This document shows, in pieces, positions 1 through 64,000 of a stretch of 64,000 nucleotides of DNA. The first letter of the stretch is position 1. Each line of letters starts with the position of its first letter. The notes beneath the pieces are model-generated. The model had not been told where the DNA came from. It searched no databases and saw only the letters and a program-made list of their open reading frames with translations. The position numbers and the translations under genes were made by a program. Origin of the DNA: Trichosphaerium sp. ATCC 40318 (Eukaryota; Protista; Tubulinea); NCBI GenBank assembly GCA_038496445.1, contig JALMLS010000009.1, positions 62,001 through 126,000 of the forward strand, given 5' to 3'.

Positions 1-882
1 ATACCAAACTCAGTCACATAGCACATTGTTTTTAGGAATATTGGACAACAATGAGCTTGATACTTAAATACTAGTATTTATGTATGGAATTTTACAAGCG
101 CTGAAAGGATTTCTACAAGTAGTATGATAGAATTTTCTAACTTGAAAATGTTGCACAACTTTCATTTTGTACCAAGTTCGTTCCGGTTCTGTCGACAGAT
201 TTCATATTTATTATCCACAAAAAAATAGTACTTTCGCCCGACTGGGGAAAAAAGGACGTGAAAAGAGATGGGTAGGAAACTGAACTCTGAAATACAAATC
301 TGTTTAACGGAAAAAAAACCCGCGAGTTTGTGAACTCGTTTTTTCAAACTGATACAAAAAAGGTTAGTGATCACTCTTGAGACAGGCTCAATTATGTGTT
401 ATAGATTTTCTGAAGTTTGTCATCATTATCATCCATGATATCATAGCGTAACAGTAATACGGCAATCATCTCAAATTTCTGATTGGTGTTTGCATATGAT
501 TGTATTGTTTTCAATCTGAGAAGCCGCGAACTTGCAGGTAGCCCTATTTTGTTACATCACCGGGTTAGAAAGTAGACAACAAACAGGGTTTTGCCTTATG
601 ATATGATCACTCTTTGTGTACATGGACTCTATTGCACTTACTTCACTACATAAAATAACTCTTTCTGCTCTTACCACATGTACCTAAAGTAGGTGTGGGG
701 TTAGGGTTTGTCCAAAAACTTATGGTCGGCGACAGATTTTCTCCCTTTCGATTTGGATTCTTCGTATCGAATTAATACTAGCAAAACCCTATTCGGTTTG
801 TAACTCACAAAGTAAATGTTCGCAATCAATACCAACATTGTGATTTAGTAAAAAACTGCTAGCTATCACATCACCTCCTATA

Positions 883-1806
883 ATGTCATTCAAAGTAGCT
901 CTTGTTATCCACAGCGCCAACGAGCTGAAGGCAGGAGACAGAAACGGTAAATCAGACCCGTTTGTAATACTGTTCGCTTCTAACTCTCCAAAAAAGCATC
1001 ACAAGACTCGCGTACGCTTGATCATATGCCCTTTAATAATTTAAAACTAATTACACCTCTATAGGTTCGCCCAGCAACTCTCTCCCCAACTTGGAATGAG
1101 TTTTTCGAAATAACTAATCTTGGAGCTGATGAGGACCTTGTTTTTCAAGTATGGGATAAGGATGCTTTTGGAAAAGACTTTCTGGGTGTGGTGACTATAA
1201 ACGCGAAAGATATCCCAGAGGATAGAGAAATGATGAAGCTTTTATTGAAGCCACGAACAAAGAAAGATAAACATATTACTGGATATATCTATGTTAGCAT
1301 GAGAAAGAACTCTGTTGATACTGTTTATTCCGAAGAAGCTAAGCCATTTGTGAAAAAATACACTATGTCTGTTGAAATCCTTGAAGCTGTATTCAAAAAC
1401 GAAGGCACGTGATAAAAATACGCTATTTTTTTTTATACCTTTCTTGCTTTGTTGTTTTGTCTGTTCAGTTTTTCAGTACCCTAATGCTATGTCATTAGAA
1501 TCAAGTCCATTGAAGGTACCTATAGAACACTGTAAAGATAGTTGTCGAACGAATTGGGACGAGATTATTGCATTTGGGAAAAATGTTAAGAAAGTACTCA
1601 ACCCTTTTGATTTACCTCCAGTTGACCCAAACGCACCACCACCTCACCTCAATATCTGGCCAACAATAGATTTCTTTACGTACCAAGCACACAAGTTTGT
1701 ATTCGATGTTGAAATGAAAGATGGAAGCCATAAGAGAGTGCGTGCACTAGTAAAGTTTGTACGGCTTCTATGTTATCCGATAGAAATTGCCATAGAAAGA
1801 AATTAG
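883..1806 (+). CDS. C2-domain protein (2 introns)
   Basis: Spliced translation MSFKVALVIHSANELKAGDRNGKSDPFV...PTWNEFF...FQVWDKDAFGKDFLG carries the C2 Ca-binding Asp motifs. The second intron (1405-1468) is GC-AG. Confidence 0.85.
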
Positions 1807-2254
1807 TTCGAATAAACTATTCTGGCGTTTGCAATAAGACTTAGCCAAGATTGAAGTGACGTTTTAGTCTTTAAAAACATTTTGAAGGAACTAGGTAGCT
1901 TGGCGTTTGGCTTATAGCAACATGTAGTTTACATGTTCGCTTCATAAATAAAACGCAACCAAGGATTTATCAATTTGGTGCCAAGATACCGTGCGAGTTT
2001 GCTGATGCAGGTGAGGGACCAGTTGTAAAATAAGGTGGTTTAAGTAGGTACAAAGTATCACATTAGTGTTTGCAAGCTCCAATCTAGATGCCTGACAACA
2101 CATGATGAATCAAACTGTAGTTAGTTTAATGATGTTCTTGCTCTTCAAAAAGCCTGACATTTTGTTTTTAGAACTTCCTTGTGCTTGTGAAGGACCTAGA
2201 AATTAAACTTGGTAGATTTTCAACCACAAAACCTTGATCGCTCACTTGTGATGT

Positions 2255-3016
2255 TTATTTGCACACTTTCTCCAATATCTTAACAAACGATGGGTCTAAA
2301 GGAGGCCAAGTTAATTGCAACCTTACTCCAGTCTTTCCAGTATCCACTCTGCTTAAAATTATACCATCGTCTTGAAGTAGTCTATACAATGTCTCATAGC
2401 CTACTTTGGTCCGTGCCACTTCACAATAGTCAATTGTAACACTACATCGCACTAGAGAAGAAGCAGCCTGTAAGGTTTTGTTAGCTTCTTTCTTTTCTAT
2501 GAAAAAAAAAGCGTACAGTATCTTGTACTGTCTTTAAGGCTGTCTCACGTGTAGCTTTGATCCCAAGTATATGATTTTTGAGTATCTGGAACGTTGCAGA
2601 ATCTCCTACAGCAAGGTAAGATTACAACTTTGCGTTCTTGCTCACCAACTCGTTTGAACTTTAAGTCTTCAATGTTAAGTGGTAAGCCGTAGTATTCAAA
2701 TGCTTCCATTAGGCTCCATATCTGTTCAACCAACAATTTATCCAATAAAACAGTGCCTGTGTTGTAGAACATCTCTATGTACTTGAATTCATTTTTAAAC
2801 CTTTGAATGTCAGTTAAATACACGTGATTATTGAAATATGTACCTTGAGAGCTCGTATTTGTTGTTTTTATTGTGTTTGGCTTGATCGCTGACTGTTTCG
2901 TTAACGAGACCAACCAAAACAGACTCTGGATGCTTTAATAAACTGTCTTGAGAGATGGTGTATTCAACCGTTGGCTTGGTAGAGAACAAGAATGTATAAG
3001 CTGTCGCGTTTGCCAT
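2255..3016 (-). CDS. BTB/POZ-like domain protein (3 introns)
   Basis: YTISQDSLLKHPESVL...FKYIEMFYNTG...LMEAFEYYGLP resembles a KCTD-type BTB domain. GT-AG introns keep the frame to the stop at 2255. Confidence 0.6.
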
Positions 3017-3258
3017 TTTAAAAAAAATTATTCTGGTCACTGTTAAGACAGACTAACGTAAGTGGATTCCTCTTGATTTCTGGTTTTTGGCATTCAATGT
3101 ATTCGAAAAAGCGAATGTAGAACACCTAATACAAGTAATTACAAAATGCCTAAATCAAAGTTTTTTTCAAGTTAAGCTGTCATTGCAGGTGGTTATCAAA
3201 GAATGGGTTGAAGCAGGTGAGTGCAATGCCAATAACTTTAACTTATCCTGGAGCGATG

Positions 3259-5376
3259 TTACAGAGTTTTATTTACATACAAGGGCTTTTTGTCACAATT
3301 ATATTGAGTAATGGATAGACTTGATAACGTCACAGAGAACGTATTTGGGGGACTGTCGTTAAGGATTAACTCGTTACCAATGTTTTGCTTATTGAAGCCA
3401 TGGAACAACAATAACCCGTCTTCGTCACCAGCAAGTCTTTGGTGCATTAGAGATTGAACCTGAGTCAACGAAAGAGGCCTATCAGACAACATTAACATAC
3501 AATTAGTTGTCGAAGCTTTTGTACCTTTTCCATAACTGTATGTCATCCAAAAGTATCGAAAAATCCTTCCCTTTCATTAATCCTACAATAATCTCGTTTT
3601 TGGCGGTTGAAAGTGGGAAGTTAAGAGTGATGACATGTGTTGACTCTAAAAATCCATTTGAGAATATCTTTAGTAGTTTTTCGTTTCCATTGGCGGACAC
3701 TGTTACAGAAACGAAAGTCCAACGGTTTGTGGCTACAGGTTTAATACCAGTGTAACATGATTTCGAAAAGCAAACTTGAATAAAGTGCATTGAAGGAGAA
3801 CTTGGCACGGAACTAACTGAAATTGTCCATCTGAAAAAATGTTAATAAAGGCTTACCGCTTATAACGTACACTCTCGTGTCAATCAGTGTCAAAGAATAG
3901 TCAACTGTATTAGGTGGAATATTGATCATAAGCCAAGAAGAAAATGTAAACGATGAAGTTAGTATTGGCAGAGATGGAGTAACAAGGAACTCATTTGAAG
4001 TTTGTAGTTTGATGCATAAATCTTTACGGCTTGGATGAAATTGCTTTTTCTCTTGCATGGATTTAATAGCATGACATATTCTGCATGTTCCTCCGTCAAA
4101 TACACAATTATTATATTTCTACAGCTCAGTTAGTGATAGTACGTTGGATGAGGACCCAATGTACATCTACGAAGTTTTGTGGGAAATTATTTTGTTTCCA
4201 TCCAAAATGTGAGTTCCACAGCTCTTCACTGTCAATTATTCTCTTCAAGTATTGCGACATTTCTTTTGGAGATGCGTATTTATCTATAGAAGCGATTAAT
4301 ATTACTGAATACAGGATTCATTGTACTACCTGTTCGCACTATCGACTTGTCGTCAGGAATCCAGTCGTCGATATTTGGTGCACCCATGTAGACAGGCAAA
4401 GACGATGCCTTCCATGCGCAAGGTAACTGTGTGCTTGTATTAATACCAAAAACCAAAGATGTCTTTTCACGACGTACCTTCTCGGTTACATAATCAGTGA
4501 CGTTGTTATTTTCAAAGACAAGAGTGATTTTGTAATCCTTCAGAATACTTATCTTCTTCCTCATACTTTCACCATGTGATTTTGATGGATCACTAACAAA
4601 TGCATCTGTATCAACGTTATGCAAGCACTCACCAAGTGAATCTACTTTGATATACTTCATTAACTCTATAAGATAATCACGCCTTCCCCAAGCTCCGCCA
4701 GCCATGCAATTTGAAGCTATGAAAGCGATATTACGTGACTTTTTGAAAAAGGTTTAAAGTATCGAAAAGACTCAATACTTGGTTTGTTATCAGCTGCCCA
4801 GTCGCACATGAAGGAAATAGGTACTTGAGCATCTCTGTCATACGTAGCATTAATATCAAAGTAGCGCTGTAACACAGAAAATCTATTAATGCCAACAAAA
4901 TCATGATTTTTTTTCGAACACTTACAACAAATTGAGGCTCTGATTGAAGAGGAAAATATAGGTCCTGTTCATATGATAGCATAATGGCTATCTGTCCAGG
5001 TCGTTTTTGAGGCACTTGTACAGGTTGGTGGCGATAATTATCTGTGTAGCCTGAAAGGCCTTGTGGCTCATACAAGATGCCGTTGGCAACACCTAAAACC
5101 CGTTCAACGCCCGTGACAGGTAAAAAACTCTAAGCCGTTACCTACATCTGATTCCTCACTAGTGAATGTACATGGTATATCGCACGTGTGACTGAAGTCG
5201 TATCCCTTTTCAGATAAGCAAAAACAGTACAACGATGCAGTTACCACGTAATTTGGTGTAGGAACATCGTCAGTAGGTTGGTGTACACCAAGCCATGTCA
5301 AATGGGGCGTATAAATGAGTATCGCGTTTAGTAAAGGTAAACACGTGATTATGAATACCACGAGCGATTTACTCAT
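3259..5376 (-). CDS. GT10 alpha-1,3-fucosyltransferase-like protein with C-terminal LamG-like domain; one frameshift near 4740
   Basis: Signal peptide, FIASNC, YKITLVFENNNVTDYVTEK|LPCAW...PVYMGAPNI (GT10 motif), then FTFSSWL...NRWTFVSVT...LDDIQLWKRPLS (LamG-like). Confidence 0.8.
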
Positions 5377-5520
5377 TTCTATGGGTGCAGCGGAGCCATT
5401 ATCAAGTAACCAAAGATAAATACAGCTTTTGGTCAAACCGAGTTTTGCTGAAAGTCTACACAACGCATAAGGCGTGTTCTGAAATAACACTGCGGGCTGC
5501 CATGTGGTAATGGAGTGTCA

Positions 5521-7048
5521 ATGGAAAATGGTGGCGCACCAAAGGTACATTTGCAGTTTATGTCATGCGTTAATATATTAAAGGCGTGTGACGCGTTAAT
5601 GCATATTTTTACGCGAGATAAGGCATTACAGGCGGAAAGTGTAGTATACATACGAAATACGCTACCACAAATCAAAGCCAGCGTATTGAAACTCATTGCG
5701 GGTACCTAATTTGGGAAACGAGTTTTTTTTTTTAAAACTACATAAGAGCGGGCTCAATTGCGTTAATACGCAAGTTCTTTCCAGAAATAGACGCGTCTGA
5801 GGCTAAAATATGTCATTTGCTCATCACAACGCATAAACAAAGAGCTCGAAATAAACTCGCTGTACACAATATCACTGCATTTCAATAAACGCTGACAGTT
5901 ACACCAACAGATTGACACATCCAAGAAGGGAGTATCCGCGCGTCAAAGAGTGCATCACAAGATTCCTTTGCCTGATGCAATTGACGAGATTGAGCACAGT
6001 GTAGTTTACGAGGTACACTTACAGATACCTTATCTTTGCACGTGGTTGTTTATGTATATTTAGGGATTGAAGACTAAAGTATTTTGTGTCACTGTTAGTG
6101 ACAAGAATTCAAAGTACGGAACGAACTTCAAAAAGTAATTGTTTGTTGTCACCCTTACGTGTTGTTAAGTAAATGTAAAATAGCAGTAAAATGGTTCACA
6201 GATTCAAGAGCACTAGATAGAGAAGTCACGTGCTTGGACTACCTAAGGGATACATCTGTGCCGATACCTGAATATCCTTATATGAATCACTTCAAAAGAC
6301 AAATTGCTGAGTACCTGAGAAAGGATGAGGATAAAATACTCTTGTCTGAATACATAAGCACTAAACCAATAGATTCAAAGAATTTATCTTCACCAACGTC
6401 TATTGAAACGTTTACACGAGGACTCTTTGAGGTATAGATAAGACTTGTTTTTAATTTATTTGTTGATAACATTTTGCAACAGGCACTTGCAGCTCTCCAT
6501 GCTGTGAACTGTATTCATGGTGATATTAAACCTCAAAACTTATTATGGCATGCTCAAGAAGGTAAGATATCCTTGATAGACTTTGACTTGAGTATCACGC
6601 GATGTCACATTGGACGCAATGCTGGATACGGACGTAAGTTATTACATTCAAATCAGGGTTTGTTTAAAACTTCCTAGGAGGAACTAAGGGCTTCAAAGCA
6701 CCGGAAATAAAAAAAGGGAGTCAAATGAGAATGACGCCAAAAGTGGATGTTTGGTCAGCAGGCGTAACTATTCTTAATGTTGTATGTTGTTATTTATTTT
6801 GATAGTATTTTCCTTATTAATCTCCAAAGGTTTTGGATGTTGTTACTGAGGACTGGCATCATGCTTTGGCTATGGTAGATAAAACAAACGATAGATTTTA
6901 TATGAAGGAAGATAACAGTAGAGCGTATCTCATGTCTCCTTTAATGCTATCACTTATGAACGGTATACTCTGTGAAGATGTTACGAGTAGATTCTCGTCA
7001 CAAAAGTGCTTGGATAGCACATACTTAAAGCCTTCCCAAGTAAACTGA
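5521..7048 (+). CDS. Divergent Ser/Thr protein kinase
   Basis: IAVK, HGDIKPQN, IDFDLS, GTKGFKAPE and DVWSAG across spliced exons. Start codon uncertain. Confidence 0.8.
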
Positions 7049-7811
7049 CTTTACCAACTGAGCGGTATGTTTTATATGCGGAAATACGAACATATCTTGA
7101 AACTATGTGATAGAAGTCAAACCACAGTTTCTACATAGGTTTGTTTTAGACATCGTTATGGTTCTTATGAAACTAAGAGAGAATTCTCACCAAAAATGAT
7201 GAGTTTTCCAAAAGCGATAAAAACGTGTATTTTCTTCAAATCGGTTACCTTTCTCTGACGCAAGGTAAAAGGTGAATATTACGATCAAAAAGTTAACTTG
7301 AATAGGTAGTTCGCTATGCTAGTATATTTCGAAAAAGTATCCCACAATTTTTTTCTTTTTCTTTGTCCTTGCTTAAATGTCCTTTGCTTGTTACAATGTA
7401 AGCAAGGTGCATAGCGATTGTGTTACTTCCCCTATAACTAAACTTGTGTTTAACTAAATCAAAAAAAGAAAGAAAACCATAAAAATCAAAAAATGACCAA
7501 AACCTTACAAAAAAAATATAAAACAAAAAATAATCTCATAAATAAAAGTACTTCGAGTTGTTTCGGCAACACTCGTGGGTCATCTGGAGCAAGATGCTCT
7601 TTAAGCCCACAAACCCCTCCTAGAACACATCGCGCAACCACCTTTTTGTTACTTAACACAGACTACACCTTTCAATGACTTTTCCCTGCGCTGAAACTTT
7701 AGTTAGGACATGAGGACCAAGCTACGCGAGTGACTTTACTACAATGATGAAGCAGAGAACGTAGTATGTACACTTTACTCTCGTTTACACCGTAGAACCT
7801 TGAGTAATTAA

Positions 7812-8811
7812 ATGTCGCTGATGGTAATTTAGTGTACCAATTTTACAGCCAGAGGTCACGTTTTACGGCTTGCCAACTGAAATTCAACAACATATTCTTT
7901 CATATCTCAGACAATCGCGTTATAAAGCAGCCCAGACGTGTAAGCTATTATCAATGATCATACACAATCGCCTCGGATATGAAAAGGTGTTCATCAAAGA
8001 AAACCAAATAGACTCTCTAATACAGTACCCTGGCATTCTTCAAAACACTTTAATATCCGTTCACTCACCCAGAGACTCAGCACAAATTAAAAAACTATCT
8101 GGATCATCCTACCTGAATTTATCACGTGCTCTTTTGAATGATGAAGCGATAGAAGCTTTGGTAGGAGTACACTATCTAGATCTAAGCAGTTCATATGGTT
8201 TCAGCAACTCTAGTATTGCAAAACTCAATGGTGTTCATACAATTAAGCTTGATCACACAAAAGTAACAGATGAAGGTGTTAAGGCCTTAGCTGGGGTTCA
8301 CAATATTTCGTTGAGCATGACGGCAGTAGGAGACGATGGTATCAAAGCTCTGGCTGGTGTTCACACCATAAACCTTCGTAGAAATACTGTAACAGATAAA
8401 GGAGTGATGACTTTAGCAGGTGTGCATATGATCGATTTGAGAGCTACTTTTGTTACTGATGAAGGTGTTATACCTCTTGCTGGAGTACACACAATCAAGT
8501 TGTCAAGCACGAAAGTAACCGATAGGGGCGTAATAGCGCTTGCTGGAGTGCATACAATTTGGCTTGATTGTACTTCTGTCACTGACAAAGGAGTAAAAGC
8601 ACTTGCAGGGGTCAACACAATACGTCTTGGAAAGACAGCTGTTACTATGGACGGCATTAGCGCTTTAGTTGGAATAGAATCAATAAGGCTGCCTGTATGC
8701 ACACCAGACTTTTTGGACCAATACAAAGCATGGCTATCAACATGGAATAACAACTTCAAGGTACAATTGAATCGTACAAACAGTGTTTTCATGGTGCGCC
8801 TTGTGCATTAA
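7812..8811 (+). CDS. F-box + 21-aa LRR ('LAGVHTI') protein
   Basis: F-box-like LPTEIQQHILSYL followed by about 9 repeats of VTDxGVxALAGVHTIxL. The start needs a 25-nt intron (7824-7848). Confidence 0.8.
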
Positions 8812-9653
8812 TACAAGGTAATGTAATAGTGGCGTTGTGTATTCTTATATTTTTTGGATAAGAAGCTTCATGAAATAAAAACATGTGCGTGTAATTTGGC
8901 GGTTGTTGGAAGTTAGATTTACATCGTCGTTGCAGCATTTTTGGACATTGTAAAACAGCATTCGAAAAAAAAAGCAGAGCAGCTGCTTCCAGTCAAAATG
9001 ACAGTGTCGGAATGTGTGGTTCTGCATGTTTAGAAGCGTACTAGACCATTCATAGCTCGATTGAGCGATGATTTGTTTTGAAATAACCGATTTAATACTT
9101 CCTGTACTCCTCAAGATTGAACTAGAGGTGCTGCGATATAGATCATAATTACCCATACTGCTCGCTTGCGCTTTGGAGGATTCATTGGGCGTTAAAGTAC
9201 ATTCTTGTTTTAAATAGAACAAAAAGCGTAACACACTCACGCCTCTTAGAACAGGTACACTGAGAGCCTCTACTCTTCTATTAACAATTATTACTGGCAT
9301 TAGCAGACAACCCGAAAGCGCTACGCTCGCTTGGTCTTCGTAAGTTCTTTTTAGCACTCTCATCACGTGTTTACTTACAATTGCGGTTTTTTTAGTGTTA
9401 AATTGTCAACTCAATTGTGGAACACAAACTCATATTGTCAACGCAAACTCGTGACCCAATTGTGGCACACAGAAACGTGTGTCGTATCACTGCATTTTTT
9501 CTAACCATACAGATTTTGTCTCCATTCGTTTCACGTGTCGTAGTTTTGCGTTTCTTTGGTTTTTACACGGTTGTGAACTTATTACGTTCCACTTACTTCA
9601 CAATCATGTTCCACTTGTCACAAACGCAGTTTTTTTTAAAATCATTACAAAAC

Positions 9654-10754
9654 ATGCAGAGACACACACAAGTTATAACTATAATTGCTGTATTTGCGAT
9701 ACTAAGCTCAGTGGCGTATGGCAGTTGTACGAATATTACAGCATTCGACGGCTCCCAGTACGATTTAAGCGCCATCATTGGAAAGGTAGAGACTGGACTG
9801 GGCACCTATCCATGTTCTAATTGTGTGGTATGAATATGCGAGCTAAACGAAAAGAACATCCCGTGACAATTAATTCTCTTCAACAGTAGCTAATGGTTTC
9901 ATAGGACCGTTATTACCAATACCAAGTCTCAATTTGCCAACAAAGAATTGCTCCATGTGGTGTGCGTATCTTTTCCTTTTACCATCAGGAATGTAATTCT
10001 TGCTTTACAGATTAGTGCCACCTGGGGGATTTGTCAAGCATGGGACGACTACACTACGACAGAATCAATGGTACTATTTGTTACATGACTGGAAAACCAC
10101 CTGACATTTTCCGCAGGCAGTTGTTGGTAACTTCGTTCCAGTGAACGTAAGTGGTTTATCAAGTGGTAGAGGTGTCGGTATCAGATACGACGGAGGAGAA
10201 TTTGGAAAGAGTGCAATAGGTTCGAAACTAAGTATGATGTAAACAAACTAATCTATTTTCAGTTGATATTTTATGCAAAAAAGGTGCTGGAGGCACGTGA
10301 TTAATGACTGAACTGTTTTTTTTTAATTCCAATTGACTTGCTCTCAGAGTTCGATAACTTGAAAATTGAAGACCGTTACTCGACCATTCATATTACCGCT
10401 GAGTCATACGCTGCGTGTGCTATTAGTAGCGATGTTCCAGTAGAGAAAGGCGGTAGAATCAGTATTGGTTCTATTCTTTGTATTGTGTTATTGCTCGGTG
10501 TTGTACTTTACATTGTTGGAGGAATATTTTACAATGTTGCTCGTGGGACAGGAACAATATTCCCAAACACTGTACGTTATAGAACGTTTCTGTTTATCAT
10601 TGACAACAGGTACAGGAGTTTTGGCTCGGATTCCCTGGCCTTGTTTTGGACGGTGTCATGTTTATTGTCAATCGAGGTAACATACCTTTCTACAAAACCT
10701 TTGTAGCACTAAAACAACTCTCTAGGAAAGCGTGGCAATTATACTGAAGTGTAA
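9654..10754 (+). CDS. MRH-domain (M6P receptor/ATG27-like) type I membrane protein
   Basis: Signal peptide, YDLS, Cys-rich MRH pattern, ESYAAC, ISIGSILCIVLLLGVVLYIVGGIFYN transmembrane segment, PN.EFW and a YTEV sorting motif in the tail. Confidence 0.8.
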
Positions 10755-10858
10755 CTAAATAAACGAATGTTATAGTAATTTATTAGTTTCTAAATGGAGG
10801 CTGTGTTTAGCTGGCAAATTTTTTCCAGTAGTGATTGTTTTCAAGATATGATTGAAGC

Positions 10859-10902
10859 TTTCATCAATATTAATACTGTCTTTCATCAATATTAATACTG
10901 TC
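10859..10902. repeat. Perfect 22-bp tandem duplication
   Basis: tttcatcaatattaatactgtc x2, intergenic. Confidence 0.9.
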
Positions 10903-11408
10903 TTTTGCTGATGTTTCAAAAAACATACATCCGGAATGTCTGCAAATTCTGTCCTTCTTTTTTAGATACCTTTCTTTCATCTTCTAGATCACTTTTATTA
11001 CATCAAAATAATAGGTATGTTATTTCCTCTTGCCCTTTTGGTGAACACGTGAGCACAACCTTCAAAAAAAAAGAAAGAAAAAAAAGAACAAGAGAAAAAG
11101 GTGTTGTCCACCCCACGCTCGCTGTTGCCCCTACATGTACAACGTTTGTGTATCTGTAGGATAACATCTATTTGATCACATTCATAAGGGTGGGTTTGTT
11201 ATGACATACTCGCGAAATTGGTCAAAATAAGGTACAACTCAAAAGACTCCCTGTTTGTGATACTATAGAATTCATATTAATAAGTGTTCTCTGAATGTAC
11301 CTAAATACAACATTAACATAAAGCTTTTTATTACTAGTCCGTAAACTAAAGAACAAAATAACGCAAAAAAGCAACCTAATACACCTTTGTGCTAATTTAT
11401 CAGATAGA

Positions 11409-12220
11409 ATGCTCAAATCTCCCCAAACTATCCTGTCCAACGTACGGAATCCTGTTAATCGTATCTAACAACGCACGAATAGGGATTCACTGATGATCGC
11501 CGCCTATTACACCTTCCGGTTGAGCTTCAGCTCAATATTATCGAGTTGGGCTGGTCTGCGTGTTTAAATTGGCCACTTCTTTCGAAACAGGCAGCAACGA
11601 CAATAAGGTTTGATGGCGATATGAAAAAGCACGGAAAATGGGTTCGAAGAGTCAAGAACAAAGTTGTAGAGCAAGAGTATTGGAACCATGGTCTAAAACA
11701 TGGAGAGTATAATCATTGGCGCTCCAATGGTCAATTGTATAAGCAATATGCTTATGTCGATGGTGAGATAGAAGGAGAATATAAAGAGTGGTATGAATGG
11801 AAGAGTAGGGAGAGACAGTTTAGTCGCTTCGATTTCGAGGAGGGCTTAAATTACCCAAGTTTCTATAACGCACGTGTTTTTTACGGATGCAATGAACAAG
11901 AGAAAGAAAACGAGGATGAAAGCCAATTGCGGATCCAGTGTAATTACATAAAGGGTAAAAAAGAAGGAGAATATAAGGAGTGGTATAAAAATGGACAATT
12001 AAAGGTCCAATGTAGATACATCAATGGTGAGTTTGAAGGAGAATATAAATATTGGCATGAAAATGCACAATTACGATGCCGCTGTAACTACATCAATGGT
12101 GAGTTTGAAGGGGAATATAAGGAGTGGTATAAAAATGGACAATTAATGATCCAATGTACGCCTACATCAAGGGCAAAAAGTAGGAGAATACAAAACAGTG
12201 GAATAAATATGGAACTTTGA
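11409..12220 (+). CDS. F-box-like + MORN-variant repeat protein
   Basis: One 5' intron, then LLHLPVELQLNII and 24-aa EGEYKEWYKNGQL repeats. The last repeat is frameshifted. Confidence 0.75.
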
Positions 12221-12609
12221 TGGAAGATAGTGAAACCTAGTATACAATCTGAAAGCAATGAATTGGATTCATTTGACTGCAATAGCAGACTGTAAACTTG
12301 AGTTATCATTCCTAGTATTAAATAGATATCTACGATATTTTGTAGCAGTTATCTACTTTGACGGTGTAGCACTAATAAATTTAGCTTCCGTTTTCATTCA
12401 CGTGTCAGGTTTTATTGAGCAATTCACCTACAGCGTTTACTGAGGCTGCCGTAATAGTACTATGAGTACTATTATAAATACATTGTTTATCAAGTGTTGC
12501 TTGAAACTGCCACTTTGAAAACAGCTTTATTACAACGACATTAAACATTGAGTTTTCCGATACAGCAATTTTTAGGACTGATCAAGTACTTTATTATGAC
12601 TCTACTAGG

Positions 12610-15017
12610 TCAAAGTGTAACTGTTTTTTTCTTGAAAGTGCAATAACCACAACAAATGCAACAAATACATAAGAAACATAGCGAAGGAAGCCCTATTACT
12701 CCAGCAATGTAGATAATATTTACAGCAGCATACTTTGCTAAATTAAACATAATAATATTAGGTTCAGACTAAAGTTGACTTATGTAAGTTGACGCACCAC
12801 AGTTACTGCTGTAATCTACACTAATTACACTATCCTGTTTTGTTGATATAGTCTTAAATGAATCCACATTTTTAAAAGCATACGCTGCACGTGTAAGAAC
12901 GATCAGGTTCGAAAAAGTATAATTTTTTACTTACTTTCATTATCGAACTTCATGTACCCTATGAAGCACCCATGAGACCTCCCAACAATATCTATATCGC
13001 ACCAAGCATAGTGAAGACCCCTTTCATATATATGACCAGATAGAGCTACCACATTATGCTTAATGTCTGGATCAATGCTAAAAAGTAAATTAGAGCTACA
13101 ACAAGAGTTTGACTAAGTTATACGTCAGCCTAGTTGTCACGTTATATTCAATCAATATCAAAGACAAATTTGTCTTCGATACATCCTCGTAGTATCCAAC
13201 TATTAGGGCATCTTCTCCATCCTCGCCAGTCACGCGAGTAGCAAGGTATTCAGTTTTTGGTAAAGAAAAATAAGGATAGTCAACCTCAAGCCACTCGCCT
13301 TCACTAAGTTAACAGCTCGTGTACATAGGGTAGAAAAACTAATCCTGGTGAGTACCTGTAGCCAGTGTGTAAATGTGCATGAGACCCTCAAAAAGCAAGT
13401 ACACATATTTCTTTGTCGCTTGAACAGTTACGAAGTTGTCAGATTCCCCCTTAGCAACACTTAACCATGTATCTGTTTCATAGAGATCGTATATTATATC
13501 AGATACTATTGGAACTGTCTTAATCACTGTATAAAGATGGTCTTCGTTTGTAGTGATATACATGTATTTGTCATCCCATCCATCACCGTCAAAACTCTAT
13601 TTTCTTGTTTTAGGTCGTTCTTAATTGAACATTATGATGCCTTAATAGATTTCGAAAACACTTCTTTACGTACAGCTACTTTGGTGTGTCTTTCGAACAT
13701 CCAGTTATTAATAAGTCTCTTCCATATTATCAACTTAGTAACCACAAAGTCACCCTAAGAGACCGATAAGTAGCAGAACGAAAGAAAAGTTGATGCGATG
13801 ATAACTTCATACAATCGCTATACCATACCTTGCTACCAGTAAGATACATTGAGTCTTTGAGTAGAAGTATTGTGCCATCTGATGAATCCGGAAGATCAGT
13901 GTTGTACAGTGTGTCACCCGATATTACATCATAAGCTGACCATCCGACATCATCAGAATCGAAAGCTGCAAGAAAATTAATCTCGGTTTTTGCACGTGAT
14001 CAGTGGTTGTACTTACAAGCGATGATACATTTTGTTTTACCAAGAGCCAATGGAATAAAAGCAGCAACGAATACGACAGAAAATAAGAATATTAGCCCGC
14101 ACAACACCTTTGAGATACAACAGCACTTGGTGTCTCTAAAAAAAACAGAGGTGATTGAAAACTGTGAAAATTAATCTCGTTTTTTTCATCGTTGGCTTAC
14201 TTCCAAGAACGTGATGCAAGGTAAATAGCCAATAAAGGTTTGTGGTAGTTGCTTTCAATCCATTTTGGTTTGCACAACAGAACCTTTGTTACACGAATAC
14301 GTTCTGCTTTAAAAGCAAAAGTCTCATTAATATTTTGATTCCTTACATTTGCTGCGGCCAGCACTGAATGTGCCTCAGTAATACTTAAAAACGAATTGGT
14401 AGAATTATCTTTAAGCCTGAATGAGTTTGGAACAACGAACATAACACTCCCTAGCACGTGTTACAACATCTTTTATCAAACGCAAAAAAAACCTGCTTTT
14501 TTTTGTTGAACATACCATTCAGCAAGGTAGGCGTCAAGAGCTGACACAAACCGATGACAACTTTTCTCTTGTAGATGGTGAGATCAGCGAAATTACTAAT
14601 ACTTCATTTAACGAACCCCAGAGGGAGATAGTCTATGGTGATTTCGGTAATCAATTAGAGTTTTCCATTCGGGACCTGCATTTAGAAAAACGGTAAGGAA
14701 ACTTCTAGGCTTGCCGTTTCAAATAAAAATAAGTTCATACTTGGTTGGAAACCAACTAGACAGCTGTTAATGCAATCCAAATAGTACCTAGTAACTGAGT
14801 TACCGAAAGTTCGATTACATAAGTTAGACTTACATCAACAGCGCTATAGGTGTCCTAGGGACATGTACACGGGAGCCCGTTTGTTGTATCAGTAATGACC
14901 TTTCGTTTGCTACTGCTGCTGTGACTGTAGGGCTATTATTTGGTCTGTTTGTAATAATTCTTGTCTGAGAATACAAGTAATTAGTTTTCTACGTTTAAAA
15001 TAATAACGAACCGTCAT
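12610..15017 (-). CDS. Hypothetical multi-exon membrane protein (two hydrophobic segments, Cys-rich tail)
   Basis: A continuous frame was traced through about 11 GT-AG introns from ATG 15017 to TGA 12610. Confidence 0.6.
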
Positions 15018-15497
15018 CTTGACCCTATGCGCACGTGATAATGTTTAGTTTTAGGTCAGAACATTTCAAGAATGAGTTTATTTTCCGGCAGGGTGATAGG
15101 GAGAACCATAGTCACGTGATTTACTTCAGCGCGACAAAGCTGTTTAGTACTCGAGAACAGTTGTGCTTTGTCCTAGTTAGTACATATTATCGCAACTTTT
15201 CTCGATCTATCAGATGAAACCTGCGTTGACTTTTCTTTCGAAAATACTGCTCCAAAAATAATAGGTAGGAAGTTTCACTAGCCTATTGATTTTATCTTTT
15301 TTTGCTTCTTTGATATCCAAGAATTAACGATTAGCGTACCATCACGGCAGCGTACTAAATCGAACGTTGTTCTGTTTATTTTACATTGTAAATGTAACTG
15401 CAAATGTCTTCTCGAGGTATGCTTCTATTTGCAAGTACGTTCGATAATGGCTGCGCTTTTAGCTGACAATATTTATGTAATACAATTTAATGATCTA

Positions 15498-16496
15498 TCA
15501 TGGCATTGGTTTACTAGCTTGCTTCATAGCATCTGAAAGCCAGTCCATTGCATCGTAGATATTTTCACCTGTTTTACATGATACACCATATAATCTGTTT
15601 GTTTTGTTAGGCATTGCTTCCAAGCCCATCTTCTCTTCAACTTCTTTTATTGACATTGAACTTTCTAAATCCTAGTTTTTTACCTAAATTAGCACCTGTT
15701 TATATTAGGTTCTACGTACTGTTTTGGTTGCCACCACAAGCACTGGAACATTATTGTCAATTTTTTCGTTTCTAGTGAGCGTTTGAAGCTCAATTGCAGC
15801 TGCAACAATCAGGTCACAGTGCAGGACAAAAGCGAACCAGTTTCAAACAACAGAATGAAAAATATTGCCTCGTGTACCTGTTTCCATTGATTCTTCATCG
15901 TTACTGTCCACAACGAATATTATTCCTTTAGTCCTTTGCAAGTATTAAACAAAGACTAAAAAACTGTTGCATGATCATACTCATTGTAGTAATGTCTATG
16001 AAGAATTCGCTCAGTGCTATTGTTCGGTTTTATCGGGTAACTACAACAAAAACTCAGTAAACATCTCCCTTTAAACCCGTCTCGCAAGCAAGCATTAAAA
16101 AAAGGTAAAACCGGTGAATAAACAAACCACGTGATAAAAGTATGACTAAAGGCGTAAATGCAACTAAAAGTACTTTCAAGCTAATACCACAAGTGGGCGT
16201 TAGCGTCCCAAAAAGTTGTGTTTGAGGCTTTTTTTAGCTTCTTCAAAAAAAACGTTCCGTACGTTACAAATTCAATCTTCTTGTAGTATATAGTCTGTAC
16301 GCTACACCCTGAGCTACTTGTTAGTAATAAAACGTAAAACGAAAACTATTGTACCAATGCTTCGCGAAAAACCTACTTCTGCCCCAAGGTCTAATTTGTT
16401 TAAAAAACTCTTTACCCCTGCATTTTGAAGCCCAATAACCAGAATACGTGACTCATCCTTTGAATCACCTTTAAACAACTGCAATGCGTTACCCAT
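15498..16496 (-). CDS. ARF/ARL-like protein with degenerate GTP-binding motifs
   Basis: MGN start, RILVIGLQNAGVKS, RHYYNETKGIIFVVDSND, VVATKTDL and SCKTGENIYDAMDWL. Confidence 0.8.
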
Positions 16497-17057
16497 GCGC
16501 AGAAAAGAGAAGGTGAGACCTTTAAAACTACTTTTACAATACAACGGAGGCAGGACTTAACAACAGAAATTCAGTTTGTGTGACTACGCTGATTCGAGTC
16601 CTGGAAGCTCAATAGTCATAGACAGAAGTGATCTTGTGTCGTATGACTCTAACACATCGAGAGACACTAGTTTCCTAATGAGCAGCTCAATACCAGAATC
16701 AGTAGAAAACGTACAATCATGTGCGTCAACTTGTTTTGCTCAACGCTTGCTATTTAATACTAAAACACAACTATCAATTTGGACCAACATGCTATTATAA
16801 TACAGGTAGCGTAAAATAGCAGCTAATTGTTAAGCAATTAATGCTATACATTCGCTGAATGTAATTTTATTATCACTGTCACTCGTACGTACGTAAATAT
16901 CATGACGTGTTTCTCATTGCAATTCATCTTGGGTTGAGTTTTTATTGTTTTGCAGGAAAACAAATTTTGTGGGTAGAAGCTACATACAAAGCAAAATAAA
17001 AATAGACTACGGTGGTGAAAACCTTTAATAAGTACTTGATGAACTTGTAACAAGCAT

Positions 17058-18626
17058 TTAAATGACAGGATAGGTAGCTTCATTTGCGATTCCGCAAGTA
17101 TCTTCGCCCATCTCTAAGTGAATGTATCCATCAATACCCCAATCTAAAAATTGAAGTCAACAAACCGAAAAAAAAAAAAAGATGTAAAGCGAAATGCACT
17201 GTACCTGTTCCCCAGCTGTTTCTGACCATGTAGTAGTTACCGGTCTTATCAAAACCAACAAGTTGTACGCAATGGTCTAACTCATTTATCCATGCACATT
17301 CATCATGTGTCATTACACCACTCTTGTAGTCTTGCCTTATAAAAAAGTCAAACAAAAACTTTTTTTAACGTCTACAAACAAAAGGACTACAAGAAACAAG
17401 TACCAGTTGGAGGCATCTACACAAACGCTGAGTGGTCCTTTGTTTACTAGGTTTTCTTGTAGAGTTGTCTCAGAGTACCTGTTGATCATTTAGAAGAAAA
17501 AAGTAGGAACAATAAAAAAACTCTTACCAAGAAGTGGCGTATTCCCAACTCTTGATTGATGCTACGACTTTTGATTTATCAAAAGAACATTCACCGTTCT
17601 TTGCTTTGTAAGGGTAATCAGCCTCAGCTTCAAGACCACCAGCCTAGTAACACAAATAGTTAGAAAAATTTGCTACAAAAAAAAAACCAAGAAAGGTACA
17701 TTGATAACGTATTCATAAGCTGTTGGTGGGTTTCCTCCATTACAACCCAAGTCACTGTCATCACAGTCAACTAGTATATGTTAACGATATCATTTAGGGA
17801 ACAATTAGTTGATAATAAGTTGATACTTACCAATTTGTTGTGGAGCTAATCTCAAAGTGTTAACTGAGGCATTCTTAGCCAATATCCAGAAAGATTCAAT
17901 AGCTTCGGTAACTGAGAACGCCCAGCAACTACCACATTGTTCTTGGTTCTTTACTGGAGTTACACAGTCTTTAGTACGCCTTTTGAATGAATATCAAGGT
18001 AAGCAAAGGTCACGTGGAGCAAGGACTTTAGTTCGCATCAAAAAAAAAAAAAACAAAAAAAAAAAGCGCACCAATCGACTTTTGTAGGGAGTGCTGCAGG
18101 TTCTCTCTCGTCTTCAGTTTTCCTTGCTGGTTTATCGCTTACTTTAATGCCAGGGTTCAACAAATAACGTTGCTTGAATTCAAGAGGCGTTAAATCTACA
18201 AAAAAAGCGTTAGTGTTCGGTTTAAACGCGCCTGACAAACTCTAAGAACGTACCAGAAAATTTTGTAACGCCGTATACAGCGCTCTTTGAGCGTTGGTTT
18301 TTGGCTTCAATACGTTGGAGAGATGCCTGGTAGGACAAGGTAATTAGCAAGAACAGTCTTCTTTTCGCTTTGAAATGTCACTTTGCGCGAAAATAACTAC
18401 GCTACGCTCTAGTTACGTACCTTGAAGTTAGCAAAGCGGATATCATGTTCTTCCGCGGTATATTGCTTTTTATGGGCAATTTTAAACGCTACAAACTTCT
18501 CGTATGCGACTAGGTATGTGTAAACAGCGTATAAAGGTAAAAACGTTAACTATTACCGGTATCCTCATCTACGGTGATGGCGAAGGCTAAACAAGCCAAT
18601 GATAATAAAAGAAACACAGCTTTCAT
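17058..18626 (-). CDS. Papain-family (C1A) cysteine protease with I29 propeptide
   Basis: Signal peptide, [28 protein letters not shown] and VRNSWG. Nine GT-AG introns. Confidence 0.95.
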
Positions 18627-18917
18627 CGCTAGCGTTGGTATGTAAATTGAATTTGTGCACATGAAAGAATGTGAACAACCAAAACAAGCTTTGGAGAAAC
18701 TTCTAGAGGCTTATTTCGCCAAACGAGAGTTCCTTGCACGCACTACGAATAAGGTATCAATGTGGCACATTAATACAAATGCCTGTGACTAAAATTACAG
18801 TTTATTTTAATACTGTAAAAATTGGCTCTGCACGTGCCAATGTACAGTTTGGTAGTCATGAAGAACTCGTGGAAAACTCAACTGACCAATTAGCAGTTAT
18901 TAAAATCTTGCAAACAA

Positions 18918-19891
18918 TGAGCAGAACACAACTGGACGAGTCCACAAGCTTGTACAACATTCGCATTTATCTTCTTATTAAAAAGTACTAATATTAAACG
19001 TTCAGGGTTGAAAGAAATAGCAGCAACGTTAACGACACTGATAACAGTTATGACTTGTATCTAGCGGGGCAAGCAACGTTGCTTTACAAGGCTGTAGATT
19101 CGTATCGCTTGGGTTTAATTCTTACTTCATTCAGCTTTTGTGTTATCTTTTTCTACATCCTTCTATTGCAATTTTTAAATCCCTCGTATGATCAGTTGGT
19201 AAACGAGCTCGGGGCTAGGGGTTGCGAAATTATTAACACCACTGACTTCTCAGATGCTCAAACAAAACAGAAACCAGAACAAGTTTCCAGAGAAGTGTGT
19301 GATGGGCGTCACGTGATTGTTCCATCGTATCAAATCTATACCCTAAACTGTAGTAATTTGGATGTAGATGAGTTCCGAACTCATCTAATTGAAGCGAATT
19401 TTCCCATTTTGCAGTATGTTATCAACTTCTTCGCTGCGTCTGCTCTTGCAGTAATTATATTCTCACTGAAATCAATTATGGAGCTAGTTGTAATAGTAAA
19501 GTGGAAACTACCACTCCATGGAAGTTCGCTTTGGGAAACCCTCTGTTTTGGACATCATCACTGAAGTACATACGAACCCCACGACGGATACCCTTGAAAG
19601 CAGTGTTGGTAAACAGTTGTATATTACTTGGTGCTTTCGCGAGCTTAGGTCTGGCATACCTGGCGCTAAGTTTTTCTAATATGACTACATATACTTGCCT
19701 CATATATGTACGTGGTACTGGTTTTGTATTTGGTGGTATTTCTCGCTCTTTTCAGTGTTGCTTACTTTTTAATGGCATTCACCGCACTTACATTTTATGC
19801 TTGTTGTATGAAAAATAGAGAAAGAGCACGTTTTGATATACGTACAAGAATCAGAGACACTTTTGAAATAATAAAGTATCTAGAGAATTGA
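18918..19891 (+). CDS. Hypothetical multi-pass membrane protein with two compensating frameshifts
   Basis: Hydrophobic segments are spread over ORFs 19055, 19501 and 19706, and no splice sites explain the frame switches. Confidence 0.5.
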
Positions 19892-22366
19892 ACTTTGTAG
19901 AAGTAGAATATCTGGTTAATAGTTATTGTGTTCAAAATTGGTTTTTATGGTACAGTTTGGTTTTTTTTACAAAAAAGTATTATTGACTTCTATTCACTGC
20001 TGCAACCGGTTCAAGAAAACTGAAACTAATGCAATGGTATACAAATCTATACCGGTAGTCGTACGTACCTGGCTTGATAAAATCTCAGCTTCCACCGCAA
20101 GGAATTTTGACATTAGATTTAAACAGCATGATCTTGCTTTCGAATGAACGTATTCGAGGCTATTAGGAGAATAAAAGCAGTATTGGTACCCTACTGTCGA
20201 GATGACCGGTAACTTAGTTAGTTTGAAATCTCGCTACTGACCTTGCAGTACAAGCTAATCTCAAAACGAGCGTAGTGCTTCGTGTGAGGCAACTAAAACG
20301 AACATGTTTTATTCAAAGCTTTATTTTGTAACACAATACCCTGGGTGATAGATCTGCTTTCGCAAGAAGCATACTAGCGTCTCGACCGAATACTGATATT
20401 GTAAGAAGAGAAATCTACCGGATATATCCTCAAACAGTACTTTTAAGCGTATGCGCAGCGTAGGATACTAGAATAGCTCATTGGGTAAGCTCTTATTTGG
20501 GACAACAAGCTCAACACCCGCAACTTGTTGTGTACGAATACAAGTAGCAACGTGTAGTGTTTCTTTGCATTTGTTTTGGTTTGACGTAGGGTTTAAGGTA
20601 TTAAGCGCAGCATATTTACATGTGCCCCTAATGATGGTGTTCACAGCGATTTAGATAACACAAGGAGCTTTGTCTAAAAACAGTATGTCACGACCTTTTG
20701 TCTTTTTTGGATTTTTTTTCACAATGAAAGTATCCCAAAAAAAAAAAACTTGTTTCCAACTTCAAAAGTCACTCTGCTGTATTCTTTATAGCACAATCAA
20801 CTGATTGAGCGTTTCTTGAGATTTTAACTTCCAGTTTGAGATATGAGGGCGTCAGGAGGATCTCAAAGAAAAGTCAGAAAAAAATCAAAAACCAGAAGAA
20901 AAAGGATTATTATTTTTTTTCTAGTCGAAGCTCGTGTTTGAAACGTTTTCTGTTCGCTTGGATCTGAGCTCGCCTTCATTCGACCGTATTATCTTTAAAG
21001 TACGAAAGCATATTAAAAGTTAAAGTTCCCCTACGCTCCGAGAAATATGTTAACAAGTCGCTCCACGTTCTATTTCATTGGGTAGCATGTAGCATTACAA
21101 AGTATTAATAATCTTTGTTGTGTTTACGCTCATCTACTCGCTTACTGGTCACTCCTCGCGACCAGAAGAATGCTGCAAACGACGAACCATTTTTAAACGT
21201 TGGTGATGAAACAGTTTACCAGAACGATCAGTTTGAGTTCGTCCTAAGGCTATTCCAACGCTACGCAAAGGTGTTCCATGTTGTTTTTAATTTATACTTA
21301 TTAGGCTTTGCTAAATAGTTTCATACAATTTTTCTTAGTTGAATGATGCTAGTTTGGCTTGGATTAACCTTATCCTTGCCAACTATACAGTTGGTTAGAC
21401 ATACGTTACCATAATACGAGGCTTCCGCAAGAATGATGCGCGTAACCGTGTCGGTGCCATTTTAACCTTGTATTCTCCAAAACCTGGTTTCGGCGACTTT
21501 TTAGCGAGTTGCGAAAACTACGCGGCTTAACTACAACCAAATCTGTACTGTTCTACAACGCTCACAACACCTCTCAACAGAAACAAAACCGATATGTCGA
21601 TGCTAAGTGAAACCTAACCGCGCAGGGTGCGTTAAAAGTGCGTCCCTATTACCCATTTTACTACTACTAACGGTAGTAGCCCATTCTGATGATACAGAGC
21701 CTGTAAATCACTCGTTAGTGTACCAGCGCATCTGCACTTGTCTGTTGCACACTGGTACCCGTTCCCCGTACCGCAGTGTATTAATAGAGCAAAGAGTGAT
21801 CTCCTATCTGACTTTTCGGTCTTGCTCTTAAATTGTCGTCAGTCGTCAGTTCTTGTGGGTCATAGTAGCCTACCATCGTTACTCCTAAACGATAATTGCT
21901 GCCCCTCCTAGACCTGGGGGTGCAGCAGTTATCGTTAAAATCAGAGGCATCGATTTGAGAAGGGCAGACTACAGTGACAGACAACTTTTCTAGAATCTCA
22001 ACCTCAGACTGTATGTCTATGTGCAAGAGTAGAACAAACTCGCGCGTAGCGTATGTGGAGGTCTAATTATGCCGAGAGCATGTTACGTTTACGTAAAAAG
22101 AGAAAAATTATCGGCATAGGAACTGACAGACAATTTGGTATTCTGATTTTTTGGAATTAAAATTTTATTTTGCTCAAAAGCTGTTTATTCGATTTACATC
22201 GCTAGTGTGTTGGTGTTTTTGTTTTCTGTTTGTACTAATTTTGCTTATGGGGCCTTTATTAGTCGGACCAACTTCGCTTGGGCCGAAGTCAAGCTTGTTC
22301 TCTGTTCAATGATTTGCCAAACAAATAAGTGATCAAAAACACTGTGTGAGTGCCTAAAAACGTACT

Positions 22367-23894
22367 ATGGCATACGACGGACGCGGCGTTGACGCTATTT
22401 TGATACCACCACGCCTAAGAGACAAGCTAAAACGTAAAGGCTATCAAAAAGAAGCCGATTTTGTTGATGTTAGGCCTGTGGCGCTTTCAAGAGGTATTTA
22501 CGTCGATTTATACCATTTAATAACGTTTCTGAACAGAAATTGGTTGTACGCCCAAAGAAGCCATGCAAATATTACGTGCGGTTAAAAACCCAAGTACAAA
22601 CACGCCTGCCATTGATGTAGAGCAACCAACTCATTGTTAGTATTTACTGGAAACCAGAAAAACTTTACGCTAACGACTGTAGCCACAAACAATCACCTGA
22701 GAGGAAAAACGGCGTTTCAGGTACTCGAACAAGAAAGTAACCAACAACCAATTGTTACATTCTGTAAATCGCTGGATACTATACTAGGAGGTGGTACGCA
22801 TTGATAGGCGTACGTATACGCGAAAAATAATTAAGCTTGTAAAGGTGTTCCCATCGGTCGCGTAACTGAGTTCTGTGGTGTGCCAGGTATCGGTAAGACG
22901 CAAATGGGGTACGTAACGCTCCACGTCAACGTTGATTTAAACGTGCAAAGAAAATGACAAAATGTAGCATGCAACTCTCGTGTAATGTGCATATACCAGA
23001 CGAAATGGGAGGTGTCGGAGGTGAAGCCATATATATAGATACTGAAGGTAGTTTCATGCCAACACGATGCAGTGAGATAGCAGGAGCACTCGCCAAACAT
23101 ATTGATGGCTGCATGGTAAGAATGTTTTATTTTTCTCCAACTTGGTCTGTATCTTTATCTCTTCTCCTGCTTACCGCTTTGATAGGAGCCTGTTGATGAA
23201 GATAACTCAGAGGAGGTATTAAAGTCTATATTGGATGGTATACACTACTGGCGTATACATGATTACATTCAACAAATTGCACTTATAAATATCCTTCCTT
23301 CTTGGCTTGATGAGCATCCAGGAGTAAGACTTATTGCAATTGATAGTATAGCATTTCACTTTAGGTACTTTCTACAAACTTTACTAAATATTTATCACGT
23401 GATTTTTGTTTATTCACACGTGTTTTGTTTTTTAAAGGCATGGGTTTGAGGATAAGATGGCTTTGAGAACAAGAGTTCTTAACTCTATAGCGATGAAGCT
23501 TCAGTATATTGCAGAGAAATATCAACTTGCGGTATGATACGAACAGCTTTTTTTTTTTACTTCCTTCTCATTCTTCCTCACTGATTATATCTTTTAGGTT
23601 GTTGTTATAAACCAAGTCACAACAAAAATAGAAGGTCCTCTACAAAAAGCTAGACTTGCACCCGCTTTGGGGCATAGTTGGGGTCATGCGTGTACGTTAA
23701 GACCAAAGTTTTTGTTGTACCTTTTTTTATTTGTGGTTCACAAAAATAATGTACTTGTAGGTTCGTTGAGGATTAACTTATATTGGGAAGGTAGTAGCAG
23801 AAAAGCTTTCTTGCTAAAATCACCACAAAACCAGCAAATGTCTGCGTCTTATTTGGTTACTCCAGAGGGTATAAGGGACTTACCAGAGCAATAG
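22367..23894 (+). CDS. RAD51C: DNA repair protein RAD51 paralog C
   Basis: IVTFCKSLDTILGGG, Walker A GVPGIGKTQ, EAIYIDTEGSF, Walker B LIAIDSIAFHFRH, VVVINQVTT and LGHSWGHA. Confidence 0.92.
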
Positions 23895-24215
23895 TTTCAG
23901 CCACAAAAAAAAATGTACATAAAAAAAAACCAAAAAACGCTTCTGTATTTTGCGAAACCCTTGTTTGTTCTTATCAGTCCAAAACTTGCATCAATCAAAA
24001 TACAACAATACCAAACATGAAAAATTAGAACACATTTTATTAATAGAATAAGTCACGCGCTTAGTAAATAGATACAGTAAGAGTAAAATACAATACTTCA
24101 TGTTTCTTTTTTTTTTTCAAACGCAGAAACACAAAACGACCATCTACGAATTATATACAACGCTATATCTTTACCTTTGTTTGCGTATACTTCCACAACA
24201 ATTTTGAGGGAAGAT

Positions 24216-25965
24216 CTATGATCCTTCAAAGTGCATCCTTGTAGAGGTGTGATTATACGCTGCATTTACAGTGGATATTAAAGGGTCTGATTCTTCTCTT
24301 TTCTTAGTGCGTAATCGCCAACTAGCGGAATTAAACAAACTGTGTACTTGATAAAGACGTACCTGAATACAAACTCATACAAGAACCCTCCCGCTAAGGC
24401 ACCAATTGTTGGACCTAGTGGTATTTCAGGAACAACTACTTGTAATCTATAAAAAAATTTGACCTGAAATGTACACCCAAAATCCGTTTCTGGGTCCTGG
24501 AAATGCCATGCTGTTCCATCCAGCTAAAATCGTTCGTATGAGGACTAAAAGATACCAGCAGTAGTTGCTTGATGCCACATACCCAAAAAACATACAATCC
24601 TTGGACCAATATCACGTGCAGGGTTAAAGCAAGCCTTTTACAAAACAAGGTAAACACTTTGGAGTACACTGTGGAAAGTAATCTCGTACCATTGTTAATG
24701 GAGCAAAAATACATATGAGACAAGCTACAGTGAATCCAATAAAAAATGGAGCCATACCTAAGTACTTTTTTAAAAAAGTTGCAATAAATGACGATAAAGC
24801 AAAAAAAGAAATATAATCACGACTGCCTGTACCTTTGATAGTTGGTGATAAATCTTTATTACGCTCATCAGTAAATGTGAATACTACCATTATCATAATT
24901 AAAGTTCCAAATGCTTCAATACACATAGCTTCAATGGAAGTAACCAAAGAATCGTCTATACAAGAAAATAATAAGAAAATTATATCAACTCACAAAAAAA
25001 AACCATTGTGGTACTTGTACTCGTGCCAAAGATTTGAGGATTTGGGAACTTTTTGTGTGTGAGTTATATGAATAATACTGTAATACATACGTAACAGCCA
25101 AACATCATAGCAGATAACTGACTCCCTACAAAGACAACAAGTGAGGTTGATAACAAAAAAAGATTAAAAAAAAAAATTAAACCCAGCGAGGTACCTTGCT
25201 GCCCTCTTGTCAACTTATTATCCTTCTCGAACTTTGCTATTAATTTACGATAACTGCCTGACAAAAAAAAAAGATTAACTCAACGAAAGGCCTTTCTCAG
25301 CGTACCAAAAACTGCAGCTGAAGCAAGTACAGCGCCAACAAATTGAGCACAAACATATACGAACAGTTTTATCCTTTGTTGAATCATCAGTACTTACTGG
25401 TATATCAGAACATACCACGTCATTCTTGAGCGCTTTTTACGCCATATAAGAAACGCCAGTGAAACGACAGGATTCAACTAACGAGCAAGTTTAATAATGG
25501 ACAGAAAAGTAAACTAACGCGTCTTACGTGGGCTCCTATGGATTAGTAAGTAAATTAGGGTATCTTGTATCTTATTTACATTACCTGATGTGGAATCTGA
25601 AAGATAAATTGCTAGAGTAATACCAAACGCCCAAACGGAGCCAGTCTGAGCAAACTAAGTTATTTTCATTACATTTGACAAACTGTATTGCCTGATATAT
25701 TCCTATGGCTTGCGTAAGCTGCTTGAGTGATTTTTACGCTTGCTTACCCTCCACTGCGTTCGTTGTTAGAGTAATGGCGTTCTAGGCGTAATTCAGCGCA
25801 TAAGTGACAAATAAGCGCTCCGTACGATGCTAGTCCCTATAAACACTAATATAAACGTTCCTAGAACCTCAGCAAAGAAGCTAATAAAAGTTATGGCTAA
25901 AATAAGCTAAGCAAGCACTACCAATGAACTAGATTGCTTTCTGAGGCAGCACGTAACGTTTTCAT
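24216..25965 (-). CDS. Aquaglyceroporin (MIP family)
   Basis: FFAEVLGT, SGAHLNPV, CFNPARDIGPR and GPTIGALAG. Includes two microexons. Confidence 0.9.
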
Positions 25966-26176
25966 GGCCTCAGTACAAGTCACAATGTCCGGAAATGAAA
26001 ACTGAGACGACTTTTCATGTTTGGGAACTCTTGCTCGTTCTTTAACAAATTTCGCTAACACTTTTCAAAATAAGTGTTATTATACTTACAAGGGTGGTTC
26101 ATTTTACCCTTCAGATGAGGTTGCATTACTGGCAAGTGTGAACTTACTTTTCGCTACCACGTGCGCAATTGGTACT

Positions 26177-27965
26177 TCAAGAGATAGTACAACGCTTTTC
26201 TTGAACTGGTTCAGGCATTGGTTGGTTATAGCGTTTCGGTGGAGGTGGTTCCGGTACATCCATACCCAAAGTTTCACGGGCATATCTAAAAAATTATGTG
26301 AGAAACAGAACATAAAAAAAAACATACTTTCGAAGCTGTGCAAGAAACCCATTGTTAGGACCTAAATTACAAATTATTAATCTATGTAACTCTGCGAAAG
26401 CATAAAAAACCCAGACGTACGAACACGTGGACGCCTCTCTTTGATATACTCAAGTACATCATCAGGTGTCTTATTCATTTTCTTCATCAAATAAGCAGCT
26501 ACAATTGTAGCACTTCTCGATACTCTAAACAAAATGATGAACTCTAGGTATCATATACGTTGTAAACAAATAACTCACCCTGCTTGACAATGAACCAGTA
26601 TACCTCCATCATTGATACCATTCTCTATAATGGCAAACGTTTCTTCGAACAAGCTTATTAAATCCTGTGAATCTAGAGCAAACAACAATAGTCAATCTCC
26701 GAAATGTCGTGCACGTGTACTTTAATAAATTGTCAGAGTAAAAAATAGTACCTACATCGTTCACATCTATACGATTATAGGTGAACAAGTCAGGATAATA
26801 CGGTTTGACAAAGCTGACATTCATAGCACTCAAAACATGTTTAATTTTTCCCTTTAGAAAATGTCTATTTGCAGATGCATCTAGAGAACCCAAATACAAC
26901 CCTATAACGTAAAAACAAGTTATAAAAATAGATCTACAGCATTGACTCACCTGGTAGAATCTCATCAACTAGTTGGTCGTCGTACATAATAAAAAGAGAT
27001 GGATTTTTTGATACAACAACCTTAGCCTAAAGGGTGGAGTTTAATACTAGTAAGCTATAATAAAAACAGTCTTATGTCATAGCTCTCTAACCTACCTCTT
27101 CAACAAAGCATATTGGGTTATTACAAATGCTTAAACTACTCAAATTGGGCATTGACACTATCTGATTTGGAAATGTGGTAAAGTCGTTTGATCTAGATCA
27201 TTAAATTACGTTATGTCACTACAGAGTACTCTTTTTTTTAATGAAAAGCTATTTTTAAACGTACTCCAGTTTCAAGTTTTGTAATAGTTTAAGATTTGAG
27301 AATGAATCAGGAAGACTGTCGATGTAATTAAGGTGTGCGTCTAACACTTTAAGATTTGTCAAACTTCCAATAGATTCAGGTAAACTGTGTATCTCAGTCT
27401 GTGCTATATACAACGTAGATAGGTTAGAGAGCTGTCCTAGAGTTTCTGGAATGACATTAAACGCGTTTTCGCTAACTTGAAGGTCTGTCAACGAAGTAAT
27501 CTCGAAGACAACTTCAGGTATTGTTTTAAACTTGTTGTTTGTGATATAAAGTGTTTGTAGTTTCTTCAAGTTTGACATCGATCCTGGTAATTCAGAGAGA
27601 TGATTTAAAGATAATCGTAACCCTTCTAAGTTTGTTAAAGATCCTATTTCGTCTGGAAGTACTTTGATGTTGTTTCTATTTGCGGTAAGACTTTCTAGAT
27701 GATGACCAAAGGAAAAAGCGTACTTTGAGAGAAAAAGGTGCGTTAGAGATTTCAGCGAGAAAAGAAAGCTTGGGAGTATCTCTATTTTATTGCAAAACGC
27801 TCTCAGGGTATGTAGCGACTTGAATTCGGCGAGTGAAGCAGGTAAACAAGTAATTGCGTTCCATTCAGCTGTAATCTCTTCTAACTCCTCTGTAGATGCT
27901 CCTGCAAGCTTCTTTGCAAAGCCATTGGTATCTAACTCTATATTTGCTACTCTTAACTTCTTCAT
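26177..27965 (-). CDS. LRR + dual-specificity phosphatase with C-terminal CaaX
   Basis: 23-aa LRRs (LPxxIGxLxNL), LYLGS, VHCQAGVSRSATIV and RPNNGF. Ends KRCTIS*. Confidence 0.88.
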
Positions 27966-28095
27966 GTGCGCCAGAAATAGTTCTATTTGTTTGCGTTGTG
28001 GTAAAACAATTTCATGAAAAAACAAACCGTTTTGATAAATTTAATAAACTGGTACGCTATCCCAAGTGGATATTATAAAATACACTATGTATTGA

Positions 28096-29424
28096 TTATA
28101 CATTACATTCGAGATCTTCTCTAGCTTCTATCAATGCTTGTTTATCATCATCACTCAAAGGTATGCCGAAAACATCAAGGAACATTAGTTCTTTACATTG
28201 ATGGATAAGATGCAAGACGCCTTTAAAAGTAGCCTGTGTGACCCTAACATAAACGTTACACTTTCGCTAGTACCTTAAATATGAATTTACGTACATAGTA
28301 ATACGTAAGGACCTAAGCCCCGTCAAATGCTTTGCAATTGAAGCTAGCCCTTTATCTGTAATATATTTACAATGAGATACATCAAGCTGTCTCAAATGAA
28401 CACAACGTCTTGTTATAAATTCAACCATCGTATCAGTAACCCTTCAAAACAAATCAGCATCAATAAAATAAAAAAACAAAAGTTACAGACACTCACGTGG
28501 CAAAACACCCTTTTAATGAAAGTACCCTCAAATGAGGACACTTATTGCCAATCAACCTAACCAAGTTAATACATTACTAATGTAAGCCTTGAATAGGCAT
28601 TGTGCAATTTCTAACCTTAGTATACTATTGCTATTAGCAAGGTCTGCAAGATCAAGTGCTTCTATTTGTGGCACCATGAACTTGCGTAGAATTTTATTGT
28701 TGAGTTTGTTTCCTAGATTCCTCTTTACTTGCTCAAATATTCGTCCTACTGCATTGCCATCTTGTATAGCTTCTATAATCTACGTTGCAAGTTAACATAC
28801 AACAGTATAGTACAGCAGTCGCCGTCTGAAAACGTTAAGCAAACGCACGCTTGGGTCAAGTGTTTTAATTTGCGCAGCTAATCTCAGTATTATCATATTT
28901 TGAAGTGAGGGCACGCTACAATCAGGTACAACGTCATCCATGATTGTATCACCAACATCAAGATGGTTAAACGACTTTCCCACGCTCTACAAAGTAGTTA
29001 GTCCCAGTATTGTATAGAAGGTACGTACTAGGGAGAAAGAGTGAGCGTATGTGGCTCTGTACAAAATGTCAGTTTACAAGTTCGTTAAATAATTTCTGTC
29101 GCCGTTTCCAGGCGTACCGTACGAACTCCAGGCCATAAAACTCCTTTAACTCTACATTTATTATTTTTTGATTTGAAGCAGTTATACAATCGTACCAAAT
29201 CGTTTCTTGTCATCAGTAAATGATGTAGAGTTAATTAAACACCCTTTTATAACATCTGGTGAGTATGTTTTGCTCAAAATCTTGTAAATTAGCTCTATTT
29301 GTATCCAACCGCCAATATATACGTCTAGTTTGAGTCTTTCGAGCGGTGCATGTCTCAACAAAAAGCATAGCTTTTTAGCCAACGCAATATCCTCACCTCC
29401 TTTTTTACACCCTCTTTCGCACAT
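28096..29424 (-). CDS. Tpt1/KptA N-terminal RNA lobe fused to AMN1/FBXL-type LRRs
   Basis: LCFLLRH...GGWIQI...KKRFELKE...VRATYAHS, followed by Cys-containing LRRs (LRQLDVSHCKYITDKGL). Confidence 0.75.
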
Positions 29425-30367
29425 GTGGAAGCTACTAGTACCACTGGTATCAAATTCTGTTCTTTAATTCTGAAAATTGAGTGTTTTCTACAACTTTTCA
29501 CAGAAACCATGTTCAACGTGACGGCGTAGGTAAGGACGTCATTGCAGTGGTGTCATTTTTTTACTCGATCAGCAAGTAGAGATACGTTACTTTTTGTTCC
29601 GTCAAAGATAACCATCCGACGCTACCAGTCAGTGTTTTTATCAACAAAGTAAAACTTGTGCAAGTTTTCTCAACTACAACCCTTACCAACTACGTATCTA
29701 ACCGCATGTAATTGCCCTGGGTACAATGGTGAGTACACAAATTCAAGATGGCGAACTTCAACGTTTATTTGCGTGACTTCATGTTAACGCACGTTTGTTG
29801 CAATGTTGCGCTGCGAATATCGTTGTAGTGTCACGTTAGTACTTTACCACTGCTCGTGACGTATGTTAGTAAATTAACAAATATTTTGCACGTTACCTTG
29901 TGCATCATGAATATTCACGCCTGCATAAGAAATAAAAAGGTAGTAGAATTAATTACACCAAAAATGTTCTCAAAAGCTGTAGCATGTTCGTAAACACACG
30001 AGACAATTAGTTTTACGCATCTTTTAAAATCACCTGTCAAAGTGTCGGACACCAAAGCCGTAATTATCGGCAAGAGCTCTAAAATGGTCGATATATAATT
30101 TAAGAGCTCTCTCTGTAGGAGAAACTACCATCTCCCTTTACAAAAGAGGAAAAGATTCACATAGAAGTAGGCTTGTGGCCGCAAAAATTTATGCCGCAAC
30201 ATTCGGGTTGTTCGCAAAAGTTGTCCCCTTATTTGCAAGGCGTGAAGCGATGACGTTACGCAGACTTATAACACTAGGTTTGTTATACTACAGTACGTAG
30301 TTAAACCATTTATCGTGTATTTGAAGCACGTGCCTAGTTTGATACTTCTCTTTAATAAAATTCAGTA

Positions 30368-32554
30368 CATTTATGCTATTATCGTTCTCATAGTACTTGT
30401 AGCAACCCTTGTGTCGTGTAATGAACATGATATTGATTGCAATATCGATTGGGAACCTTTAATCACAGCCTGTAAGCCAGTACTGTCTCAAATAGAGAAC
30501 GCAACAAGACTGGTACATTTTATTTTAAAATGCAAATTAAGTTATTTTGCTCTGTAACCACACATGTTCAAACGATTTTCTAGCCTATTGGAGACGTTGA
30601 ACCAATCCCAACCAAGGATTCTTCTTACCTCATATCAACAGGTAGAATAGAAGGTCTTTGTAAATCAGATGATTCTTGTGGTGTTCTTTTTCATAGGCTT
30701 CACCGACACATTTCTTCTTGCACGAATAGTTTTAACAACGGCTTGATAGACGACGGTTATACCATAAAAAAGCCTGAAACTGACCTAAGTTACATAAGTT
30801 TCCTTCGGGAGCAATGGTAACCTAAACAAAGTTCCGGTTTGCATGTTTTTCTGATTTTTTTTCAAAGTGTTGATAGACGATCACATCATACAGTGTGTTC
30901 CGATACTTCTCTAGAACGTTTTCAGAGTATATCAGATATTGTAGTATCCGAGTGTATCGTGAAAAAGAATATTTTGAAAGAAGGATGCTCAGTTGATTGC
31001 TCAGAAGCGTTGAAGTCTTTTTCCAATATCGCAAGGTTTTGTATTCGCCACCAACATGTTAGAAGTACTCTCGAAAGCTTTAAGCCAATCATTGAACGAC
31101 GAAGAATATCATGTGATGCACTTGAAAAATGTGATGCACTTAGAAGAACAGTTCATCAACTTGGTGATACGTGCAAAGTTGTTTTGCTTGGTGGTGTATG
31201 TTCAAACTCCTAGCTCTACAAGACAGTTTGTTGATACTTTTTCTAGACATGCGAAAGTACTTGCAAGGAATCAAGGGTATCTTTGCGTAGATATATTAAC
31301 TATTGCGCTCATCAAAATGCGAACAACGTACTGACCAGACTGACAACAGAAAACATAGAAATGCTAAGAAAGATTGACAACGGATGTAATATTAAAAGGC
31401 GTGGATCTGTGGATATTTCACATGAAGACGGTGGGAGAGTTTTACGGGCAATAGTAACACGACCAATAGATTTCCCTGGAGTATTTGTTTCCGACGTACG
31501 CAACTATGAGCTATACACTCTTTTGAATCTTTCTCATTTTTTTCGCATTATTTCGGGTTTTACCTTGCTTTATCGGCTAATGGTAACTTTTAGTGCGTCT
31601 CTCATGTCAAGACAAGGTTTGATTCAACGAAGGCACCTTTCGTAGAGTGTAATTTTAGAGGTTGCGAGAATAATACGGAGACAAAGATGGAGATGATATT
31701 TGATCGTGTTTCGGATTGTGAAGAAAGTAACGTGGCTGATCCTGATTCTTGTATTGATACTTTTGATCTTGTGGTTGATGGATCAAGTACAGAATCTTTA
31801 GACATTGGTAGAGGTCAGGTAGACGCTGATAATCATACTGGAGAGCAAAGCGAAGACGCTGTTGATATTGAAACATCCGTACAAATATTGAATGTACAAG
31901 AAAGTTGTCAGATTGGATTTATGCAGAAAGCCGCTGCTACAAACGCAACTGATGTTGATGATATTCAAGTTAATGCTGGTATTGAGAGTATATTATTTCT
32001 ACACCATTGTGTACACGCACGTGCAAACATTACAACGTAAGTGCCCTTCTAACGCTTCAATATCTCCTGGTTTCCACTGATCGATTTCTAATTCTTTTTT
32101 CTTAAGGAGGGTCCTATCTGTTCAAGTACGATGTAGCACAGATTTTGGAGAACTTGAAGACGACCCAGAAAATAGCGGATTTGTTCGCATGACTTGTGGT
32201 TGTGAAGGTATTTTTAGAGCTAAAAAAACAGCAAGATGCACAACTTGGCAGGGTGATTCTAGTATTGTTCCTGTAGATATATCATTGTCTTCTAAGCTTA
32301 GCGCAAGTGTCGAAGACTATCACCCTGTAGGAGACACGATGTTTCAAAGAAGAGTTCTAGCAAGACTTCCAATTGGATTGGAATGTGAAACGCTGGAATG
32401 GGATCCATCTTTATCTCTTAACGAACAAACAATAGCTAGTGAAATACTAAACTCTGAATCACCTACAGCTGCACCATCTTCATCGACTGGATATATTACC
32501 TTATTATCAAGTTGTTTTTTCATTGTATTTTTTGAGTTGATACTCATGATGTAA
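30368..32554 (+). CDS. Cys-rich putative secreted/GPI-anchored hypothetical protein (start uncertain)
   Basis: Hydrophobic N-terminal stretch, Cys-rich exons, acidic low-complexity region, and a small-residue spacer followed by a hydrophobic C-terminus. Confidence 0.5.
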
Positions 32555-32783
32555 ATAAAATCAAAGTAAAGTAGTTTCGACTTTGTTTTTTTTTTGCTTT
32601 AAAAAACCCTTCTTCAACTTTTTGTGTTCCTCGACTTACCTTAGTACGTTTATGACCCTTTGCTTTGTTGTTTGGTACATAAGAGTGTATTGGATAAATA
32701 TATATCATTTAGAAGCAATTTTAAGGGCAAGGGTTTACGGTATGAAACAAGTTTGTATTCTTTTTTTTTTTTTTTTACATTTT

Positions 32784-34234
32784 TTATCTTCGAACGCCTT
32801 GTTGTTGCGTTGGTTTTATTCTTGTTTTGTATGTTTTGCTAAATTTTTTTTGACATTCTTTATCATGTATTTCCTTCACTTTGTTATGTTTTATAGTTAC
32901 AATAAATAAATGTAAACTTTTCATCAACGTGGACCTATATTTTTGTTCAATATTATTATGTCCTGCTCCTCTTAAATACAATCCAAGTTTTTCAGTTTGA
33001 AGCTTCTTAAACAGCATCTAATGAACCACAAGCGTTAGATTTTTTAATGAAAGGTATGTATATAGTACTTTGCTATGCTTCACTGGAATAATCTGGTCTT
33101 CTTTACCATGTATGATGAGCGTGGGACATTTTATTTTATTAACTTTATCAATTGAACAGAAAATGTCAAAAGGCATTGTGATACCGGACTGCCTAACCGC
33201 TGAAAAGTAAATCCAAAAAGTACAGTATATATATAATATATAAACTAAACGTACCATACAACACGCACAACTGACATCATAGCAGACTTACAACAAAAAA
33301 AAATGAGCGATAAAAAAGTTTAAACTTTTTTTAGTGTACTTGTAAAATCAAGCCGCCTACTTTTCGTTCTGTGGCCAGATGAACACTCGGTCCAGTACCA
33401 ATACTCCGACCATACCTAAAAAGACCCGCCTTAGCCACGATACGTAATTTAAGGAGAAAGCGAACATACACTATAATACTATCAGGGGCAACTCCGCTTG
33501 ATACAAGGAAATTGTAAGCTTAAAATACGATTGTTAGTGCAATCACGTGATGAGAAAATTCGTAATCGACTTCACTTTACCTGTTTTGATATTCGCATAA
33601 CAATACAACTCGTTGGGGTGTACTATAGGCTCACCTATTACGCAATTTTAGATAAAAGGAAGCTTCTTACAGAATTTCTATCTAAATTTTTTTTCATTGT
33701 GTTCGTACCTCGTACTGTTTTACTGTACCCATAGCCTGAGTAATCATAGCACATAACATCAACCTATTACAGTACCTCCGTTAATCACTAGGATCATTTG
33801 CCCGAGGAAACAATACCTGAAGATTCTTTGATAAATACCTAAAGGCGTATGAGAAGGGATACGCAGACACGTGCTTCTAAAAAAATTGAAAAAAAAAAAA
33901 CTTTCATCTTCGTAGTGGTGGGCTTGGTTTCTATGAGAAATCAAGATAATAGACGTCACAGCACGTGAGGAGAATAGAAAAAATTAAATATAGCGTATAC
34001 TAACCTTAACCAAGGCTCAGCCCTACCCAAGTCTTCTGCGTTTCCGTGGGAGTACAGAACAGTAAAGTTGGCTTGTTGAAAAGGGTGTTGTCTAATGTAC
34101 AAAGCGGGTATTCTATGTGCGTAATGGCCGCTGCTGTCCTTTCCTGTTACATGAAGCCACACGGTATCACTTCCATCCTGTTTACCTTGTGGTTTCGGTG
34201 GAGCGAATGCTTTATCATTTACGAAGCTATTCAT
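32784..34234 (-). CDS. ABHD17-like alpha/beta hydrolase (depalmitoylase family)
   Basis: LYSHGNAEDLG, YDYSGYG, YGRSIGTGPS, IHGKEDQII and GAGHNNI. Confidence 0.9.
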
Positions 34235-34725
34235 CCAATCTAGGCGCTATTTAACCTTTACGGAGATGCAGTTATTTTCAGTAGTATTCACACAATGGTG
34301 TACTTTTTATCAACTTTAAGTACCTTATTCACGTGCGATCAGTTGAAACTGCATAATTTTGTAGTATCTTAGTAAGTTCTCCGGCCGTTCTCACAGCTCA
34401 GGAGGTACAAGATTTATTGCAACAAAAAGCACTAACAGGCCTTTTCAAGAAAATTGTCGTTTCAACCATGCTGTCGACGGTATCGGATTTAAAGAGTGCC
34501 TATGGACGCAACGAAGGTACCATCCACCACAGCCAAAACCAGACAAGGCACAGGACCGAGTGTAAAGATAAAATGGACTACTAGTATTGTTAACGGTTGA
34601 AGTGAGGGTGAGTCTGTGGCAGCCGCGAATCTCACCAATTTTGGCTTGTTATCTCGATAATAACAAAGAAACTAAAAAGTTTGACTGTCTACATTAAAAA
34701 TGACCAACCATATCGCAAGACGTAC

Positions 34726-37443
34726 ATGCATCGCTTTATTAGAAGCGCGGTTCTACGCCCTACTAGCGTTAGAACCAGACCAGCGGCATATAAGTATGCA
34801 AAAGTGCGCCGCAACATCTCAAATGTTGTAAAATCAACACAACACTCTACACTACGTTTGTGGGCAATACCTAGTTCGCATGTACGATATTAACAACCCT
34901 TTCCGTACTAATTCCTCATCAGATACGCTCATACTGTAAGGATACAGAGTACGATGAAGTAGTGGAAGAACTGTCGAAAGATACTAAACTCAGCCAAGAG
35001 GAACGAAGAGCTATAAGAGCGGAACGAATAGCCTATGAAAGAGAGGAAGAAGCTAACAAAGGCACCGAGCATGAGGACAAGGCATACGAAAATAAATCCG
35101 AAGAAGAAATAATGCTGGACATGGAAGAATCAGGCAATAAAGCAGAAAAAGAAGTAGCAGACACTTTTGATCGCGTAATAGACCCTGAAGGTATAAAAGA
35201 CTCTGAAGGGTTCGCTACGAAAGCAGACTCAGACTTTGCCAGTATACAAGGACGTGTAAACGAGCTTAGAGAACAAGCAGAGCGAATAGAAAGTACGTTT
35301 CCTTCTCTTTTTGGAGAGAAAAGTTTTCGAACTCGACGTTTTTTTTTTTGTTTTGTTTTGGCTTTTGTTGCTCTTTCTGATTATCTTTTAGAGGTTAAAA
35401 AAGAGTTGGAAGAAAAAGTAAATGATGCTGTTGTATTATCAGTAGAAGGATCAACCGAAAAGGCGTTGTCTATGCTACATGAAGTACGATTTTTTTTATT
35501 TTCTTGCTTTTTTTTTCTTTTTTTTTTGGCGGCAGAGTGCTCTACTATGCGCGCTACGTCAGATCAGTTATTCGTTGTTCTACGTAAACGAGCATCTTGA
35601 ATGTCAAAGTCTGACAAGAGAAATGAAAGGAACTTTCGTGAACCGTGATGAACGGCTTGAAAAACCCTCCAACATTATTAAAACCATAATCAAAATCGTC
35701 CTATTTCTCACTTGACTTTTCTTGATTACTAACTCTTCGTCTCTAAAAAGGTACTCAGCCGCGATCCTGAGCATACCAAAGCAATGATAGCTATTGGTTG
35801 GACACTTTACAAGAATAAAAAACTTGCCTTTGATGGAGAACAGTGGTTCAAAAGAGCAGCTGCAGTTCCTGGACAAGACAGTACGTTTTTTGCGGGTTTT
35901 TTTATCGCGAACTCTTTTATTTTATTTTCTTTGCTCATCTCTTTACTAGCCTACCCTCACATCAACCTCGCTGAATTCTACCTTAATACAGATCAACCTA
36001 AGAAAGTATGTACTTCTTTGTAAAGCTCATAAGACCTCGTGAATCATTTGACTTATTTTTTTTGTGTAGGCTTTGGAGATTACAACAAAGCTTCTTACAA
36101 TGCAAGAAACCAAAGTAATGGCTAAACCTTTTTATCTACACAGTGTAGTTCTAATGACACTTGAAAGACTCGATGAAGCTGTCGAGTATGGAAAAAAAGC
36201 AGCAGAGTTAGAGAGTGATGACGCTGGATAGTACGTTCTCTTTTCTGCTGATAAACCTCAATCGAAAAACCAAAAAAAAAAACAATTTTAAATTGTTTCG
36301 GCGCATGCTTTGGGTACAACTGGTTCTTAACAGTAGTATTTTATAACCGATGCAGTTGCGCCGAATAGTAAATTACGTCTGAGAAAAACAGCTCAAGCCT
36401 TACATTCGAAAGAGCTCGAGTCCACCTGTCCTCATGTCAAATTTTTTTTGAAAGAAAAAAAATATCCAAGACTTTCTCCTCTAGTTGTCCATTTTAAATG
36501 GACTCTTGTGGATGTTATTCTTATATTTTTTATTGTATCTGCTTTACACGAAAACTTCAAAGACGTATTTGTCCTTGTGTACTAATGACGTGTTTTTAAG
36601 TTGGACGCATCTTGGAATGTTATTATCAGAGATGCATAAATTACCCGAGGCAGTATTATCACTAGAGAAAGCTTTAGAACTAGATGAACATGAATGTAAA
36701 GCTAGATACAGTATTGCTATGACCTACTTTAGACAATCTGAGTTCGAGAAAGCAAGAGATAACTTTCAAGAAGTACGCTTTGTTTTTTTTGGTTTTTTTT
36801 TTTCTTGTAAGAATTCGTCACTAATCACTGCTTAGCTTATTAAATCATCACAATACCTTAACAAAGAGCATAAAGGATATGTCGCAGAGGAAGCTCAAAA
36901 AATAGTCAGGGAAGCTATACCTATGCTTGGTGCTGCTTATTGTCAAACAAAACAACATGAGAGAGCAGCAATTGTTTTAGATAAATTCCTAGAGGGTGAA
37001 CCTAATAGCCATTCTTGTCTATACTATCGTGGTTCTGTAGCTATAGAAATGTGTGATTACGAAAAGGCTGAGTCAACGCTAAGACACGCATTGAGATTAG
37101 CACCTACTGATCCAACATGCCACAACGAGCTCGGCACAGCTCTCGCTTATGTACGTTTGCTCAAGTCACTTTTTTTTTTTTTTGGAATTGTTCAATTCTT
37201 TGCGCTTCTTTTGTTGTAAGACGTTTTTATTCTTACTGTTTCTTCTAGCAAGGAAAGCTTGAAGAAGCACGGTTTCATTATAAGAAAGCTATAGATCAAG
37301 ATCCTCAAGGATCTTCTCTTGAGTATGCTTTTACGAATCTTCACAAGGTTCATTGGAAACTTCGTGATGGTGTACTAGCTGGAAAAACAGATTTTTCTGA
37401 TCACCCAATTAAAGTTCATTCTCAGTTTAAACAAGATGACTAA
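34726..37443 (+). CDS. TPR-repeat protein with a likely mitochondrial presequence
   Basis: Arg/Ser-rich acid-free N-terminus, an acidic coiled region and several TPR helices. Confidence 0.75.
36297..36440 (+). ncRNA. Candidate intronic hairpin-hinge-hairpin (H/ACA-like) RNA
   Basis: Stem ttcggcgca/tgcgccgaa, ANANNA (atagta) and a second hairpin inside a roughly 370-nt intron. No clear terminal ACA. Confidence 0.3.
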
Positions 37444-37930
37444 GAGAAGGAAAGAAAAAGAAAAAAAGTATTGTAATAGTTAAAAAATGAAATAAAATAG
37501 AGTTGAAAAAAAAAACGTCTGTCCCACATTTTTGAAGCAACAAGGAACTTCTGTTTGATGGATAACGCAATTTTCCATTTTGGCACCATTTGGTGCTACA
37601 AATAATCACGTTTTCGTCGCGTAGATTGATTAGTTCAATGAAATTATTCTGTGGAGTAGAAAAATGGCTAAAATTGGCTAGAACTTTTGATTACTTAGCA
37701 CCAAAGAAGCTTCTTTTCGTGTTTCATTGTTTACTTCTCATACCCTCTTTGGTACGTTTAGGGTACTGTTAGCATTATCAGTATCTCATTACTTTAATAA
37801 CACTAGCAGTAGCGCAGTGTTACTGTAGTAACGTATGTTACGTCGGTTTTTATTGACAGGTATCTCTTTAGGAGATTTTAGGAGAGTCTATTTAGCGGTA
37901 CTTAGGCGCTAGTTACAGTGTTTTAATACC

Positions 37931-39390
37931 ATGAGCGGCGCGTCAGAGCCAGTAGAGCTGGAACACGCTTGGACCATTTATTATGATGAAAAAAAGAAGC
38001 GTGGTGTTGATTATGCTACATTCCAGAAGCAAATGAAGACTTTGGGCACTTTTCATACAATACAAGTACAATTTCATGCGTTTTTTTTTCAAACGTTCTT
38101 TTATTCACCCACACAAAGGAATTCTGGCGTTTCTGGAACAATATTGCGCTAAAGTCGCTACCAACTGGTTCAAACGTGAGAGTTTTTAAAAAACATATCC
38201 AACCGGCTTGGGAGGATGAAAATAACGCACATGGGGGAAAATGGGTGAGCGCAAGAGCCACTTTTGGCGTTTGTAGAAAAAAACAAAAACTTCGACTTTT
38301 TTAATCGTTTAACTTTGTATTAGGTGGTTGAATTACCTCCTAGACAATCAGAAAAATGCACAATGGTGCTACTGAACCTTATTGGAGAGCAATTTACGCA
38401 TTCGGACACTATTGTACGTGTCGGTTTTTTTTGAAACGTTTTAGGCGTATTTAACGCATTACTGCGCGTGTCGCGAATTTTTCGTTACCTTTTCAATGAC
38501 GTGGCGTCATATTTCATACTGAGCTTTTTTTTTTACCCTCCGTTCAGCGTGAATAGTAGTTTTAACCACTATTTAGTGTGGCTTGGTTTTTTCAATGCGG
38601 TCAAAGAGTAACTTGCTTATACTATGGAATTCAGACGCTCATGCAAGCCCAGAGTATTATAAAACAACAGAAGAGGAGATTTGTAAAATACTAAGGGAGA
38701 AAGGGTCACCAAACATAACAGTCTCGTATAAACCAGTGCGTATTATTTTACCAAGCGCGCTTGTGGTTTCATTGTCATTTGACACTTCATTTAGCATAAA
38801 GTCGCCAAGAGAAAATCCAAATCAAACAGAAATAGTGAAGAAGAGGAGTCTTTTACAACAATGACTAGCGTTCTTAATGGAGACACTGGAAAGAGTAAAA
38901 ATCCTAGTATCAATATACCAGAACTACAAGTTGATTATATGAAGTCAAGTAGTGGATCAAACGAATCATCAAGCGATGAAGGAACGATAAATAGTGCTAG
39001 ACGTTCTCGTTCTAATAAAAAATCATTGGCTGTGCCGGTAAAGAGGACACATAGCAGAGTACGTTTACGCGTTAGCCGCCTACGCGTTTTTTTTAAATAA
39101 CATTTTGTGACTATTTGATGGCTTGTTTGTTGTTATAACACCTTGTGTAGTCTTCTTCGGATGATTTTAAAGGAAGAACGAGACGTCATGGAAGAAGACT
39201 TTCTTACTCTCAAGAATTCCCTCGTAGCCCTGAATCACAACGTAGATCATTGAGAAGGTCTTTTTCCACTAATCATGTGCCTGGAAGAGCACGAGGTTTC
39301 ATATTTTGGTATTTGGTAGTTTTCTTCTCTACAATGATTATTAGCGTTATTGGGCATGGTGTATACATAGCTCTCTCAGAAAAATCATAA
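37931..39390 (+). CDS. eIF4E-family cap-binding protein with C-terminal extension and transmembrane tail
   Basis: LEHAWTIYYD, EFWRFWNNI, FKKHIQPAWED, GGKW, LIGEQF and LILWN. The last exon (39151-39390) encodes a hydrophobic tail. Confidence 0.88.
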
Positions 39391-39826
39391 AACCAAAACC
39401 AAAACAACATAGACAGTATCGTGCAAAAGTATCAAATAAATGTAAAATATTAACCAAGAAAATCGAGCTCACCCACTATCTTACCACTGATGGATACAAT
39501 TTATTTTCTGTTGATAATTCTTTTTTTAATACGATGAGTTACGAATGAAACAATACAGCCACAGTGGTTGCAATTGATCTGAGTATAGTATTGACAGATA
39601 AAGGAGCCTCAATTCACTAAGTATTAATGTTTGTTCCTGCTTGAAAAAAAAAAAAAAATAGAGACTTCTGACGGTACACGATGAAGCGCATTTTAGTATT
39701 AATTAATTTATTTCACATCACTATATTACTATACATCTCCCGCGCCATATATCACAAAAATATCTTTCTGTCGCAGCGCTTACAACAGAAGAAAAAAATT
39801 TTCGAAGTCAACAAAATGTTCACGTG

Positions 39827-40890
39827 TCAACTTGAGTTGTTGTTCTGTATATATCTTTTAACGAACCTCCTAAAACTCTTTTTAGATGGTTTCAGCCAAT
39901 CCAAAGTCAATGATTCTTTAGCACTTGGTCTCTTAGATACAACAGGATCTAACAATCTTTTCAAACAAGAAACTTGGCATCCTGAAATAGGATATTGTCT
40001 TTCAATATATTTCCAATCAAATCCGCCTTTCTCCCTTACTAACAATAAACTCTTCCTGAATTTATCAATATCATCTTCTTCAACACGCAGTGGGTACTTC
40101 TTAGCCAATAAAACAAAGCATAGAATGCCTACGGACCAAATATCGAATTTTTCGTTATATCCTTTTCCAATGAACGCTTCCGGTGGTACAAACTCTGGTG
40201 ATCCGTTTAGAGACAGTAAGCCTGTTTTGGCTCTTTCAATTTTAGTCGAGAAGCCAAAATCTGCCACTTTGATTGTGTTATCATTTGATACTAGTATATT
40301 GGATAGTTTTATATCTAAATAGGAGTAGTTTAGTAAAAACAAGCTACCACCGCGTGGAGTAATAAAAAAAACCGTTTGGTTGGAAAAGTGATGATCTTTT
40401 TTCTCCGCTCTCGTACCATTATGTATCCAACCAGCTGCGTGAAGGTGTTGTAAACCCTTAAGGGTTTGTTGTATGATAGTCCTAACCAATGGCTGAGGGA
40501 GGAGATGTCGGGATGATTCTACCAAATCTAATACACTTCGTTTACAACGCTCAAGTACCAAGAAACAAGACTCATCTAATTCAACGATCAGAAATCAGAA
40601 AACTGCGCAAAGAAAAAAAGATTGAATTTATGCGTTGACTAGCGAATATTCGTACCATCTGTGCTGCAGTCGTATAGTTTCAGTATATTACTGTGTTTTA
40701 CAGATTTGAGGACAGTTATTTCCTCATTTATAAGCCCTTTTGATTCCTTTACAAACGTTGGGTTGAAAACCTTGATCGCTACAATATTTTTCGTAGTTTT
40801 ATCCTTTGCTTCGTATACTTTCGAGGATTTACCAGCTGCTATATCATTAATTACTTTGTAGCGTTTTTTATACACCAACTGTGTTGTCAT
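39827..40890 (-). CDS. Ser/Thr protein kinase
   Basis: VAIK, HNDIKLSN, DFG, GSPEFVPPE and DIWSVG. Confidence 0.88.
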
Positions 40891-41493
40891 TCGTTGCCTT
40901 GGAAATTATTTACGAAAAAGGTTAAATTTCTGTACAAAATAGGCCAATTTGCTTGTTCCGCCCGGCATTCCATCATAATCGAAATGCTAGGGAATACATA
41001 ACGGATGCCATAGTGCTAAAAACACTTGGAACTTTGTGAGGTAGTACCTCACTCCGAGTACACTTACTGCATAGGATCGCTGTACGTACGGTTATTTTGT
41101 TACAAGCGCCTAAAGCTACTCTAACACCTTTTTAGGCAACTAAGCTTTTAAAGCGCATTGCGCCACAAAAGCACCTAAACGCTTTAAACCGTGGAGTACT
41201 TCAATGGCAAGGCATATAGCAGCTGCTTTATAAATAACAACGGAAAGCTACTTTCAACGCACCAAAATCTAGCTCAGGCAGAGTAAAACTGGTTTAAAAC
41301 TATCTACTTGCTGCTTATTTATAGTTCTACAATACTTGAATATGTGAGCTATGGATGATGACCTGCTATTTATTCTTGTGCTACCTGTGTCATACGCTTC
41401 CTTGAGATTGTTGCATCAATTGAAGTACTAATTACGTGGCTATACCCACTAGTAGGTAATACAAAATTGGTTTTTTATTATACAACTTTTAAT

Positions 41494-42994
41494 TTACTGA
41501 CTGATTAATTTTTGGTTTCCTAACCTTAATCGTAGTAGATCTACAACACCTTGACGTAATTGTCTACAATTAAAAAAAAAGGAGATTAGATTAATAAATA
41601 CATGCACTTTGCGTACCGTTGAACTGTTCTCTTATCTTTATGTCTAAAGACAGAGAAATCCCTGTCAACAAATGTTAGGTTCACTCGTTTTAAAGGAACA
41701 TATCAAGGAGTATACTTACCAGTGAAAGCTCGGGTATACATTTTGTAGTGCCCAAGGAAAGTAATTACTTGCACCTCTTGCACCAATTTGTGTTAGCTGC
41801 TTGTATGATATGTGATACCAATCAGAAGGTTTTTGTATTTGAAGTGATTGTTCGATACTTTGAAAGAACTGTTTTGTTCGATCATTATTCCAATAGTGTC
41901 TTGCGGCTCTATCTAATAAATGCGGTCAACAATAACATAGTTAAAAAGTACTAGAGAAAGAGACTTACGAAAGCTTAGAGGGTTCCATTGATGATCAGGG
42001 TATACGTATTTAATAAAGTTTGCAACTGAACCACCAAAAATAAGTATTATCGTCCAACCACCTATTTGTTGTATTTCTCTAGTTGTTACTGTATACCAAT
42101 CATCAATGGTCTCAAGACCAAGATATTCCTCTGCTCCTTTAGCAAACTCCAGAAAGTTGTATTGATAACACCAATGACCTTGTGGAGCTTTATCTAAACG
42201 ACAACAAAGTCAATTAGCAACAACTTTTTCACTATCTTTTTTGTTGATGATTGCCTCGTACCAAAGCGCCATGGTTGCCATCTGTAGTCAGGATAAATAA
42301 AGTGCATCAATCGCGAAAGCGAGTTACCAAACCTGTACTCCATCAACAAAAAAAAAACAGATCTCGAAATCACGTGACTAATAATACCTTGAGAGGGGAC
42401 CTGATCCTCCAATATGTATGAACTGGTTGGTTGAAATTGCATACCAGTCTGACAATATCTTCACATTCAGTGTCTCGCTTGCCTCCAACACGAATTCTTT
42501 TAAATTCCTTCCAGATAACCAATATTCTTTTGGTGTACAAGCTACGATATTTATAAGCGAAATTGAAGCACCATAATAGTAAAAATCGACATAGCGAGCG
42601 TCGTACATGACTGCCACGGGCTCCATGCATATTCTGGGTACAACGCATGAAGCATTTTCGTTACACTGTCTGAGTACAACCTAGTATGCGCTTAGATAGT
42701 ATGTGGAGTACTCTGGGTACCATAGAAGCGCTCTTCCACCATGATCCGTTATATTTTTCGAATGAACACCGTACCAATCGTCTATAGTAAATAGTCGCAT
42801 TTTTCGAGCTGTCTTGGCACGTTTTTGAGTAAAATTGTTTTAAACGCAGGTAATACCTTATTAAGAAAGCGTCGTCGGTTTTTTAATGATCTATAGTGAT
42901 TTGTGGGCTTCAAATTTGCTGTTCGCGGCCTTCTCGTAGGTTTAACGGCATTATCTATTATACTAGGCGTGGTTGCTCTCAATACACCAGCCAT
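41494..42994 (-). CDS. Protein with four ~70-aa 'DWY...GG...YP...W' repeats and a basic N-terminus
   Basis: Spliced repeats DDWY/SDWY/DDWY/SDWY, each followed by GG or GA and YPxxxW. Confidence 0.7.
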
Positions 42995-43229
42995 AGATAC
43001 TTCAGGTTGTTTCGGGCATTATGCGTGTTTGTAATCAAAAAAGTAATGAGACTTTGCATTGAAGACATTTGACATTTTGATGGTTTGGACAAATCTCTGT
43101 GTGCACACTAAAATACGTGTACGTCTAGATACTCTTTCTTTGATGCGTTAAAGTGTCAAAAAACTTTGTTTGAGTGCAGGTTTTTTTGTTTTTGTTTTAT
43201 TGACAAATGCTGAAAAAAAAAGGCTTTGT

Positions 43230-44155
43230 CTAGTCTAACAATTGATCTCTAAGTACTAGAGGTCCTGCAATATCTTCTGCATTTTCTGTACGTGCTTCAA
43301 ATCCAGCAATAATCCATTTTGCTTCTGTCTCTGGTGCAATTTCAGGGTAGCACTGAAATGCAACTGTTCCATTTTTTATTTTTTCTCCTTCAGCAGGAAC
43401 CAACAACTGAACATGTGGAACGTACTTTATAAATAAAATATAAGCGAATGGTTAATAAAACGACGCTATCAAATGGATTTGCAGCGTTTTTTGTGAAGAA
43501 ATCAAAAAGGTTTTGTAAAATGACCTTTTAACCCTTTGAAACGATGAAAAGAATGCGTATCGTTCATTCTGCGACTTACGTAGAGTAGTTTCCAATCAAA
43601 ATTGCCTGACACAGGATTGACGAAAACGCCGAATTTCATTCCTGCTTTGAGCCTCATACGGCTAGCGACCATTTTCAAGCCACCAAATTCTTTAGGTAGT
43701 TCAGTGTCATTTTCAAAAATGCCAAGTACTTTAGTGTCTAATTGCTTCCACATGCGTGGCTATGCGTTGTAGTGGTAAGAAACTGCAAAATATTAAGCAC
43801 ATCTCTAGTATCGTACCAAAAGCCTAATTTCCTCTATTTGTAGCTGTTTACGATACTCAAACATATCACCAACATCCCAGCCGACTCTAATGGCGACACC
43901 TACACATGGTGTTAATTTACGAAAACACATGCGTGTGGGCGTAGTAATGTACCTACTATAGCAGCCATAGCTACCCATGAATACGGGCTGTCAGGTTGTG
44001 GCTTTTCGTAAGTTGGTATTTCCCTAAATTTGCTGTATGCGCGTCTTCTAAGCGCTGCAGCTACCGAAGAAGCTATTTGCGGTTAATAATAATTTCAGTA
44101 CAGTAAAAAGCAGCGACAACGCACCTACAGGACGACGAATGAAGCTATTGAACAT
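43230..44155 (-). CDS. Hypothetical protein
   Basis: Coding-like exons flanked by GT-AG introns. The exon chain was only partly traced. Confidence 0.45.
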
Positions 44156-44255
44156 GTCCAACGAACCAAATACGTAAAAATCCCTCGTATGAATAGGGTG
44201 ACTTAAAGCAATGAAAAAATCAACTCAACTCACTTGATTTCATGAATTGCCACTA

Positions 44256-47200
44256 ATGGGTGGCCCTTTGACAAAGGTTTCCCAGAACAAAGCTTCTAGC
44301 AAGCAGCATCACAATGACGACTTGTTTAAACAACTATCACGAAGTGGGATTGGCAAAATTATCTATGATCGTAATGTAAATACAGGCAAAACGCGAAAAT
44401 TTACTATTGTAGAACAAATTGGCAAAGGTACAATGAATAAAATAGAAAAAAAAGAAAAAAAGGAATAGACAAAATCTTTTACCCTTGGTATTGCTTGCTC
44501 TTACTTGAATTTATAAGGTGCTTTTGGTACTGTTTACCTTGGAGAATGCGATGGGGACCGTTATGCATTAAAATTTATCACGTGCGCTACGCAAAAAGAG
44601 CTCATAGACGCTACGAAAGAGGTACTGTTTTGGCAAATGGTGTTTTTGTGTACACCTTGTTTATACACGTGTGTACAATATTAGGCGCTATAATACGTGA
44701 TATTTAAGTATTAATACTGGTTTATCAGGCAAGGGCGCTACTGGAGTTGAAGCAGTCGCGTCACATTGTTAAATTCAAGGGAGGGTTCCCAATTTTAGGG
44801 GAAGATAATAACCCGACTGCTTTGTGTATTATTATGGAGTACATAGAAGGACATACGCTTCGTAATGTAATGGAAAAAGGAACTAGTATGCCTTTGGAAG
44901 TACGTCAAATTATTATTTAATTGTGTCCATAGTGTCTTTTCAATCACGTGACCTCTAATTTAATTAAGCGTGTTGTTAAATGGTTCATTCAACTTTTGGA
45001 AGCGCTAAATGAGATGCATACTCTTAAAATAGTACACAGGCATGGGTAGTATTATTCATCTCTTTTTAATTGATGTTCTCAATAGGGATATCAAACCAGC
45101 TAACATCATACTGCGCAAGGTGAGCTTATTTTCTTTTCAGATTTTTACCTTTTTTTCTGCTGTGTAAATCAGACTACCCATTTCTGTTCCCTTCTTTATA
45201 CCCGCGTGATATGAAGTTGTTTGTTAGGCTAACACTCTCGCCATTTTTTTTTTTTGATTAGGGAACTGCAGTTCCTTTCTATTGGTTTACACTCCTCGTA
45301 GGAAAATGATGGATATCATCCTATTATTGTAGATTTAGGCGTTTGGTCAGAGATAAATAAAACAATACGAACTTGCGCTGGTACATTACCGTACTTTGCA
45401 CCTGGTACGCTTTGGTTAACGCTTTTGCACCACGATAAATTAATGCTACTATTCTAGAGTATTGGAACCAGCAAGGCCGAGTTAACAATAGCAAGGTTGA
45501 CATTTGGGCGTTGGGATGTGTGTTATACGAGGTATTGACGGCAGATATGGGTTTTGTAAAGCATTCAGCTGGGATGGCCGGTCACCTATTAAATAACCCA
45601 GAACTTTTAGAAACGTACTTCTGTCATTTAAAGCTACTAGTAAGCATTTGTCACGTGCTAACTTTTTTTTAGGCAAATACATGATCAGAGCCTTAGAGCT
45701 ATACTTCGAATGATGTTCCAAGATGATCCTCACAATAGACCTTCTGCTAAAGAACTTTTGAATCATGATTTAATTCTGGGATGGAGAGCAGCGCTTAATC
45801 CAAAACCGTCATGTGTTGCAAAAAGTTCTTCATTTTTAATGCCTTTCTTATCTTGCTTATCTGATCAACTTTCTATTGGACTTCAACTAGCTTCTTTAAA
45901 CTTCATAGCAGAGTACGCAATATATCACATCATTTTTTTTCTTACAAAAGAATCAATGGATTACGCTGAACATGCTCTTTGGTTTCAACTTTTTTTATTT
46001 GAATTTTTGAAATGTTTAGAAAGAAACTCATATTCTGAAGGAATATCACCCATACTGGCTTTAAATATGATTTACTACAGCTTAAAGCAGTTCCACGTAT
46101 ATTAGACCTGTTAAAAAGATCACTTTTGAATAAGAATAGAGACAATTCAATAGGTGTTAAGAAGGTAAGGATGGCATGCCTTAAATTACTAGAAGATTTG
46201 ATAAGGAGGGAACCATTTAAGTTTGGATTTGCTTTAGAAATATACGCTTATGGTGGACTTGAATGGATTATTGATAAGTTCTCTCAAGGTGATTCGGATG
46301 TTTTTAAACTAATACCAGTTCTTTCAAGGCTCTGTAGATCACGAGCGATGGTAGGAAACGTTTTTTTTTGTCAACATGTTTGAACTTTATTTTGACTTTC
46401 TTGTTTTTTCAGTATAAGATTGTGAGAGATCTTGGCCTCCCTTACTTTCTAGAACTCTCCATGATTACAGATACAAATAATTTATCAAAACAAGCAGCAG
46501 GGTTATTCGCTGACCTATCTGACTATGATCCAGTGAATGATGCAGTACTTTTGAAGAGATTTCTAGAACATATAAATACTTTACCATCTCAAGATTGTTT
46601 TGCTTTGTTAAACCATTTCATACAAACTAAGGCACGTGTTTGTTTCGAAATATTCAAATTTACATTTAATATTCTATAGGTAGCGCCTGGACTAGTGATA
46701 TCTAGTAGGTCAACCAGCAAGTTGTTCGCGCCTGTGTTGAGAAATGCGCTTTCAGCTCAACGAAATAATTTAAATTGGGTTCTGTTGACAAGAAGGATTG
46801 AACCTTCGATCAACGCCACCACCTTACTAGGTCGTTGTTCGTACTTAGTACGTTCTTAAGCATTCGTTTACGTATTAACAATAACTTCTGACGCTTCAAT
46901 GTCTGTAGGTAACTGGGAAGTTTTACATTCTTCAAACACTTGGGTTTTGCTATACATGCGGAAGCGATGTATGTCTCGCATGTGTTCAACACTGTCATCG
47001 AAATCACTCTGTGTCTATAACAACAAGATCAGGGTATTGTCATTGCAGCGCTACTAGAAAATGTGGATGCACTGACAAGTCGTTGGTAAACCAACAATCG
47101 TAAGAATCAATTTCTTATTGTTCTCATCATTAATTTTGCTTTAGGTTATCTTTCAGTTGTGTGAATCGGCAGGAATTCCTCTCCCCGGCATCAAGAGAAG

Positions 47201-48928
47201 ACAACAGGGATCAGATAATGTGGTAAAGGAGAAAGTACATCGGACAGAAGTCTAAAATGTCACTTTTAGGAGAAGAGAACGTTGTGTTCAATTTAGAACA
47301 ACTAAAAAAGTAACTCGTTCTTTCCTACAAAGATTTTACTTTTCAGGTGATTATGAAGACCAATTAGGCATTGCATTCTTTTTTGAAATAAAAGCACGTG
47401 TATTTTGATATTTCCATTACTTTCACGTGATAACATTATTTGAATTAAAGGTGCTTGAATTTCCTTCGGGTGAAAACTTGCCTCATTCAGGTATGCTCTC
47501 AGTGGGCCTCACTGCTGATTCTCATTGGCGTGGTAATCTTGGATGTCATAGTGGAGAAGTATCATATTGTTCTAAGACAGGAAAAGCTTACTTTGGAAAA
47601 CGTACAAAACAACAAAACACTACTCCAACAAATCAAAAACTATCTAATATTTTTTACTTTGCAGCAAAAGAAGGAGTTCCATACGGTCCTAACTTCACAG
47701 TTGGAGATGTTGTCGGATGTGGCGTTTTGACTACTGGAGAGGTCTTCTTTACTCTAAATAATACCTTCCTTATGACCGTACCTTCATTTAAAGTACATCC
47801 AAGACAAACAATGGTCGCATGCGTGTCATCATTAGCAAGAGTTAAATTTTCTTTTAATCTTTCTGGACCTTTTATTTTTGAACAATATAGAAAGATGATG
47901 TTATCTATCAAATCACCTTTAATACCTGCTGTTAATACTATTGCTCTTGATCTTTTTTTGGATAAAAACATAATAAGAATGGTATGCGCTGAACTCACAC
48001 GGCTCTTTATCGATAGAACAGAGTTATATCTGGCAACTACTTTCATCGAAGGTGTTGCAATGATGGGTACTACCTCGTCTTTTTTCTTCCTCCCTGGTTT
48101 TTCTTATTTTTTTCTTGGTCTTGTAATTTTTTTGTTTGTTCCGCTTTTCTGAGTTTTTTTATAGATCCAAATACGGCTAAAAATATATGCGAAGCGTGCC
48201 CGAGGTTATGGACAACTATGCAAACACATAAGGACCCTGTAATTATACGTCAAAGGGAGCTTTGCAAAAGACAATTTGCAAAAGTTGGATTCCCTGTAAT
48301 ACCATCAGGAGTGTGGAGCTCGCAAGATAATATTCGACCACATGACCCTAATACACATAACCTTCGCAGATCTGTATCGGCAGACAGCTATACTGAATCT
48401 GGTAACAGAGGAAGCCCTTCAATGTCCCGAATGAGGCATGCCAACTCACAAATCTCAATGCGCCATGACATCCACCCTAGCCATCCTATTGTTTCTACTA
48501 CTATTGCAACTTCTAATGATGCTATAAGACATCATCGTGGTACTTCTAATAGTCATCAACAACAGAATCCAATAAGGTTATATGGATGTAAGAAAGGAAC
48601 AAGAAAGTGGGTTAGTTTTACGATATATGAAAGATCTGAAAGAGAAGTTAAGGCGTCATATGCCAGAAAATTAGGTTTAGATTGGACTCAAATCGTTTGC
48701 GTACGAAAACATCTTCCGTTGAATTCACCTTTGAAGTTTCTTTGAAAACTTGTTTTTTTTTTGTTTATCCCATTCTACGTCTTTCCCAAAACAACGTATT
48801 GTTGAGTTCTCATTTTTCTTACGAGTTTTCCAAAGGTTGAGATGAAACGTGGTGATTTGTTTCAAAAACTATCAGGCAACTCTTTTTCGATGCTAGAATC
48901 AGGAGCTTCTTTGTATTTTGTAATGTAA
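44256..48928 (+). CDS. NEK-like kinase + helical region + SPRY domain protein
   Basis: IGKGAFGTVY, ALK, IVHRDIKPAN, DLG, GTLPYFAPE, DIWALG, then SPRY motifs FFEIKVL, YGPNFTVGDVVGCGV and VFFTLN. Confidence 0.85.
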
Positions 48929-49073
48929 ATATAGTTATTTTTTTTTCGAACTGTGACGTTGTTTGGGTAAAAAAAGTCAAGGAAAGTAGTTGAATAAAAA
49001 AACTCGAACGAAACGATTGTTACTTATTATCAACCAAAAGTATTGAAAACACGTGCTTGAAAATTTACAAGAA

Positions 49074-50113
49074 ATGTCAATAAACAAAAAACTAGCCCTG
49101 AATCAAAGGTATGTTCAATATACATGTCGATATTGTTCTAAAACACATCAACCAGTACACAGTCAAGAACGCGAATCGCAGAGCTACCTACAGAGATTTT
49201 AGCGCATATTCTTAGTTTTACTGAAATTAAAGCGCGATTAGCAGCGTGTCTTACCTGCGGTATATTTGCTTCCATTATTCATAATATTATTGGATATGTA
49301 AGAATCATTGTTTACACAATTGATCAAGCAAAAGTACTTTGTAAACAACCTGGTGTCCTTAAACATACAAGAATCGAAATACGCTGTGTTGAATTTCCTG
49401 ACTTGGTTGTAAACAAACTTGCTGGTGCTTGCACCACTATCCTTTCCCATTGTCAAGATATAACAGATATAGGCATCAAAGCCCTTGCTGGTGTTCACAC
49501 CATTGATCTTTGCTATTGCCAAAGTATTACTGATGAAGGCATTAAGGCGATCGCTGGTGTTCATACCATTACCCTTAGTGGTTGCCGAAGCATTACTGAT
49601 GAAGGCATCAAGGCACTCACTGGTGTTCATACCATCTACCTTAACTATTGCCAAAATATTACTGATGAAGGCATCAAGGCGATCGCTGGTGTTCATACCA
49701 TTACCCTTAGTGGTTGTCGAAACATTACTGATGAAGGCATCAAGGCACTCACTGGTGTTCACACCATTCATCTTGAATCTTGCCAAAGCGTTACTGATGA
49801 AGGCATCAAGGCACTCACTGGTGTTCACACCATAGATCTTGGATATTGCCAAAGCATTACTGACGAAGGCATTATGGCGATCGCTGGTGTTCATACCATT
49901 AACCTCGGTGGTTGTCAAAATATTACTGATGAAGGTATTAAGGCGCTCGCTGGTGTTCATACCATTAACCTTAGTGATTGCCAAAGCATTACTGATGAAG
50001 GCATCAAAGCGCTTGCTGGCGTTCATACCATCTACCTTAACGATTGCCAAAGCATTACTGGTGAATGCGTCAAAGCTCTTGCTGGTGCTTACAAGATACA
50101 CCGTAGAATTTAG
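49074..50113 (+). CDS. F-box + 22-aa LRR protein, paralog of 7812-8811
   Basis: One 5' intron, ELPTEILAHILSF and about 10 repeats of CQSITDEGIKALAGVHTIxL. Confidence 0.85.
49450..50090 (+). repeat. 66-bp coding tandem repeat array
   Basis: attactgatgaaggcatcaaggc...gctggtgttcataccat recurs every 66 bp at high identity. Confidence 0.9.
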
Positions 50114-50429
50114 GCTTGAAGCTTTATCTGGTGTTTATTCGATTAAGGTCTGAACAAAGGTGTAGGTAACAAAGGGGCGAATCAATAAATTAGTAACAAG
50201 TCGTTGCGTTGTTAAATCAAAACCTTGTCTTCAATAAACAGCATCCCATTAGTATGTACTTCAACAAGTCATGCTAAAGGTGTAAACATTTATTAAACTA
50301 AGGGCATGATTTGGTACTACTTTGAGAAGCTATGGATAGCAATGTTAGGCTAACCTTGTTGATAAATTCTTATATTGCTCATATTCCTCGCAAGCATAGT
50401 AACTCCAAGAGCAATCCCAGAAAGTGTTG

Positions 50430-53400
50430 CTACAGCGCTTGTACAAAAAAGTACAGTTCTAAATCTTGTACTAAAGAAACATTTGTATGACCTGTTTTTT
50501 GTGAGTAAGTTGAAAAGACATTCAAAAAGAAGTACAGTAATTTGGAGTAAGACAAGTATTGTAAAAAGATCACATGTTTTTCATTAAAGTCACGTTTTTT
50601 GTAGAAATCTGTAGGTAAAAGTTTTGGTTTTTGGTTGTTCAGCCTTGACTTTGTATCGTACCAGTGTGCCCAATAAACATATTTGACTGAAACAACAAAC
50701 TTTTCAAATTGTTCAATTTCTTTACCGCTTGCGTCTTCGTTTGTATAAGATAGGGATTTATATGGTACTGCAAACCATTTGAAGAGGTACAATATAAAGA
50801 AAAATGACCTTGACCTTAAGGGAACAAAGTGTTAACAAAAAATGTGTTTTTTTCTCTTTTTTTCTCTTCGTACTTGCAAATTCGGCTCCATGAGCCTTGT
50901 AAAATATCGAACATTGCGTAATTACCTCCTACAGAATATATATCAAGCATTGATTGCAAATACATATCCATTGTAAGACGTAATCCTCTAAACAAATAAG
51001 AAGATAAACAACTTTGACTTTTGTTGTCTTTTTTTTCATACCTGTATTGTGGATGTACCCACGCCGTTACAATTTCGTAAGTACCAGGGGGTGGTTTTAT
51101 CCTAGGCCGGTTTTCTTCACAATCATCTTGTTCAGCGTCTTTATGTGAATCATGTTGTTTTACCTTGTAAAAAGCGGTTTAGTGTCTCAACTAATGTTCT
51201 TGTCTGTTTTTATGTGTACCTTTTCTGTAAGACAATAAGCAATAATATCATTCACTTTATCTTGTGAAGAAGCAAATGCAACAGAGCCTATAAAAATAAC
51301 AGTAAAAAACAAATCAGTTTTAAGAAAATAACAAGATTATCTGAGTTCTGGAGATTTCTTTTTTACCTGTTACTCTTATTTCTGATAGCATGTGTAGAAA
51401 TTCTGCTGATGTTTCATCTCTGGGTCTACCTATGTGCATAGGTTAACTTCATATAATGCATTTCAATTGATAGCTTGCCTCCACGATCACGCCATACTCT
51501 ATCTTCGTTTGAAAATATCCACCTCATCGCCTTCTCTTGCTTTCGTTCATCGATTTGATAGAACTTCACCTACGAAGCAAACCGGCTGTTAACAAACATT
51601 GTCTAGCTGTTTTGAACATATTTGAATAAAAACAGGAGGAAGTGGATACCATGTGTTTGTTATGTAGTTGAACTTCGTTAACACGTTTTAGGAATTCTTT
51701 CGGATTGATTTTAAGAGAATCAATAATCTTTTTAGTCTTTTCTTCGCATGAACTAGCCAAACGAAGTTGGGCTTTTAACTCAAAAAAGTGGTTTCTGTTT
51801 TGAATATAAAGAGCTGGTAGTACTTCTACATCATAATATCTAAATAGTAAACCAGTCAGCTTAAACAAAAAAATCATCTTGTCCATGTTTGGAAATAGCA
51901 CGTGATTTTCTGTTGGGCTCTTGTTGCAACTTGGTTGCTTCCAAAATGGTAGAGTTATTACCTTAAAATTTCCTTGTTAACACATTGCATTATCATATCT
52001 ATCACGTGATCCTTCTCTTCTGTTGTTATTTTTCTTCCTTGCTTTTTTTTTCTTTTCTTCATATTTTTCTTGTTGTATTGATTCAAATCAAAGCCAACTG
52101 TTAAAATTGACTTATCGTATGTTCCATCAGAAAAGAAAAGTTGAATAAACTTTGCAATAAATCTTCCAAAAGCATCAGGAGACACTAAAACAGCATAAGT
52201 ATGAGCTCCGAAAGAAACAATATTTACAAACAAAACAAGCTATCTTTTCTCGCTAACATAATGTATGATACTCCAATTAACAAACTTACAGTTCAAAATG
52301 TACACCGAACTGATTTAACAGGAATTTTAAGGTAATCAAATGATAAATCGAATAAGAAACCAATGTAAAGTAAAAAACTCATTCTTACCAAGTTTCATAA
52401 TTTCTTCGTTATTCTTAATCGCAATGAATGAGTTTGTCACTATTTGCCCTGGTAAATCCTTTTGTACTTCCACTTTCTTTGGTGGTTTTTGTCTTGGTAA
52501 AATACTCAATTCACTAGTGGGTTTAGATTGTCATAGAAAAAACCTCAAACATCAAGTTTTCTTGGATTTGTATGGAATTATTACCTGCTACTCTTTAACA
52601 TAAATAACCGTTGTTGCTGAGGCAATAGCTTATAGTTACTACTGTTAATGACTAAGTCACCAGGCTTTATCTTTTCCTAAAGACCAATGTCAACAACGAC
52701 AAACCTCTTTTAAACGAAAATCACTAACAGCCTTGAAATCGTAATAACTCTCTACTCCTGCATCTTTAAAAAAGTCGTCTCTAAAAGAATGTTACTAAGA
52801 AAATATCTCTAATTCACGTACTTGTATGTTATAATGCTTCCTGAAATCTGGGGCTGTAATACTTCAGAAGCAAGAGAAAAGACTTTTGAACTTGGAAATT
52901 GTTTTGGTAGTATTACTGCTTGTATACATCCAGATGCAATCAGTTGAGCGAACAATGACATCCAAACCAATGAAGTATCATACGGATGACCAGTACCGTA
53001 CAACTTCGAGAAGAAGTTAAAACCCAAAGTACAACGCACAGTAAAAGTATTTCTTACCTTATAAAAATAGAGTCCTTGGTCAGAGAATAGTACTTCTATA
53101 TTCTCTAGCTCATCGACAAATATTGAATCACCATCTTTACTCTCAGCATACAGACTTATAAACGCTGCGTTAGCCTTGAGTGCATTCTCCATAGGCTTCT
53201 CACAATGGTCTAAACTTGTAAGCTCAATTGACTTCTGGGTTCTTTTTATTGCTCATACCGCCATTTGGGGCATAGCACCCAACTATCTTCCGTCCGCAAA
53301 CACTAAGAGATCTCAAAAATCTATAAATATAAATAGGATTAGTTAACGATGTATGAGTGAGAACTATTTTCTCACGTGTTGTTAAGCCTACAGAGGTATC

Positions 53401-56400
53401 TTCTTGTTTTGAGTGGTGTTGTCTCTTCTTCAACTTTTTCTTTATCGTATTCATACTCTAGTTCAGCCTCCTAGGAAAGGAACCGATTAAAAAAAGTGAC
53501 ATAGATATAAACGAAAACCATACTCTCGATAGAAGGGAAGATTTCCGATTAAGTACATAGGTGCACCGATCACTTGACTTAACATTTGAATCAATGAGTT
53601 TGCAAATAACTTGACGACGACTTCTTAAGTCTTCTATGCTCAATGATTGTTTGTAGTTATCCACAAAGAATTTAGCAATTTCGTGATCGACTAGGAATGA
53701 ATTAGAATCAACGAATGGTAATTGTAGTTATTTGTACCTCCATCCATTGGAATTGTTTTAATGTCAGGATGTGTAATTTTAGCCAAGTCAATGTATTCAC
53801 CATACAGGCCTATTAACGATGCTTTGAAGTTCTCGTCAATATTTCTGCGATCATCTACTTCTACTACAACGCTAATATCACGATTCCAAAGCTCTGAGTG
53901 ATATCCACAAGCAACAAGATGTTCACTAAGAATAAAATAAGAATCGAAAAAAATAAAAAAAGCTCACCGAAGTTCTTTGTTTTGAGGGAGATTGGAAACA
54001 TGTTTATCGATGTGCGTCTTTCTAGCGTTAAGCTTCTCTTCTTGGGTCTTATGGCTTGATACATCAAGTTCAAAAAACTCATTGAGTGTATCAATTATAG
54101 AAGCAGCAACATGTGCATATTTTTTATCTCCAGCTTTTGAACGCTCTACTCTTCTACTGAGACTTGTGAGTATTTTTGTTATTTCTTTATTCTAGACAAA
54201 ACTAATTAGCACGTGATAAATGCATCTATGATGAAACTAGAAAGAAGTAAAACCTTTAGAATTTCTTCGGGAAACTTGTTGTTAAATATCGCAATCAATT
54301 CTTCTGGAGTCTTTTCTTTGTGTTTTTCAAGCTCTGCTGGGAATAAATTTTTATACAACACAATTCTTGATAGCTTCTCTCTCATATCAGCAGCAACTAA
54401 TCATATAAAAATCAATGGTAATTCTTATTTGTTAAGTCAGTTTCAGTGTGAACTTACCAGTCTTTTTGAAAGTTTTTGATTTGATTTCATTCTCAAGCAC
54501 TCCAAGTTGATATCTTGTCAATTTGGTAACGCATTCATTCTTGGTACTTATTAATTGGAATGCCATGTTAATGATTTCTGTTAACTCATTAAATTGGTTC
54601 ATAGTAAGCCCACTACAAACAACAAATTAACAAAACACCAAAAGCTTAGTACGAAACCTACCTGTCTTCTTCTTTTTTCTTAGGACCAGCGAAAAGGTAC
54701 TTTCTAAGGCCAGAGAATAGTTTATTGTTCAATTGGGGCTTACATATCCTACACGTGCTCTTAATATGATCACGCTGCCCGCCTGCAACAAGCATTCGGA
54801 ATGTAGCAGCAACCTAAAAATGCAGTTGAAAAACCAAAATATTGTTAGAACGAAGCTTACCTGTTCTTTAGAAACAAAATCAAACTGTTGAGCGTATTTA
54901 TACGCTGCATGTAGTACTACTATCAAACTATAGTCTCGCCTGTTTTCTAGTTTAACTGACATATGCCATAGCATTTTGCTGATCTAATAAGCGTTAGAGA
55001 TATTTTTTAGTAACAACGTGCTTTTGGGAGTTCTTCACTGCCATATAATTTAAGTACAAGCTCTATTCCATCTTGTAGAAGCACTGATATACTATGTCCG
55101 CGTGTGTACACCTTTTTAAGTATAGATATTATATCCTTGAGAAGTGTCAAGACATCTAAAAAGAAGGTCAGGTTTCACGTGATGTATTTTTTCGTAGAAT
55201 ACCTTTTTCTTCTGAAATGTTTGTGGCTTTTTCTTTTATACTGTTCGAGATTGTTGGTAGACTGAATATCATAAACTTGTAACTATTCATTCCTCTGTAA
55301 ATTGTTTTTAAACCAAGATCAAGGGCTTCTTGTACAACGTCATCATTACTGCAATCTTTTCCAAAAACCTGTCCAAACACTACAGCAAGATGTTTCTTAA
55401 AATACATGATGAACTCATCTGGAGTCATTTTCCTTCTTGCCAGAGATGCTCCAATATCCTGAGCAAATAATCAGATAACATTAACAATACCAGGTGTTGA
55501 CTAACAGTTCAAATGGCTAAAAACTAAAAACAAGATAATTGTACCATCACAACTCTTATCCTATCAGGATTTCTTGTACACCCTGTACTTTCTAAAAAGT
55601 ATTCTAAAGCCCCAAAACCATCTTTAGAAATCTTATCAGGTTTTCTAGAGCATAACGATGCTCTAAAGAACTTGATACAAGCCTTTGCAACTTTTTCTAA
55701 GAAAAAATAAATTCAAACAAAATAGAGAATAAATCTATTCAGTACCTTTGTCTTCGTCTTGTATGCGGTTTGTAATACGTAGTATATTTGGTATAATATG
55801 TTCATGTACAAGCGAAAGGTTAATGTTATGCTGTATCGAAAGAGAAAGAATATCAATGAATTGAAGCAAGCTGAATAACTTGATATCTGGTACAGCATCT
55901 TTCAATTGATTAACAAGTTCCTCAACGCTATCATATAGCTAATGAATAGTTATTGCTACTGTAACTAACACATGGTATAACATACATTCATTGCATCGTC
56001 ATTGCTCATCCCAACAGCCAGTGCTGTATACAATAGCATAATCCGACGTTGCTGAAGTGAAACGGTACCTTCTAAATATGGGTGAGCGTTCTATAACCTC
56101 TGTGGTGATAAAACGAACCTGTTGAAGAGACTTTGAATAATTTATCAGCCGATGAAGATATGAAGGCTTCTCTATTCAGAAAATTAGTCAAGAGCGGTTT
56201 GAAAAACGAATTTCAAAAAAAAATTTAGATATTGATAGTAATATTGTACCCATTCAATACCACACTGATGTTGAAAACATCTAATAGGTTTGATACAACA
56301 ACATAAGGTATAGTATATTTCTTGTATTGTTCAATAAATAGATCGACAAGCTCTTCAGGCAAAGTACGCAGTTTTCCTACACCAATGAATTTACACTAGT

Positions 56401-57180
56401 AAAATAACGTGATAGTAGACACGTGTCAAGTTTCTTACCAGCAATAAGTAGTATCTCGTCGTTGTTAGAAGTTAGACTATCTATTAATATTCTCGCTGTT
56501 TCGCACGTTTCTAAGTATGTCCAAGATCGTTGTTCATGTTCTACAAAGCAAAAAAAAAATGAGAAAAAAGAATGGTTGACTTTTTTTACCTTCAGCATCT
56601 CCTATCATGTGACAAAGATCGAGCTTCGATAAATCATCAAGTAAGTCGTTTTTCTCTACGACAGACTGAACGACAGGAAGGACTTCCGAAATGATGAAAG
56701 GCATGAGATGACGAATAACTTTGCTATCAGCTTTGTAAAGATCTTTGAAACAAAGCGTTAGATAGATTTATAAACTTTTACGAGAAACACAATTGGTTTC
56801 GGCTAACCTGTCAAACAACTAGAAACTATGAGAAGAACTGATTCATCAACGTCTTGCGTATTCTGAGACAACAGGGAACTAAATAACAAAAACAATTCTT
56901 TAAGCGCATTTGGGCGATTGTCGAGCTACTTTTACGTTAAATAGACGCGTGTGAAGTGTCTTACTTGGTCCCTAATATTGGATACGGTTACATTGATTGT
57001 TTGGACTTTGCCGTCTATCTCTTTGCCTTTTTTATACGCTGTGCATCCCAAAGACACTAATTGCAGACTTTCATCTATTTTTAAAACGGTTTTACGTTGT
57101 TTTAAGTCTTGGACAGCCTCAGCAAAGTCATGGTACAGTAACAACACTGGAGTTGGCTTCCAGGCGGGTTTAGCTGTCAT
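50430..57180 (-). CDS. Large multi-exon hypothetical protein with C-terminal GNAT-like motif
   Basis: No gene boundary was found in the traced parts. YEIVTAWVHPQYRGLRL resembles GNAT motif A. This could be more than one gene. Confidence 0.5.
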
Positions 57181-57688
57181 TTTTGATCAATAAACTTAAC
57201 CATGTTGCTAAGTAGCGTATTGATCATCGCATTGTCCTGGGTGGGTCACTTTGTTACATAGTGATTTGAATGATGAGCCAGAGTGCAACGCCCATCCTGA
57301 GGAGTGTAAACAACGAAGACTGTCAAAGTTTTGCAAGCACAACTGAGTACAAAAACTAAACTACAAACGCCGTGCTTTGTATGTTAATTGATTTACGCAT
57401 CGAAAAGCATGTCGAAGATAAAACAAATACTCAATTGTGGTTTTCTTCTGTACAAGTTAATTTATTGTACGACTTTGGTGTTAACGACATCACGTGATAG
57501 TATTTCAAAAATGCAGGACCCTTTAAGCCTAATGACTAGTCTGTCGGCATTGTAGCGTTGCATGAGAATATCTTAAGGGCATCAATAAATCAACATAGTA
57601 CCAACTGAACTCAGTCTTCGACTATCTTCGTTTCAATTAGATGACTTAAGATTGTTTTGACTAGGTGCATGAAAGTTAAACCGAAATA

Positions 57689-58588
57689 ATGTCTGCTATA
57701 TTGAGAGCACAAGGAGCTGTAGTTTTAGCGAATTTCACAGTGCTTGGCCTCTTTGGTGCGCCACTAAACGCCGCTAAAAGAATACAGCAGCTCGCATACG
57801 GTCCTTTAGAGCCATTACAATCTGTCTTTTTTACACACGGCGCGATTGGATTTTACACGGCAATATATCCGTCATTAATAAGCTCTATCCCTGTCGTACG
57901 CGCGAAATACACGTATATTTGAGTTATCTTTAATTATTGCGTTGACACTTACTTTAACGAAAAAATTAGGTTGCTTTACGAACAACAGCACTCCATTACG
58001 CCATAAAATATAAGGTATCGCCAAATAAAACGCTCACGAGCTTCCTTACTTGTGCGTATTTTTTAAAAAAAGTGTAACTTCGCACGCCGTTAATTTTGCT
58101 TAGCCGTAGCGTCTTCCGTGGCAGCTGTGCCTGCGTTCTGTTTACAAACAAGATTAATAGAAAACTTACTCGCGCCTGACGCGTCATTCACATCAGAAAC
58201 AGGTCTCTACCACAATCTATTCAACGGCTACATACCGCTGGTGTTAAAATATTGGCTTCATAATGTCATTCAGTATCAAGTTTTTGAGGTAGTAAGGAAA
58301 GCATTCAAGCCAGGAGAGACCGGAACATACGTGACAGCATTCTTGTCATCTATTGTAGCATGTGTGGTAACTCTACCTTTTGAAACGATAGCGGCACACA
58401 TGTGTTCTTTTGCTGGACGTCATTATGGTCCTTTGTCTTTAGTATCATGTGTAAATGACATTTATGAAAAAAGTGGAATCTGGGGCTTTTTTGCTGGATT
58501 TGTACCGGAGCTTTTATATGTTGGGTTTAATACACTATCACACTTTGAATTATACATGATGTACAAGAAACTTCTCGACAAGAAATGA
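57689..58588 (+). CDS. Divergent mitochondrial carrier (SLC25)
   Basis: Three-fold repeat with degenerate PxD/ExxK/R motifs (APLNAAK, VPAFCLQTR, LPFETIAAH) and GIWGFFAGFVP. Confidence 0.75.
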
Positions 58589-61083
58589 TTGCATTCCGGA
58601 GAGACAGAAACCAAAAAAAGTGACAAACAGTTCTTTGTGTTTTTTATTTCACTAAATGTAAATAAACGAAAACCCTCTATATTCTTATCCAAACGTATTA
58701 AGTTTATTCCAATGTGTTGCCGTTAATGTTGGTAACAATAATCCCTCTTTAAAAACGCTATAAGACGTATGTTTTGGTCCGTTGAAATACGATATTCTAA
58801 CAACAGTGTTTAGTTTTATCAAGCAGTACACTGTTCGTTTTTGATGAGCTAAAATTACCTACAGCCTTGTTGTTACAAACAATAGCGAGAGGACATAGTG
58901 AGTAAAGCTCCGAACCTGTTTGATGAGGGGTTCGAACACGAATGTAACACGTGCGTATCGATACAGTGGAGCTGCTTGCCAATATGTAGGAAGATCTGAA
59001 AACAATGTATAACTCCACGTGCTTCTCAGCGCAATAAATTACTTTGTGGCCGTCTCACACTTTCGGAAGTTCCGCGGGCGCAATATATCCTCCGTACTAT
59101 TGACACTCAATACTTTTAGGTTGTAGAGCTATAGAAGATGGAGTGTTGTGAAGAATTAAAGTTGCTAGTGACACAAATTCCTACGCACGCTATCGAGAAA
59201 CATGCAAAGTACACGTGATCATCACAGTGCTTGTAATGCAAGACTATGAAAAACCACAAACGTACGTTCTACATTTCACACAGTAGTTCTTAGTTTACAC
59301 AAAGGAAGAATACCTGGTAATAATTCATTTAGAAAAACCAGTCCCTTGTATGCAAGATCAGTCAATGGTGCCTTCTAAAATCGTTCTACAAGTACCAAGC
59401 GAAGCTAGTGAACAACAAACAGCACGCCAAAGCGGCGTGTAACCTTTAAGAAAGTTCAAAAGTTGCTTCAATATGGAATTCTTTGCTTGCCAACAGAATT
59501 CTAGCCTTTTTGGTAACAGCAAAGTAATTCTACCGAAAAGGCTTTCCATGTAGCAACGTATTACTAATGAGATATAGCTCAGGGTAATTACGCAGTACTG
59601 GACAACGCTTTGGCAGTGTTTGAAGTACGACAATAAGGTTGACTTAATTATTTTATTCGTAAAGATTTTCTAAAGTCTCCATACCAATGTCGCAAGCAGT
59701 TGTTAATGTAATAGCGTTTAGAAACCTAGCACTACATAACAAAATAACGTAGACTATATTGGATACCCTTAGAGTAAAGCAAAAGGAGGTAAGACAAGTA
59801 TATTGCTTTTGAAATTGATTAATCAGTGATATAGAAAAAACGGGATTAAAATGATGTATATGATGATGTCAGCAGTTTACAACGCCAGTAGTTTGCCGTT
59901 TTTTAATTAAGAAGTTACTACAAGCTATCATTTTAGATTGTGATTGCTATACTTAGCGAACAATGACGAGCTGAAACAATTAATCATTATTCCGTTGGTT
60001 GTTTGAGATTAGAATGTTTTGTAATGAGAAATTCTTATAATTGTGCCGAAACGCTACAGAATATGATCGTACGTGGTTTTTGAAGATACAATGACAATAT
60101 CCTTTTATCAATTCCCATTCTACCCCAAAACGCCTTTTATGAAAAAATCTTAGCAATTTGGCACATTTTTTTTTTTGTTGTTTCAAAAAACAATTCGACG
60201 CCAATAGTAATTATGAAAAAGCTCATCCTATTTATAAAACAATGTCATTTCATTTTTTGTCATTTGACACCAAAAATACCAAAAAGCACAGTGATGAAAT
60301 TTTGCCCATTCGGGCTTGTACCTGCGATTAAACGTATACTAGGGGCACTCAATGGAGACATTACCGACCCCACCTGCTGATCGGAAGGCAAGCATTGAAT
60401 AAAACACAGTAGGAATACGTGCTAGTGGTTTCCGGCGCGTCGGGGGGTAAATTAGGAGTTTGACGGACCTCTATTGTTGTCTGGTGTGTTTGAAAAGAAA
60501 TTCACCTCCATTGGGGTTTTCACTAGTCGAGTAATACTCAACGAAGTGCTATAATCAGTACTAAGGGATCCAAATGTCGATAAAACGGCATGGGAGCCTT
60601 TCACTTTCTGATTATTATAACAAGCACTCAACAAGAAGAAATTCCGCCGTCAGTAGCCTATTGACACATTGTTAGAGAATAACGAACAAAAATTCTCACT
60701 TGTGATTAAACATGACTGGCATGTCACGTGGATAAACAACATCACCAATATATGACTACATAGTGAGACTAACTACAAAAACAAAACATGATTGTGCATT
60801 GTTATTATAACTTGCGCAATCACATTGTACTAGACAATTTATAGTAAACGTAGCATCCTACACAACGCACCTTCTCTTACGTACGTCATAAAACTATCTA
60901 ATAGAGACATTGGAATAACTCCATAACGCTATTACCCAAACTATTTATCTTGTTTAAACAACTAAAAATTAAAACAAAAAAAAAAACTCAAAGTAATTTC
61001 AAACGTGCTTGTTACCTATCATTCCTACGTGGTACTAACTCTTTGTTTATAGCTGACACTTATTACGTATAACTTTAAAAACC

Positions 61084-61635
61084 ATGCAGAACTCTCCAGC
61101 ATTTCAAGAGTGTTGTACGTAGTCCCCCTCCGCTATCCTAAAATTTAGATTCTTGGTGCAGCATTTGCGCCTTTTGGACTTGCCTAATTTTTCCTTCCCT
61201 TTTGTCATTTTTTTTTTTATTTCGTTTTTGTTCATTCAAAAACTAACTCAATATTTCCTTCACTACTACACAACAAACTCCACACTCAATTTTTTAAACA
61301 CAAATAATATTAATTTACTGCTAGGTTCTCAGTTTGCTCTCAAACATGCAAAGTACGCCGAGAATGCTAATCATAATGTAAGGCGTATTGTTGAGAATTA
61401 TATGCGTCGAGACAACCATACATACCAACTAGACCAGGGATTCCGTTGTCCTAGTTCAAGCCGCTACTACAAAGCCTCCGCAAACCTTGATATTTGGGTA
61501 TTCCCACCGACTGAGAGAACGTTAAAGCCCCTTCAGCGCTCTCCTCACGTAAGCAATAATAATGCTTCAGCAGCTAGAGAAAACGCTTCTCAAATCCATA
61601 GACACTCTGCGCTCGGAAACTACCGTGTTATATAG
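61084..61635 (+). CDS. Small hypothetical protein (1 intron)
   Basis: ATG 61084, a GTACGT donor and an in-frame second exon ending at TAG 61635. Confidence 0.4.
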
Positions 61636-61912
61636 AATAATGTTAAAACCAAAATAAAACACTACAACGTTTCATCACAAAGTTAGTAATTTTGTGCCAC
61701 AAAACGAGTAGAATAATAAAATTTGTTGTGATACCCTCCTGAAGAACTGAGTGTGGTAAATTGGTACATTTTCAGAACATCAAGGCTTCCGTTAAGTGAC
61801 TTGTTACCAAAAACAATTTAAGTCTGTACAGACCACAGCCAAACCATGAACCGCTGTGTGTAAGCCTATTACTAGACGACATACAGCGGCAAACCGCGTA
61901 AAGTAACTCAAA

Positions 61913-64000
61913 ATGACTTCTATGTTCCAAGGGTTGAACATACAAAGTATGGTCGGTAGCGTGTTGGGCAGCTACATGACCACGTACGTGAAGGATTTTA
62001 GCGCCGATAAGTTTAAAGATTGGTCGTTACACGATCTTGGTACTTTAAATTGCTTTTTATTCTTCTCTTACGCGGTTAGAATTCAAGGAGCATATTGTTC
62101 AAGAGCTAGTAGGTTTTCCTCCTAATCTTCAAGTTAAAAAAGCAGTATGTAGTAAATTAGAAGCAGAGGTGCGTCACATAGCAAAAATATACGAGCGGCG
62201 AGTGTCAAACTCTTGTTCGAGCTAATTACATTTTGTACTTGCGAGTACAAAGCCCTAAAACCGTCATTTTGCGACCAAACCGCTTGTCAAGTGGAAAACT
62301 ACGCTGCTTTTTTTTTTCCTAACAAATGGCGTAGATTCCATGGTCGCAACTAGGCGCACAGCCTATAGTGCTCAGAGCGCATTCTATCTATATAGAGCTA
62401 GAAGAACCAGAAATACTCAAACCAGTTGGTCGCACGCTCGCAAAAAAGTACTAGACGCTCAGAAAATGTGTAAAAAAATATATACTAAACGATGTAACGC
62501 AGGACAATTCAAAGGCGTCAAAATCAAGGCTTTATGGATCGAGTTGTTGATAATATAAAATTTGAAGTGGACGAGTTAAAGATCAAACTCACGCCTAGAG
62601 GAACCAAGCACAATAAAAATCCTCCATGGTTATTCGTGGGGATTAAGGGTATCTCTATGTACTCAACAAACAACAAATGGGAGGCACGTAGGCCCATTTC
62701 AAGAAATGTCACTTCACGTGGTTTAATTTTTTTTACTTTCAAAAAAGTTTATAGTCTGTAGGTTGTTGATTTGCGCCAAGTTCATAAAGTTACAGATAAC
62801 AAGGAAGTTCTATTATACAAGGAAATAAAGATAGGCGCTGTCACTTTCAATCTTGTCAGTAAAGACGACAAAACAGTAAAAGTACTTGAAAATGTCGAAG
62901 GTACGTTTTTTTTTATTTTACGATTAAATGCTTGTCTAACCGCTTCCTATTAGCACGTGTACGCGTCAAAGCCAAGAAAGAATTTTTTGGAGGTCCTACA
63001 AGGCATTTTCACTTAAATTTGGATCTGAACTCTTGGAAAACAACAATGGACAAGGATTCCTTTGTATCATTCCAGGTAACATAATAAGCATGTCCTACAT
63101 GCCAGAGATACCTACTGTAATGTGTGAACTTGTTCTAAACGTTGGATAGGATGCTATTGATGCATTGATGCAATGTATGTACCGACAATTGCCAAAGAAG
63201 AAAAAAGCCAAACCTAAAGAAGTTGACACAAAAACGGAGCAAGAAGTTCTTCCTGAAACACCTGACAAGTGTGATGAGGAAAGTGTAGAAAATGGTGAAG
63301 ATCAAACTACAGAAGAACAAACTGCGGAAGAGACAACTACAGAACCAATTGAAAAAGTGGAAGAGCCACCTGCTGAGGCAAAACCTGCTGAACCAGCACA
63401 GCCAACCTTCTGGGGCTCATTTTATAAATCATTAAACTCTTATAATCCATACGGCTGGCAAACTACTCCTGAACCGGAAAAAGAACCTGAACCAGAACCA
63501 GAGCATGAAGGTGAGCCTGAGGAAGACTCAGGTGAGGATGAATCTGGAAGTGGCGAAGAATCAATGGAGCAAGTGGCACGTATAGCGCTACTGTGTCATA
63601 TTTTTTTAATTTGCTACGCTTTAGGCTCCTGTACCAGATGAGTCTAAGGGTGAGGTTATATCAGAAGATGAGGATATTAACTACTCCGCATACAACATTT
63701 ATATTAGCGATGGTTCCATAGATTTATATGAGCTCCCAGGCAACACTAAAGGGGTAGCTACTTTTTCTTTTGTAGATTTTAGAACAAGGTTTATTCCTCA
63801 AATGGTTGTCACAACAGACAATGATCAAGTTATAAATCGCTCTGAAACGAGCCTTATGATTAAAGAGTACTCCTTGGTTACTCTAGATCCAGCGAGTGAT
63901 ACACACCCTGATTACTTGCGCCTCATTGAATACAAGGACCAGGAAGAAAACGTGCGTTATTTGTGGCTCTTATAAACTTACGTTGCTTACTGTTTTATTC
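61913..64000 (+). CDS. Chorein_N / BLTP3 (UHRF1BP1)-like lipid transfer protein, 5' part
   Basis: LGSYMTTYVKDFS, IPWSQL...PIV, DRVVDNIKFEVDEL and YSTNNKWEVVDL...LLYKEI. The gene runs off the window end. Confidence 0.7.

Follow-up and report, generated by a model that had tools for sequence, protein, structure and literature searches.

To our knowledge, Tpt1 has been described only as an enzyme of two lobes, one that erases RNA 2′-phosphates or caps 5′-phosphates with ADP-ribose. In CthTpt1 the RNA lobe comprises residues 1–85 and the NAD+ lobe residues 86–182, with an essential tetrad of Arg18, His19, Arg68, and Arg121 (PMC6333775). Yeast numbering of the same tetrad—R23, H24, R71 (in DKQRF), and R138 (PMC6333775)—places its third member in the DKxRF motif and its fourth (R138; CthTpt1 R121) in the NAD+ lobe. 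The RNA lobe of PhoTpt1 has a crevice that takes up the flipped-out junction nucleoside, and the 2′-PO4 is held by Arg14, Lys60, Arg62, and Tyr74 together with Arg133 of the other lobe (PMC10622864). Six residues of that enzyme (Lys7, Arg14, His15, Lys60, Arg62, and Tyr74) sandwich the flipped base and coordinate the 2′-PO4, and the Tpt1 interlobe hinge is protease-sensitive (PMC10622864).

The two lobes need not act as a single rigid unit. In the Runella enzyme (RslTpt1) they are dynamically independent, and NADP+, a mimic of the 2′-PO4, binds the N-lobe alone with a KD of ~1 mM (PMC8464070). Ligands seen in the RNA lobe across published structures include 2′-PO4 RNA, a 5′-phosphate end, NADP+, and CoA. 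Fusions of Tpt1 are also on record: Yae1 is joined to it in Schizosaccharomyces, and a larger fungal clade carries fusions as well, the catalytic domain being complete in every case (PMC12810181).

Here we describe an amoeba gene in which sequence matching the Tpt1 RNA lobe is joined to leucine-rich repeats (LRRs) and the NAD+ lobe is missing. The gene lies on the minus strand at 29424–28096 of the window, by which we mean the whole 64-kb stretch of DNA that was analyzed. Splicing and translation yield eight exons, 945 nt, and an uninterrupted frame of 315 aa (Table 1); the placement and strand given in the initial annotation were right (ATG at 29424, TAA at 28098–28096). All seven introns are of the GT..AG type, with lengths in exon order of 44, 61, 42, 69, 59, 55, and 51 nt, and the frame is closed by a stop 14 codons ahead of the ATG. 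A 21-nt intron following "...YYTV" in exon 4 was tried and rejected; the transcripts give a 69-nt intron at 28848–28780 (junction 28849/28779).

Table 1. Exons, motifs, and codons of the gene, with positions in the window
Feature	Position	Strand	Content
Exon 1	29196..29424	-	Start codon ATG at 29424; codes for aa 1-76, with 1 nt left over; putative Tpt1 RNA lobe (helices, first strands)
Codons R24-H25 (LLRH)	29350..29355	-	Tpt1 tetrad members 1 and 2; columns invariant against KptA homologues; role from PMC6333775
Codons K73-K74-R75 (DDKKRF)	29200..29208	-	Conserved Lys; tetrad member 3, an Arg stacking on the flipped junction base
K73 and R75	29200..29208	-	Equivalents of PhoTpt1 Lys60 and Arg62 (alignments; PMC10622864)
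Exon 2	29118..29151	-	34-nt micro-exon; aa 77-88, both end codons split; loop and strand preceding the V-R-A motif
Exon 2 junctions	29196/29151, 29118/29056	-	X3 and X4 contigs; frame check
Exon 3	29029..29056	-	28-nt micro-exon; completes aa 88, then aa 89-97; ATYAHSFSL, end of the putative RNA lobe
Y91 codon	29047-29049	-	Aligned to the 2′-PO4-contacting Tyr (PhoTpt1 Tyr74)
Exon 4	28849..28986	-	aa 98-143; acidic linker, then first cap helix
Met113 codon (internal, exon 4)	28939-28941	-	From translation
SLQNMIILRL	28879..28908	-	aa 124-133; BC-box/F-box-like motif named in the initial annotation; without profile support
Exon 5	28616..28779	-	aa 144-197 plus 2 nt of the aa 198 codon; remainder of the helical cap and first LRR
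Strand IEALDL (first LRR, exon 5)	28648-28665	-	
Exon 6	28497..28556	-	LRR 2 (CPHLRVLSLKGC); transcript contigs including run X2
Exon 7	28295..28441	-	LRRs 3-4, cysteine-containing FBXL type
Exon 8	28096..28243	-	Final LRR with the C-terminal cap; TAA stop codon at 28096-28098

Expression and splicing are documented by public transcript contigs, which were compared with positions 27000–30500. Two spliced contigs from one sample, of 942 nt (run X3) and 934 nt (run X4), extend from 29451 or 29445 to 28131, and each of the two runs has entries for all seven junctions. All eight exon pieces are listed for X4; for X3 the 28-nt piece of exon 3 is unlisted, though the contig spans the region. Because contigs of two runs cover all seven junctions, both halves of the protein lie on a single mRNA and do not come from the separate transcripts that the initial annotation had named as one way in which its reading could fail. 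The junction that unites the two halves (exon 3/exon 4, 29029/28986) comes from one sample only, in two runs. A contig from run X2, which belongs to another study and carries another organism label, joins exons 5-6-7, and RNA run X1 covers exon 1 and 35 nt of the 5′ UTR.

These contigs cannot give transcript ends or levels, and their 3′ end at 28131 falls 33 nt short of the stop. Four differences separate the window from the transcript contigs, three of them synonymous and the fourth Ile112Val; the pattern would be compatible with purifying selection, although the numbers are tiny.

Judged by sequence comparison, exons 1–3 (residues 1–97) are a complete Tpt1/KptA RNA lobe, the winged-helix part of the enzyme. 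Database searches were run exon by exon. Exon 1 (76 aa) matches PF01885 over positions 2–64 of 177 (E = 3.8e-4, 21 bits), a coverage confined to the N-terminal half of the family, as had been expected; the score falls short of the gathering score of 26, since exon 1 spans no more than a third of the model. Four NCBIfam models for RNA 2′-phosphotransferase are also matched, always over their first ~70 positions (best E = 5.6e-5). Pairwise BLASTP against E. coli KptA (from NC_000913) gives 33% identity over 61 aa (E = 7e-6) and pairs LLRH with VLRH and DDKKRF with SDKKRF. An ESM-Atlas feature search returns PF01885 for all three nearest clusters (0.90, 0.89, and 0.88), and four of the six weak phmmer matches in the PDB are Tpt1 structures.

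Within the window, the same signal was sought with a profile of our own built from 11 KptA homologues, run against the 1545 stop-to-stop segments of the six frames. It matches exon 1 alone, at E = 3.3e-5, with the runner-up segment at E = 3; as the sole match in the window, exon 1 exceeds chance. The Pfam, NCBIfam, BLASTP, and profile matches together bear out the assignment of the N terminus to the Tpt1/KptA RNA lobe, which the initial annotation had made from motifs.

The match extends to single positions. Columns invariant in a 30-sequence alignment are K17, L19, L23, R24, H25, P27, G39, W40, K73, R75, and F76. Exons 2 and 3 encode E-LKEFYGLEFV-R-ATYAHSFSL, which corresponds to a strand and the hinge motif; the latter reads IRAVQGHS in KptA, IRALYGHS in C. 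thermocellum Tpt1, and IRARYGHS in T. kodakarensis KptA. LLRH, DDKKRF, and VRATYAHS are all present once the micro-exons (34 and 28 nt) have been spliced in. In La, the Tpt1-specific active-site residues are not conserved (PMC6333775); they are kept here, which argues that the module comes from Tpt1 and not from La.

Structure prediction followed by Foldseek, a check suggested at the outset, covered exon 1 and was of little help. AlphaFold2 models reached a pLDDT of 45.7 for exon 1 alone and 52.4 with a 30-row KptA alignment, too poor for use. Foldseek with the alignment-guided model ranks CthTpt1 first and second, La third, and the Ape and Tko Tpt1 structures lower, all nonsignificantly (E ≥ 0.5). 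This ranking is biased by the KptA alignment fed to the model and carries no evidential weight.

Exhaustive HMMER with exon 1 among 1.84 billion representatives found no protein at E ≤ 0.001; since canonical Tpt1s score only ~20 bits against the 76-aa exon, this null speaks against close relatives without implying that the family itself is missing. A word-index protein search restricted to 42–133 aa gave no candidates and is uninformative owing to that length limit, and scans of metagenome and viral contigs with exon 1 confirmed no locus. None of these searches brought up an orthologue. Queried from the other direction, the KptA N-lobe retrieved 1259 proteins, and among the 120 matches listed all carry PF01885 only. 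Within the window, no paralogue of any exon was found beyond generic LRR similarity.

The second lobe of the enzyme is missing. A Pfam scan gives no PF01885 signal in exons 4–8, the full-length KptA profile, run over all six frames of the 64-kb window, picks out exon 1 but no NAD+ lobe, and the HGT and VHLS motifs of that lobe are absent from the protein. The absence of the NAD+ lobe proposed in the initial annotation is thereby upheld. With that lobe gone, neither phosphotransferase nor ADP-ribosyltransferase chemistry is expected, and from its sequence the protein is predicted to be an enzyme of neither kind.

The residues that would hold a ligand are nonetheless retained. Motif alignment equates K17, R24, H25, K73, R75, and Y91 with PhoTpt1 Lys7, Arg14, His15, Lys60, Arg62, and Tyr74, so that all six are kept; the departures in the pocket are Ala16 in place of Ser6 of the S-K motif and YAHS in place of QGHS/YGHS. 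Three of the four tetrad members are kept (R24, H25, and R75), and the fourth has gone along with the NAD+ lobe. The earlier view that the whole Arg-His-Arg-Arg tetrad is preserved is thus correct for LLRH and KKRF, but the Arg of VRATYAHS lies outside the tetrad and the true fourth Arg is absent. Because that Arg also touches the 2′-PO4 in the enzyme, affinity may be low. By analogy with RslTpt1, in which the lobes are independent and the N-lobe binds NADP+, ligand binding by the isolated lobe is plausible here. The conservation of pocket residues would fit a noncatalytic "reader".

The remainder of the protein is of a different type. Residues 98–122 form an acidic linker of ~25 residues with a net charge of −4, and residues ~123–180 appear helical by eye, including SLQNMIILRL (within VPSLQNMIILRLA, aa 123–135) and LDPSIIEAI. 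From about residue 182 (IEALDL) there follow ~5 repeats of 26 residues with the pattern CxxLxxLxLxxCxxITD. Exon 7 matches LRR_6 in Pfam (E = 9.4e-7) and, in the PDB, FBXL2 (2.9e-17) and FBXL17 (7e-14), followed by KDM2A/B, TIR1, COI1, FBXL5, and RAD7; the Cys-containing, FBXL-like LRRs noted initially are confirmed by these matches. Exon 8 shows weak RNI-type LRR resemblance only (NLRP9, PDB). The helical cap, with its pattern L-x-x-x-[C/I]-x-x-x-L ... L-[P/D]-P-x-I ... h-T/N-[DN]-x-x-L ... P-x-h-x-x-LDL, may be most like an AMN1-type short CC-LRR N-cap.

Other LRR genes occur in the surrounding DNA. The window carries at least two further LRR_6 genes, and a classical LRR_8 gene lies directly downstream, at 27255–28025.

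We regard the locus as a real, expressed chimeric amoeba gene and put about half of our confidence in one reading of its product, the likeliest of those considered: a noncatalytic adaptor whose N-lobe would read a phosphate mark while its LRRs bind a protein. The N-lobe would bind phosphate-marked RNA, or a 2′/3′-phosphorylated nucleotide, by clamping the 2′-phosphate of a flipped nucleotide. The LRR solenoid (~5 repeats plus the helical cap) would provide a surface for protein–protein interaction and bind a partner, and the outcome would be either that RNA is brought to that partner or that it is sequestered. This retains one part of the initial proposal of a noncatalytic RNA reader on a scaffold—the catalytic lobe is absent and the pocket residues are kept—and drops its link to a cullin, which is unsupported.

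An origin for such a gene can be suggested from its exon structure. Tpt1-derived sequence gives way to LRR-derived sequence at the natural hinge of the enzyme and at the intron between exons 3 and 4. The chimera may have arisen by exon shuffling, with three exons from a partial, 5′ copy of TPT1 coming to be spliced to a downstream AMN1/FBXL-like gene via the latter's former 5′ UTR; the old start of the LRR gene may be Met113, just ahead of the cap helix. What the analysis shows is the gene model, its single transcript, the homology to the Tpt1 RNA lobe, the loss of the NAD+ lobe, the retention of ligand-contacting residues, and the type of the LRRs; that the isolated lobe binds a ligand, what that ligand is, that a partner exists, and how the gene originated are inferences.

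The likeliest alternative, which we nevertheless consider unlikely, is that of a young chimera in which the Tpt1 part has no specific ligand role. It would be a 5′ extension of neutral effect, or an appendage that binds RNA generically through its basic character, on an AMN1/FBXL-like LRR protein, possibly with translation from Met113 as well. The gene may be lineage-specific, as the 1.84 billion representatives contain nothing related to exon 1 at E ≤ 0.001; the two additional LRR_6 genes in the window imply that LRR partners for exon shuffling are plentiful; and Met113 stands immediately before the cap helix. A lobe without a role is harder to reconcile with the state of its sequence: the family-invariant and ligand-contacting positions are intact except for Ser to Ala16, two micro-exons are precisely spliced with the frame kept, and the few variants are all synonymous or conservative.

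Rather unlikely, in our estimate, is the cullin-RING receptor, in which the SLQNMIILRL helix would dock Elongin C or Skp1 and the N-lobe would recruit 2′-phosphorylated or damaged RNA, or RNP, for ubiquitylation. Its attraction lies in the LRRs, which are of the FBXL2/FBXL17/KDM2/TIR1/RAD7 type found mostly in cullin-ligase receptors, although in such receptors the LRRs normally take the substrate, and the N-lobe would then be an unusual second specificity module. Cullin-2/5 receptors of the BC-box/VHL-box/SOCS-box class combine a cullin box with a BC box of consensus [STP]-L-x-x-x-[CSA]-x-x-x-[AILV]. SLQNMIILRL agrees with that consensus except for an Ile at the Cys/Ala/Ser position, where a small residue belongs, and S-L-Q-x-x-x-x-x-x-L with L-D-P-S-I-I-E-A-I 8–10 residues farther on is loosely like a BC box followed by a Cul2 box. 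Profiles do not bear this likeness out: in exons 4 and 5, no F-box (PF00646), F-box-like domain (PF12937), SOCS-box, or other Pfam family appears at E ≤ 10, and neither exon, searched separately, matches a PDB sequence. As a control for F-box detection by Pfam, an F-box-like domain was found at E = 1.9e-5 in an LRR_6 gene of the same window (ORF 7870–8811). Coupling to a cullin-type ubiquitin ligase, as first proposed, is therefore unsupported.

A third possibility, which we hold to be improbable, makes the pocket a small-molecule sensor: a free 2′/3′-phosphorylated adenine nucleotide (NADP+, 2′,5′-ADP, pAp, or CoA) would bind there and tune the binding of the LRRs. The sequence gives no distinction between this and RNA binding, such ligands count as mimics of the RNA junction, and the affinity of the RslTpt1 N-lobe for NADP+ is weak, at ~1 mM (PMC8464070). 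An artefact, whether two neighboring genes or a chimeric assembly, is highly improbable and already largely refuted: the exon 3–exon 4 junction comes only from contigs assembled de novo for one sample, in two runs, but contigs of ~940 nt in both runs carry seven canonical GT..AG junctions, the genomic DNA is contiguous and open over 315 codons, and the exon 5-6-7 junctions are confirmed by an independent study (X2).

What the adaptor reading would mean reaches beyond this locus. Whether the 2′-phosphate has a role outside fungal and plant tRNA splicing is a question raised repeatedly in the Tpt1 literature. It is a doubtful but consequential idea that the Tpt1 RNA lobe has here been made into a portable, noncatalytic reader of RNA 2′-phosphate (or of a related mark), set on an LRR scaffold that possibly feeds a ubiquitin-ligase or signaling complex. 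If true, a protein that reads internal RNA 2′-phosphate and does not erase it would be known from nature for the first time, and such marks would carry information in these cells. It would also be a clear case of domain-level exon shuffling, with an enzyme split at its hinge. If the pocket was kept while chemistry was dropped and a solenoid gained, the protein would offer a ready affinity reagent and a genetic handle on "reading" in a eukaryote; if the lobe is inert, the gene would be one among many lineage-specific fusions in an amoeba genome.

The architecture as a whole—a Tpt1 RNA lobe, no NAD+ lobe, and FBXL-type LRRs—has no described precedent that we know of. The initial annotation had likewise known of no characterized protein of this kind, and our full-text literature search found neither a lobe-only Tpt1 nor a Tpt1–LRR fusion. 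Each half can be set against proteins that share it. FBXL2 and FBXL17 have the same 26-residue cysteine LRRs, but in at least 10 repeats, whereas here there are ~5 and no detectable F-box. AMN1-like CC-LRR proteins may resemble the C-terminal half in form, with a similarly small LRR part (~200 aa), a helix-first N-cap, a first repeat ending in LDL, and no F-box; AMN1 proteins are not known to have a nucleic-acid-binding domain.

On the Tpt1 side, the comparison is with the Tpt1/KptA/TRPT1 family (PF01885; E. coli KptA, CthTpt1 6E3A, and the P. horikoshii enzyme), with which the protein has the motifs LRHxP, GW, DKKRF, and [IV]RAxY[GA]HS in common. The loop between KKRF and VRA is ~2 residues longer here than in KptA, and where those enzymes have a whole NAD+ lobe, the LRRs take its place. 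The S. pombe Tpt1-Yae1 protein and the "larger-size" fungal Tpt1 clade likewise join a eukaryotic Tpt1 sequence to an unrelated C-terminal module (PMC12810181). Those fusions retain the complete two-lobe catalytic domain (PMC12810181), whereas the amoeba gene has kept the RNA lobe only and carries its new module from the point at which the enzyme's own hinge would lie.

The spliced contigs over the half-Tpt1 gene, which joins a Tpt1 RNA lobe to FBXL-type LRRs, share an exact end at position 28131 in X3 and X4, two transcript runs of one sample, 33 nt short of the stop codon. No GT is present at 28131. Rather than marking a splice site, the shared end probably reflects a break in the assembly graph, caused by low coverage or a variant. 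The neighboring LRR_8/LRR_14 gene appears to be separate from the half-Tpt1 gene and has one small contig of its own in X3, but as the half-Tpt1 contigs do not reach the stop codon of that gene, some read-through into the neighbor is possible. The neighbor's first in-frame ATG lies near 27965, ~130 nt beyond the half-Tpt1 stop. At the opposite end, the half-Tpt1 protein begins with MCERGC (29407–29424, minus strand), N-terminal to the Tpt1-like part. The two cysteines in these first six residues could possibly form a lipidation or metal site, or be without meaning.

Annotated features of the window
Feature	Position	Strand	Remark
F-box-like + LRR_6 gene, one ORF	7870–8811	+	domain matches
MORN domain, exon-sized ORF	11546–12220	+	1.4e-10
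Classical LRR_8/LRR_14 protein gene	27255–28025	-	directly downstream of half-Tpt1 gene
Protein kinase domain, exon-sized ORF	39830–40561	-	1.7e-30
ORF with KH_5 match	49241–50101	-	borderline, 3e-6; overlaps plus-strand LRR_6 ORF
LRR_6 repeat protein ORF	49403–50113	+	strong match, 5e-39
SPRY domain, exon-sized ORF	47427–48152	+	1.4e-5
Mitochondrial carrier domain, exon-sized ORF	58118–58588	+	6e-13

The kinase, carrier, MORN, and SPRY ORFs are ordinary eukaryotic genes. The genome is compact, with short introns. In the window, all Rfam matches stayed below the gathering score of their family. The KH_5 match has no separate stretch and is probably an antisense artefact of the LRR_6 repeats.

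The F-box-like + LRR_6 ORF encodes a genuine F-box/LRR protein and was our positive control for F-box detection. Its F-box-like domain matches at E = 1.9e-5; C-terminal to that domain comes an LRR_6 match (3e-15), with ~10 repeats of 24 residues each in the pattern GVHxIxLxxTxVTDxGVxAL.
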